A stretch of DNA of 33,167 nucleotides, taken from NCBI GenBank assembly GCA_964449105.1, contig CAYUYD010000003.1, positions 1 to 33,167 of the forward strand. Direction: 5' to 3'. The notes beneath the pieces were generated by a model, which saw nothing but the letters and a program-made list of their open reading frames with translations, did not search any database and was not told the DNA's origin. Every line of letters begins with the position of its first letter. Within the stretch, counting starts at the first letter, position 1. Positions 1-33,167 of this stretch are shown in pieces. The DNA is from an uncultured Planctomycetaceae bacterium. GTDB taxonomy: Bacteria > Planctomycetota > Phycisphaerae > SM23-33. Both the position numbers and the translations under genes were made by a program.

Positions 1-318
1 CTCTGACCGCTCGCGTCCCCTCAATGAGCTGTTAAAAAACTCCGCGCGGAGTCCGTTACTCTTGGCAGCATCTACCTGATCCTTCATCAGAGAAATGAGC
101 GGACTAATGACGATGCAGGTTCCCGCAAGCAAATGTGCCGGGAGTTGATAGCACAGCGATTTTCCGCCGCCCGTGGGCATCACAGCAAAGGCGTCGCGTC
201 GGCCCATGATTGCACGGATGATGTCTTCCTGGTTGGGCCTGAAGCCATGGAAACCAAAAACCTCGTTAAGCGGAACAGTGAGATCCGTGACCTTGCCTGA
301 TTTTCGCGAGAAAGCCAT
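1..318 (-). CDS. recQ: ATP-dependent DNA helicase RecQ, N-terminal fragment (runs off the window start)
   Basis: Reverse-complement translation from ATG at 318-316 gives [83 protein letters not shown]. This matches the RecQ motif 0/I region (FGFxxFRxxQ, [13 protein letters not shown], SPLISLMxDQV). It is absent from the ORF track because it is truncated. Confidence 0.8.
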
Positions 319-585
319 GTGTATGTCAACCCTGTGTGTACGTCTGCCTAGTGTATCTTTTGAGGTGATTATGTCGCACCTGGCCGGACGATGCAACCGA
401 TAAACCTATTCGACTTCTTGGTGTCAGCCAGGACAAGCTCATGGCTTGGCATGTTTGTATCGCCCTTGCCGGCGCGACGTAAAATTTTTGCAAATAAATC
501 GCAATATCCACCTGCGCGCGTGCGTTTTATCTATCAGACGATCAGACGCGCCGGCAAAAGGGCGAACCGGAGCGGCCTTGGACTT

Positions 586-603
586 GCCAATCGCGCGATT
601 GGC
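586..603. promoter_or_regulatory. Perfect 18-bp palindrome GCCAATCGCGCGATTGGC about 40 bp upstream of the Spy/CpxP-like gene; possible operator
   Basis: The palindrome is read directly from the sequence. It lies in the divergent recQ / LTXXQ-gene intergenic region. No binding protein is known. Confidence 0.25.
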
Positions 604-643
604 GTCAATGAGGCGACGCCCTGACATTGAAAGGGAGCAAAAA

Positions 644-1606
644 ATGAAAACTGTGAAATTAGTTCTGGTAACGATGGTTGGTGTTATGTTGTTTGGCGCC
701 TCCGCCCTGGTGGCCGAAGACGCCGTCGGTGAGCAAAAACGCCCGCGCATACAAGACCGAAGAGAATTTCGGGATAACCTCCACGAGAGGATTCTGAAGG
801 AATTGGACCTGACGGCTGATCAGCAGGCGCAGGTCAAGCAGATTCTCGAGACCCATAAGCAGGCCGTCGAGAACTGGCAAAAAGAAAACGCGGAGGAACT
901 CAAGGCCCTTCGCGAGCAAATGGAAAAGGCCCGCGCGGAGAAAGACACCGAAGCAGTCAAGTCCCTGCGAGAAAAGTCGGCCAAGATATTCAAGGGACGG
1001 CAGGAGTTACAAGAGTCGCTGAACAAGCAGATTAAAGCGGTGCTGACGGATGAGCAAAAGGAGAAGTTTGAGAATCTTTCACGCCTGGTTCGCTCTGCCG
1101 TGATTGGGGCGCAGCAGATTCGCACAGCCTTGCGCGGGCTGGACCTGAACGACGAGCAGAAAGAAAAGATCAAGAAAATCATTGCCGAAACCGGAGAAGC
1201 CGCTGGCAAGGTCGAAACGCCCAAAGGGAAACTCGAACTTTGGCAAAAGGCGGTCCAGACAATCAAGTCCGACGTCCTGACCGAAGAGCAGGTGAAGAAA
1301 TTTGAACAGGCTATGAATCAAATGAGACAGGGTCGCGGGCTTATGGGGCCGATGGCCGACCTGAATCTGACGGATGACCAGAAAGAGCAGATGGAGAAGA
1401 TCGAGGCTAAGTATCGCGACCAGATTAAGAACGCCGGGCCGGAAGATCGCCGCGAACTGATGAAGAAGATGCGCGACGAGATGAACTCCGTTCTGACCGA
1501 TGAGCAGAAGGCGAAGGTCAAAAAGAACCGAGAAGAGCAGATGAATAGGCGGCGTCAGGGCCGAGATAATCCTAAGACGGACGATACGCCGACAGACAAA
1601 GAGTAA
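644..1606 (+). CDS. Secreted LTXXQ-motif (Spy/CpxP/ZraP-like) periplasmic repeat protein
   Basis: ATG at 644 is preceded by AAAGGGAG. The signal peptide is MKTVKLVLVTMVGVMLFGASALVAED. There are six LTxxQ-type motifs (LDLTADQQAQV, VLTDEQKEKF, LDLNDEQKEKI, VLTEEQVKKF, LNLTDDQKEQM, VLTDEQKAKV) in a K/E-rich helical sequence. The upstream part of the 446-start ORF is non-coding-like. Confidence 0.75.
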   Translation: MKTVKLVLVTMVGVMLFGASALVAEDAVGEQKRPRIQDRREFRDNLHERILKELDLTADQQAQVKQILETHKQAVENWQKENAEELKALREQMEKARAEKDTEAVKSLREKSAKIFKGRQELQESLNKQIKAVLTDEQKEKFENLSRLVRSAVIGAQQIRTALRGLDLNDEQKEKIKKIIAETGEAAGKVETPKGKLELWQKAVQTIKSDVLTEEQVKKFEQAMNQMRQGRGLMGPMADLNLTDDQKEQMEKIEAKYRDQIKNAGPEDRRELMKKMRDEMNSVLTDEQKAKVKKNREEQMNRRRQGRDNPKTDDTPTDKE

Positions 1607-1633
1607 GCCGGCAGCGGCAGGAAAGTGAACTGA

Positions 1634-1667
1634 AGGGGCGTCGTCCATATGGGCGACGCCCCTTTTC
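1634..1667 (+). terminator. Rho-independent terminator after the LTXXQ gene
   Basis: AGGGGCGTCG...CGACGCCCCT is a 10-bp GC-rich stem followed by TTTT. Confidence 0.7.
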
Positions 1668-1688
1668 ATAGACGAAGGTAAAAACTAC

Positions 1689-1774
1689 TGCCGAAGGAGG
1701 GAGTCGAACCCTCACGGGGTGTAGGCCCCACAGGATTTTGAATCCTGCGCGTCTGCCAGTTCCGCCACTTCGGC
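1689..1774 (-). tRNA. tRNA-Leu (anticodon CAA)
   Basis: The reverse complement is GCCGAAGTGGCGGAACTGGCAGACGCGCAGGATTCAAAATCCTGTGGGGCCTACACCCCGTGAGGGTTCGACTCCCTCCTTCGGCA. It has a 7-bp acceptor stem, anticodon stem CAGGA/TCCTG with loop TTCAAAA, a long variable arm and a GGTTCGACTCC T-arm. Length is 86 nt. Confidence 0.9.
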
Positions 1775-1786
1775 CTGAATGCCGGT

Positions 1787-1815
1787 AATGTAAGGTGGAT
1801 GCCGATATTCATCAA
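1787..1815 (-). promoter_or_regulatory. Putative sigma70-type promoter for tRNA-Leu (TTGATG-17-TACATT)
   Basis: The minus strand reads TTGATGaatatcggcatccacctTACATT and ends about 12 nt before the tRNA 5' end. Confidence 0.35.
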
Positions 1816-1833
1816 GAGCCGGCCTGCTCAGAC

Positions 1834-1862
1834 TTGACAAAAAGCCCGCCCACACCTAGATT
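1834..1862 (+). promoter_or_regulatory. Putative sigma70-type promoter (TTGACA-17-TAGATT) for the epimerase gene
   Basis: TTGACAaaaagcccgcccacaccTAGATT has a consensus -35 box and 17-nt spacer. It lies about 45 nt upstream of ATG 1906. Confidence 0.45.
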
Positions 1863-1905
1863 CACCGGTTCGCAAAAGGCATTTATTCTGGAAGGATACT
1901 ACGTG

Positions 1906-2901
1906 ATGAATCTTATAACCGGAGCAACTGGTCTGTTGGGCAGCCACATTGCCGCTAAACTTCGTTCCGCCGGTCAGGATGTACGCGGCCTCGTCAGGTC
2001 CGAGTCCGACACCGGTTTCCTCGATACAATCGGCGTCGAAAAGGCTGTCGGCGATATTACCGACCGCGATTCCCTCGCCAAGGCCATGGATGGCGTGGAG
2101 GTCGTCTATCACGTCGCAGCCCGCGTCGGCGATTGGGGTCCCTGGCGGGAATTCGAAGCCATTACCATCGACGGGACTCGGAACATAGTCGAGACGGCCG
2201 GGCGCGCCGGCGTAAAGCGGTTCCTGCACATCTCATCCATCAGCGCCTACGGGCACCCCGATGGGAAGGGTCTCGTCCTGGACGAGACAGCCCCACTGGG
2301 CTTTAACCTGCACAAGTGGAGTTACTACAGCCGGGCCAAAGTCGAGGCCGAAAAAATAGTCTGGTCCGCCCATGAGAAAGGCGACCTGCCAGTTACCGTC
2401 ATCCGTCCCAGCTGGCTCTACGGCGAACGGGACCGGGCGTCGATGCCCCGCCTGATCCGCGCAATCAAGGCCGGCAAGGCCAAACTCATCGGCGACGGAA
2501 CCAACCGCCTCAACCTCACCTATGCCGGAAACGAGGCAGAGGGGTGTATCCTGGCAGCCAATTCCCCCAAGGCCGCCGGGCAGGCGTACAACCTCTGCAA
2601 CGACGGCGCCATCACCCAGGCGGAGTATCTCAACAAGATCGCCGCACAGATCGGCGCAAAACCGGTAACGAAAAAGGTGCCTTACAAGGTGGCCTACGGA
2701 GCGGCCTTTATGATGGAGTTGTTCGGGCACATGTTAGGCAGGAAGAAACCGCCGCTGGTAACGCGATATTCGGTCTGGCTGATAGGCCGGCGGGTATTCT
2801 TCAGTACGGATAAGATCGAGCGCGAACTTGGATACTCCCCCACCGTCGGATATGACGAAGGTATCGCCCGCGCCGTCGATTGGGCATTAAAAAATTCCTG
2901 A
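1906..2901 (+). CDS. NAD-dependent epimerase/dehydratase (extended SDR family)
   Basis: The start MNLITGATGLLGSHIA carries the GxxGxxG Rossmann motif and follows GGAAGGA. A YSRAK (YxxxK) catalytic motif is present. Length is 331 aa. The longer 1795 start would overlap the promoter. Confidence 0.85.
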   Translation: MNLITGATGLLGSHIAAKLRSAGQDVRGLVRSESDTGFLDTIGVEKAVGDITDRDSLAKAMDGVEVVYHVAARVGDWGPWREFEAITIDGTRNIVETAGRAGVKRFLHISSISAYGHPDGKGLVLDETAPLGFNLHKWSYYSRAKVEAEKIVWSAHEKGDLPVTVIRPSWLYGERDRASMPRLIRAIKAGKAKLIGDGTNRLNLTYAGNEAEGCILAANSPKAAGQAYNLCNDGAITQAEYLNKIAAQIGAKPVTKKVPYKVAYGAAFMMELFGHMLGRKKPPLVTRYSVWLIGRRVFFSTDKIERELGYSPTVGYDEGIARAVDWALKNS

Positions 2902-2931
2902 AAGGTATGGCTGGTTTTCGATGCACAAAAA

Positions 2932-3029
2932 AATAGCAGGGATACAGGGAATGCACGGGATAAAAATTTTTTCCCTCTTTTTTTCTTTATTTAATTCTTA
3001 TCCTCTGCATTCCCTGTATCCCTGCTATT
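2932..3029. repeat. Intergenic inverted repeat, family 1 copy A (24-bp perfect arms AATAGCAGGGATACAGGGAATGCA, 50-nt AT-rich loop)
   Basis: Left arm 2932-2955 and right arm 3006-3029 are exact reverse complements. Related copies lie at 19888-19982 and 29184-29280, with a partial copy at 33096-33119. Confidence 0.85.
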
Positions 3030-3120
3030 CCTTGTTTGGAAGAAAATATTTCTGAAAAATGAGTCTGGACAATAGTTTGACAAAACCCTAATATCTGTAC
3101 TCGCTGCTCGACGGAAGTTG

Positions 3121-3148
3121 TTGGCCGACAGGTGGATTCGGGTATAAT
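3121..3148 (+). promoter_or_regulatory. Putative promoter TTGGCC-16-TATAAT in a gene-free convergent gap
   Basis: The sequence reads TTGGCCgacaggtggattcgggTATAAT. The same TTGGCC-16-TATACT layout precedes tRNA-Ala at 24971-24998. Confidence 0.35.
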
Positions 3149-3154
3149 TCCTCG

Positions 3155-3372
3155 CATTTTCCCCCCACCCACCGAATGGGGCTTGGGTTTTACGTATCTG
3201 AAATCATTTATGCGGTGAAAGGCGTATAATTATGGTCGGGACGGCTGACGCCGCCCCGACCGATTAGGCAGGCGTGTAAAGGGTCTTGGCCAACAGGACC
3301 CAAGCATACGCGTTAGGACTCAGGGTCGGGGGTCTTAATCAGCGTTATGCGTGCACGCCTGCTTTTATTTTA
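3155..3372 (+). ncRNA. Candidate structured non-coding RNA of unknown family
   Basis: It lies downstream of the putative promoter. A strong hairpin is at 3234-3261 (GGTCGGGACGGC-TGAC-GCCGCCCCGACC). A multi-helix 3' domain is closed by GCAGGCGTG (3268-3276) / CACGCCTGC (3354-3362), followed by TTTTATTTT. There is no credible ORF, and both flanking genes converge on the region. Confidence 0.3.
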
Positions 3373-3438
3373 ATCCGTCTGTATGTCCGCCTGTTACATG
3401 AGAGAATCGGGTTTGCGATTCTTTCGGCCACCGGTATC

Positions 3439-4044
3439 TCACTCTACTGCCAATTCAACCTGCTCAACCAGTCTGGCCAAATCCAGCGGCTTAGGCAGGC
3501 ATATTTTCGCGCCGCAGTCCAGTATCCGACGGTTATTTTCGTCGGACGGATAGGCTGTAATTGCAATAACATCAGCATGTTTGGTCGCTTCCTGGGATTT
3601 AATCATCCGGCAGACCTCGAATCCGTCCATGCCCGGCATTCGCAGGTCCAGGATAACAACGTCGGGCTTAAGTGTCGCCACGACAGTCCCTGCCCGGAAA
3701 CCGTCTTGCACCTCTACAATTTCGTAATCAGGATGCGAATGCCCTATCGCCCTGGCGATTATCCGCGTCGCGTCCGGCTCATCATCGACTATCAGCACAC
3801 GCACCGGCACCTGCTCCAATCCAGCAGGGACCGGCATCTTGTGTTCACGCAGGAACCGCACAAGGTCATCGACGGCCACACGCCTGTGCCCCCCCGGAGT
3901 TCGATGAGCCTTCAACACACCGCTGTCAATCCAGTTTGCAACCGAACCGGGATCAACCTCGATCATCTCGGCGATATCAAACGTTGACAGGTTCCTTTTG
4001 CCTGCCTGGTCGCCTCGAGTCGATCTCCTGTCGCGCTTGCCCAT
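3439..4044 (-). CDS. Response regulator with N-terminal excisionase/MerR-type HTH (HTH_17-like) and C-terminal receiver domain
   Basis: ATG 4044 (MGKRDRR) is preceded by AAGGTGA. The HTH is LSTFDIAEMIEVDPGSVANWIDSGVLKAHRTPGGHRRV. The receiver has all canonical residues: LIVDDEP, VVILDLRMPGMDG, IAITAY, LPKP. Confidence 0.85.
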   Translation of the reverse strand: MGKRDRRSTRGDQAGKRNLSTFDIAEMIEVDPGSVANWIDSGVLKAHRTPGGHRRVAVDDLVRFLREHKMPVPAGLEQVPVRVLIVDDEPDATRIIARAIGHSHPDYEIVEVQDGFRAGTVVATLKPDVVILDLRMPGMDGFEVCRMIKSQEATKHADVIAITAYPSDENNRRILDCGAKICLPKPLDLARLVEQVELAVE

Positions 4045-4104
4045 CTCTGTTTCACCTTTTCCCGACCAACCTGTATTATAATCGACCAAAATATGATTCG
4101 CCTA

Positions 4105-4127
4105 TAGGAATATTCGAATAATTCCTA
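4105..4127. promoter_or_regulatory. Quasi-palindromic AT-rich site TAGGAATATTCGAATAATTCCTA next to the regulator promoter (-10 TATAAT at 4075-4080, minus strand)
   Basis: Outer arms are TAGGAAT/ATTCCTA and the inner 10-bp perfect palindrome is TATTCGAATA. The site abuts a weak -35 region. The TAGGAAT-N5-GAATAT motif recurs upstream of the paralogous regulator at 33000-33017. Confidence 0.35.
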
Positions 4128-4199
4128 AATTTCGGATTTTGTGGAATTATGTCGCTCCCCCGCTTCCAGTCCCGATTTCTTTATCCTGCTGGAACGATA

Positions 4200-4332
4200 G
4201 GGTGCATATTGATTTTTGGGGAAGATGCTGGTGGCACAGGCTTTTAGCCTGTGCATGTTCCGGCTGCGTGGACCGCACAGGTTGGAAAACCTGTGCCACC
4301 AGTTACCGAACCCCCAAAATCAATATGCACCC
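4200..4332. mobile_element. MITE-like non-autonomous element (133 bp) with 22-bp terminal inverted repeats, flanked by the 8-bp direct repeat GAACGATA
   Basis: The TIRs are GGGTGCATATTGATTTTTGGGG (4200-4221) and CCCCCAAAATCAATATGCACCC (4311-4332), matching at 21/22. The flanking GAACGATA copies are at 4192-4199 and 4333-4340. Internally there is a 13-bp perfect IR CTGGTGGCACAGG/CCTGTGCCACCAG and two 8-bp hairpins. Confidence 0.5.
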
Positions 4333-4412
4333 GAACGATACGCGTTATTGCCTGATGATATGGAATGTTGATATAATCCACTCGAGACGCAGAAGTTCAT
4401 CGGGTGGTTTCA

Positions 4413-4934
4413 ATGAAAGGGCGCATCATGACAGAGCAGATACAACAAGTACAAAACGAAGAAGTGCCGACCAGTGTGGAATGTCCCGCGACCAGGGAGC
4501 CGGCGGTTCGCCTGTTCATAGTGGCGGGGATACTTATTGGTTTTGGGTTATGGTGCTTTGTCGATGTCCACAGAGGCAAGTACCCCTGGAAGGAGAACGC
4601 CAATACCAGCGAAGTTTTCAGTTATTGGTTCAACCACGGCGGCGCTTTTGTCTTTCCGTTGCTGGGACTGATACCGATGGGTTTGGCGGCGGCGTCTTTG
4701 CGACGTAAGTTGGTGGCCGACGAAAAAGGCATCGGCTACGTCGGAAAGGAACAAATTGCCTGGAGCGCGATACGTTCGCTGGATGCCTCCAAACTTGCCG
4801 ACAAGGGCGTCCTTCGACTCGACTATGAGGCCGGGGGCGGGCAAAAGACGCTGAAGTTGTGCAATTGGAAATTACAGAACTTCCGCGCGCTTGTGTTGCT
4901 CGTGGAAAAGAAGGCGCCCGCCGCGAAGCAGTAG
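4413..4934 (+). CDS. Hypothetical membrane protein (two predicted TM helices plus a soluble C-terminal domain)
   Basis: Hydrophobic segments are LFIVAGILIGFGLWCFV and GGAFVFPLLGLIPMGLAAA, and codon usage looks coding. The start is ambiguous (GTG 4404, ATG 4413 or ATG 4428). I recognise no family. Confidence 0.55.
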   Translation: MKGRIMTEQIQQVQNEEVPTSVECPATREPAVRLFIVAGILIGFGLWCFVDVHRGKYPWKENANTSEVFSYWFNHGGAFVFPLLGLIPMGLAAASLRRKLVADEKGIGYVGKEQIAWSAIRSLDASKLADKGVLRLDYEAGGGQKTLKLCNWKLQNFRALVLLVEKKAPAAKQ

Positions 4935-5010
4935 TATTTCGCCGGTATCATAAAGCCTTGTGCCGAAATCGGCCAATTTGGTCTTGAACGGAGCGGGCAA
5001 GTTGTTAAAC

Positions 5011-5048
5011 TACCGGCCTCGAATCCCGAGTGGGTAACTTTTTTTTTT
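5011..5048 (+). terminator. Possible intrinsic terminator (imperfect hairpin plus T10 run) immediately before tRNA-Lys
   Basis: The stem is TACC..CTCG-AATCC-CGAG..GGTA, followed by ten consecutive T at 5039-5048. Confidence 0.3.
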
Positions 5049-5050
5049 CA

Positions 5051-5123
<73 letters not shown>

Positions 5124-5153
5124 GTCTCAATTTCCAGTTGCCAATTTTCGATT

Positions 5154-5184
5154 GCCCTTCGGGGCGCCTTCGGCGTCCGCTTTT
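5154..5184 (+). terminator. Two small UUCG-loop hairpins followed by TTTT downstream of tRNA-Lys
   Basis: The elements are GCCC-TTCG-GGGC, then GGCGCC-TTC-GGCGTC, then CGCTTTT. Confidence 0.4.
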
Positions 5185-5684
5185 CAATTGGAATTTTGAT
5201 GTCAGGTCAGCGTTTCCGTTACGCTGCCGCCATTGCGGCGTTGGTGCTCGGAGCGGGGATTGCGTTCCTGCCTCCGCTGATTGGGCGGGCGAGTATTACG
5301 AACTCTACACGAACCAGTACACCGAACAGCGCCAGGCCGAAATCCTCGCCGGCGGGGATTAAGGGGTGCCATGCCCTCACCCGTCTTCGGGGGTGGGCAT
5401 GTAACGCATCATGCTTACCCGCTTCGCGTGAAAGCATGGGACACAGGGACAGATACCTTAATTCGGTGGTAGCGCACTGACAAATTGACAGACAGATCGA
5501 CAAAATTGACAGGTGGAATCGGGGAAAATAACGGCATTATCGCGGCTGGATTTTTTTGAAAGATTTTATCTTCCGGCCAGGCCGGGCTTTGCCGAATCCC
5601 ACATCTTTTCCGGTGCCGCGTTTGCACCACAAAAGCGAGGGCGTCGATAGGACGCTTGGTAGATATTTGACAATAGAAGAAAGA

Positions 5685-5897
5685 CCGGATTACCGGAGGA
5701 CCGGAATACCGGATTGCCGGAAGACTGGGCATTAGGCATTGGGCATTGGTGGCCGATGGTTATGGAACGCTCGGCCATTATGTCCTGCGGTTTTGTCGAA
5801 TCGGGAAATGAAACAGAAAAATTCGTAACTAACATTATGCCACCAATGCCAAATGCCGAGTGCCAAATGCCTTTCTCTAATCCACAATCCGCAATGG
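5685..5897. repeat. Composite periodic/inverted repeat element
   Basis: CCGGAnTnCCGGA units occur at 5685-5722. The inverted arms are GGGCATTAGGCATTGGGCATTGGTGG (5727-5752) and CCACCAATGCCAAATGCCGAGTGCCAAATGCC (5840-5871). The AATCCACAATCCGCA motif (5879-5897) recurs at 29290-29311. Confidence 0.6.
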
Positions 5898-6000
5898 TAC
5901 TCTGGGCCGTTTGGGTAAAATAGGCAAGGGCGAAATTTGAAAAATGAGCAAAAAATGACACCGAAAATCGCAAGTCCTTACACGTCAAGGAGTTACGCTT

Positions 6001-6130
6001 TTCGCCTTCTTTCCCAAACTTTCCTAAACTTTCCTAAACTTTCCTAAACTTTCCTAAACTTTCCTAAACTTTCCCAATCTTTCCGAATCTTTCCGTTTCG
6101 TTCCCAATCGTTCCGTTTCGTTCCGGGGTC
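6001..6130. repeat. Tandem array of about 13 units of a 10-bp repeat (core TTCCTAAACT x5 perfect, degenerating outward)
   Basis: Successive 10-mers are ttcgccttct, ttcccaaact, ttcctaaact x5, ttcccaatct, ttccgaatct, ttccgtttcg, ttcccaatcg, ttccgtttcg, ttccggggtc. TTCC is held in strict 10-bp phase. The array ends 8 bp from the stop codon of the minus-strand gene at 6139. Confidence 0.9.
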
Positions 6131-6138
6131 CGCTTGGG

Positions 6139-8586
6139 TTACTTGACGCCGTAGAGCGCCTCTCGGTCGATGTTTCCTTCGAGGTCCCTGAGGATGTCGG
6201 GCAGTTCGACGCCGTCGCGGGCGGCAATCAGGCGCCCCATCGCCAGCGACACCGACAGGATCGCGTTCATGCCGAGGTTGGCCTTTCGCTGCATGACGGC
6301 TACCTGCTCATCGGCGCCGGCGCTGGCGGCCAACTTTTTGCGCTCGACAGCGACCTTGCGTTCGAGGTCCAGCATCTGCTTATCAACGTCGAACAGCCCG
6401 CCGACCTCGGCCAACGTCTTGCCCACGAACAGCGGGGCGATATACTTCTCGACGTTATCAACGGCATTGAGACAGCCCTTGCCTTTGTAACGCTGCGCCC
6501 GCCGCCACAGCTCCGACAGATCCTTGTCGTTCTTGCCATTGACGGTATCGTTGTTCACGTCCTTCTTGAAGGCGAAGGTTTTTCCGCTGTCCTTGCTGGC
6601 GAACAGGGTCGGATGCTTATCGGTGGCCTGGCACTTCTCGACGATGCTGTCGATCAGGTGGCTGGCTTCATCGCTGCCTGCCGATGTTCCCAGCGGCGTT
6701 GCGCCGGTGAAGGTTACGCCGTTCTCGAGACGGACGCTGACGCCGACCGTCGGGATTCCGGCGTTGGTGGCCTCTTCGCGGGCCAGGATAGCGGCTATCT
6801 TCAGGTCGGATTCCAGCGGGCGGGTAACCTTGATGCCCTTGGCGAGCATGTCCATCAGTTCGGTGATGCGGGCGTACTTTATCAGGCGTTCCGTGTTGGA
6901 CCCGCCGCCGCACTTCAGCGCCATGGCATCGACCGCGAAGCCGATGTCGGCCTCCATCGTGTCGTTGGGGCTTTTGGAGCGGTGGGAAACGACCAGCGCA
7001 GCCCCCCTGCTTTTGGCGGCATGAGTGGCCAGGAGCGTCTCGCAAAGCGAACCGATCTGGTTGGCCTTGACGAGGACGGTGTTCATCAGCCCGTCCTCTA
7101 TGGCCTTGATAATGTTGGTGTCCTTGGTGGTAACAAGGTCGTCGCCGATGATGAAGATGGTGTCGCCAAGTTCCTTCATCATCATCTTCCAGCCTTCCGG
7201 GTCGTCCTCGGCATGGCCGTCCTCGATGGAGACGATGGGGTACCTTGCGACCCAGTCCTTGTACATCTCCACGAGTTCTTCGCTGGTCATAACCTTGGGT
7301 TCTTCGGCCCGCCAGAAGGAATACTGTCCGATGGCGTCGGTCCGTCCGGTCTCTTCGCGGAAGGCGACGCTCAGTTCGGTTGCAGCCGGGTCAAGCGCCA
7401 GGGCGACGTCCACGCCCGGTATGAATCCACACTCCTCAATGGCCTGGACGGCGACCTTGAGTGCGCGTTCTTCGGGGATGGCGTCGTCGCCGCGTCTGCT
7501 GTAAGCGCCGACCATTCCGCCTTCAAGACCGATGCCGACGAAGTTCATGCCTTCGGAATCCTGGACGATCTGGATGACGCGGCTTTGAAGGGCGTTTGTC
7601 ATCCGCTGGGCCTCGACGTAATTCGTGGCAGAGAGGGGAAGGAACATGAATTCCTGGAAGGAGAGGTTTCCGCCCTGCTCCTCGGTGTGCCGACCGCCCA
7701 TGAGGCAGTTTCGGAACTGCCAAGGCGCGCGGACCGCCTTGCCGTCCACGTTGATTTCGCGGAGGCGGGTTTCCAGCATCTTCTTCTTTATGCCGGCGGT
7801 GTCCCATTTGCCGGCTGCGGCCGCACGACGGGCTTCCGCCGCCTTTGCGGCTGCACCGGACTGGCGGGCACGGAAACCCTTGAGCGCACCGTGGTCGGCC
7901 AACATGCGGTCAAGCAACGCCACGATGCCTATCGTTGCAAGTAATCGGCCTATGATGAGCACCAGGTTCATTCCGCCGATTGTCGCGCCGGTCAGCACCG
8001 TCAGCGACAGAGTTGACAATACAACCCCCAACGGCAGCGTCGCCATGGACAGTTTGGCGCTGATGGTGGGACCGGCAGCCGAGACCGCCAGGTTCTGGGT
8101 CTTGACGTCCGGGAAAAAATTACCGGCCTCTTTCTTGATGCCGGGGAACTTCCCGAACGGTATAAGCAGAATCGCCTTAAGGTACAGGCCGAACTTGTTC
8201 GTCGCCAGTTGCCTGTCGGCCGATTCGAGGTATTCCGGACGGAGGTTGTTGGTCCGCACCGCCGCCAGGTAATGGCCTAACTCGTGGATGGCAATGTTGA
8301 GGTGATACGAGAGGTACAGGATAATCGCCGAAACGATTACTTCCCCGTGGATGGGATTGAACATGAAGTTCAGCACCTTCCACTTTGTCCATATCTTGTC
8401 GGTCCCCAGCATCAGCAGGCTCGACAGGAACGCCACGTGGAAGGAAACGAGTTTATGGTTTGCGATGACCCATCCTTCTTCCAGGAGTCCCGGTCGCCAG
8501 GAAGGTCTCATCCTTCCGCCGGAGCGGATTCTGCCGATAAGATTTACTATACCTTCATATACCTTCACAGATGTGCTGCCCGACAT
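6139..8586 (-). CDS. Membrane M50/site-2-protease-like domain fused to a circularly permuted enolase (Enolase_C barrel followed by Enolase_N domain)
   Basis: ATG 8586 (MSGSTSV) is preceded by GAAAGGA. The N-terminal ~245 aa have TM segments with HELGH inside a helix, then IPFGKFPG, AAGP and ALLD motifs in M50 order. Residues ~290-600 match the enolase barrel: LMGGRH, SFQEFMFLP, GLEGG, ALALDPAATE, YPIVSIEDG, IIGDDLVTT, LVKANQIGS, VVSHRSKSPNDTMEADI, ALKCGG. Residues ~605-815 match the enolase N-domain: KIAAILAREEATNAGIPTVGVSVRLENG, TPLGTSAGSDEA, YKGKGCLNAVDNV, LGMNAILSVSLA. Confidence 0.85.
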   Translation of the reverse strand: MSGSTSVKVYEGIVNLIGRIRSGGRMRPSWRPGLLEEGWVIANHKLVSFHVAFLSSLLMLGTDKIWTKWKVLNFMFNPIHGEVIVSAIILYLSYHLNIAIHELGHYLAAVRTNNLRPEYLESADRQLATNKFGLYLKAILLIPFGKFPGIKKEAGNFFPDVKTQNLAVSAAGPTISAKLSMATLPLGVVLSTLSLTVLTGATIGGMNLVLIIGRLLATIGIVALLDRMLADHGALKGFRARQSGAAAKAAEARRAAAAGKWDTAGIKKKMLETRLREINVDGKAVRAPWQFRNCLMGGRHTEEQGGNLSFQEFMFLPLSATNYVEAQRMTNALQSRVIQIVQDSEGMNFVGIGLEGGMVGAYSRRGDDAIPEERALKVAVQAIEECGFIPGVDVALALDPAATELSVAFREETGRTDAIGQYSFWRAEEPKVMTSEELVEMYKDWVARYPIVSIEDGHAEDDPEGWKMMMKELGDTIFIIGDDLVTTKDTNIIKAIEDGLMNTVLVKANQIGSLCETLLATHAAKSRGAALVVSHRSKSPNDTMEADIGFAVDAMALKCGGGSNTERLIKYARITELMDMLAKGIKVTRPLESDLKIAAILAREEATNAGIPTVGVSVRLENGVTFTGATPLGTSAGSDEASHLIDSIVEKCQATDKHPTLFASKDSGKTFAFKKDVNNDTVNGKNDKDLSELWRRAQRYKGKGCLNAVDNVEKYIAPLFVGKTLAEVGGLFDVDKQMLDLERKVAVERKKLAASAGADEQVAVMQRKANLGMNAILSVSLAMGRLIAARDGVELPDILRDLEGNIDREALYGVK

Positions 8587-8776
8587 TATATTTTTCCTTT
8601 CTTTTCCCTGATTTTTGACAATCAATTAGGGGATTCCCGATTACATTGTGGCCGAAAGGCCCGTAAAAAACCGAGGCAGTATCGCATTATAATCGGTGAA
8701 ATGCAATAGTTGAGTTGGCGAGGCATGAAAGTTTCTTTCCACGCGCCGGCTTGGCGATACAATAAAGCAATCGCAT

Positions 8777-9895
8777 ATGTTACAGGTATCCGTCAACAAC
8801 ATATCCGGCCCGACATCGGGCAGGTCCGTTCACGTAGGCCTGGTCGCAGGCGGTCAGACGCTTTGCAACCTCGGTCCGGTGGTTCGGCACATGATAGTCG
8901 GGCTGCTGGATGAACCGCTGCCGGTAACGCTGTTTTGCCCGGCCAAAACGGACGTCGTAAATATCCCCGCCCCGCCGGTGCAGATTATCGAGTATGACAC
9001 GACCCGCCTTCCGTTTCTCCGTGAACGGGCGTTCGATGCCCTTGTCCAGCAGGTCGCCCAGTCCGGCATATCTCTGCTGCACGCCCTTGATACCGATGCG
9101 GCGGGTCTTACGGGCAGACTGGCAGCCGAAGTGGATGTGGATTATATCATCGGTATATATTCGCTTGTCCGGGATGTGAGGCCGCTGGATATGCACTGCC
9201 GGGCGGTCCTCGCCGCCAGCGAGCCGATCCGCCAGCGCTTGCTGAATTCGCATATCGGTCCGGCGGAGATGGTCCATCTGCTCCGGCCTGGGGTTCACCA
9301 GTCCCACGAGGCTACGTGCTTTGTCAATCCCGCCCTTTCCACCGCCATTGTAGCAGGAGGGGTATTTCAGGAACACAGACCTTTCGCCACGGTTCTGGAG
9401 GTGTTCGCCCAACTGCAAAAGTCGCGGCAGGATTGCGTTTTTTTCGTCGTAGGCAGCGGCCCGGACGAAGTACGCCTCCGACGACTGTCAGAAAAACTGG
9501 GCCTGACGGCGAACCTGACCTTTGTGGACCGGCAAGGCCCTGACGAACTAAAGGACATCCTTCGCGCCGCCGACATCTTCATCTCGCCAGCGCCGTCAAA
9601 CCGTTTGGAGATAGAACTTCTATCGGCGATGGCGGCGGGCGTTCCGGTCATCGCCGCCGGGACGAAGGTCTGCGATTTCATTATTCCGGACGAAACGGCA
9701 CTGACGTACCGCTCCGGCAGCGCCTCTGAACTGGCCGACAAACTCGCCTTACTGATGGACGACCATTACGCCGCTAAAAAACTCGCGGAAAAGGCGCTCG
9801 AATATCTTCGCAAAAACCACTCGCCGGCAAAGATGGCCAGCCAATTGATCGACCTGTATTACGCCGTTACAGGAAAGAAAAGACCCGTGAGTTAG
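8777..9895 (+). CDS. Glycosyltransferase, GT-B fold (family 1/4-like)
   Basis: The C-terminal half is typical of the family: VFFVVGSGPDEVRLRRLSEKLGLTANLTFVDRQGPDELKDILRAADIFISPA, EIELLSAMAAGVPVIAAG. The N-terminal Rossmann half is divergent. Length is 372 aa. Confidence 0.8.
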   Translation: MLQVSVNNISGPTSGRSVHVGLVAGGQTLCNLGPVVRHMIVGLLDEPLPVTLFCPAKTDVVNIPAPPVQIIEYDTTRLPFLRERAFDALVQQVAQSGISLLHALDTDAAGLTGRLAAEVDVDYIIGIYSLVRDVRPLDMHCRAVLAASEPIRQRLLNSHIGPAEMVHLLRPGVHQSHEATCFVNPALSTAIVAGGVFQEHRPFATVLEVFAQLQKSRQDCVFFVVGSGPDEVRLRRLSEKLGLTANLTFVDRQGPDELKDILRAADIFISPAPSNRLEIELLSAMAAGVPVIAAGTKVCDFIIPDETALTYRSGSASELADKLALLMDDHYAAKKLAEKALEYLRKNHSPAKMASQLIDLYYAVTGKKRPVS

Positions 9896-10182
9896 ACTGG
9901 CGCTTTGCACATTTCGGCGAGGTCGATTCCCGCAAGTTCGGGGGCGTCTAACTGATCTGCAAGCCGATGCATCAGTTCCCCGTCAGCCTGCTCGGCATTC
10001 AGGAACTCTACGCCCAGCAGATTTCCCTCGGCATCGTAGTCCGCCATTATGGAAGCCGGTTCTATCACCACGGTGTTCTTGACCTGACCTGTCGCGATGT
10101 CTGTAACATAGACGTAGCCCAGAACGCCGGTTTCGGTCGCCTCAAGCGTAATACGCAGAGATTTCAATTCGCCTTTGACCAT
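9892..10182 (-). CDS. DUF2283-family small protein (putative antitoxin partner)
   Basis: The 96-aa protein includes LRITLEATETGVLGYVYV...IMADYDAEGNLLGVEFLNAEQ, which fits the DUF2283 pattern as I recall it. It overlaps the upstream DUF4258 gene by 19 nt. Confidence 0.7.
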   Translation of the reverse strand: MVKGELKSLRITLEATETGVLGYVYVTDIATGQVKNTVVIEPASIMADYDAEGNLLGVEFLNAEQADGELMHRLADQLDAPELAGIDLAEMCKAPV

Positions 10183-10427
10183 AACACCGTCTTCACGAGC
10201 AGTATGCTTTCGTGTGACAACTCTTCAATCGCTACTACAAGTATTCTATCCCAATCTGCAAGATATTTGGTCAATATTTTTCCTCCATGGACCATATCCG
10301 TTTCTACGGAATCAGGACTATCTATCGCTTCGCGGACATCTTCCTCTTCGATAAGTCGCTCCTCAATGCGACGCCTTGCGTGAGCGGTGAACTGAATGTA
10401 CCAACCTTCATACATCTCTTCATTCAC
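10164..10427 (-). CDS. DUF4258-family protein (putative toxin)
   Basis: The 87-aa protein includes YIQFTAHARRRIEERLIEEEDVREAI, which matches the DUF4258 signature (F/T-x-HAxxRMxERxI). Its start is 3 nt after the dapA stop. Confidence 0.7.
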   Translation of the reverse strand: MNEEMYEGWYIQFTAHARRRIEERLIEEEDVREAIDSPDSVETDMVHGGKILTKYLADWDRILVVAIEELSHESILLVKTVLWSKAN

Positions 10428-10430
10428 CCC

Positions 10431-11321
10431 TTACGCTTTCGCATCGACGCCAAAGGGTTTCAGCAATTCCGCCAGTGGTGCGCGGTACTTTTCCGCCAAC
10501 GGTATGAGAGGCAGGCGGAGTTCGTTTTCGATCATACCGGCCATTGCAAGGGCGGCCTTGATGGGAATCGGGTTGGTTTCCCAGAAGATTGCCCTGAACA
10601 GCGGGAAAAGTTTCAGGTGCTGCGCGGTGGCGGCGGCCAGGTCGCCGGCGAGGATGGCGTCGGTGAGTTTTCGCACCTCTGCCGGCAGGATGTTGGCAAG
10701 GACGCTGATGACGCCCCGCCCCCCCACCGAGCAGATCGGAAGCGTCAGCGAATCGTCGCCGGAGATTATCGTTACGTCGCACCCGGCGGCCAGGGCGGAA
10801 GATGAATCCAGTTTGCCCGTAGCCTCCTTGACGGCGACGACCTGCTCGATCTCGTTGTACATTCGGATAATCGTCTCGGTCGCCAGTTCAATCCCCGTCC
10901 TGCCGGGGATGTTGTAGAGGACTATGGGCAGGCCGACCTCGGCCAAAGCGGCGATGTGTTCGTACATTCCCTGCTGCGTGGGCTTGTTGTAATAGGGATT
11001 GACTATCAGACAGGCATCTGCGTCGACCTCTTTGGCGTGTTTGGTCAGGCGGACAGCCTCGGCTGTACTGTTGCTGCCTGTCCCGGCGATGACAGGGACC
11101 TTCCCTGCCGCACGCTCGACGGTGAACTCGATTACCTTGTCGTGCTCTTCGTGGCTGAGCGTCGGAGATTCACCCGTCGTGCCGCAGGGCACAAGCCCCT
11201 GAGTGCCGCCGGCCAGTTGAAAGTCAATCAACCGACCCATCGCGTCGTAATCAACCGCCCCGCCTCGGAACGGCGTAACCAGCGCCACCATAGAACCTTC
11301 GAATTTTATTTTGTCGGTCAT
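10431..11321 (-). CDS. dapA: 4-hydroxy-tetrahydrodipicolinate synthase
   Basis: The sequence MTDKIKFEGSMVALVTPFRGGAVDYDAMGRLIDFQLAGGTQGLVPCGTTGESPTLSHEEH is classic DapA. I chose ATG 11321, which follows GGGGA, over the longer 11363 start. Confidence 0.92.
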   Translation of the reverse strand: MTDKIKFEGSMVALVTPFRGGAVDYDAMGRLIDFQLAGGTQGLVPCGTTGESPTLSHEEHDKVIEFTVERAAGKVPVIAGTGSNSTAEAVRLTKHAKEVDADACLIVNPYYNKPTQQGMYEHIAALAEVGLPIVLYNIPGRTGIELATETIIRMYNEIEQVVAVKEATGKLDSSSALAAGCDVTIISGDDSLTLPICSVGGRGVISVLANILPAEVRKLTDAILAGDLAAATAQHLKLFPLFRAIFWETNPIPIKAALAMAGMIENELRLPLIPLAEKYRAPLAELLKPFGVDAKA

Positions 11322-11386
11322 GTTGCACATCCCCATATATTTCTGCGAAGCGGCTAGCCGCACGGCTTGCCGCTTCGCAATATCGA

Positions 11387-12109
11387 TTATTTTCCCGCTT
11401 CTCGAATCAACCTTTTCATTTCGACGACTGCTTCGCGGAGACCGGTGAAGACGGCGCGAGAGATGATTGAGTGTCCGATGTTGAACTCGCTGAAGCCCTC
11501 CATCGCCGCTACCGGAGTGATGTTGCGATAGGTCAGCCCGTGTCCGCCGTGGACGATTAAACCGGCATCAAGCCCGGTCTTCAAACCGGCGCGGATTTCT
11601 TCCAGCGTCCCTGCCACCTCATCGCCGACGGCGTTGGCATACCGCCCGGTGTGGATTTCGATGGCGCCGAAGCCCGCGTCGCGCGATGCTGCAATCTGGG
11701 CGGGGTCCGGGTCGATAAACGCGCTGACGACAATGCCGGCCTGATTCAGCCGCTTTACCACCTCGGACACCCGCTTCATCTGTCCGCGAACGTCCAGGCC
11801 GCCCTCGGTGGTAACCTCCTGGCGGTTCTCAGGAACGAGCGACGCCTGCTGAGGCCTGATTTCAAGGGCGATATTGACTATTTCCTCGGCCAGCGACATT
11901 TCCATGTTCAACTTGACCCGGACGGTCTGCTTGAGCAGATGGACGTCGCGGTCGAGGATGTGGCGGCGGTCCTGCCGGAGGTGAAATGTAATGCAGTCCG
12001 CCCCGCCGAGTTCCGCTTCCGCCGCCGCCCAGACCGGGTCCGGTTCAACGGTTCGTCTCGCCTGCCGGACCGTAGCTACGTGATCGATATTTACGCCTAA
12101 ACCCGCCAT
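11387..12109 (-). CDS. pdxJ: Pyridoxine 5'-phosphate synthase
   Basis: [42 protein letters not shown] and EIHTGRYA are PdxJ hallmarks. ATG 12109 follows GGAGT. The upstream 83 codons of the ORF read through an inverted repeat and are not coding. Confidence 0.92.
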
Positions 12110-12143
12110 CGTGTTACTCCAATTTCCGATTGGTTTATTCGTT

Positions 12144-12225
12144 TTACGAGCCGCGACCGTCAGGGAGCGGTCGGCAAACCTTATCATGACCGGAATGACC
12201 GCTCCCTGACGGTCGCGGCTCGTAA
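12144..12225. repeat. Perfect 29-bp inverted repeat (TTACGAGCCGCGACCGTCAGGGAGCGGTC / GACCGCTCCCTGACGGTCGCGGCTCGTAA) with a 24-nt loop
   Basis: The arms at 12144-12172 and 12197-12225 are exact reverse complements. The repeat sits in the divergent region between pdxJ (start 12109) and the phosphoesterase gene (start 12357). Confidence 0.9.
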
Positions 12226-12356
12226 GGTCGCATCCGCTATCTGAATCCCTGACAAATAGTGTGCTCAAATAACCTATCCGAAAATAACTTAATCTGCAAA
12301 TCTTTGCTCCCGTCGGAACTATATGATGTAGAATGTATCCCGAAAGGAGTTCATCC

Positions 12357-13934
12357 ATGACTCGCAGATTTATCTTCGGTTTGCTTATACTGTTTGCCGT
12401 CTCGGCATCCGTATGCGCGCAAACGACCCGCCCTGCCGGTTCGTCTGAACCGGCTGACCTGCTGGCTGGGGCGAAGTGGTCTTACAGCACCGACGATGGT
12501 AAAACCTTCTCGGCCACGCCTCTCACCATCAAGTCCGGGACGACCGCCGAAATCACAGCCCGGACGGAATTCGACGCAGCCGACCCGTCCGAGTTTGTCG
12601 TGCTGGAACTGACGCCCAACCTGCCGACGCAATCGTCTCAACACCTGAAATTTTTCCTCAACGGCGAGCAGATAAAACCGCCTATGGAGGGAATGAATTA
12701 CAAGACCATCCCCGCCATCGACGCGAAGATGCTGAAGGCGGGCAAAAACGTTCTGACGGCCAGGATTACACTCAAAAACAACGCGAAGGACTATCAACTC
12801 GATATCGCCATGCGACTGGCAGCGTTGAAGGCAGAGCATTTTAAAATCCAGACCGGCCCGATACTCGGCGCTATCGGCGAGAACTACTTCACCGTAACCT
12901 GTCGGACGAACATGCCGGCGAGCGGGACTCTCTCTGCCCAACCAGTTCGCATGACGGCAATCATTCCGCCGGTGGTCGGCACGACTCCAGCCGGGCTGTT
13001 CCACCGATTCAAACTCCAGGACCTCAAAGGCAGTTGTAACGAATACACGTACAGGCTGCAGTTTCAATGCCGTGACGTGAAAATCACCTATCGTGACCAG
13101 GTGGTCTTACCTGCGAGCATTCGCATCGGTCAATTGCGCTTCATCGCGATGGGCGACAGCAGGACGAACCCGGAGGACTGGGCTAAGGTGACCGAGGCCG
13201 TTCTAAAGACCAAGCCCGATTTGGTCGTCTTTTCCGGCGACATGGTCGCCTATGGCCTGAATGATTGGCAATGGGATGAGGAGTTCTTCGGCCCGGCGAA
13301 GAAACTATTCGAGACGATCCCCTTCTACGCCGTTATCGGCAATCACGAGCACAACGCTCCGCTTTACCCGGAATTGTTCTATACGCCAAGCAAGGACGGA
13401 CGCGGCAAAAACTGGTCGCAGGAAATCAACGGCGTGCTTTTAATTGGCATTGACGGTGAGGAGGACTTCTCGGAAGGCAGCGAAAACGGAAAGTGGCTGG
13501 AAAAGACGCTGGATGAGTCAAAGGCGAAGTTCATCTTCTTCTTCAGTCACTATCCCGCCTGGACTTCGAGCAACCACGGCCGGCTGGACGAGAAAACCGG
13601 CAGACCTGCAGAGAAGCCGACTCTCCAGGCGCAGGATGTAATCGCGCCGCTGCTGACGAAGTACAAGGCCACCGCTTTTATCTGTGGGCATGATCACGTC
13701 TATGAGCGTTCGGAGTTGCCGGGCGGGTTGACTCACATAATTTCCGGCGGGGCCGGTGCGCCACTCCGCCAAAAGGTGGAAGAAGCCGAAAAACAAAACC
13801 CTTATTCAAAGGTCTTCGCCTCCGTGTTGCACTACTGCTTCTTTGAGGTCAACGGCGATACGTGCACAATGAAGGCCGTTACCCCCGAAGGAAAGGTTAT
13901 TGATACGCGGGTGTGGAAGGCGCGAGGGAAATAG
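12357..13934 (+). CDS. Secreted metallophosphoesterase (calcineurin-like / purple-acid-phosphatase-like)
   Basis: ATG 12357 follows AAAGGAG at 7-nt spacing. The signal peptide is [22 protein letters not shown]. Metallophosphatase motifs present are GDSR, GDMVAYG, GNHE and GHDHVYER. Confidence 0.85.
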
Positions 13935-14001
13935 GTTAGAGGTTAGAGTTACGCGCGAAGCGACTTGTCGTTTCTTTTACTCTCACCTCTCACCTCTAAC
14001 C
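13934..14001. repeat. Imperfect inverted repeat with periodic arms (GGTTAGAGGTTAGAG ... CTCACCTCTCACCTCTAACC) filling a convergent gap
   Basis: Read directly from the sequence. It lies between the stop codons at 13934 (+) and 14003 (-), so it is probably a bidirectional terminator-like hairpin. Confidence 0.6.
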
Positions 14002-14002
14002 T

Positions 14003-14527
14003 TCAGTAGGTCAGATTCCGTCGAGGACAGGCAGAGGCGGTAACTGATAGAGAGTTTCCGCCGGACTCCAGGTCCAGTCGAACCGTTACGCTCTTGGTAT
14101 ATTCAATTCCTTCGCCGTCCAGGCCGATGTCAGGGTCGATAAAGAAGTCCGTAACCTGCACCTCCTCGTCTGAAGCGATAAGAGGTTCAGATGTCTGCGT
14201 TCCGCTGACGGTGCGGCGGCAATAGAGGGCTCCGCCGACCAGTTCGTATTCGATTTTCGTCAGGCCTTCGGGATTGGTCGGCGGGACGATGGTAACTCGT
14301 TGTGAGGATGAATCAACGCCATCGGCAGTGCGAATCTCCGACATCATCCGGTTGAGCACGACTCGCGCGGTTTGTGTCAGTTGAGCGATTTTCGTATTTT
14401 CGCCGTAGTTCTGAAAACCGGCCTGCATTGCCATCGCCACCGCCGACAGGAGAATAGCCAGTATCGTCAGGGCCATCAGCATTTCGACAATCGTAAAGCC
14501 CCGCCGGGTTTGTGCTTGTTTCGTCAT
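14003..14527 (-). CDS. Prepilin-type N-terminal cleavage/methylation domain protein (GspJ-like minor pseudopilin)
   Basis: The N-terminus is MTKQAQTRRGFTIVEMLMALTILAILLSAV (the GFTxxE motif plus a hydrophobic helix). An ATGA overlap joins it to the upstream gene. Confidence 0.8.
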   Translation of the reverse strand: MTKQAQTRRGFTIVEMLMALTILAILLSAVAMAMQAGFQNYGENTKIAQLTQTARVVLNRMMSEIRTADGVDSSSQRVTIVPPTNPEGLTKIEYELVGGALYCRRTVSGTQTSEPLIASDEEVQVTDFFIDPDIGLDGEGIEYTKSVTVRLDLESGGNSLSVTASACPRRNLTY

Positions 14528-15891
14528 GGTGTTACTTCCTCGTAGGAACCCGGAACCGGTTCCAGCGCGAAGGGCTTTATGAATCCGGCGGCATTTGGGT
14601 CGGCGTTCAGCCGATCTACGAAGATGTCCACGTTACCCCCCACACTTGTCGGCAGGTCTTCCAGACCTATTACGGAACCTTTGACGGTTCCTTCGGCAGT
14701 ACCGGTGAAAGTCAACTGGTCGGCGGCGATTGAGCCGTTAATCGCAGAGAAATTTCCCGCGAAGGTTACTCCAAAGCCCGGCGCCAAAATGAATGTGCCC
14801 GTCTGCTGTTTGACATCGGAAAACTCCGACGTGTCGGGCAGGGCCTCGACTCCGTTAGCCACGACGCGGCCGGCGAACCTCAACTGGCAGGTGCTGATTG
14901 GTTCACCGCTTTCTTCGGTAACCACTATGCCGTTCAGCGTGCATTTGCCCTCAAACCGGACGTTGTTCGGCGACTCGATATAGACAACGCCGTTGAGCAC
15001 GACATCACTGGTGAAGTTCGGGTTCATCCCGGCAGGGATTAGCAGGTTGTTATATACGTCCTTGTTGGTCGGGTCGCTCGGCTGGAGGGTGTATGTCGCC
15101 AGGGCGGCGATCGGCGCAACGTCAATCTCCGGGAAATCCGGTCCTTGCACCCCGTTATGCACATGCTTGGCGATCTCGGCCAGGTCCTGGGTTCCGGCGA
15201 CTGTCGGGCTGCCGGATATGGACACGTAGGCGTCAGTTCCGGCGGCATAGAGGTCGCCGTCAACTTCGGCGTGCCCGGCCAGGCAGAGGGCGTCGAGATG
15301 CGAAGTCGTTACCGAGATGACGCTCGCTTCGGACGGATCGTTGACTCCCAGAATACGGGCGCTTCCGAAGATCGAAATCTGTCCGCGCGAAGCCAGGCCG
15401 TAATCAAATACCGCCGCCGGTTTGGACACGAGCATCAGGTCCATGACCAGGCAGCGTGTAACGCCGCCGAACGATCCGCTGACCTTCATTTGGCACCGGT
15501 CCGAATCCAACGGGGTGAACCAGCAGCGGAAGGACTTCCCCTCCACCTGTATATCGGGAACCAGGACGGACTCGCCGATAATGATCACTTGTCCGGCGGC
15601 GAGGTTGACCGTACCTTCCAGCCGATCGGCCAGAGCCTTCCTCATATTGACGCAAAATGTTTCTTCCGAGGTGCTTCCGGGCAACCTGACACTTTCGAGA
15701 ACGTTGAGCATAAACGCCAGCCCGCTCTCGGCGGCCATTTGCGCCCCGGCGGAGTTACGACAGTTGCTGCTTTTTTGCAGGTCCAGGTCGGTAGTTGAGG
15801 CAAAAGCCACCGCCAGCGTACTGAAAATCGCCAGCAGCAGAAGGGCCAGTACGTAGGCAAACCCATGATTGAATTTATTCGACGGTCCCAT
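14524..15891 (-). CDS. Large pseudopilin-associated protein (GspK/PilX-like, N-terminal TM anchor)
   Basis: ATG 15891 follows AAGGAGG. The N-terminus is MGPSNKFNHGFAYVLALLLLAIFSTLAVAFA. The gene sits between two pseudopilin genes. The remainder is G/V/T-rich and looks beta-rich. Confidence 0.6.
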   Translation of the reverse strand: MGPSNKFNHGFAYVLALLLLAIFSTLAVAFASTTDLDLQKSSNCRNSAGAQMAAESGLAFMLNVLESVRLPGSTSEETFCVNMRKALADRLEGTVNLAAGQVIIIGESVLVPDIQVEGKSFRCWFTPLDSDRCQMKVSGSFGGVTRCLVMDLMLVSKPAAVFDYGLASRGQISIFGSARILGVNDPSEASVISVTTSHLDALCLAGHAEVDGDLYAAGTDAYVSISGSPTVAGTQDLAEIAKHVHNGVQGPDFPEIDVAPIAALATYTLQPSDPTNKDVYNNLLIPAGMNPNFTSDVVLNGVVYIESPNNVRFEGKCTLNGIVVTEESGEPISTCQLRFAGRVVANGVEALPDTSEFSDVKQQTGTFILAPGFGVTFAGNFSAINGSIAADQLTFTGTAEGTVKGSVIGLEDLPTSVGGNVDIFVDRLNADPNAAGFIKPFALEPVPGSYEEVTP

Positions 15892-15893
15892 CC

Positions 15894-16409
15894 CTAATTC
15901 CTCCTTGTAACAAGCCATCCGGTCGTAAGCACAGGCTGACTCCCGTGCGAAACTAAAACTTCGACATATATCATCTCGCTCGCTCCATTGGCGACGGTCG
16001 CCGAGAGGTTATCCGGGTTCCGCCATGTCAGCGTAATCTTCTGCGACCAGCCCGGCATGTCGGTAAGCGCCTGACCGGTTCCGTTTCTCGGCGGGCTGTA
16101 GGTTACGCCCGCCAGGTCGTCCAGATCATCGACGAACGTCTGCGGGTTTTCCCATCCGTCCGGACCGGGGGGATTATCGGGTGTTTCAGGGTCCAGGAAA
16201 GGCAGTTTCAGCGTCCACTCGCGGATTTCCTGTCCCAGGTTAATCGCATGGGTAATTTCCCTGGCACTGGCGTTGACCTGTGTGCCGGACTTCGTCGCGA
16301 CCATCATCGCCGAGACCCCCACGCCCACAAGGACAGATGCAATCAGGGCCTCTATGAGCGTAAAACCGCTCCGGCTGGCATGGCTTCGCTGCCCTGTTCG
16401 CGCCGACAT
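15894..16409 (-). CDS. Prepilin-type N-terminal cleavage/methylation domain protein (GspI/H-like pseudopilin)
   Basis: ATG 16409 follows GGAGGG. The N-terminus is MSARTGQRSHASRSGFTLIEALIASVLVGVGV. The longer 16739 start would overlap gspF. Confidence 0.8.
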   Translation of the reverse strand: MSARTGQRSHASRSGFTLIEALIASVLVGVGVSAMMVATKSGTQVNASAREITHAINLGQEIREWTLKLPFLDPETPDNPPGPDGWENPQTFVDDLDDLAGVTYSPPRNGTGQALTDMPGWSQKITLTWRNPDNLSATVANGASEMIYVEVLVSHGSQPVLTTGWLVTRRN

Positions 16410-16441
16410 TGAATCAACCCTCCAAAAATACAACTTTAGTC

Positions 16442-17668
16442 CTATTTCACCAACTGCGACATCTTGAAGATTGGGAGAATTATGCTCATGGCGATAAAAC
16501 CGACGAGAAAACCCATCAGGACGATCATCAACGGTTCGATCATCGCCGTTACCGCCTTGATAACGTTCCTCAGTTCCCGGGCGTAATATTCGGCTACGTC
16601 GGTAAGCACCTCTGCAAGTTTTCCGGATTCCTCCCCGGCGGAGATCATCTGAACGACGTTTCTGGGCAACAGGCCGTGCCTGGACAACGGTCCGGCGATC
16701 TGCTTTCCGCCCTTGACAGACTGGTGAACCGTCATCCACATCTGCCTGAAAAGCGTATTACCGGAAACCTCCGCTGTGATATTAATAGTCTCAAGCATGG
16801 GCACGCCGGCATTGACCATCTCGCCCATAGTCTGGAGCCCTCGCGTGATGTACAACGCGCGGAAGACCTTCTTCAGCAGCGGCAGGCGAAGTTTGGTCAT
16901 GTCCCACCACTTGCAGCCGAAAGGCGTGCGGATGAAGTACCAGCCCCCCCCCACCAGTGTGCATACCGTTGCGACTACAACGTACCAGTAGCCTCGCAAA
17001 AACGCACTGGTCGCCAGAAGCAGCGTCGTCGGCATCGGAAGCAGGTGTTCCTTACCGGCGAAGAGCGTCGTGAACTTCGGCAATACGAAGGTCAGCAGGA
17101 AAATGGTCGTAGAAATCGCCATCACCGCGATAATAATCGGGTACACCATCGCCCCGCGAATCATTGAACGCGTCTCAATCTGCTGATACAGGTAAGCGGA
17201 AATCCGCTCCAGCATGTGCCCGAAATTGCCTGACATCTCAGAGGCCTTGACCATGTTGACGTAAAGCGGGCTGAACACCTTCGGATGCCTGGCCAGTGCC
17301 TCTGAAAACGGCTTGCCCGACTCGAGGTCTTCGCGGATCTTGTGCAGAATCTTACGGAACGCCGGGTTCTCAACCTGCTCGGCGATGCTCTCGGTCGCGC
17401 CTCGAATGTCGATACCGGCTTTAATCATTACAGACAACTGATTGGTGAAGGTGAAAACATCCTTAGGCCCCGGGCCAAAATTTATGCTGAATGTTCGGAT
17501 ACGTTCAAAAAGCGACTTTCCGCTCGACTTCGTCGGGGAAATATCCAGCAGGTATCCCGCATCCTGATTTCGGACCATTACCGCCGCCTCGGTGAGACTG
17601 CCGGCGGCGATCTCGCCGCCCATTACCCCGCCTCCCTGACCCCTCAACTGATACTGATACATCGGCAT
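16442..17668 (-). CDS. gspF: Type II secretion / type IV pilus platform protein (GspF/PilC family)
   Basis: This 408-aa polytopic protein has duplicated T2SSF-type regions (FTNQLSVMIKAGIDI..., RALYITRGLQTMGEMVNAGVPMLETI...). Confidence 0.9.
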   Translation of the reverse strand: MPMYQYQLRGQGGGVMGGEIAAGSLTEAAVMVRNQDAGYLLDISPTKSSGKSLFERIRTFSINFGPGPKDVFTFTNQLSVMIKAGIDIRGATESIAEQVENPAFRKILHKIREDLESGKPFSEALARHPKVFSPLYVNMVKASEMSGNFGHMLERISAYLYQQIETRSMIRGAMVYPIIIAVMAISTTIFLLTFVLPKFTTLFAGKEHLLPMPTTLLLATSAFLRGYWYVVVATVCTLVGGGWYFIRTPFGCKWWDMTKLRLPLLKKVFRALYITRGLQTMGEMVNAGVPMLETINITAEVSGNTLFRQMWMTVHQSVKGGKQIAGPLSRHGLLPRNVVQMISAGEESGKLAEVLTDVAEYYARELRNVIKAVTAMIEPLMIVLMGFLVGFIAMSIILPIFKMSQLVK

Positions 17669-17907
17669 CGCTTTTTACCTCCGCCGCACCGGCAACTTCT
17701 CGTGAACAGACAAAATCCGCTTTGATAACCCCAATTAAAGCCTACGATTCGCATGGGGGAGGGGCAAATCTGCGTAATTTTTCCCGTTCAGGGCGTTTTC
17801 TGCGGGTGGCGCAGGTCCCGCAAGGGATGCTGCGAATTTTCAACCTGTGCCGCCATGGTTACAGAATTGTTTTAACTGCTGATACCTCGTAAAATTACCC
17901 CACAGAA

Positions 17908-19275
17908 ATGATGATGCAAAACCAACAAAATCCGTCAAAAATGCTTTTTCGTTTCAGTCTCTACGGCTTCCTGAAAAATCAGCAGTACTACGACCCGTTC
18001 CTTATACTTTTTTTCCGTCAGGCGGGCTTGAGTTTTTCCCTTATTGGGCTGCTGGTCGGTTTCCGTGAATTGCTTATCAACATTTTCGAGGTTCCCAGCG
18101 GGGCTTTGGCGGACCTTTACGGTCGGCGGCGGTGCATGATGTTCAGTTTCTGCGCGTTCATCGCTTCTTTCGCCGTCTTTGCATTCTCTTCGGGAATGTG
18201 GCATTTCTTCGCGGCGATGGCATTGTTCGCTCTCGGCGACGCCTTTCGCACCGGCACGCACAAGGCCATGATCTTCGGCTATCTCGTGTTCGAAGGGCGA
18301 AGCGATGAAAAAACCAGGTATTACGGTACGACGCGGGCGTTCTCGAAAATCGGTTCGGCTGTTTCCGTTGTCATCGCCTCGGCGATAGTGTTCGGCGCAG
18401 CGGGCCTTCAGACCGGCGCAGACCTGGCTGTGTACAAATACCTATTCCTCGCCAGTATCGTCCCCTATGTTGCCGGTCTGATTAACTTCGCCGGTTATCC
18501 CGATCACCTCGATGGTCCCGGCGGGCGGGCTGTTTCGGCCAGGCAGGTTCTCGGGCACCTGTACCGCGTCGGCAGGCAGACGCTGAAGGCTTCTCGCATG
18601 CGCGGGCTGATGATTGAGTCGATGGGGTTTGATGGAACCTACAAGGTCGCGAAGGACTATCTCCAGCCGGTCATAAAGATCGCCGCCCTGTCGCTTCCCT
18701 GTTTTGCGGGATTGGGAAATATCCAACGGACGGCGGGGCTTATTTTGGTTGTATATGTCGTGCTCCATCTTTTTGAGAGCCTGGCCTCCCGACGCAGCGA
18801 TACATTACGCAGGTATTCCGGCGGAAGCGAGCGAAGCGCGACGTTTCTATGGTGGGCGAATCTGTTTATCTTCGCCGCCATTGCCGCGGGGCTTGGGTTG
18901 GACTTTTGTCTTGGCGAAACGGCGGCGGGATTGGGGCTGGCTGTAGCGATAGTCGGTTTCCTGGTTCTGGCGGTGATTCAGAACCTCTGGTGTCCTATAC
19001 AAATCGGTCGATTCAACGCCGCCAGCGACCCCGCAGACGGGGCGACCGTCTTGAGTATAGAATCTCAGGTTACAAGCCTGTCGGCGGCGATTCTCGCGCC
19101 GCTTCTGGGTCTGGCGGTGGACTGGGTCGGATCATTAAGCCGGCCGGGCGGAAAAGGGGTTTCGTTTGTCCCCGTCGCGCTGACCGGGCTGGGAATTACC
19201 GCGGCGATGATTGTCTTTCGCCGGCAGGCGGTCCGACGGAACAATTCTTCACAAGCACCGGATGACAACGTATAA
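17908..19275 (+). CDS. MFS transporter
   Basis: The 455-aa protein has about 12 hydrophobic segments and an MFS loop motif GALADLYGRRR. Confidence 0.85.
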   Translation: MMMQNQQNPSKMLFRFSLYGFLKNQQYYDPFLILFFRQAGLSFSLIGLLVGFRELLINIFEVPSGALADLYGRRRCMMFSFCAFIASFAVFAFSSGMWHFFAAMALFALGDAFRTGTHKAMIFGYLVFEGRSDEKTRYYGTTRAFSKIGSAVSVVIASAIVFGAAGLQTGADLAVYKYLFLASIVPYVAGLINFAGYPDHLDGPGGRAVSARQVLGHLYRVGRQTLKASRMRGLMIESMGFDGTYKVAKDYLQPVIKIAALSLPCFAGLGNIQRTAGLILVVYVVLHLFESLASRRSDTLRRYSGGSERSATFLWWANLFIFAAIAAGLGLDFCLGETAAGLGLAVAIVGFLVLAVIQNLWCPIQIGRFNAASDPADGATVLSIESQVTSLSAAILAPLLGLAVDWVGSLSRPGGKGVSFVPVALTGLGITAAMIVFRRQAVRRNNSSQAPDDNV

Positions 19276-19354
19276 TCCACTCGCCGTTTATCGTCGCCGT
19301 GCCGGCGACGGCTAAACGAGTTACCGGCGCCGAATCCTGATACGAGGTTTTGAC

Positions 19355-19882
19355 ATGGCAAGGCATCAAAAACGCATAGTTGTTTTCCCGGGCACCTTCG
19401 ACCCGATCACCAACGGGCATCTTGACGTAATTCAGCGCGGGCGGAAACTTTTCGACGAACTCATCGTCGCCGTTGGAACCAATCCCGAAAAGCAGACGCT
19501 CTTCAGCCTGAATGAACGGGTCGAACTGATCCGCAAGGTTCTGGCCGATTACCCTGACGTCCGCGTGGAGGCATTCGAGGGGCTGACCGTGGACTTCGCC
19601 GGGAAGATCGGCGCAGAGGCCATTCTTCGCGGCATCCGAAACAGTTCTGACCTGCAGTTTGAGTTCCAGGTCGCCCTGACCAACCGTGTCGTAGCCGGCG
19701 TGGAGACGATATTCATTATGACCAACCCGGATTTTGCGTTCACCTCCTCGTCGCTGATAAAGCAGATAGCCTCGATGGGCGGGGACGTCTCCGCCCTGAT
19801 TCCGACGCCGGTGATGGATGCCATCCTGGCCAAGCGCAGCGGAATTGCCAGCAGCGACCATCATCTGGAAGAAACCGGATAA
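19355..19882 (+). CDS. coaD: Phosphopantetheine adenylyltransferase
   Basis: KRIVVFPGTFDPITNGHLDVIQRG and the downstream SSSLIKQI are typical of CoaD. Confidence 0.92.
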   Translation: MARHQKRIVVFPGTFDPITNGHLDVIQRGRKLFDELIVAVGTNPEKQTLFSLNERVELIRKVLADYPDVRVEAFEGLTVDFAGKIGAEAILRGIRNSSDLQFEFQVALTNRVVAGVETIFIMTNPDFAFTSSSLIKQIASMGGDVSALIPTPVMDAILAKRSGIASSDHHLEETG

Positions 19883-19887
19883 GAAGA

Positions 19888-19982
19888 AAAATAGCAGGAT
19901 TACAGGGATTTTGAGATTATATTGATTGAAACAAAGAAAAATCCCTATAATCCAATAATTAATCCTCGTAATTCCGCTCTGT
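19888..19982. repeat. Intergenic inverted repeat, family 1 copy B (degenerate)
   Basis: The left arm AAAATAGCAGGATTACAGGGATTTTGAGATT pairs with AATCCCTATAATCC...AATCCTCGTAATTCCGCTCT. It begins 6 nt after the coaD stop. Confidence 0.65.
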
Positions 19983-20047
19983 TCTGCTGACTGTAACGGA
20001 CGACGTTTGAATTTTCCAAATACTGTGCAATCTTTGTTGTAATCATC

Positions 20048-20160
20048 AAAAAAAAGACGGCATCAGGGGAGGGGAGCCTGATACCGTCTAATAACTCGGC
20101 CAAGGGAGGGAGCCCGGCCGAGGAGCCTCATATTCTTCGCTGTGCTTCCACTCCTACAGC
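20048..20160 (-). ncRNA. Candidate small RNA (~110 nt) with CU-rich hairpin loops and an intrinsic terminator
   Basis: The minus strand reads CGCTGT-aggagtggaagc-ACAGCG, then CTCGGCC-gggctccctccctt-GGCCGAG, then ACGGTATCAGG-ctcccctcc-CCTGATGCCGT followed by TTTTTTTT. It lies directly downstream of a near-consensus promoter. There is no ORF. Confidence 0.55.
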
Positions 20161-20164
20161 GTGT

Positions 20165-20193
20165 ATTCTATCGCTTTAAGAAAAATCTGTCAA
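20165..20193 (-). promoter_or_regulatory. Near-consensus sigma70-type promoter TTGACA-17-TAGAAT (minus strand) driving the sRNA candidate
   Basis: The minus strand reads TTGACAgatttttcttaaagcgaTAGAAT, with -35 at 20193-20188 and -10 at 20170-20165. It lies 66 nt downstream of the nadD stop. Confidence 0.55.
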
Positions 20194-20258
20194 GCAGAAA
20201 AACCACTATTTTCACCGATTTTATAAAATATTTTCTCCGGCAAGCCGACGGGCACGAT

Positions 20259-20900
20259 TCAACCCGCCCCATAAAGACCCCGTTTGCGAATGTAATTTAT
20301 TATGGTATCGGGTGTTAAATACTTCACCGACTTTGCTGTTTCGGCGGCGAGTCGGAGGCGGATATTCGTGCTGGATATGTCAATAAGTGGTGTCGAAATC
20401 ACGCCATCGGCCAGGCGGGATACCTGTTCTTTGGTGAAGTGGTCCCGCAGACCCTTAAGCACCGCAGGGATACGCTCGCTGTATGGCGGACGGGCGGCTG
20501 TGATGACCCTCGCCATTTCAATCACCTCTTCGGCATTGCGCCACGTCGGCAGGTCCTCGAGCATGTCGGCTCCGATTATCCAGTGCAGGTCCGCATCATG
20601 CCCATATTGTCGGCGGAGCGACGTCAGGGTATCGACTGTATAACTCGGCCCATCCCGCCGTAACTCGATGTCGCTTACGTCGAACATTTCCGAACCGGCC
20701 ACGACCAGACGGACCATTTCCAGGCGGTCGGCCGCCGGGGCGGATTTATGTTGGGATGCGCCCTTGTGCGGCGGGACCATCGCCGGCATGAATGTTACCT
20801 TGCGAAACCCGAAATGCTCGGCCACTGCCCTGGCTGTAATGAGATGCCCGTGATGGATCGGGTCGAACGTCCCGCCGAAAATGACAATTCGTTCAGCCAT
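20259..20900 (-). CDS. nadD: Nicotinate-nucleotide adenylyltransferase
   Basis: IVIFGGTFDPIHHGHL and the downstream ISSTNIR motif match NadD. The gene overlaps the upstream malic enzyme gene by 8 nt. Confidence 0.9.
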   Translation of the reverse strand: MAERIVIFGGTFDPIHHGHLITARAVAEHFGFRKVTFMPAMVPPHKGASQHKSAPAADRLEMVRLVVAGSEMFDVSDIELRRDGPSYTVDTLTSLRRQYGHDADLHWIIGADMLEDLPTWRNAEEVIEMARVITAARPPYSERIPAVLKGLRDHFTKEQVSRLADGVISTPLIDISSTNIRLRLAAETAKSVKYLTPDTIINYIRKRGLYGAG

Positions 20901-22350
20901 TGGTTTTGCCCATCAGGTCGTCAACATCCGGAATCGGACCGGCCGGTGCTCTGCTGACGCCGTCCTTTTCGGCGGCGTCCGCTACGGCGCGGGCGACGGC
21001 AGGAGCCACACGCGACTCGAATGCGGATGGAATGATGTAATCGCTTCGCAGTTCATCATCGCTAATCACCGCCGCGATCGCTGCCGCTGCCGCCATCTTC
21101 ATGCCCTCGGTGATGCAGGACGCTCGGCAGTCCAGTGCGCCGCGAAAGACGCCGGGGAAGGCCAAGACGTTGTTAATCTGGTTGGGGTAATCGCTCCGAC
21201 CGGTCGCCATTATGGCTGCGTGAGGAAGGGCGTCCTCCGGCTGGATTTCCGGGTCCGGATTCGACATGGCGAAGACTATTGCGTTATCGGCCATACTCCT
21301 GACGTCATCAACGGTCAGCGTACCGGGACCTGATACGCCGATAAAAACGTCCGCACCGGCGATTACGTCGGACAGCGAGCCTTTCAGCCCGTCCGGGTTG
21401 GTGTATTCGGCGTACTGCTGCTTGGACGGATTCATATGCTCGCTCCGGCCCTTGTAAATCGCCCCGGCGCGGTCGCATCCGATGATGTTCTTCGCACCGG
21501 CAGCCATGAGCAGACGAGTGCACGCCACACCGGCGGCGCCGGCCCCGCCGAAAACGATCTTCAGCGAGGCGATGTCCTTATCGACGATCTTCAGGGCGTT
21601 GGTCAGCGCCGCCAAAACAACGATGGCTGTACCGTGCTGGTCGTCGTGGAAGACCGGGATGTCAAGTTCGTCCCGTAATCGCTGCTCAATCTCGAAGCAT
21701 CGCGGGGCAGAGATGTCCTCCAGATTAATCCCGCCGAAGGTCGGCGCAATGGCCTTGACGATTGCGACGATTTCGTCCGGTTCGTGGGCGTCCAGGCATA
21801 TCGGTATGGCGTCCACGCCGCCGAACTGTTTGAAGAGCAACGCCTTTCCTTCCATTACCGGCATCGCCGCCAGCGGTCCCAGGTCGCCCAGACCGAGGAT
21901 GGCGCTGCCGTCGGTAACCACTGCCACGGTGTTGCATCTTATCGTCAGCCGGTATCCACGCCGCGGGTCTTCGTGAACTGCCCGGCAGACCCGCGCGACG
22001 CCCGGCGTATAAAGACGGGACAGGTCGTCCGAATCGCACAGCGGATACCGCCCGGCAATCTCCATTTTGCCGCCCTCATGACAGGCAAAGGTCATGTCTT
22101 CGACGGACAGGACCTCGACGTTTTCGACGGCCCGTAGTGCAGAGACGATTTTTCGCTGGTGGTCAACGTCCCGCGCACTGATGTCCACGTCGCGGACTAC
22201 GTATTCCCTTGTTTCATCGATAATTGTAACGTCCCCGACGTCCCCGCCGACATCGCCGATGGCCGAGGCGACGCTTCCGAACATCCCAGGCCGCTTAGGT
22301 ATCCCAAGCCGAACCGTAATACCGTATGCCGGACTGCAAACTCGCTTCAT
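20893..22350 (-). CDS. NAD(P)-dependent malic enzyme with N-terminal ACT domain
   Basis: The ACT-like N-terminus is ITVRLGIPKRPGMFGSVASAIGDVGGDV. It is followed by LYTPGVARVC, VAVVTDGSAILGLGDLG, MPVMEGKALLFKQFGGVD and VFGGAGAAG. Confidence 0.9.
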   Translation of the reverse strand: MKRVCSPAYGITVRLGIPKRPGMFGSVASAIGDVGGDVGDVTIIDETREYVVRDVDISARDVDHQRKIVSALRAVENVEVLSVEDMTFACHEGGKMEIAGRYPLCDSDDLSRLYTPGVARVCRAVHEDPRRGYRLTIRCNTVAVVTDGSAILGLGDLGPLAAMPVMEGKALLFKQFGGVDAIPICLDAHEPDEIVAIVKAIAPTFGGINLEDISAPRCFEIEQRLRDELDIPVFHDDQHGTAIVVLAALTNALKIVDKDIASLKIVFGGAGAAGVACTRLLMAAGAKNIIGCDRAGAIYKGRSEHMNPSKQQYAEYTNPDGLKGSLSDVIAGADVFIGVSGPGTLTVDDVRSMADNAIVFAMSNPDPEIQPEDALPHAAIMATGRSDYPNQINNVLAFPGVFRGALDCRASCITEGMKMAAAAAIAAVISDDELRSDYIIPSAFESRVAPAVARAVADAAEKDGVSRAPAGPIPDVDDLMGKTNG

Positions 22351-22439
22351 AAACTCTCGTCTCCTGCCGTCGAAGAATAGCCGCGAACCATGCGAACAAA
22401 AAGAAAATTATCGCAAAGCCGAGCAGACCCCGCACCGGC

Positions 22440-23552
22440 CTATGGTGCCGACAGCACGTACCGCAGCAGCACGTCGTCGTCTATCTGCTCAACCTGAGGC
22501 CGGGGCAGGCTGAACGCCTCATCGATGCCGTCAATGTCCGCCCAGTCCACCGGCCCGAGACTTCCCGGGCCGCCGATGATCTTCGGGGCGATAAATACCA
22601 GCAATTCGTCCGCCATGCCTTGGGCAAGAAATTCGCTGTGCACATTCCGCCCGCCCTCGACCAGAAGATATGTCCACTGTTGCCGTCCCAGTTCTTTCAG
22701 CAGCGCCGACAGGTCCACCCCGCCCCGCCCCGCCGGAAGTGTCAGCACTTCCGCACCGGCGCGGGTAAGGGTTTTTAATGCGTCCGGCGGCGCATCCTGT
22801 CGTGTCGCTATAATTACCGGCGCAACGTCAATGCTCCGCATCAGCCTGCAATCCGGCGAAATCTCCAGATTCCCGTCTAAAATCAGTCTTATCGGCTGCC
22901 CGCCTGAACCGTTTCGATTGGTCAGAAGCGGGTCGTCGGCGCGGACTGTTCCCACACCGACGCAAATGCCGTCGCATAGACTGCGGATTTCGTGAACCCG
23001 TCGGCGGGACGATTCGCCCGTAATCCACTTGCTGCCGCCCGTGTGCGTGGCGATCTTTCCGTCGAGGCTCTGCGCCCATTTGCAGATGACCCACGGCATT
23101 CCCTTTGTTCGCAGTTTTGTATATGCCGAAAGGAGTTTCCGGGCCTCCGCTTCCATTACGCCGGTTACGACCTCGATACCCGCCTCTCGCAGGGCTGACA
23201 GCCCCCCGCCGGCGACATTGGGATCGGGGTCTTCCATCGCAGCCACGACGCGCGTGATACCGGCGGCGATGACGGCCTCGGTGCATGGCGGGGTCTTTCC
23301 GTGCCGGCAGCAGGGTTCGAGCGTAACGTACATCGTCGCCCCGGCTGGGTCTGCCCCTGCGGCGCGAGCGGCGGCGATGGCTTCAACTTCGGCGTGCGGG
23401 CCGCCGAATTGCTTGTGCCATCCCTCGCCGATAATACGCCCGTTGCGGACGATTACCGCACCGACCATCGGGTTCGGCTCGACGCTCCCCCTGCCCCGCC
23501 GGGCCAAGTCCAACGCGCGGGACATGAATTGTTCATCTGTGCCGGCAGTCAC
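22440..23552 (-). CDS. ribD: Bifunctional riboflavin biosynthesis protein RibD (deaminase/reductase)
   Basis: FMSRALDLARRGRGSVEPNPMVGAVIV, HAEVEAI and TLEPCCRHGKTPPC are present, along with a C-terminal reductase domain. The GTG start at 23552 overlaps the xylA stop by 1 nt; ATG 23525 is an alternative. Confidence 0.9.
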   Translation of the reverse strand: MTAGTDEQFMSRALDLARRGRGSVEPNPMVGAVIVRNGRIIGEGWHKQFGGPHAEVEAIAAARAAGADPAGATMYVTLEPCCRHGKTPPCTEAVIAAGITRVVAAMEDPDPNVAGGGLSALREAGIEVVTGVMEAEARKLLSAYTKLRTKGMPWVICKWAQSLDGKIATHTGGSKWITGESSRRRVHEIRSLCDGICVGVGTVRADDPLLTNRNGSGGQPIRLILDGNLEISPDCRLMRSIDVAPVIIATRQDAPPDALKTLTRAGAEVLTLPAGRGGVDLSALLKELGRQQWTYLLVEGGRNVHSEFLAQGMADELLVFIAPKIIGGPGSLGPVDWADIDGIDEAFSLPRPQVEQIDDDVLLRYVLSAP

Positions 23553-24865
23553 TAAATATACTCGTTGATGATATTTTCGAGCATTTCGACCCTGCCCGAG
23601 GCGTTGGGGGAAATTTCGCCCTTCCTGAGCATGTAATCGCTCAATTCGCCGAAGCCGACCTTACCGGCATCAATGTCTGCGCCGATACCGGTATCCCAAC
23701 TGGCGTAACGCTGTTTAAGGAAATCGTCAAGCCGGCCGTCCTTGCGGATGGCGGCGGCGATCTTCAGGCCTCGGGCGAATGCGTCCATCCCGCCGATGTG
23801 TGCGTGGAACAGGTCTATCGGTTCGAAACTCTCGCGGGCAACGTGGGCGTCGAAATTGAGTCCGCCGGTCGTAAAACCGCCGGTTTGGATAATCGCCAGC
23901 ATCGCCATTGCGGTGTCGTACAGGTCGGTCGGGAACTGGTCGGTGTCCCAGCCAAGCAGCAGGTCGCCTCGATTGGCATCGACCGAACCGAAGATGCCGT
24001 TGGCGGCGGCAAACTCCAGTTCGTGCGCGAACGAATGACCGGCCAGCGTGGCATGATTGGCCTCAATGTTCAGTTTGAAATGCTCCAGCAGTCCGTACTT
24101 CTGAAGGAAGGCGAAACAGGCGGCTGCGTCAAAGTCGTACTGATGCTTGGTCGGCTCCTTGGGCTTCGGCTCAATGTAGAACGGACCCATGAAACCTATT
24201 TGTTTCTTGTAATCCACCGCCATATTCATGAACCGCCCCAGATTGTCCAGTTCTCTTACCATGTCGGTATTCAGGAGAGACTTGTATCCTTCGCGTCCGC
24301 CCCAGAAGACGTAGCCGGACGCATCGAGTTCAACGGCGACTTCCATTGCCTTGGCCACCTGCGCCGCGGCGTATGCGAAAACATCGGCGTTGCAGCTGGT
24401 CGCTGCCCCGTGCATGTAGCGCGGGTGGGCAAACAGGCAGGCCGTTACCCATAGCGGTTTGACCCCGGTTCGCTCCTGCTCGGATTTGATGACCTTGACA
24501 ACCTTATCGAGGTTTTTATTGCTCTCGGTCAGCGTTGCGCCCTCTGGCGCTACGTCGCGGTCGTGAAAGCAGTAGAACCCCACGCCGAGTTTCTCAAAGA
24601 ACTCAAAGGCCGCTTTGACACGGTTCGCGGCGTTTTCCAGCGAATCGGTCCCGTCGTCCCAGGGCATCAGGCGCGTCGCCTGGCCGAATGGGTCAGCCCC
24701 TGCGTTGCGGAAGGTGTGCCAGTAGGCCACGCTGAACCGCAGATGTTCAGCCATCGCTTTGCCTTCGACGACCTCGGCGGGATTATAGTGTTTGAAAGCA
24801 AGGGGATTTTTCGAGTCAGGACCTTCATATCGGATTTTCTTTACGTCGGGAAACGCCTTTGTCAT
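23552..24865 (-). CDS. xylA: Xylose isomerase
   Basis: The start [29 protein letters not shown] follows [21 protein letters not shown] and [17 protein letters not shown] motifs are present. Length is 437 aa. Confidence 0.93.
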
Positions 24866-24970
24866 AGTTTTGTATCTCCTGTAAGTTCGCCTTGCGAATC
24901 GGGAGGCATTGTAACCAATGGGTTCGCGCATGGCAATTTATCGTCGAGCCCCATCCGTTTTATAAATCCC

Positions 24971-24998
24971 TTGGCCTAATTGACCGAATTACTATACT
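24971..24998 (+). promoter_or_regulatory. Putative promoter TTGGCC-16-TATACT for tRNA-Ala
   Basis: The sequence reads TTGGCCtaattgaccgaattacTATACT and ends 13 nt before the tRNA 5' end. Confidence 0.4.
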
Positions 24999-25011
24999 GT
25001 AGTTACGCTTT

Positions 25012-25084
25012 GGGGATGTAGCTCAGTTGGGAGAGCGGCTGGTTCGCAATCAGCAGGTCAGGGGTTCGAGCCCCCTCATCTCCA
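25012..25084 (+). tRNA. tRNA-Ala (anticodon CGC)
   Basis: The sequence is GGGGATGTAGCTCAGTTGGGAGAGCGGCTGGTTCGCAATCAGCAGGTCAGGGGTTCGAGCCCCCTCATCTCCA. The G3:U70 identity pair is present and the anticodon loop is TTCGCAA. Confidence 0.92.
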
Positions 25085-25142
25085 TTCGCCGTCGCTGGTT
25101 CCGCTTGCTCACTCACGGACATTTTCGAGGGAAAAATCGACT

Positions 25143-25661
25143 ATGGAACTTCAAGGTAAAAAAATCGCGATAATGCTGGACCAGGCCTATCAGGAAATGG
25201 AGGTGTGGTATCCATATTATCGGTTCGCCGAAGCCGGTGCCGAGGTCGTCCTTGTCGGCCCAAAGGCAGGAGCGACATACCCGTCGAAACTGGGTTATCC
25301 ATGCGTTTCGGACGTAGCCGCCGGAGATGTGAGCGGTGGGGACTTCGACGCGGTGGTCGTTCCCGGAGGATGGGCGCCGGACTTCATGCGAAGGGATGAA
25401 TCGATGATCCGCTTCATCCGGCAGTGCGTCGAGGCGAAAATCATCCTGGCCGCCATCTGCCACGGGGGATGGATGCTCTGCTGCACCGACGCATTGGAAG
25501 GCAGGCGAGCCACCTCGTTCATCGCCATAAGGCATGATATGATTAACGCCGGGGCAGACTGGATTGACAAGGAATGTGTGATCGACGGAAACATCATCAC
25601 CGCCCGCACGCCCGACGACCTGCCCGCTTTCTGCAAGGCGATTATCAAGGCGCTTTCATAA
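25143..25661 (+). CDS. DJ-1/PfpI family protein (type 1 glutamine amidotransferase-like)
   Basis: KKIAIMLDQAYQEMEVWYP, DAVVVPGGWAPD and AAICHGGWML (nucleophile elbow Cys-His) are present. Confidence 0.88.
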   Translation: MELQGKKIAIMLDQAYQEMEVWYPYYRFAEAGAEVVLVGPKAGATYPSKLGYPCVSDVAAGDVSGGDFDAVVVPGGWAPDFMRRDESMIRFIRQCVEAKIILAAICHGGWMLCCTDALEGRRATSFIAIRHDMINAGADWIDKECVIDGNIITARTPDDLPAFCKAIIKALS

Positions 25662-25778
25662 AATGGGCCGCAGAGGCGCAGAGAACACAGAGGACAAATA
25701 GAGTTAAAAGATTCTTGTTCTGTGCTTTTTTTTGATGCTTTCAATCTCTCTGCGTTCTCTGCGTCCCTGCGGCCCATT
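25662..25778. repeat. Long imperfect inverted repeat (AATGGGCCGCAGAGGCGCAGAGAACACAGAGG / CTCTCTGCGTTCTCTGCGTCCCTGCGGCCCATT) filling a convergent gap
   Basis: About 28 of 32 arm positions pair. It starts on the base after the DJ-1 stop and ends 10 nt before the stop of the minus-strand gene. There is an internal T8 run. Confidence 0.75.
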
Positions 25779-25787
25779 GCCGTTCGA

Positions 25788-26387
25788 TCACGGAAAATGC
25801 CATAACACGGGCAGTATTGCATGCTCATGCATTAATTCCAGAAGGTCCTCAATCTCCGGTATGAGTAGTACGCCGAGTGTGTCAATCATCACGCGGCGTA
25901 TTGAATGAACGGAAACCATAATCTTCTTTTGAGTCCGGTAGTTTCTAAAACGAGGCCAGAACCTCGGAACCTGCCGCTTGTAAGTCGGAAACTGCTGGGG
26001 GAACAACTCCGCCAGATGCCGCTCTTCCCGATTTACAACCAGCATGTGTATCGGAATTACAATAAAAAGGACACAGGCGAGCATCAGGAGGTTCTCGAAG
26101 CACAATCCCACACCGACGCCGATGAGCAGGGAACCTATATACAGAGGGTTCCTGCACAACGAATAAGGGCCTTCGGTTACCAGTTCGCCGGACTTTCGGC
26201 CGCCGATATAGAAAATCGACCACATGCGAACTGCCAGCCCGCCCAGGAGAAACACGTATCCAGCAAACTCCATCCAAAACGCTATGGAAGACTCCAGGCC
26301 CCAGCGAGGCCTGACAAACAGCGCCACGACAATCACAGGAAGAGACGACAGCCGCAACATCATGATTCGCAATTTACGAACAGACAT
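25788..26387 (-). CDS. Isoprenylcysteine carboxyl / phospholipid methyltransferase family membrane protein
   Basis: GELVTEGPYSLCRNPLYIGSLL and EERHLAELFPQQFPTYKRQVPRFWP are typical of the ICMT/PEMT family. The protein is polytopic. Confidence 0.8.
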   Translation of the reverse strand: MSVRKLRIMMLRLSSLPVIVVALFVRPRWGLESSIAFWMEFAGYVFLLGGLAVRMWSIFYIGGRKSGELVTEGPYSLCRNPLYIGSLLIGVGVGLCFENLLMLACVLFIVIPIHMLVVNREERHLAELFPQQFPTYKRQVPRFWPRFRNYRTQKKIMVSVHSIRRVMIDTLGVLLIPEIEDLLELMHEHAILPVLWHFP

Positions 26388-26455
26388 CCGATACTCCGAT
26401 ATTTTCGAACCAGACGTAGGCTGGGGCTCTGCTTCGCTTTGTCCCGGCCTATAAT

Positions 26456-27181
26456 CTACTCAAACATCGCCGTTCCTATGCGGAGGATGGTAGCGCCTTC
26501 TTCGACGGCTACTTCGTAATCCTGGCTCATTCCCATCGAGAGGTGCGTAAAATCTTTTCCGCCGATTTTTTCACGGCGCATATCCTCGAACAGTTCGCGG
26601 AGACGGACGAAGGTCGGGCGGGCCTTTTCCGCCTCGGCGACCAGAGGCGCCATGGTCATCAACCCCATCATGCGGAGGTTATTCATCGTGGAGATTTGAT
26701 CGACCATATGCGCAGCGGCCCCGACGGGAACGCCGAATTTCTGCGCCTCCTGCGAACAGTTGACCTCCAGCAGAATATCGCAGACCAGGTCGGCGGCGGC
26801 GGCCCGGCGGTCAATTTCCTCAGCCAGGCGGAGCGTATCGACCGAATGGATCGCAGCCGCGACAGGAAGGACGCTTTTGACTTTGTTCCGCTGGAGGTGC
26901 CCTATCATATGCCAGCGGACCGGCTCGGGCGTTTCCTTCCGGCGTCGCGCCAGCCAGGCGGATATTTCTTCGGCACGTTCGACGAGTTGCCCGGCGCGGT
27001 TCTCGCCAAAGTCCGTCAAGCCCAGGTCGATGAGGGTCTTGATGTCGTCGATTTCGACGGCTTTTGTAACGACGACGAGTTGAATTCCGGCAGGGTCGCG
27101 CTGGACGCGCCCTGCGGCGGCGGCGATGTTGTCCCGAACACGCTGAAGATTATCGATAATTCTCTTTCGGGCAACGGTCAT
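26456..27181 (-). CDS. yggS: YggS-family pyridoxal-phosphate-binding homeostasis protein
   Basis: The sequence begins MTVARKRIIDNLQRVRDNIAAAAGRVQRDPAGIQLVVVTK and also contains FGENRAGQL, HMIGHLQRNK and LSMGMSQDYEVAVEEGATILRIGTAMF. Confidence 0.88.
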   Translation of the reverse strand: MTVARKRIIDNLQRVRDNIAAAAGRVQRDPAGIQLVVVTKAVEIDDIKTLIDLGLTDFGENRAGQLVERAEEISAWLARRRKETPEPVRWHMIGHLQRNKVKSVLPVAAAIHSVDTLRLAEEIDRRAAAADLVCDILLEVNCSQEAQKFGVPVGAAAHMVDQISTMNNLRMMGLMTMAPLVAEAEKARPTFVRLRELFEDMRREKIGGKDFTHLSMGMSQDYEVAVEEGATILRIGTAMFE

Positions 27182-27256
27182 AACGAGAAAGCCTAGCACG
27201 GCCGCTGCGAAACGGCAAGCCTCCCACCTGATGCAGACGTCCCCGCGTATCCGCAA

Positions 27257-29116
27257 TTACGGCAACAGCATCGCCATTGTGTAGGCGTTCTGAAAGTCCT
27301 TGTCGAGGTTCAGTTCGATTACTGTCGGGGCGGCGGCTACATGGGGGAGTTTCGCTCTGACCTCCTCATCCAGCAGCGCCACGAACGCGCCGGCCAGCGA
27401 ACCGTTGCCGAGGAATGTGTACTTTTCGCGGTCGATATCGGGCAGCAGTCCCATCGCCACGCAGTTGTCCAGGTCGATGTGGCGGGCGAACCCGCCGGCG
27501 AGGTAAAATTGCTTTATCTCATCGAAGCCCGCTCCGAAATGCTTCATGGCTGTCTGCAGCGCGGCGAAGATAACGCCCTTTGCCTGGAGCAGCGTTGCGA
27601 CGTCGCGCTCGGTAATCAGAATCGGTTTCAGCCCGTCGTCGGTCCGGTCGGCGGGGACGATCTCGTAGGCCGGTATCCCCTCGTCGGCACGAACGATGCG
27701 GGGGCATTTCGCCTTCGCCTCGTCGGTGAATCGCCCGGTCTGTGAAATCACGCCCGCGCGGCGCATCTGTGCGAGCAAGTCAATCAATCCGCTTCCGCAT
27801 ACGCCGGCGGGTTTGGTCTGGCCTATGACAGTGTAAGTCGGTTCGGCGTCAATCGCCTCCAGTGCGAATGCGTCAATCGCCCCTGTTGCCGCTCTCATGC
27901 CGCAGGTCAGCCCGCTTCCCTCGAAGGCGGGGCCCGCCGGTGCGGCGCAGGCTATTGAGCGGTCGCGGTTGCCCACAACTATCTCGGCATTGGTGCCGAT
28001 GTCGATCATCACCGTCAATTCCCGGTTTTCCGTCAGCCCGCAGACGTACATATCCGCCGTGATGTCCCCGCCGACGTAACCCGCAGACGATGGGAAAATA
28101 TCGACCAGCCCGTCGGGGTTCATCGCCAGTCGCAGTGAGTCGGCGCGATACGGGCCGGGGGAATTTGTTATCGGCGCGAACGGCACTCCGCCCATACCTG
28201 CCGGCGATATTCCGCAAAAAAGGTGCGTCATTATCGTATTGCCCGAAACGGTCATGTGCACCACATCCACCTGTTGCAGTCCATGCCGTTGGACCAGCAG
28301 ACCCAGCAGGCGGTTGACAGTCGATTCGACAACCAGGTTTCGCAGTTCCTCAAGCCGATCCGGAACGCCGGCGTAGGTAATCCGACCGGCGACGTCGTCG
28401 CAGCGGATAATCTGCTGATTGTATCCGCTGGCGGCATCGAGGATTTTCCCCGCCGCCAGATCGACCAGTGCGACCACAACCGTCGTGGTTCCGACATCGA
28501 CGGCGGCTGCGTAGAGGGCGGACGTCGTATCGCCCGGCTCGATGCGGATCAAATGCCACGTTCCGCCCTCTCCGGTGATGGTAACGGTCAGTTCGTACCC
28601 GGCGGCTGAAACCTGTTCCGCGGTGCGGGCGAGTTGCACCGACGAGTTTATCGGGCCTTCGCAGCCCCGCAGTCGCAGTTCGTCTATTATCCGTTCCAGG
28701 TCGCCTCGCGAGTCCTGGAGCGTTGGTTTCGGCAAGCGGAGGTATTCCTTTCGGACGGGCGGGCGGAGCGATCTCGGCGGCGTGTGGGCGAAGTCCATGA
28801 CAATCTTCTCACCCGCCGATACCAGGCTGTGACGGGGGATGCGGATCAGGAAATCGCCGCCCAGCAGTTGCGTCCGGCAGGCAAGCACTCGTTTGGCCTT
28901 GCCCGTATCGACCGCAATGACGCCGCCGTCAAGGCTGCTGAACCGTCCGGCAAGGACATCGACGGCGCACCCGCCGCACGTGCCGCCGCCGCCGCAGGCG
29001 ACGTTCAGGATCACACCAGCTCCGACGAAAAGGTCGGTCAGCAGACATGGCGCATCGGCCTGATATTCGATGCGACGGTCCGGTAATTCGATAATGCCTT
29101 GTGCTTTCGTAGCCAT
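27257..29116 (-). CDS. RACo-like corrinoid reductive activase (N-terminal 2Fe-2S ferredoxin domain plus ASKHA ATPase domain)
   Basis: The 2Fe-2S cysteines are CGGGGTCGGC...LACR (C-x5-C-x2-C...C). They are followed by ASKHA-type segments (AAVDVGTTTVVVALVD, MIDIGTNAEIVVGN, GSGLID). Length is 619 aa. Confidence 0.8.
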   Translation of the reverse strand: MATKAQGIIELPDRRIEYQADAPCLLTDLFVGAGVILNVACGGGGTCGGCAVDVLAGRFSSLDGGVIAVDTGKAKRVLACRTQLLGGDFLIRIPRHSLVSAGEKIVMDFAHTPPRSLRPPVRKEYLRLPKPTLQDSRGDLERIIDELRLRGCEGPINSSVQLARTAEQVSAAGYELTVTITGEGGTWHLIRIEPGDTTSALYAAAVDVGTTTVVVALVDLAAGKILDAASGYNQQIIRCDDVAGRITYAGVPDRLEELRNLVVESTVNRLLGLLVQRHGLQQVDVVHMTVSGNTIMTHLFCGISPAGMGGVPFAPITNSPGPYRADSLRLAMNPDGLVDIFPSSAGYVGGDITADMYVCGLTENRELTVMIDIGTNAEIVVGNRDRSIACAAPAGPAFEGSGLTCGMRAATGAIDAFALEAIDAEPTYTVIGQTKPAGVCGSGLIDLLAQMRRAGVISQTGRFTDEAKAKCPRIVRADEGIPAYEIVPADRTDDGLKPILITERDVATLLQAKGVIFAALQTAMKHFGAGFDEIKQFYLAGGFARHIDLDNCVAMGLLPDIDREKYTFLGNGSLAGAFVALLDEEVRAKLPHVAAAPTVIELNLDKDFQNAYTMAMLLP

Positions 29117-29183
29117 ATTTCACGAATTACGCGAATTATTGACCTTTGAATGGCAAAATAAACTTCGGCCTCTACGGAAACAA

Positions 29184-29280
29184 AGATAGCAGGATTTTAG
29201 GGATTACTGGATTACTGGATTTTTAAAATAACAAAAGAAAAATCCCTGTAATCTCAAAATCCCTGTAATCCCGCTCTCTT
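29184..29280. repeat. Intergenic inverted repeat, family 1 copy C
   Basis: The left arm GATAGCAGGATTTTAGGGATTACTGGATTACTGGATT pairs with AATCCCTGTAATCTCAAAATCCCTGTAATCCCGCTCTC. It is followed by AATCCGCAATCCACAATCCGCA (29290-29311). Confidence 0.7.
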
Positions 29281-29321
29281 TCTTTTTTTAATCCGCAATC
29301 CACAATCCGCACTCTGAAGGG

Positions 29322-30125
29322 TTATTTCAATTTTCCTTCGCGGTGTGCGGTAACGTAACTTACGCACCATTCATCGTCGGCGTTTATAACCTCGCCGGCC
29401 AACATCAGCGAAACCATGTTCGGCGTGCACGGGTCCACGATAGCGGCGTCCATCCCGAAATAGACAGCCGTCGCCACCATCGCCATGTTGATGAATTTTC
29501 GCCCCGGCAGGCCGAAACTCGTATTGCTAAGCCCGCCGCCGATATGGACGTCCGGGAACGTTTCGTGGATTATCCTGATGGCCTCGCAGGTATTCCGGGC
29601 GGACTGCGGGTCGGTCGAGACGGGGACGAAGCATGGGTCGATTATAATCTCATCGACTTTTTTCCCGACGGCGGTAATCCGCTCTACAAGGCTTTTGGCC
29701 CGTTCGACGCGGTCGTCGATGCCCGTAGGCATTCCGGCGTCGGACATGCAAAGCGCGATTACCATGCACTTGTGTTCAGCCAGTATGGGCAGAAAGGCCT
29801 CCATGCGTTCGGTCTCAAGGGAGACGGAATTGACTATAGGTTTCTTCTTCACCAGCGCCAGACCGGCCTTGATGGCGTCTATGTTGGCTGAATCAAGACA
29901 CAGCGGAACGTCAACGTTTTCCTGGACGAGTTTCACCAGCCATTCCATGTTGGCTACTTCGGCTCCAGCCTTCGGGTCTCCGCCGTTCAGATCGATGTAG
30001 TTCGCACCGGCGGCGACCTGTTCGACGGCAGTTGCGATAATGTACTGCTCATCCCTGCCTGCGACGGCGGCGGCGATGGACTTCCTCGTCGCGTTAATCT
30101 TCTCGCCAATTATGATCACAAGCAT
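29322..30125 (-). CDS. Methyltetrahydrofolate:corrinoid methyltransferase (AcsE/MeTr-like pterin-binding protein)
   Basis: IIGEKINATRKSI, NYIDLNGG, MEWLVKLVQENVDVPLCLDSANIDAIKAGL, NSVS, IIDPC, GLSNTSFGLP and MDAAIVDP align closely, from memory, with Moorella AcsE. Confidence 0.82.
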   Translation of the reverse strand: MLVIIIGEKINATRKSIAAAVAGRDEQYIIATAVEQVAAGANYIDLNGGDPKAGAEVANMEWLVKLVQENVDVPLCLDSANIDAIKAGLALVKKKPIVNSVSLETERMEAFLPILAEHKCMVIALCMSDAGMPTGIDDRVERAKSLVERITAVGKKVDEIIIDPCFVPVSTDPQSARNTCEAIRIIHETFPDVHIGGGLSNTSFGLPGRKFINMAMVATAVYFGMDAAIVDPCTPNMVSLMLAGEVINADDEWCVSYVTAHREGKLK

Positions 30126-30133
30126 CTCCTTCA

Positions 30134-30218
30134 GTTGGTAATTCGTAATTCGTAACTCGTAATTGGTAATCCGGCGTTGGACACGTTGACCAATTACGAG
30201 TTACGAATTACCAATTAC
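30134..30218. repeat. Inverted repeat with heptamer-periodic arms (GGTAATTCGTAATTCGTAACTCGTAATTGGT / ACCAATTACGAGTTACGAATTACCAATTAC)
   Basis: The inner 21 bp pair perfectly, and register-shifted pairing is possible beyond that. It lies between the AcsE-like gene start and the VWA-like gene stop. Confidence 0.8.
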
Positions 30219-30226
30219 TTGTTTTC

Positions 30227-31192
30227 CTACGGCAGCGGCGTGACCCTGGAGAGCAACTCCGCAATTTCATTGCCCGTGAACTGTCGGCACTGCCCCCCCG
30301 TCCCGGCTGTGAGTTTTTCCATCACCGCGACGGCATCGGGGGGCGATTCCAGCATCACGGCAAAAATTTTGATACCGGATTGTTTGGCCTGTTGCGTCAG
30401 ACTGTCTGCGTTGTCCACCGCCTTGTCGGTCAGCACCACGATGGTTTTGGGCTTCAGCGCCATCGCCCGGCGGAATCCATCGGCAAGGTCGGTCGCCCCC
30501 GCCGGTTGACAGTCCCTCAGAAATTCCTTCGCCTTCGTATCGCCGGCATCGCCGCCGGTTATCCAGGCGCCGGTCATCGGCTTGACGCCTTCTTCCGCCA
30601 ATACGATTATGTTGAACTGTCCCACCCCGCCCATCGCACGGATAGAATATCGCACGACGGCTACGGCTGGATCGTATAAATCCCGCATCGCCGACGAGGC
30701 GTTCAGGACATACACCACCGGTCCGGCAATGCCCATCCCTGCCACCTGAAGCCCCCTGGCTGTGAATGGATTGGTCGGAATTGGCATCGGCGGCAGGTCG
30801 TTATTGTTAGAGGGTTTCGTCTCGGTTGCCGTGTTCGAACCGTCTTTGGGAACGGGCGGCTTATCCGGACCGGCGCTTATCTTCATCACAAGGACCACCC
30901 CCACCACCAGAAGCAGCAGCACAAACCCCGACAGCACCAGCGTCGCAATCCCCTGAATCATGACCGGTTTAGCCAGCGGAACCGCTTCGACCGATTCGAC
31001 CTGCCGGGCCTGTGAGGTCGCAACCGCGGTCGGCAAGTCAGGTCTGTCGGGCCTGTCGGCGCAGCTGGCTGCCGCGCCGCCGGAGACCATAGTTATCGCC
31101 TTGCAGTACGGACAACGGCACAGCCCGCCCGCAAATCCCTCGTCGATTGAGATTTTCTTACGGCACTGCTGACAGCGGATCTTTATGGCCAT
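30227..31192 (-). CDS. Zinc-ribbon / single-TM / von Willebrand factor A-like domain protein
   Basis: The N-terminal zinc ribbon is CQQCRKKISIDEGFAGGLCRCPYCK. The TM segment is IQGIATLVLSGFVLLLLVVGVVLVM. The C-terminal VWA-like fold includes VVYVLNASSAM...IVVLTDK, with the MIDAS Asp replaced by Asn. Confidence 0.65.
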   Translation of the reverse strand: MAIKIRCQQCRKKISIDEGFAGGLCRCPYCKAITMVSGGAAASCADRPDRPDLPTAVATSQARQVESVEAVPLAKPVMIQGIATLVLSGFVLLLLVVGVVLVMKISAGPDKPPVPKDGSNTATETKPSNNNDLPPMPIPTNPFTARGLQVAGMGIAGPVVYVLNASSAMRDLYDPAVAVVRYSIRAMGGVGQFNIIVLAEEGVKPMTGAWITGGDAGDTKAKEFLRDCQPAGATDLADGFRRAMALKPKTIVVLTDKAVDNADSLTQQAKQSGIKIFAVMLESPPDAVAVMEKLTAGTGGQCRQFTGNEIAELLSRVTPLP

Positions 31193-31217
31193 AGTTTGCC
31201 TTCTACTTCGACATTCA

Positions 31218-32222
31218 TCATTCGGTTTTTACGGCCTCGATGTCGGTGCTCCAGAGGTACAGGAATCCGGGCCTGCGGAGCAGAGCCAGTTGACCTAGTT
31301 GAAGGTTAATCAGATTAATCTGCATGGCGGGCGCGTCGGCCGGTGCGGATGAATAGACATTCGCCCGATACCCCAGCGGTCGATGATACATCACGACTTT
31401 GGCCTTATTGATTCCCGCAGTCTTTTTGGCGTCGGCGACGGCGTCCTGCAAGTAGCCAATCTGATCGACCAGGCCGGCCTGGACCGCCTGCCGGCCCGTT
31501 AATACGCGACCATCAGCCAGTTTGCGGACTTTTTCCGCATCAAGACCGCTCCGCCCTTCGGCTACTACCTGGACGAACTGCTCGTAGAACTCGTTCACCA
31601 TGTCCTGGAATATCTGCCGCTCCTGCTCGGTCAGTTTTTTCAGTGGGCTTCCCATCGCCTTGAGTTCGCCCGATGTAACGGCATCGGCATTTATACCCAG
31701 CATCTTCATCGTCCCTTCGAAATTGACCGTCTGAATCATCACGCCGATCGATCCGGTAATGCTGCTGGGCTGGCAGATAATCCGCTGCGATCCGCAAGCG
31801 AGATAGTATCCCCCCGACGCCCCGACGTCGGTTATGCACGCGATTACCGGTTTACCGGCCTGTTTTCGGAACCGGCGCAGATAATTGTACATCGCTTCGG
31901 TTGCCTGGACGGTCCCTCCGGGCGAGTTGATGCGGAGAACGACGGCCTTGACGTTTGCGTCGCGGGCGGCAGCGTCCAGTTTCTCCGAAAACAGGCTCAC
32001 CGGATTCTCGGAATCGCCGAATAGCGGACCTATGCTATCGTTAACGATCAGCCCGCTGACGTCGATCAATGCGACCTTGCTGAAAACCCAGCCTGGATCG
32101 GACTGGACGACCGATTCGGTCAGACGCTGGTCCAGTGAGACGGGTTTGACCAGATATCCGGCGCTGCCCCCGCAGCCGGACAGCGCGACGGTAAAGCAAA
32201 TCAGGACGGGTAGGTTCTTCAT
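31218..32222 (-). CDS. sppA: Signal peptide peptidase SppA (S49 family, 36K type), lipoprotein
   Basis: The lipobox is MKNLPVLICFTVALSGCGG. S49 motifs present are VVLRINSPGGTV, GASGGYYLAC and ITGSIGV. Confidence 0.88.
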   Translation of the reverse strand: MKNLPVLICFTVALSGCGGSAGYLVKPVSLDQRLTESVVQSDPGWVFSKVALIDVSGLIVNDSIGPLFGDSENPVSLFSEKLDAAARDANVKAVVLRINSPGGTVQATEAMYNYLRRFRKQAGKPVIACITDVGASGGYYLACGSQRIICQPSSITGSIGVMIQTVNFEGTMKMLGINADAVTSGELKAMGSPLKKLTEQERQIFQDMVNEFYEQFVQVVAEGRSGLDAEKVRKLADGRVLTGRQAVQAGLVDQIGYLQDAVADAKKTAGINKAKVVMYHRPLGYRANVYSSAPADAPAMQINLINLQLGQLALLRRPGFLYLWSTDIEAVKTE

Positions 32223-32309
32223 GGGGGATTATTATAGGAAGAGGCGTGCTGCGACGCAAATCGCAAAAGACTTACCAGTACTTCGTAACAGACAAATTGA
32301 TGAACGTGG

Positions 32310-32386
32310 GTGGCACGGTCAAGCGGAACGAAGTGGAGCTTGGCCGTGGTATCCTCACGGCCAAGTCTTCGACTTGACCGTGCCAC
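32310..32386. repeat. 77-nt imperfect hairpin (outer 14-bp perfect GTGGCACGGTCAAG/CTTGACCGTGCCAC, inner 10-bp CTTGGCCGTG/CACGGCCAAG)
   Basis: Read directly from the sequence. It lies 14 nt downstream of the stop of the minus-strand regulator gene and upstream of sppA. Confidence 0.7.
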
Positions 32387-32399
32387 ACATCCTGTTGAT

Positions 32400-32975
32400 C
32401 TATGAGATAAGGTCTGTGGCGGTTTCTATGACGGCGATGAGTTTATCGAACTTATACGGGCTGGAAACCACATCGTCGAACCCCTGCCGCAGAAGCATCC
32501 GCTTCTGCCCGCCGGGCAGCGTCCCCGCCAGTGCGATGATGCGGGTGGCAGCCAGGGATGAATTCAACCGCAGATTTTTGACAATTTCCTTCGTGTCCAT
32601 CGCATCGGCATGTACGTCCACGAGGATGACGTGCGGGTGGAAGTTGCCGGTCTTCATGCCGACCTCGAAGTCGTTGGAAGCGATCTGAAGTTCGTACCTA
32701 TCCACCCGGCAGAGGTCGTCGGCCAGGGCGGCTGCTTCGGAGTTCGACGGTGTTACCAGGAGGATGCGTGTAACGTTTCCCTCCAGTTCGGCCAGAGGCA
32801 TATCGTGGTCCTTCATAAACCGAACGAGTTGCATCAGCGGAATTCGCCTGTCCCTGCTGCCGGGGATTCGATAGCCTCGCAGCCGACCCGTATCGAACCA
32901 CTTGCTGACCGTGCGCGGCGCAACACAACAGATCTTCGCCACTTCCCCGGTTGTCAGGACTTCTTTTCGTCTCAT
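32400..32975 (-). CDS. HTH_17-type DNA-binding protein with degenerate (pseudo-)receiver domain; paralog of 3439-4044
   Basis: The HTH is LTTGEVAKICCVAPRTVSKWFDTGRLRGYRIPGSRDRRI. The receiver-like part keeps the phospho-acceptor position (VILVDVHADAMD). It lacks the acidic DD pair (LLVTPSN), and the T/S and KP positions are altered. Confidence 0.8.
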   Translation of the reverse strand: MRRKEVLTTGEVAKICCVAPRTVSKWFDTGRLRGYRIPGSRDRRIPLMQLVRFMKDHDMPLAELEGNVTRILLVTPSNSEAAALADDLCRVDRYELQIASNDFEVGMKTGNFHPHVILVDVHADAMDTKEIVKNLRLNSSLAATRIIALAGTLPGGQKRMLLRQGFDDVVSSPYKFDKLIAVIETATDLIS

Positions 32976-32999
32976 CGCTTCCCGCCGATGGCATCAATG

Positions 33000-33017
33000 A
33001 TATTCATCGGATTCCTA
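33000..33017 (-). promoter_or_regulatory. TAGGAAT-N5-GAATAT motif upstream of the second HTH-receiver gene
   Basis: The minus strand reads TAGGAATccgatGAATAT, 24 nt before ATG 32975. The same motif (TAGGAATtattcGAATAT) occurs on the minus strand at 4105-4127. Confidence 0.3.
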
Positions 33018-33095
33018 CGACGCATCTTTAGTAACACCCGGCGAAGATGTGGTCGGTTTTCAGTGGCGTAAGGTTGCACTGACTGCGACAAAAAA

Positions 33096-33119
33096 CCAGC
33101 AGGGATGCAGGAGATACAG
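33096..33119. repeat. Probable left arm of a fourth family-1 repeat copy (partner arm likely beyond the window)
   Basis: AAAAACCAGCAGGGATGCAGGAGATACAG matches copy A (AATAGCAGGGATACAGGGAATGCA) at about 16/23 positions, with the same A-run prefix. Confidence 0.4.
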
Positions 33120-33167
33120 CGGCTGTGTTTGATTTCAAGCGTTTTTTTCCGGCTGTGGCGACCATAA

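Follow-up and report, generated by a model that had tools for sequence, protein, structure and literature searches.

Enolase proper is among the most conserved and architecturally uniform of enzymes. PPDK-type modules are found in rifampin phosphotransferase and in glucan, water dikinase, where they pass phosphate to a substrate on a non-PPDK domain; among such ATP-grasp plus swivel-His phosphotransferases with a foreign acceptor domain, we know of no example which involves an enolase or a membrane protease. In the enolase active site, the flap serine is a ligand of the second ('catalytic') Mg and crucial for catalysis (PMC6859115). Site-2 proteases of the SpoIVFB/MjS2P type (M50B) consist of a membrane domain, with an HExxH motif inside a transmembrane (TM) helix, a linker and a soluble C-terminal domain; in SpoIVFB the latter is a CBS domain, which mediates dimerisation and is in contact with the substrate (PMC9042235).

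Here we focus on a gene at positions 6139..8586 (minus strand) of the window, which is the whole stretch of DNA that was analysed (33,167 nucleotides). Its product shares the layout of membrane domain, linker and soluble C-terminal domain with SpoIVFB and MjS2P, and the soluble domain could likewise dimerise and dock ligands or substrates, but it is an enolase in the fusion protein and a CBS or PDZ domain in the known proteases. With a probability of roughly 0.5, we read the protein as a probably active enolase-type site tethered to a site-2-protease (S2P)-type zinc site, at work in a device for PEP-linked phosphotransfer or regulation. The authors of the initial annotation knew of no such protein. 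Our literature searches found no published account of the M50-permuted-enolase architecture or of the dikinase partner described below, and neither the searched literature nor the PDB, the curated family models of Pfam/NCBIfam or PADLOC held a naturally permuted, membrane-tethered or protease-fused enolase.

Layout of the protein and its permuted enolase module

The coding sequence, recognised by its ORF, its Pfam domains and its homologues, spans 815 codons plus a stop, from an ATG at 8586 to the stop codon at 6139-6141; its strand had previously been left unstated, and all features below lie on the minus strand. An alternative in-frame TTG at 8625 would yield 828 aa, but the starts of close homologues coincide with the ATG, upstream of which lies the stretch AAAGGAAAAA. 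Pfam domains follow each other in the order Peptidase_M50 (weak), Enolase_C, Enolase_N, as expected from the three-part architecture with reversed enolase halves that was originally proposed. The motifs quoted in that proposal are also all present in the relative positions given, namely HELGH (101-105), IPFGKFPG (142-149), AAGP (170-173) and ALLD (223-226), followed by GGRH, QEFMF, GLEGG, ALDP, SIEDG, GDDL, KANQIG, SHRSK, KCGG and TPLGTSAGSDEA.

AlphaFold2 (AF2) models the whole protein with a pLDDT of 79.3 and a pTM of 0.75, in the order of four long membrane helices with a beta-hairpin, a stalk helix, a beta/alpha barrel and a capping domain of the beta3-plus-helices type. The N-terminal tail (aa 1-33; 8488..8586) is variable, poorly conserved and basic, with 7 K/R versus 3 D/E, and is predicted to be cytoplasmic. 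Between the membrane domain and the barrel lies a basic, Ala/Lys/Arg-rich helical stalk (aa 231-276; 7759..7896), which corresponds to the Ala/Lys-rich linker of the initial annotation and forms AF2 helices at 234-256 and 263-272; the region of aa 228-290 carries 14 K/R, and the stalk is therefore likewise predicted to be cytoplasmic. Charge bias and the AF2 model together predict a four-helix membrane protein with both the N- and the C-terminus in the cytoplasm.

The enolase TIM-barrel domain (aa 277-583; 6838..7758) is identified by Enolase_C (aa 288-583, 197 bits, E = 4.7e-58, above the gathering score), by sequence matches to PDB enolases of up to 2.3e-52 and by Foldseek, in which only the barrel of the AF2 model aligns sequentially to enolases (about 300 columns, TMt 0.57). 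A 13-aa connector (aa 584-596; 6799..6837) leads from the end of the barrel to the start of the capping domain and joins the old C- and N-termini; both connector and stalk are conserved among homologues. The capping ('N-terminal') domain has thereby become C-terminal (aa 597-815; 6142..6798), and its assignment is based on Enolase_N (aa 597-795, 56.6 bits, E = 4e-15, model positions 1-127 of 131, above the gathering score) and on its AF2 fold. PDB enolases match the capping domain separately from the barrel and in reversed order. Judged from these alignments, the module is a complete enolase with a domain-level circular permutation.

The Mg ligands, the acid/base pair and the HRS loop had been described as retained in the window protein, and they are kept in all 199 modules compared. 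The Mg ligands D399, E455 and D483 (yeast Asp246, Glu295 and Asp320), the acid/base pair K507 and E355 (Lys345/Glu211) and the substrate-binding residues H300, E312, H535-R536-S537 and K558 (His159, Glu168, His373-Arg374-Ser375 and Lys396) are each found in 199/199, and this invariance favours real catalysis by the module. The active-site flap TPLGTSAGSDEA (aa 630-641; 6664..6699), placed by alignments and overlapping a stretch of low pLDDT at 635-647, carries a change which the initial annotation missed: L632 occupies the position of yeast Ser39, the canonical second-Mg ligand, and is Leu in 196 and Val in 3 of the 199 modules. The canonical PSGASTG thus reads PLGTSAG in the window protein, while canonical eno neighbours retain PSGASTG. 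Arg299 of GGRH was considered as a family-specific substitute for the second Mg and dropped, as canonical enolases of Binatia and Terriglobales also have GGRH.

The module shares two complete domains with canonical enolase, as well as the mobile loops L1 and L2, whose flexibility is predicted. The fusion protein differs, however, in its membrane tether, in the barrel preceding the capping domain and in four family-specific insertions, one of which adds about 50 aa to the capping domain (aa 647-697; 6496..6648) and is evident from alignment with canonical enolases. The motifs GDEGG and SHRSG are replaced by GLEGG and SHRSK. Because of these two changes and of the Leu at the flap position, it is doubtful that the module follows canonical enolase kinetics, and it could act on another substrate.

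A divergent M50-like core in the membrane

The M50/S2P-like membrane domain (aa 34-230; 7897..8487) was delimited by AF2, Pfam M50 and hhalign to SpoIVFB. It has TM helices at about 39-59, 82-111, 166-196 and 208-228 and a hairpin at 150-159, and reaches a pLDDT of 86.7 when modelled alone. Peptidase_M50 (PF02163) scores 24.2 bits in the window protein, under its gathering score of 27.2, and the M50 assignment for this protein is weak; among family members, the model is detectable in 34/36 (E <= 0.1; best 1.8e-7), and PF02163 is the precomputed domain listing for roughly a quarter of the homologues.

The residues of the M50 zinc site are conserved to a high degree. HELGH (aa 101-105; 8272..8286) represents the HExxH zinc motif and lies inside TM2 (helix 82-111), with the two His and the Glu each kept in 198/199 modules. 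It is followed by the beta-hairpin beginning with IPFGKFPG (aa 142-159; 8110..8163), which is predicted by AF2 and aligns to the LLPFGG motif of SpoIVFB, and by AAGP (aa 170-173; 8068..8079), the 'AGP' motif at the start of TM3, which aligns to IIAGP of SpoIVFB and retains its Gly in 198/199 and its Pro in 199/199 modules. Near the cytoplasmic end of TM4 lies LLD (aa 224-226; 7909..7917), whose D226, kept in 197/199, is the presumed third zinc ligand. Here, (L/F)D at the end of helix 208-228 is what remains of NxxPxxxLDG, as its Asn, Pro and Gly are absent. The initial annotation was thus right in calling this last motif degenerate; because D226 is so widely kept, however, competence as a protease or of the zinc site is likelier than was thought there. 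In one member (P0237) the M50 site is lost and every enolase residue is kept.

In an hhalign comparison of the family profile with SpoIVFB, whose query sequence was validated against PDB 8vjl, HELGH, PFG and AGP are collinear (58 columns, 43% identity, E = 0.0023, probability 12%). The HExxH inside a TM helix, followed by a collinear PFG hairpin, AGP and a later TM Asp at similar spacing, is shared with the SpoIVFB/MjS2P type. In contrast to these proteases, the fusion protein has four rather than six TM helices, lacks NxxP in its last motif and carries the additional conserved residues N43, H44, H50 and H95. Two of them belong to N43-H44-K45 in TM1 (8452..8460) and are nearly invariant; N43/H44 are substituted in the two members with M50-site substitutions and also in one whose M50 site is kept (P0228). 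The membrane-domain sequence profile matched no solved S2P in the PDB, and a Foldseek search with its model gave nothing significant, with MjS2P (3b4r) at rank 14 (E = 0.72, 171 columns, rmsd 6.9 A). The membrane-domain sequence has diverged so far that a search of 1.84 billion representatives with it brought up no canonical M50 protein at E <= 0.001, and no bona fide M50 gene was found in about 1.6 Mb of the loci analysed.

Distribution and a dikinase partner

The architecture, initially described from a single sequence, recurs in more than 118 full-length homologues and in 264 species-representative genomes, and constitutes a large multi-phylum family rather than a lone oddity. The 80 loci listed all derive from uncultured MAGs of at least seven lineages. 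A search with the membrane domain alone returned 120 representatives at 50% identity; all but one weak match of the 36 with at least 500 aa also carry the enolase part, and the short matches turned out to be copies of the same gene with frameshifts or truncations. A HATPase_c protein (P0131) was considered as another partner of the membrane domain and set aside, as it lies on a contig of 3.9 kb and looks chimeric.

In 52 of 86 loci a PPDK-like dikinase is present, always convergent to the fusion gene. A pair of fusion and dikinase genes also bears the adjacent NCBI locus tags ACE14M_00545 and ACE14M_00550. Most pairs with the dikinase are convergent and therefore not co-transcribed. The dikinase profile matches PPDK (1dik) across the ATP-grasp and His domains (E = 1.8e-36) and aligns to PPDK residues 18-513, including the catalytic His, which is invariant. 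Unlike PPDK and PEP synthase, the partner lacks the C-terminal PEP/pyruvate TIM barrel (PEP-utilizers_C) and is extended by about 135 aa at its N-terminus; when stand-alone, it also has about 270 aa of conserved, unrelated sequence at its C-terminus. It occurs in a pair with the M50-permuted-enolase module or fused to it. In a reciprocal test, the fusion gene lies next door in 51/65 dikinase-selected metagenome loci with enough flank (78%). Fusions of the module with the dikinase and an HD-like domain recur; same-polypeptide fusions with the dikinase exist in both orders (P0168, P0276, P0184 and the L081 ORF), and in the cis-fused giants the chain stops directly after the His domain. In a protein search with the dikinase profile, Terriglobia fill the matches listed. 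This genomic and physical link changes the most likely functional context of the module.

Neither a dikinase nor an HD domain nor a canonical eno was found within the 33-kb window or the closest relatives' flanks (about 6-10 kb), and because the window's clade has no dikinase nearby, the partnership is only extrapolated to the window gene. A conserved operon in this clade was considered and rejected, as there is only lineage-level synteny (divergent GT1 glycosyltransferase, DapA, PdxJ). Rfam, promoter and terminator scans around the gene yielded only tRNAs and no convincing terminator. In Pirellulales loci, small two-TM proteins are encoded directly downstream of the fusion gene. PADLOC gave no matches for the fusion, the partner and one giant fusion, a result by which a known defence system was ruled out.

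Competing readings of function

The M50 core in the membrane and the enolase part both look catalytically competent. In the reading that we favour, a divergent M50 core would hold its HExxH and Asp zinc ligands near the cytoplasmic membrane face. At the inner face of the membrane, the enolase module would bind 2-phosphoglycerate (2-PG) or PEP with Mg and interconvert them, or a very close analogue, with altered second-metal and flap chemistry because the flap Ser is Leu. The module would not be glycolytic but would lie at the heart of a device dedicated to PEP-linked phosphotransfer or regulation, whose zinc site may cleave or bind a membrane substrate, with this action linked to the state of the enolase domain. 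The latter probably dimerises the protein, as the CBS domain does in SpoIVFB. Both active sites are under strong selection, and the tie to the dikinase suggests an unrecognised PEP/2-PG-linked membrane process in bacteria of soil, sediment and groundwater.

A metabolite-gated intramembrane protease is possible, though we consider it doubtful. Here, the M50 domain would be the effector, and 2-PG/PEP levels or energy status would be relayed into regulated intramembrane proteolysis of a signaling protein. The M50 catalytic residues kept in 197-198 of 199 modules and the SpoIVFB-like layout (PMC9042235) are consistent with such a role, a flap with Leu instead of Ser could make turnover slower, to the benefit of sensing, and the two-TM proteins of the Pirellulales loci are candidate substrates. 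However, no acid/base or metal residue of the enolase varies among the 199 modules, very deeply divergent as these are, whereas enzyme-derived pure sensors would usually be expected to lose some catalytic residues, and the member without the entire M50 site still keeps its enolase. Moreover, the recurrent dikinase and HD-like fusions fit an enzymatic pathway better than a sensor, and a conserved anti-sigma/sigma pair was not found near the gene.

It is unlikely that module and partner form a composite dikinase, in which the permuted enolase barrel replaces the missing PEP/pyruvate TIM barrel of the partner. The phospho-His would swivel onto the enolase site, where phosphate would pass between it and PEP (or 2-PG or glycerate) produced or bound at that site, and the relocation of the capping domain and the loss of the flap Ser, Leu or Val in every module, would open this site to a protein partner. 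The result would be a membrane-bound, PEP-driven phosphotransfer machine, with its reaction linked to the zinc site of an intramembrane protease or hydrolase. The partner's composition, with a conserved His and no barrel, speaks for this purely inferential proposal, as do the end of the giants right after the His domain, the fusions in both orders and the 78% adjacency. On the other hand, the conserved C-terminal region of the stand-alone dikinase could itself be the acceptor domain, the window's clade has no partner nearby and the M50 domain is left unexplained. If true, the enolase subgroup proper would gain its first role outside glycolysis and its first variant in topology.

An ordinary housekeeping enolase that has acquired an anchor in the membrane, and whose M50-like part is a decayed and inert relic, is very improbable. 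It would agree with a set of canonical catalytic residues from which only the flap Ser is missing and with the annotation of members as 'enolase' in some sources. However, the separate canonical eno that the initial annotation had suggested looking for does coexist, adjoining the fusion gene in six genomes at 47 bp to 4 kb downstream, and at least for these genomes a role as sole or housekeeping enolase was rejected. Three such neighbouring eno genes tested score 608-639 bits on the eno model TIGR01060, whereas the module reaches 250 bits in its native order and 264 bits when un-permuted, in both cases missing the equivalog cutoff of 300. The permuted modules form a separate deep clade, being 33-38% identical to the cognate canonical eno and 51-76% identical to each other across phyla, and their M50 catalytic residues are strongly conserved. 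Based on these comparisons, the permuted-enolase fusion is a paralog and not the housekeeping enzyme. An assembly chimera or gene-calling artefact uniting unrelated genes, for which only the unusual domain order speaks, was rejected with near certainty. This order recurs uninterrupted in hundreds of assemblies that are independent of each other and stem from several pipelines and phyla; the DNA of independent assemblies is collinear across the entire gene, both suspected junctions and into the next gene; and connector and stalk are conserved.

Apart from the favoured reading of a tethered enolase-type site in a PEP-linked device, the family provides a natural test case for the circular permutation of a two-domain enzyme, and its enolase, as a soluble domain attached to a site-2 protease, would be of a new type. 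Family members are currently annotated as 'hypothetical' or, misleadingly, as 'enolase', labels which annotation pipelines could now correct.

A membrane-bound enolase with reversed domain order

The fusion of an M50/site-2-protease (S2P)-like membrane domain with a permuted enolase, whose barrel precedes its capping domain, is encoded on the minus strand (window 6139-8586) by a single, uninterrupted ORF that runs from an ATG at 8586 to a stop at 6139-6141 and specifies 815 aa. An alternative in-frame TTG start is possible at 8625; the ATG is preferred because the closest homologues start with 'MFSNVSAKIYEGIV...', exactly aligned with 'MSGSTSVKVYEGIV...' of the fusion protein, and because a purine-rich AAAGGAAAAA stretch lies upstream of it. 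In Pfam, Peptidase_M50 (PF02163) remains below its gathering score (24.2 vs 27.2 bits) and is followed by Enolase_C (PF00113; aa 288-583, E = 4.7e-58) and then Enolase_N (PF03952; aa 597-795, E = 4e-15). The initial annotation had described an 815-codon ORF with an M50/site-2-protease-like domain and the two enolase halves in this order, and both this description and every sequence motif quoted in it were recovered. PDB enolases match the barrel (up to 2.3e-52) and, separately and further along the query, the capping domain, the hallmark of a permuted protein. The fusion architecture is near-certain.

AlphaFold2, run on a 60-sequence alignment, modelled the fusion protein with a pLDDT of 79.3 and a pTM of 0.75, and the membrane domain alone with values of 86.7 and 0.78. 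Four membrane helices are predicted, at aa ~39-59, ~82-111 (containing HELGH 101-105), ~166-196 (AAGP 170-173 at its start) and ~208-228 (LLD 224-226 at its end), with two shorter helices and, after IPFG, a beta-hairpin (150-159) between the second and the third. A stalk (aa 231-276) leads to the enolase barrel (277-583), a new connector of 13 aa links the old C-terminus of enolase to its old N-terminus, and the protein closes with the capping domain (597-815), whose end falls at the position of the usual inter-domain linker. The soluble segments of lowest confidence, 297-309 and 635-647, align with L2 and L1, the mobile loops of the enolase active site. Foldseek, which aligns in sequence order, superposed ~300 barrel columns on many enolases (TM ~0.57, target-normalised) and found no chain with the permuted order. 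Since the N-terminal tail carries 7 and the post-membrane stalk 14 K/R residues, the positive-inside rule suggests that both ends, and hence the enolase part, are cytoplasmic, and both zinc motifs should lie near the cytoplasmic face.

Judged by its motifs, the membrane domain is M50-like and very divergent. Of 36 members, 34 give a Pfam M50 match (best E = 1.8e-7), and PF02163 is a precomputed domain in about a quarter of the homologues. The family profile aligns HELGH, the PFG hairpin motif and AGP collinearly with SpoIVFB (sequence 100% identical to PDB 8vjl), at 43% identity over 58 columns, E = 0.0023 and a probability of only 12%; a sequence-profile search found no solved structure for the membrane domain, and its Foldseek match to MjS2P was non-significant. 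Searching 1.84 billion representatives with the membrane domain retrieved 120 proteins, with no canonical M50 among them. All matches of at least 500 aa, save one weak match, carry the enolase part, which argues, as far as seen, for an obligate unit of the two parts; the shorter matches appear to be fragmentary copies of this gene. The sole hint of another partner is the homologue P0131 (420 aa, on a 3.9-kb contig), in which the membrane domain is joined at the stalk to a HATPase_c histidine-kinase domain, and which is probably an assembly chimera.

Conserved metal sites and a PPDK-like partner

Conservation was assessed in 199 complete modules, all unique, among them highly divergent copies from giant proteins. 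The catalytic and ligand residues of enolase, including the Mg ligands, Lys/Glu pair and HRS loop that the initial annotation had regarded as retained, are invariant (H300, E312, E355, D399, E455, D483, K507, H535, R536, S537 and K558, each 199/199), while the M50 residues H101, E102 and H105 are kept in 198 modules and D226, the presumed third zinc ligand, in 197. The whole M50 site is gone in the homologue P0237 (HExxH to TKxxQ, D226E) and P0182 carries D226N, with all enolase residues kept in both. N43/H44 in the first helix are probably part of the membrane active site, because they are substituted in these two proteins; they are also substituted in P0228, which retains the M50 site. At L632, the flap position of the canonical second-Mg ligand (yeast Ser39), 196 modules have Leu and 3 have Val. 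In enolase, this serine belongs to loop 36-43, at which the second, 'catalytic' Mg is bound, and is reported to be crucial for catalysis (PMC6859115). Further fixed departures of the family from canonical enolase are the changes of GDEGG to GLEGG and of SHRSG to SHRSK, together with four fixed insertions. The two metal sites are apparently functional.

The fusion is a conserved bipartite membrane protein paralogous to eno. We infer that, at the membrane, it would act on 2-PG/PEP or a close analogue in an enolase-type reaction whose second-metal chemistry is altered, and would be part of a PEP-linked device for phosphotransfer or regulation, the zinc site acting on some membrane substrate. We give this overall picture a probability of about one half, and its mechanistic part perhaps one in three. 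An alternative, which we consider rather unlikely, is an S2P gated by a metabolite on the model of SpoIVFB-CBS (PMC9042235).

A ~890-aa gene is convergent with the fusion in 52 of 86 loci (L001:12442-15108 (-) and 51 others), and in 23 cases the 3' ends abut or overlap by 4 bp. It encodes a PPDK-like ATP-grasp/phospho-His protein, here termed the dikinase, from a family of more than 900 proteins, also represented in loci L086-L165, that are weakly seen by Pfam and whose annotations are limited to hypothetical protein or a generic PPDK. A 28-sequence profile matches residues 18-513 of Clostridium symbiosum PPDK (E = 1.8e-36), a span covering the shared ATP-grasp and phospho-His domains, and its invariant His, residue 554 in the L001 protein, is aligned with the catalytic His of PPDK. 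The PEP/pyruvate barrel of PPDK has no match anywhere in this profile, and the conserved N- and C-terminal regions of the family have no assigned identity; that the enolase barrel stands in for the missing one, forming a composite dikinase, seems to us improbable. In the reciprocal test, the fusion was adjacent in 51 of 65 (78%) dikinase-selected metagenome loci with enough flank, three of these pairs being co-directional with a gap of ~150 bp, and one fusion-dikinase pair was confirmed by adjacent NCBI locus tags. In lineages other than that of the window, the fusion has a dedicated PPDK-like partner.

Single polypeptides of 1979-2320 aa unite the module and the dikinase in both orders. The module comes first in P0168 (2114 aa), in P0276 (2163 aa; PPDK_N 58.9 bits, mobile domain 31.7 bits), which clusters at 90% identity with a protein from a Candidatus Eiseniibacteriota MAG, and in a 2320-aa ORF of a Planctomycetota MAG (L081:3105-10067 (+)), whereas the dikinase comes first in P0184 (1979 aa). 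In module-first giants, the chain stops directly after the His domain. A near-threshold HD-domain-like segment is found repeatedly, before or after the module, in some giants between module and dikinase. Module-bearing giants reach 6069 aa (P0177, P0271 and P0274, 6041-6069 aa; also P0187, P0222, P0224 and P0194), with no Pfam assignment in their remainder, and some giants carry two modules in tandem. Neither the fusion, its partner nor a giant fusion has a PADLOC match. Both component domain families are already known, and their combination and order are new: the statement of the initial annotation that no permuted enolase or enolase-M50 fusion had been described holds in the searched literature, PDB, Pfam, NCBIfam and PADLOC, where no enolase-dikinase pairing is described either. 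The chance that the whole system represents a new kind of machine is small but real.

Relation to canonical enolase and distribution

On the eno equivalog model (TIGR01060, cutoff 300 bits), the fusion protein scores 250 bits and an artificially un-permuted construct 264, still below the cutoff. A separate canonical N-to-C enolase was found just downstream of the fusion in six loci, namely on the complete WOR-3 chromosome CP070664 (47 bp), in Binatia, in two Stahlbacteria, in one unclassified MAG and in one Terriglobales MAG (4 kb), which has two fusion copies (L024, L032). The canonical genes are at L076:8627-9910, L039:8692-10023 and L032:12491-13864, and also in L075, L079 and L082; in WOR-3, Stahlbacteria and Binatia they lie on the same strand as the fusion, at 47-300 bp in the two loci read in detail. 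The three tested by HMM contain PSGASTG, GDEGG and SHRSGET and score 608-639 bits. Across phyla, permuted modules share 51-76% identity with each other and 33-38% with the canonical enolase of the same genome, canonical enolases sharing 54-59% among themselves. Since the permuted modules are closer to each other than to the eno of their own genome, the permutation is ancient and monophyletic. The fusion is an eno paralog distinct from the glycolytic enzyme, and a housekeeping enolase that is merely anchored is very improbable.

Proteins of the same architecture number more than 118 at full length (~790-850 aa, 57-90% identity), and among genomes taken one per species, 264 contain a relative. 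The proteins are annotated at source only as 'hypothetical protein' or 'enolase'. All 80 listed loci are from uncultured MAGs, of Planctomycetota, Terriglobia/Acidobacteriota, Elusimicrobia, WOR-3, Stahlbacteria, Binatia and 'Deltaproteobacteria'; those nearest to the window protein are Planctomycetota (84-86% identity), and the MAGs closest to the window include GCA_030612725.1 and JAXHSV01. This recurrence, together with DNA of independent assemblies that is collinear with the window over the entire gene, rules out an assembly artefact; in close relatives, collinearity extends into the neighbouring glycosyltransferase gene.

Surroundings of the fusion gene

The window is an ordinary piece of chromosome from an uncultured planctomycete that is probably anaerobic, and encodes DapA, PdxJ, RibD, malic enzyme, a RACo corrinoid activator, a pterin-binding methyltransferase, SppA, T2SS-F and three tRNAs. 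The RACo-type reductive activator adjoins the pterin-binding/CdhD-like methyltransferase (27257-30125 (-)), which suggests corrinoid-dependent methyl transfer and an anaerobic source organism. No dikinase, HD protein or canonical eno was found in the 33-kb window or in the flanks (~6-10 kb) of its closest relatives; the only syntenic neighbour of the fusion, only within the clade of the window, is a divergent GT1 glycosyltransferase.

The ~1 kb separating tRNA-Lys(CTT) from the fusion's 3' end (5124-6138) contains several short tandem repeats and neither a convincing ORF nor an Rfam match. A 10-bp tandem array, CTTTCCTAAA x8.6 followed by degenerate TTCCGTTTCG copies, lies there 14-130 nt past the fusion stop (6009-6125) and was not found beside the gene in any relative. 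Adjoining DUF4258 (87 aa) and DUF2283 (96 aa) genes between the glycosyltransferase and dapA (9892-10427 (-)) look like an inserted two-gene cassette; the close relative L004 also has a DUF2283 gene. Two response regulators (3439-4089 (-) and 32400-32975 (-)) carry an N-terminal HTH_17 (excisionase-type) domain before the receiver domain, a type also found near the fusion in L004.

In some loci, small conserved ORFs directly follow the fusion. Pirellulales-type loci encode a two-TM protein of ~165 aa (L080:6113-6607, L084:5074-5592), with hydrophobic segments at the N- and C-terminus and an apparently helical middle, and WOR-3/Stahlbacteria encode a soluble protein of 186 aa with no Pfam match (L074:8721-9284, L078:8541-9101, L085:2469-3029). 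Both are possible partners or substrates of the fusion.

Follow-up and report, generated by a model that had tools for sequence, protein, structure and literature searches.

The sequence CCUCC is the anti-Shine-Dalgarno core of 16S rRNA, and RsaE/RoxS RNAs of the Bacillales use unpaired C-rich motifs to pair with G-rich or Shine-Dalgarno (SD) sequences. Two further small RNAs (sRNAs), sX13 of the Xanthomonadaceae and RepG of Helicobacter, likewise pair with G-rich or SD sequences through unpaired C-rich motifs that are usually placed in loops. The 6C RNA pairs through its C-rich loops with G-rich ribosome-binding sites (RBSs) and does so with no chaperone (PMC6486639). The hairpin loops of the cuckoo/ar14 RNAs carry the anti-SD motif CCUCCUCCC, and the similar motifs of sX13 and RepG come with no detectable homology to cuckoo (PMC4615179). 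For the Planctomycetota, our literature search found no described sRNA, and small or non-coding RNAs are unmentioned in a 2025 review covering a century of research on this phylum. No description of the RNA family presented here was found either. This family, a candidate for regulatory RNA in the Planctomycetota, has strong comparative support from its promoter, covariation, terminator and synteny, and it could offer an entry point into post-transcriptional regulation in the Phycisphaerae.

Results

A promoter-to-terminator unit follows nadD

The locus was examined in a 33,167-nt stretch of planctomycete DNA, referred to throughout as the window, where the unit lies on the minus strand between convergent nadD and coaD genes (Table 1). 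An earlier sequence-only reading of the window had proposed an sRNA candidate at this position, with a TTGACA-17-TAGAAT promoter placed 66 nt past the nadD stop. The promoter is real; our promoter scan finds agreement with the consensus at 11 of 12 positions, and it begins 65 nt past the stop. Directly upstream of the -35 box there is a T-rich tract, similar in most of the closer relatives, which possibly acts in the manner of an UP element. About 110 nt follow the promoter and close in a strong hairpin and eight U residues that end at 20048. From a predicted, unmapped transcription start at ∼20157-20160, the window most likely produces an RNA of ∼95-115 nt that has a sigma-70-type promoter and an intrinsic terminator of its own, and the lengths predicted for homologous loci range from 81 to 124 nt.

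Table 1. Coordinates of the RNA locus and its neighboring genes in the window.
Feature	Position	Strand	Remarks
T-rich tract TGGTTTTTCTGC	20194..20205	minus	directly upstream of the -35 box
-35 box TTGACA	20193-20188	minus	promoter scan; hexamer exact in 22/24 homologous loci
-10 box TAGAAT	20170-20165	minus	17-nt spacer; TAnAAn-type hexamer at 16-17 nt in relatives
Variable 5' leader	20130..20160	minus	holds most of hairpin 1 (arms 20161-20156 / 20143-20138)
Invariant block GAGGCUCCUCGG	20118..20129	minus	identical in 24/24 aligned homologues
Hairpin A	20095..20122	minus	10-bp stem, 8-nt loop CUCCCUCC (20112-20105) with CCUCC; RNAfold
Linker UUAUUA	20089..20094	minus	U/A-rich, single-stranded; U-rich and of variable length across homologues
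Hairpin B, intrinsic terminator	20048..20088	minus	12-bp stem (20088-20077 / 20067-20056), then U8 (20055-20048)
nadD	20259-20900	minus	Pfam CTP_transf_like; followed by the RNA
Malic enzyme	20893-22350	minus	upstream of nadD
coaD-like nucleotidyltransferase	19355-19882	plus	converges on the RNA
MFS transporter	17908-19275	plus	precedes coaD

Three hairpins had been proposed for the transcript, and all of them are present in the window. The first, in which CGCTGT pairs with ACAGCG, is not conserved: it is deleted in the homologous locus L001 and is different or absent elsewhere, with no consistent hairpin at the 5' end. We therefore dropped hairpin 1 as a part of the family. What is left is an RNA of two hairpins behind a 5' leader whose length and sequence differ among loci, the core beginning 2-46 nt past the predicted start. 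The 5' arm of hairpin 1 begins 4 nt past the -10 box, so even in the window this hairpin may be incompletely transcribed. The second and third hairpins, here called A and B, were retained with small changes to their stems. Hairpin A had been described as CTCGGCC pairing with GGCCGAG, and RNAfold extends it to 10 bp. Hairpin B, which had been given an 11-bp stem, is indeed a terminator followed by U8, but its stem has 12-13 bp, and its 9-nt loop is CUCCCCUCC (20076-20068). Because this loop is longer than the limit of 8 nt in the tool used for our terminator scan, that scan did not list hairpin B. Ahead of hairpin A, the block GAGGCUCCUCGG consists of an SD-like GAGG and then a CU-rich CUCCUC, with its last five bases, CUCGG (20122-20118), opening the hairpin A stem. 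The U/A-rich linker and the 3' oligo-U tail might correspond to the 3' module of Hfq-type sRNAs.

Taken singly, the window sequence is only mildly beyond chance. Its fold has a z-score of -2.65, with 4 of 200 shuffled sequences folding equally well, and the surrounding 5.5 kb contain 6 promoter-like sites compared to the 2.8 ± 1.7 expected. It is the conservation of the feature in relatives that marks it as non-random.

The RNA is conserved downstream of nadD in relatives

To sample the locus by synteny, contigs encoding relatives of NadD were fetched, and the intergenic region downstream of nadD was compared among them. Of the 12 relatives that were identified by their NadD only, 10 have the element at this position, with NadD identities spanning 49-92% (L001, 92%; L086, 80%; L088, 78%; L004 and L090, 76%; L005, 67%; L091 and L092, 61%; L214, 58%; L006, 49%). 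The syntenic loci show no variation in the -35 box, the 12-nt block, the two loops or the U-run, and the flanks past the U-run are unalignable. A covariance model (R1) was built from the 10 syntenic sequences. The most distant of these loci, L006, came from a metagenome scan with a NadD alignment, for which the matches listed were distant NadDs only (at most 49% identity); the 79 other NadD loci from that scan, which belong to other taxa and served as a negative control, contained no match to R1.

The model was also applied to 80 loci obtained with a variable-gap pattern scan of GTDB species genomes. Among the pattern matches listed, at least 15 were true copies, scoring 79-109 bits, and chance matches from other phyla scored at most 18.5 bits; most of the matches listed were chance matches in GC-rich phyla, and those in Actinobacteria stayed under 19 bits. 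All of the at least 15 copies come from metagenome-assembled genome (MAG) records titled Planctomycetota, Phycisphaerae, Planctomycetaceae or Planctomycetales. The scan pattern fixed CTCCTCGG, TCCCTCC and CCGAG in 15 sequences, and the apparent invariance of these three segments in the scan sequences is inflated because the pattern imposed them. The covarying pairs and loop B fall outside the bases fixed by the pattern, and the identity of the block GAGGCUCCUCGG includes 11 loci that were obtained from synteny alone, free of search-pattern bias.

Homologues were found in at least 25 distinct loci including the window, with NadD identities across the carrier loci going from 93% down to 47%. All taxon-labelled homologues are Planctomycetota or Phycisphaerae MAGs, as are the top NadD homologues, the closest of which is 93% identical, and every carrier with an organism-named record is an uncultured MAG. 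No database record matched the NadD sequence of the window itself. A search of the 33-kb window with R1, with filters off, returned no second copy, and viral contigs gave no match to the RNA; the known distribution and the copy number per genome are lower bounds, taken from the genome-scan matches listed. In L213, a Phycisphaerae MAG whose NadD is 49% identical, only 77 nt separate the convergent nadD and coaD and the RNA is missing between them, so at least some Phycisphaerae lack the RNA at the nadD/coaD locus. As far as sampled, the family is confined to a subclade of the Planctomycetota, probably the class Phycisphaerae, a class assignment that for the carriers follows record titles only.

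Both hairpins covary, and the RNA is read from the minus strand

To examine the stems, 24 sequences were fitted to the covariance model (alignment A5), and the pairing figures carry the caveat of this fit. Standard base pairs occupy 97% of the paired cells in this alignment, and compensatory double changes are seen at 10 of 22 pairs. None of 500 column shuffles matched the covariation of A5, and sliding the 3' partners out of register left only 29-46% of cells paired. Hairpin A contributes 3 of the compensatory pairs among its 10, with 99.6% of cells paired and an invariant loop; its changes are G-C/A-U/U-A at the pair that closes the loop, C-G/U-A/G-C lower in the stem, and C-G/U-A at the third pair. 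In hairpin B, 7 of 12 pairs show compensatory changes. Conservation and covariation of the stems in relatives, the evidence on which the sequence-only reading had staked its proposal, are thus found for its second and third hairpins but not for its first.

Both hairpins were recovered independently by RNAalifold and are contained in the minimum free energy (MFE) fold of each homologue. The two loops are unpaired in every one of these MFE folds, reading (C/U)UCCCUCC in hairpin A and C(U/C)CC(C/A)CUCC in hairpin B, and the C-runs in CUCCCUCC and CUCCCCUCC are no longer than 4. Invariance extends from the loops into the upper stems (CUCGG/CCGAG and UCAGG/CCUGA). A T-run of at least 4 T follows hairpin B in all homologues. 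The G-U pairs in the stems, those of hairpin B among them, are frequent and occur on the minus strand only, at one pair in 16 of the 24 sequences, and would become A-C on the opposite strand; this confinement to one strand establishes that the RNA is read from the minus strand of the window.

The RNA is separable from nadD and contains no conserved open reading frame

Nearly all loci have the RNA flanked by converging nadD and coaD genes, and two exceptions separate it from one or the other gene. In assembly JAXHSV, the nadD locus (L002) is without the RNA, and the RNA together with its promoter is found beside coaD on another contig (L104). The breakpoint is just upstream of the promoter, and sequence of L002 is kept up to that point and then diverges. 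In L160, the RNA still follows nadD, and coaD is 3.4 kb away. The relocation of the RNA and its promoter away from nadD marks it as an independent gene rather than merely a nadD 3'UTR. Past the nadD stop, no convincing terminator was found ahead of the sRNA promoter; read-through from nadD is therefore likely and may provide a second, 3'UTR-derived source of the RNA.

The region had been described as free of open reading frames (ORFs). Mechanically called ORFs do overlap it, a 52-aa ORF with a TTG start (19945-20103) and a 22-residue AUG ORF, MRLLGRAPSLGRVIRRYQAPLP, but none is conserved across the 24 loci. The anatomy of the locus, its conservation, covariation, strand and autonomy, and the lack of a conserved ORF together define a non-coding RNA gene. 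That it represents an independent sRNA gene is well supported, because relatives share the two stems, the promoter, the terminator and the pair of CU-rich loops.

Potential pairing sites in the window

Each of the loops CUCCCUCC and CUCCCCUCC contains CCUCC. The sequence-only reading had called both loops complementary to local SD sequences, and this is the case, with RBSs of the GGAGG type present in the window; the SD-like sites that it cited exist ahead of the starts at 15891(-), 12357(+) and 16409(-). Two of the SD-type RBSs of the window, AAGGAGG ahead of 15891(-) and GGAGGG ahead of 16409(-), belong to a T2SS-F/pseudopilin operon. At the RBSs of the syntenic neighbors coaD and nadD we found at most a 4-nt SD core of the GAGG type, or nothing, and among the coaD and nadD starts that were sampled only about one in two has an SD-like motif. 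The GGGGAGGGG run at 17756-17764(+), located 145 nt upstream of the MFS transporter gene, is perfectly complementary to loop B over 9 nt; the closest relative retains only a part of this site, and the others lack it. A duplex-energy scan of the start sites in the window gave no clear outlier, and the best sites in the window, the pseudopilin-operon gene at 15891(-) and the GGGGAGGGG run, were unremarkable (reaching at best about the 1st percentile of background) or not conserved. No mRNA target emerged from the 33-kb window and the short homologous loci.

Comparison with Rfam families

An Rfam scan, which had been suggested as a check of the candidate, was run, and neither the window nor any of 20 homologue loci gave a match at the gathering threshold of an Rfam 15 family. 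The only sub-threshold resemblances in the region were to 6C and ar14. The better of the two was 6C (RF01066), whose model aligned over its full length (positions 1-75) and scored 31.6 bits against the window, where the cut-off is 47 (E = 0.019 in a 421-nt search). The ar14 model (RF02344) scored 23.8 bits against the window, with a cut-off of 58.8. The RsaE/RoxS, sX13 and RepG families returned nothing at E ≤ 10 when the region was scanned.

Discussion

We lean, with slightly better than even confidence, toward a role for the RNA in trans-acting SD occlusion, as the sequence-only reading had proposed. This role is favored because the RNA has a seed-presenting design, in which invariant loops are carried on covarying stems together with a U/A-rich linker and an oligo-U tail, and because its described analogues pair with G-rich RBSs. 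The exposed loops would pair in trans with GGAGG, GGGAGG or other G-rich or SD sites at the translation-initiation regions of mRNAs. Such pairing would keep the 30S subunit away and repress translation, and it might destabilize the mRNA as well. The terminator hairpin B would double as a second seed-presenting module, and the single-stranded CUCCUC of the 5' block may act as the loops do.

The strongest competing explanation, which the sequence-only reading had named as its alternative and which is an unlikely one in our judgment, is that the RNA pairs with no mRNA and instead binds or sequesters a protein, or binds the ribosome, as a decoy or scaffold. The loops and the 5' block would then be sites for a conserved pyrimidine-binding partner such as S1, a KH protein, a cold-shock-domain protein, Rho or Hfq. 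Repeated loop motifs that are strictly invariant, together with the stem tops and the 12-nt block, across a deep divergence would be expected in this case, since such invariance is met more typically in housekeeping RNAs, or in RNAs recognized by proteins, than in seed sRNAs, which evolve fast. The apparently single-copy state (one copy in the window), the fixed genomic position and the fact that no mRNA target stands out also fit. On the other hand, the genes beside the RNA encode biosynthetic enzymes and include no candidate partner, the loops match the anti-SD core exactly, and the characterized 6C and NfeR1/cuckoo RNAs act by base pairing. Stem tops and a 5' block that stay invariant at ∼47% NadD identity are nevertheless a stricter pattern than in typical seed-only sRNAs, one that protein or ribosome recognition would explain as well. 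A further and quite improbable proposal is that the RNA is no ordinary sRNA with few targets but a deeply conserved mimic of the 3' tail of 16S rRNA, which competes globally with ribosomes for SD sites or binds a factor central to translation or RNA metabolism. Loop A and its 3' flank read CCUCCUUU in eight homologues, which we take to be identical to the 3' end of 16S rRNA. If this proposal were true, the mimic would set the balance of SD-led and SD-less translation in the Phycisphaerae lineage, and its position between the adenylyltransferase genes nadD (NAD) and coaD (CoA) might couple translation control to cofactor or energy status.

A purely cis-acting role, in which the unit is the terminator of the nadD 3'UTR and an insulator between the converging nadD and coaD genes with no function in trans, would account for the textbook terminator in hairpin B, for the placement of the RNA between the two genes in nearly all loci, and for our failure to find, past the nadD stop, any convincing terminator ahead of the RNA. 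A terminator or insulator, however, needs neither invariant loops nor an invariant 5' block nor a conserved private promoter, and the promoter is kept both where the RNA is apart from nadD (L104) and where it is apart from coaD (L160). Moreover, no U-run follows the hairpin on the coaD strand, and in L213 the two genes converge without the RNA. We therefore regard this role as very unlikely. It is extremely improbable that the locus encodes a small protein, for which the window candidate would be the AUG ORF MRLLGRAPSLGRVIRRYQAPLP. An ATG or GTG does overlap the conserved GAGG in 17 of the 24 loci, and the first ∼14 codons are similar among loci, but the remaining 7 have no start codon (CTG, GAG, TAG, AAG, GCG or TCG is found instead), and the putative start is not preceded by an SD sequence. 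The predicted peptides scatter in length from 5 to 37 residues, indels in the linker fall into all three residue classes modulo 3, and the substitutions are doubles that preserve base pairs. Coding potential was dropped on the missing starts, the scattered peptide ends and the linker indels.

The candidate family is conserved far deeper than most sRNAs, and it could for this reason serve as a clade marker. Among described RNAs, its closest counterpart in design is 6C of the Actinobacteria (B11/6C of Mycobacterium, with relatives in Corynebacterium and Streptomyces). Both RNAs measure ∼75-100 nt or close to it and consist of two adjacent hairpins whose loops are rich in C or in C and U, the second hairpin being the terminator; both have a promoter of their own, that of 6C being strongly transcribed, and both are conserved very deeply inside one phylum. 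The two differ in that none of the 20 homologues examined reaches the 6C cut-off, and that 6C loops contain runs of 6 or more C, whereas the loops CUCCCUCC and CUCCCCUCC are mixtures of C and U with runs of 4 at most. The hosts are Actinobacteria in one case and Planctomycetota in the other, the genomic contexts differ, and the invariant 5' block of the planctomycete RNA, GAGGCUCCUCGG, has no counterpart in 6C. Convergence rather than homology is the simplest explanation of the resemblance to 6C.

The cuckoo/ar14 RNAs (RSs0680a and CcsR1-4 of Rhodobacter, NfeR1 of Sinorhizobium) are also built from modular adjacent hairpins with anti-SD-like C/U loops containing CCUCC, and they combine a fixed loop motif with compensatory evolution of the stems and a Rho-independent terminator at the end (PMC4615179). 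In contrast to the RNA described here, they are found only in Alphaproteobacteria, their genomes contain up to 9 copies, some in clusters, compared to one copy in the window, and their stems are far less conserved. The cuckoo loop motif CCUCCUCCC is absent from all of our aligned homologues. Their conserved neighbor is OG1, a gene whose function is unknown, rather than nadD and coaD, and the CcsR members have a maturation partner, the DUF1127 protein CcaF1. RsaE/RoxS, sX13 and RepG have motifs unlike those of the planctomycete RNA (CCCC, or a C/U-rich loop that faces a G-repeat) and differ from it in architecture and taxon as well. From these comparisons, it is well supported that the RNA represents a new family, one that resembles 6C and cuckoo in design and is a member of neither, and whose putative SD-blocking action would be of a kind already known. 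With 6C, cuckoo, RsaE and sX13 as precedents, it appears to be another, independent origin of the two-hairpin design with anti-SD loops, and this further apparent origin lends weight to the view that evolution has arrived at the design repeatedly.

Sites complementary to the sRNA loops

Loop B, the C/U-rich loop of the sRNA's terminator hairpin, is perfectly complementary over 9 nt to GGGGGAGGGG, and the duplex has an energy of -23.1 kcal/mol. The MFS gene starts 145 nt downstream of this site. At the homologous spot in L104, the closest relative, we found AAGGGAAGGAG, in which 11 of 12 bases match the complement of loop A, the C/U-rich loop of the other hairpin; in more distant relatives the site is missing. 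GGGGGAGGGG could be a target site specific to this lineage, or it could reflect a chance match.

When the start sites of the window were compared, the one at 15891 gave the best duplex with loop A (-17.7 kcal/mol), a value at about the first percentile of the background. The strongest GGAGG-type ribosome-binding sites in the window belong to the ORFs with prepilin motifs that come after the T2SS-F gene.

Sequences flanking the sRNA gene

Upstream of the sRNA promoter, a conserved block, AAAAYCGGTGAAAA, is separated from the -35 box by 12-15 nt in the nearest relatives. It may be bound by a regulator, or it may belong to the 3' end of nadD. Assembly JAXHSV is rearranged here, with nadD on one contig and the sRNA-coaD-MFS block on another, and the breakpoint is located directly upstream of the sRNA promoter (L002 3125-3760 versus L104 6061-6400, the two contigs concerned). 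The block is still found 3' of nadD in L002, although the sRNA has moved elsewhere. At L213, a locus of a Phycisphaerae MAG that lacks the sRNA at this place, the spacer between nadD and coaD (3727-3803) is 77 nt long and contains short direct repeats, CTCCGCACTTCGCACTCCGCACTTCGCAC, where the sRNA would be.

The window carries a long inverted repeat in the stretch from the coaD stop to the terminator of the sRNA, as do four of five relatives that were checked. Its sequence differs by lineage; in L086, TTGCTGA occurs six times in tandem. This repeat could be a U-less terminator of coaD or a small repeat element. The 3'-terminal part of the MFS gene contains a promoter-like site, TTCACA-17-TATAAT. 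It precedes the start of coaD by ~80 nt and may be an internal coaD promoter.

Features of the window and of related loci, in the numbering of each locus
Feature	Locus	Position	Strand	Remarks
Conserved block	window	~20206-20223	-	also at homologous positions in L001, L004, L149 and L002
Loop-complementary site	window	17755-17764	+	T2SS-F / MFS-coaD divergent intergenic region
Promoter-like site	window	19248-19276	+	near-consensus, 11/12
Inverted repeat	window	19880-19970	+	arms 33 nt, 73% complementary
Inverted repeat	L090	1942-2098		arms 69 nt, 88% complementary
Inverted repeat	L001	3348-3400		arms of TCAGCNT / ANGCTGA heptamer repeats
Inverted repeat	L086	3364-3463		TCAGCNT / ANGCTGA heptamer arms
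Inverted repeat	L088	2257-2335		TCAGCNT / ANGCTGA heptamer arms
T2SS-F gene, then ORFs with N-terminal methylation (prepilin) motifs	window	14003-17668	-	
tRNA gene	window	1689-1774	-	long variable arm
tRNA gene	window	5051-5123	+	
tRNA gene	window	25012-25084	+	

Other genes of the window

A long minus-strand ORF (6139-8625) matches the enolase Pfam with its domain order scrambled, and these matches may be an artefact of the overlapping ORF on the opposite strand (6613-7944, plus). The nadD start and the end of the malic-enzyme ORF share 8 nt (20893-20900), and because of this overlap, translational coupling or an operon is suggested for the two genes. Their linkage is preserved in the closer relatives, L001, L004, L005, L086 and L090.
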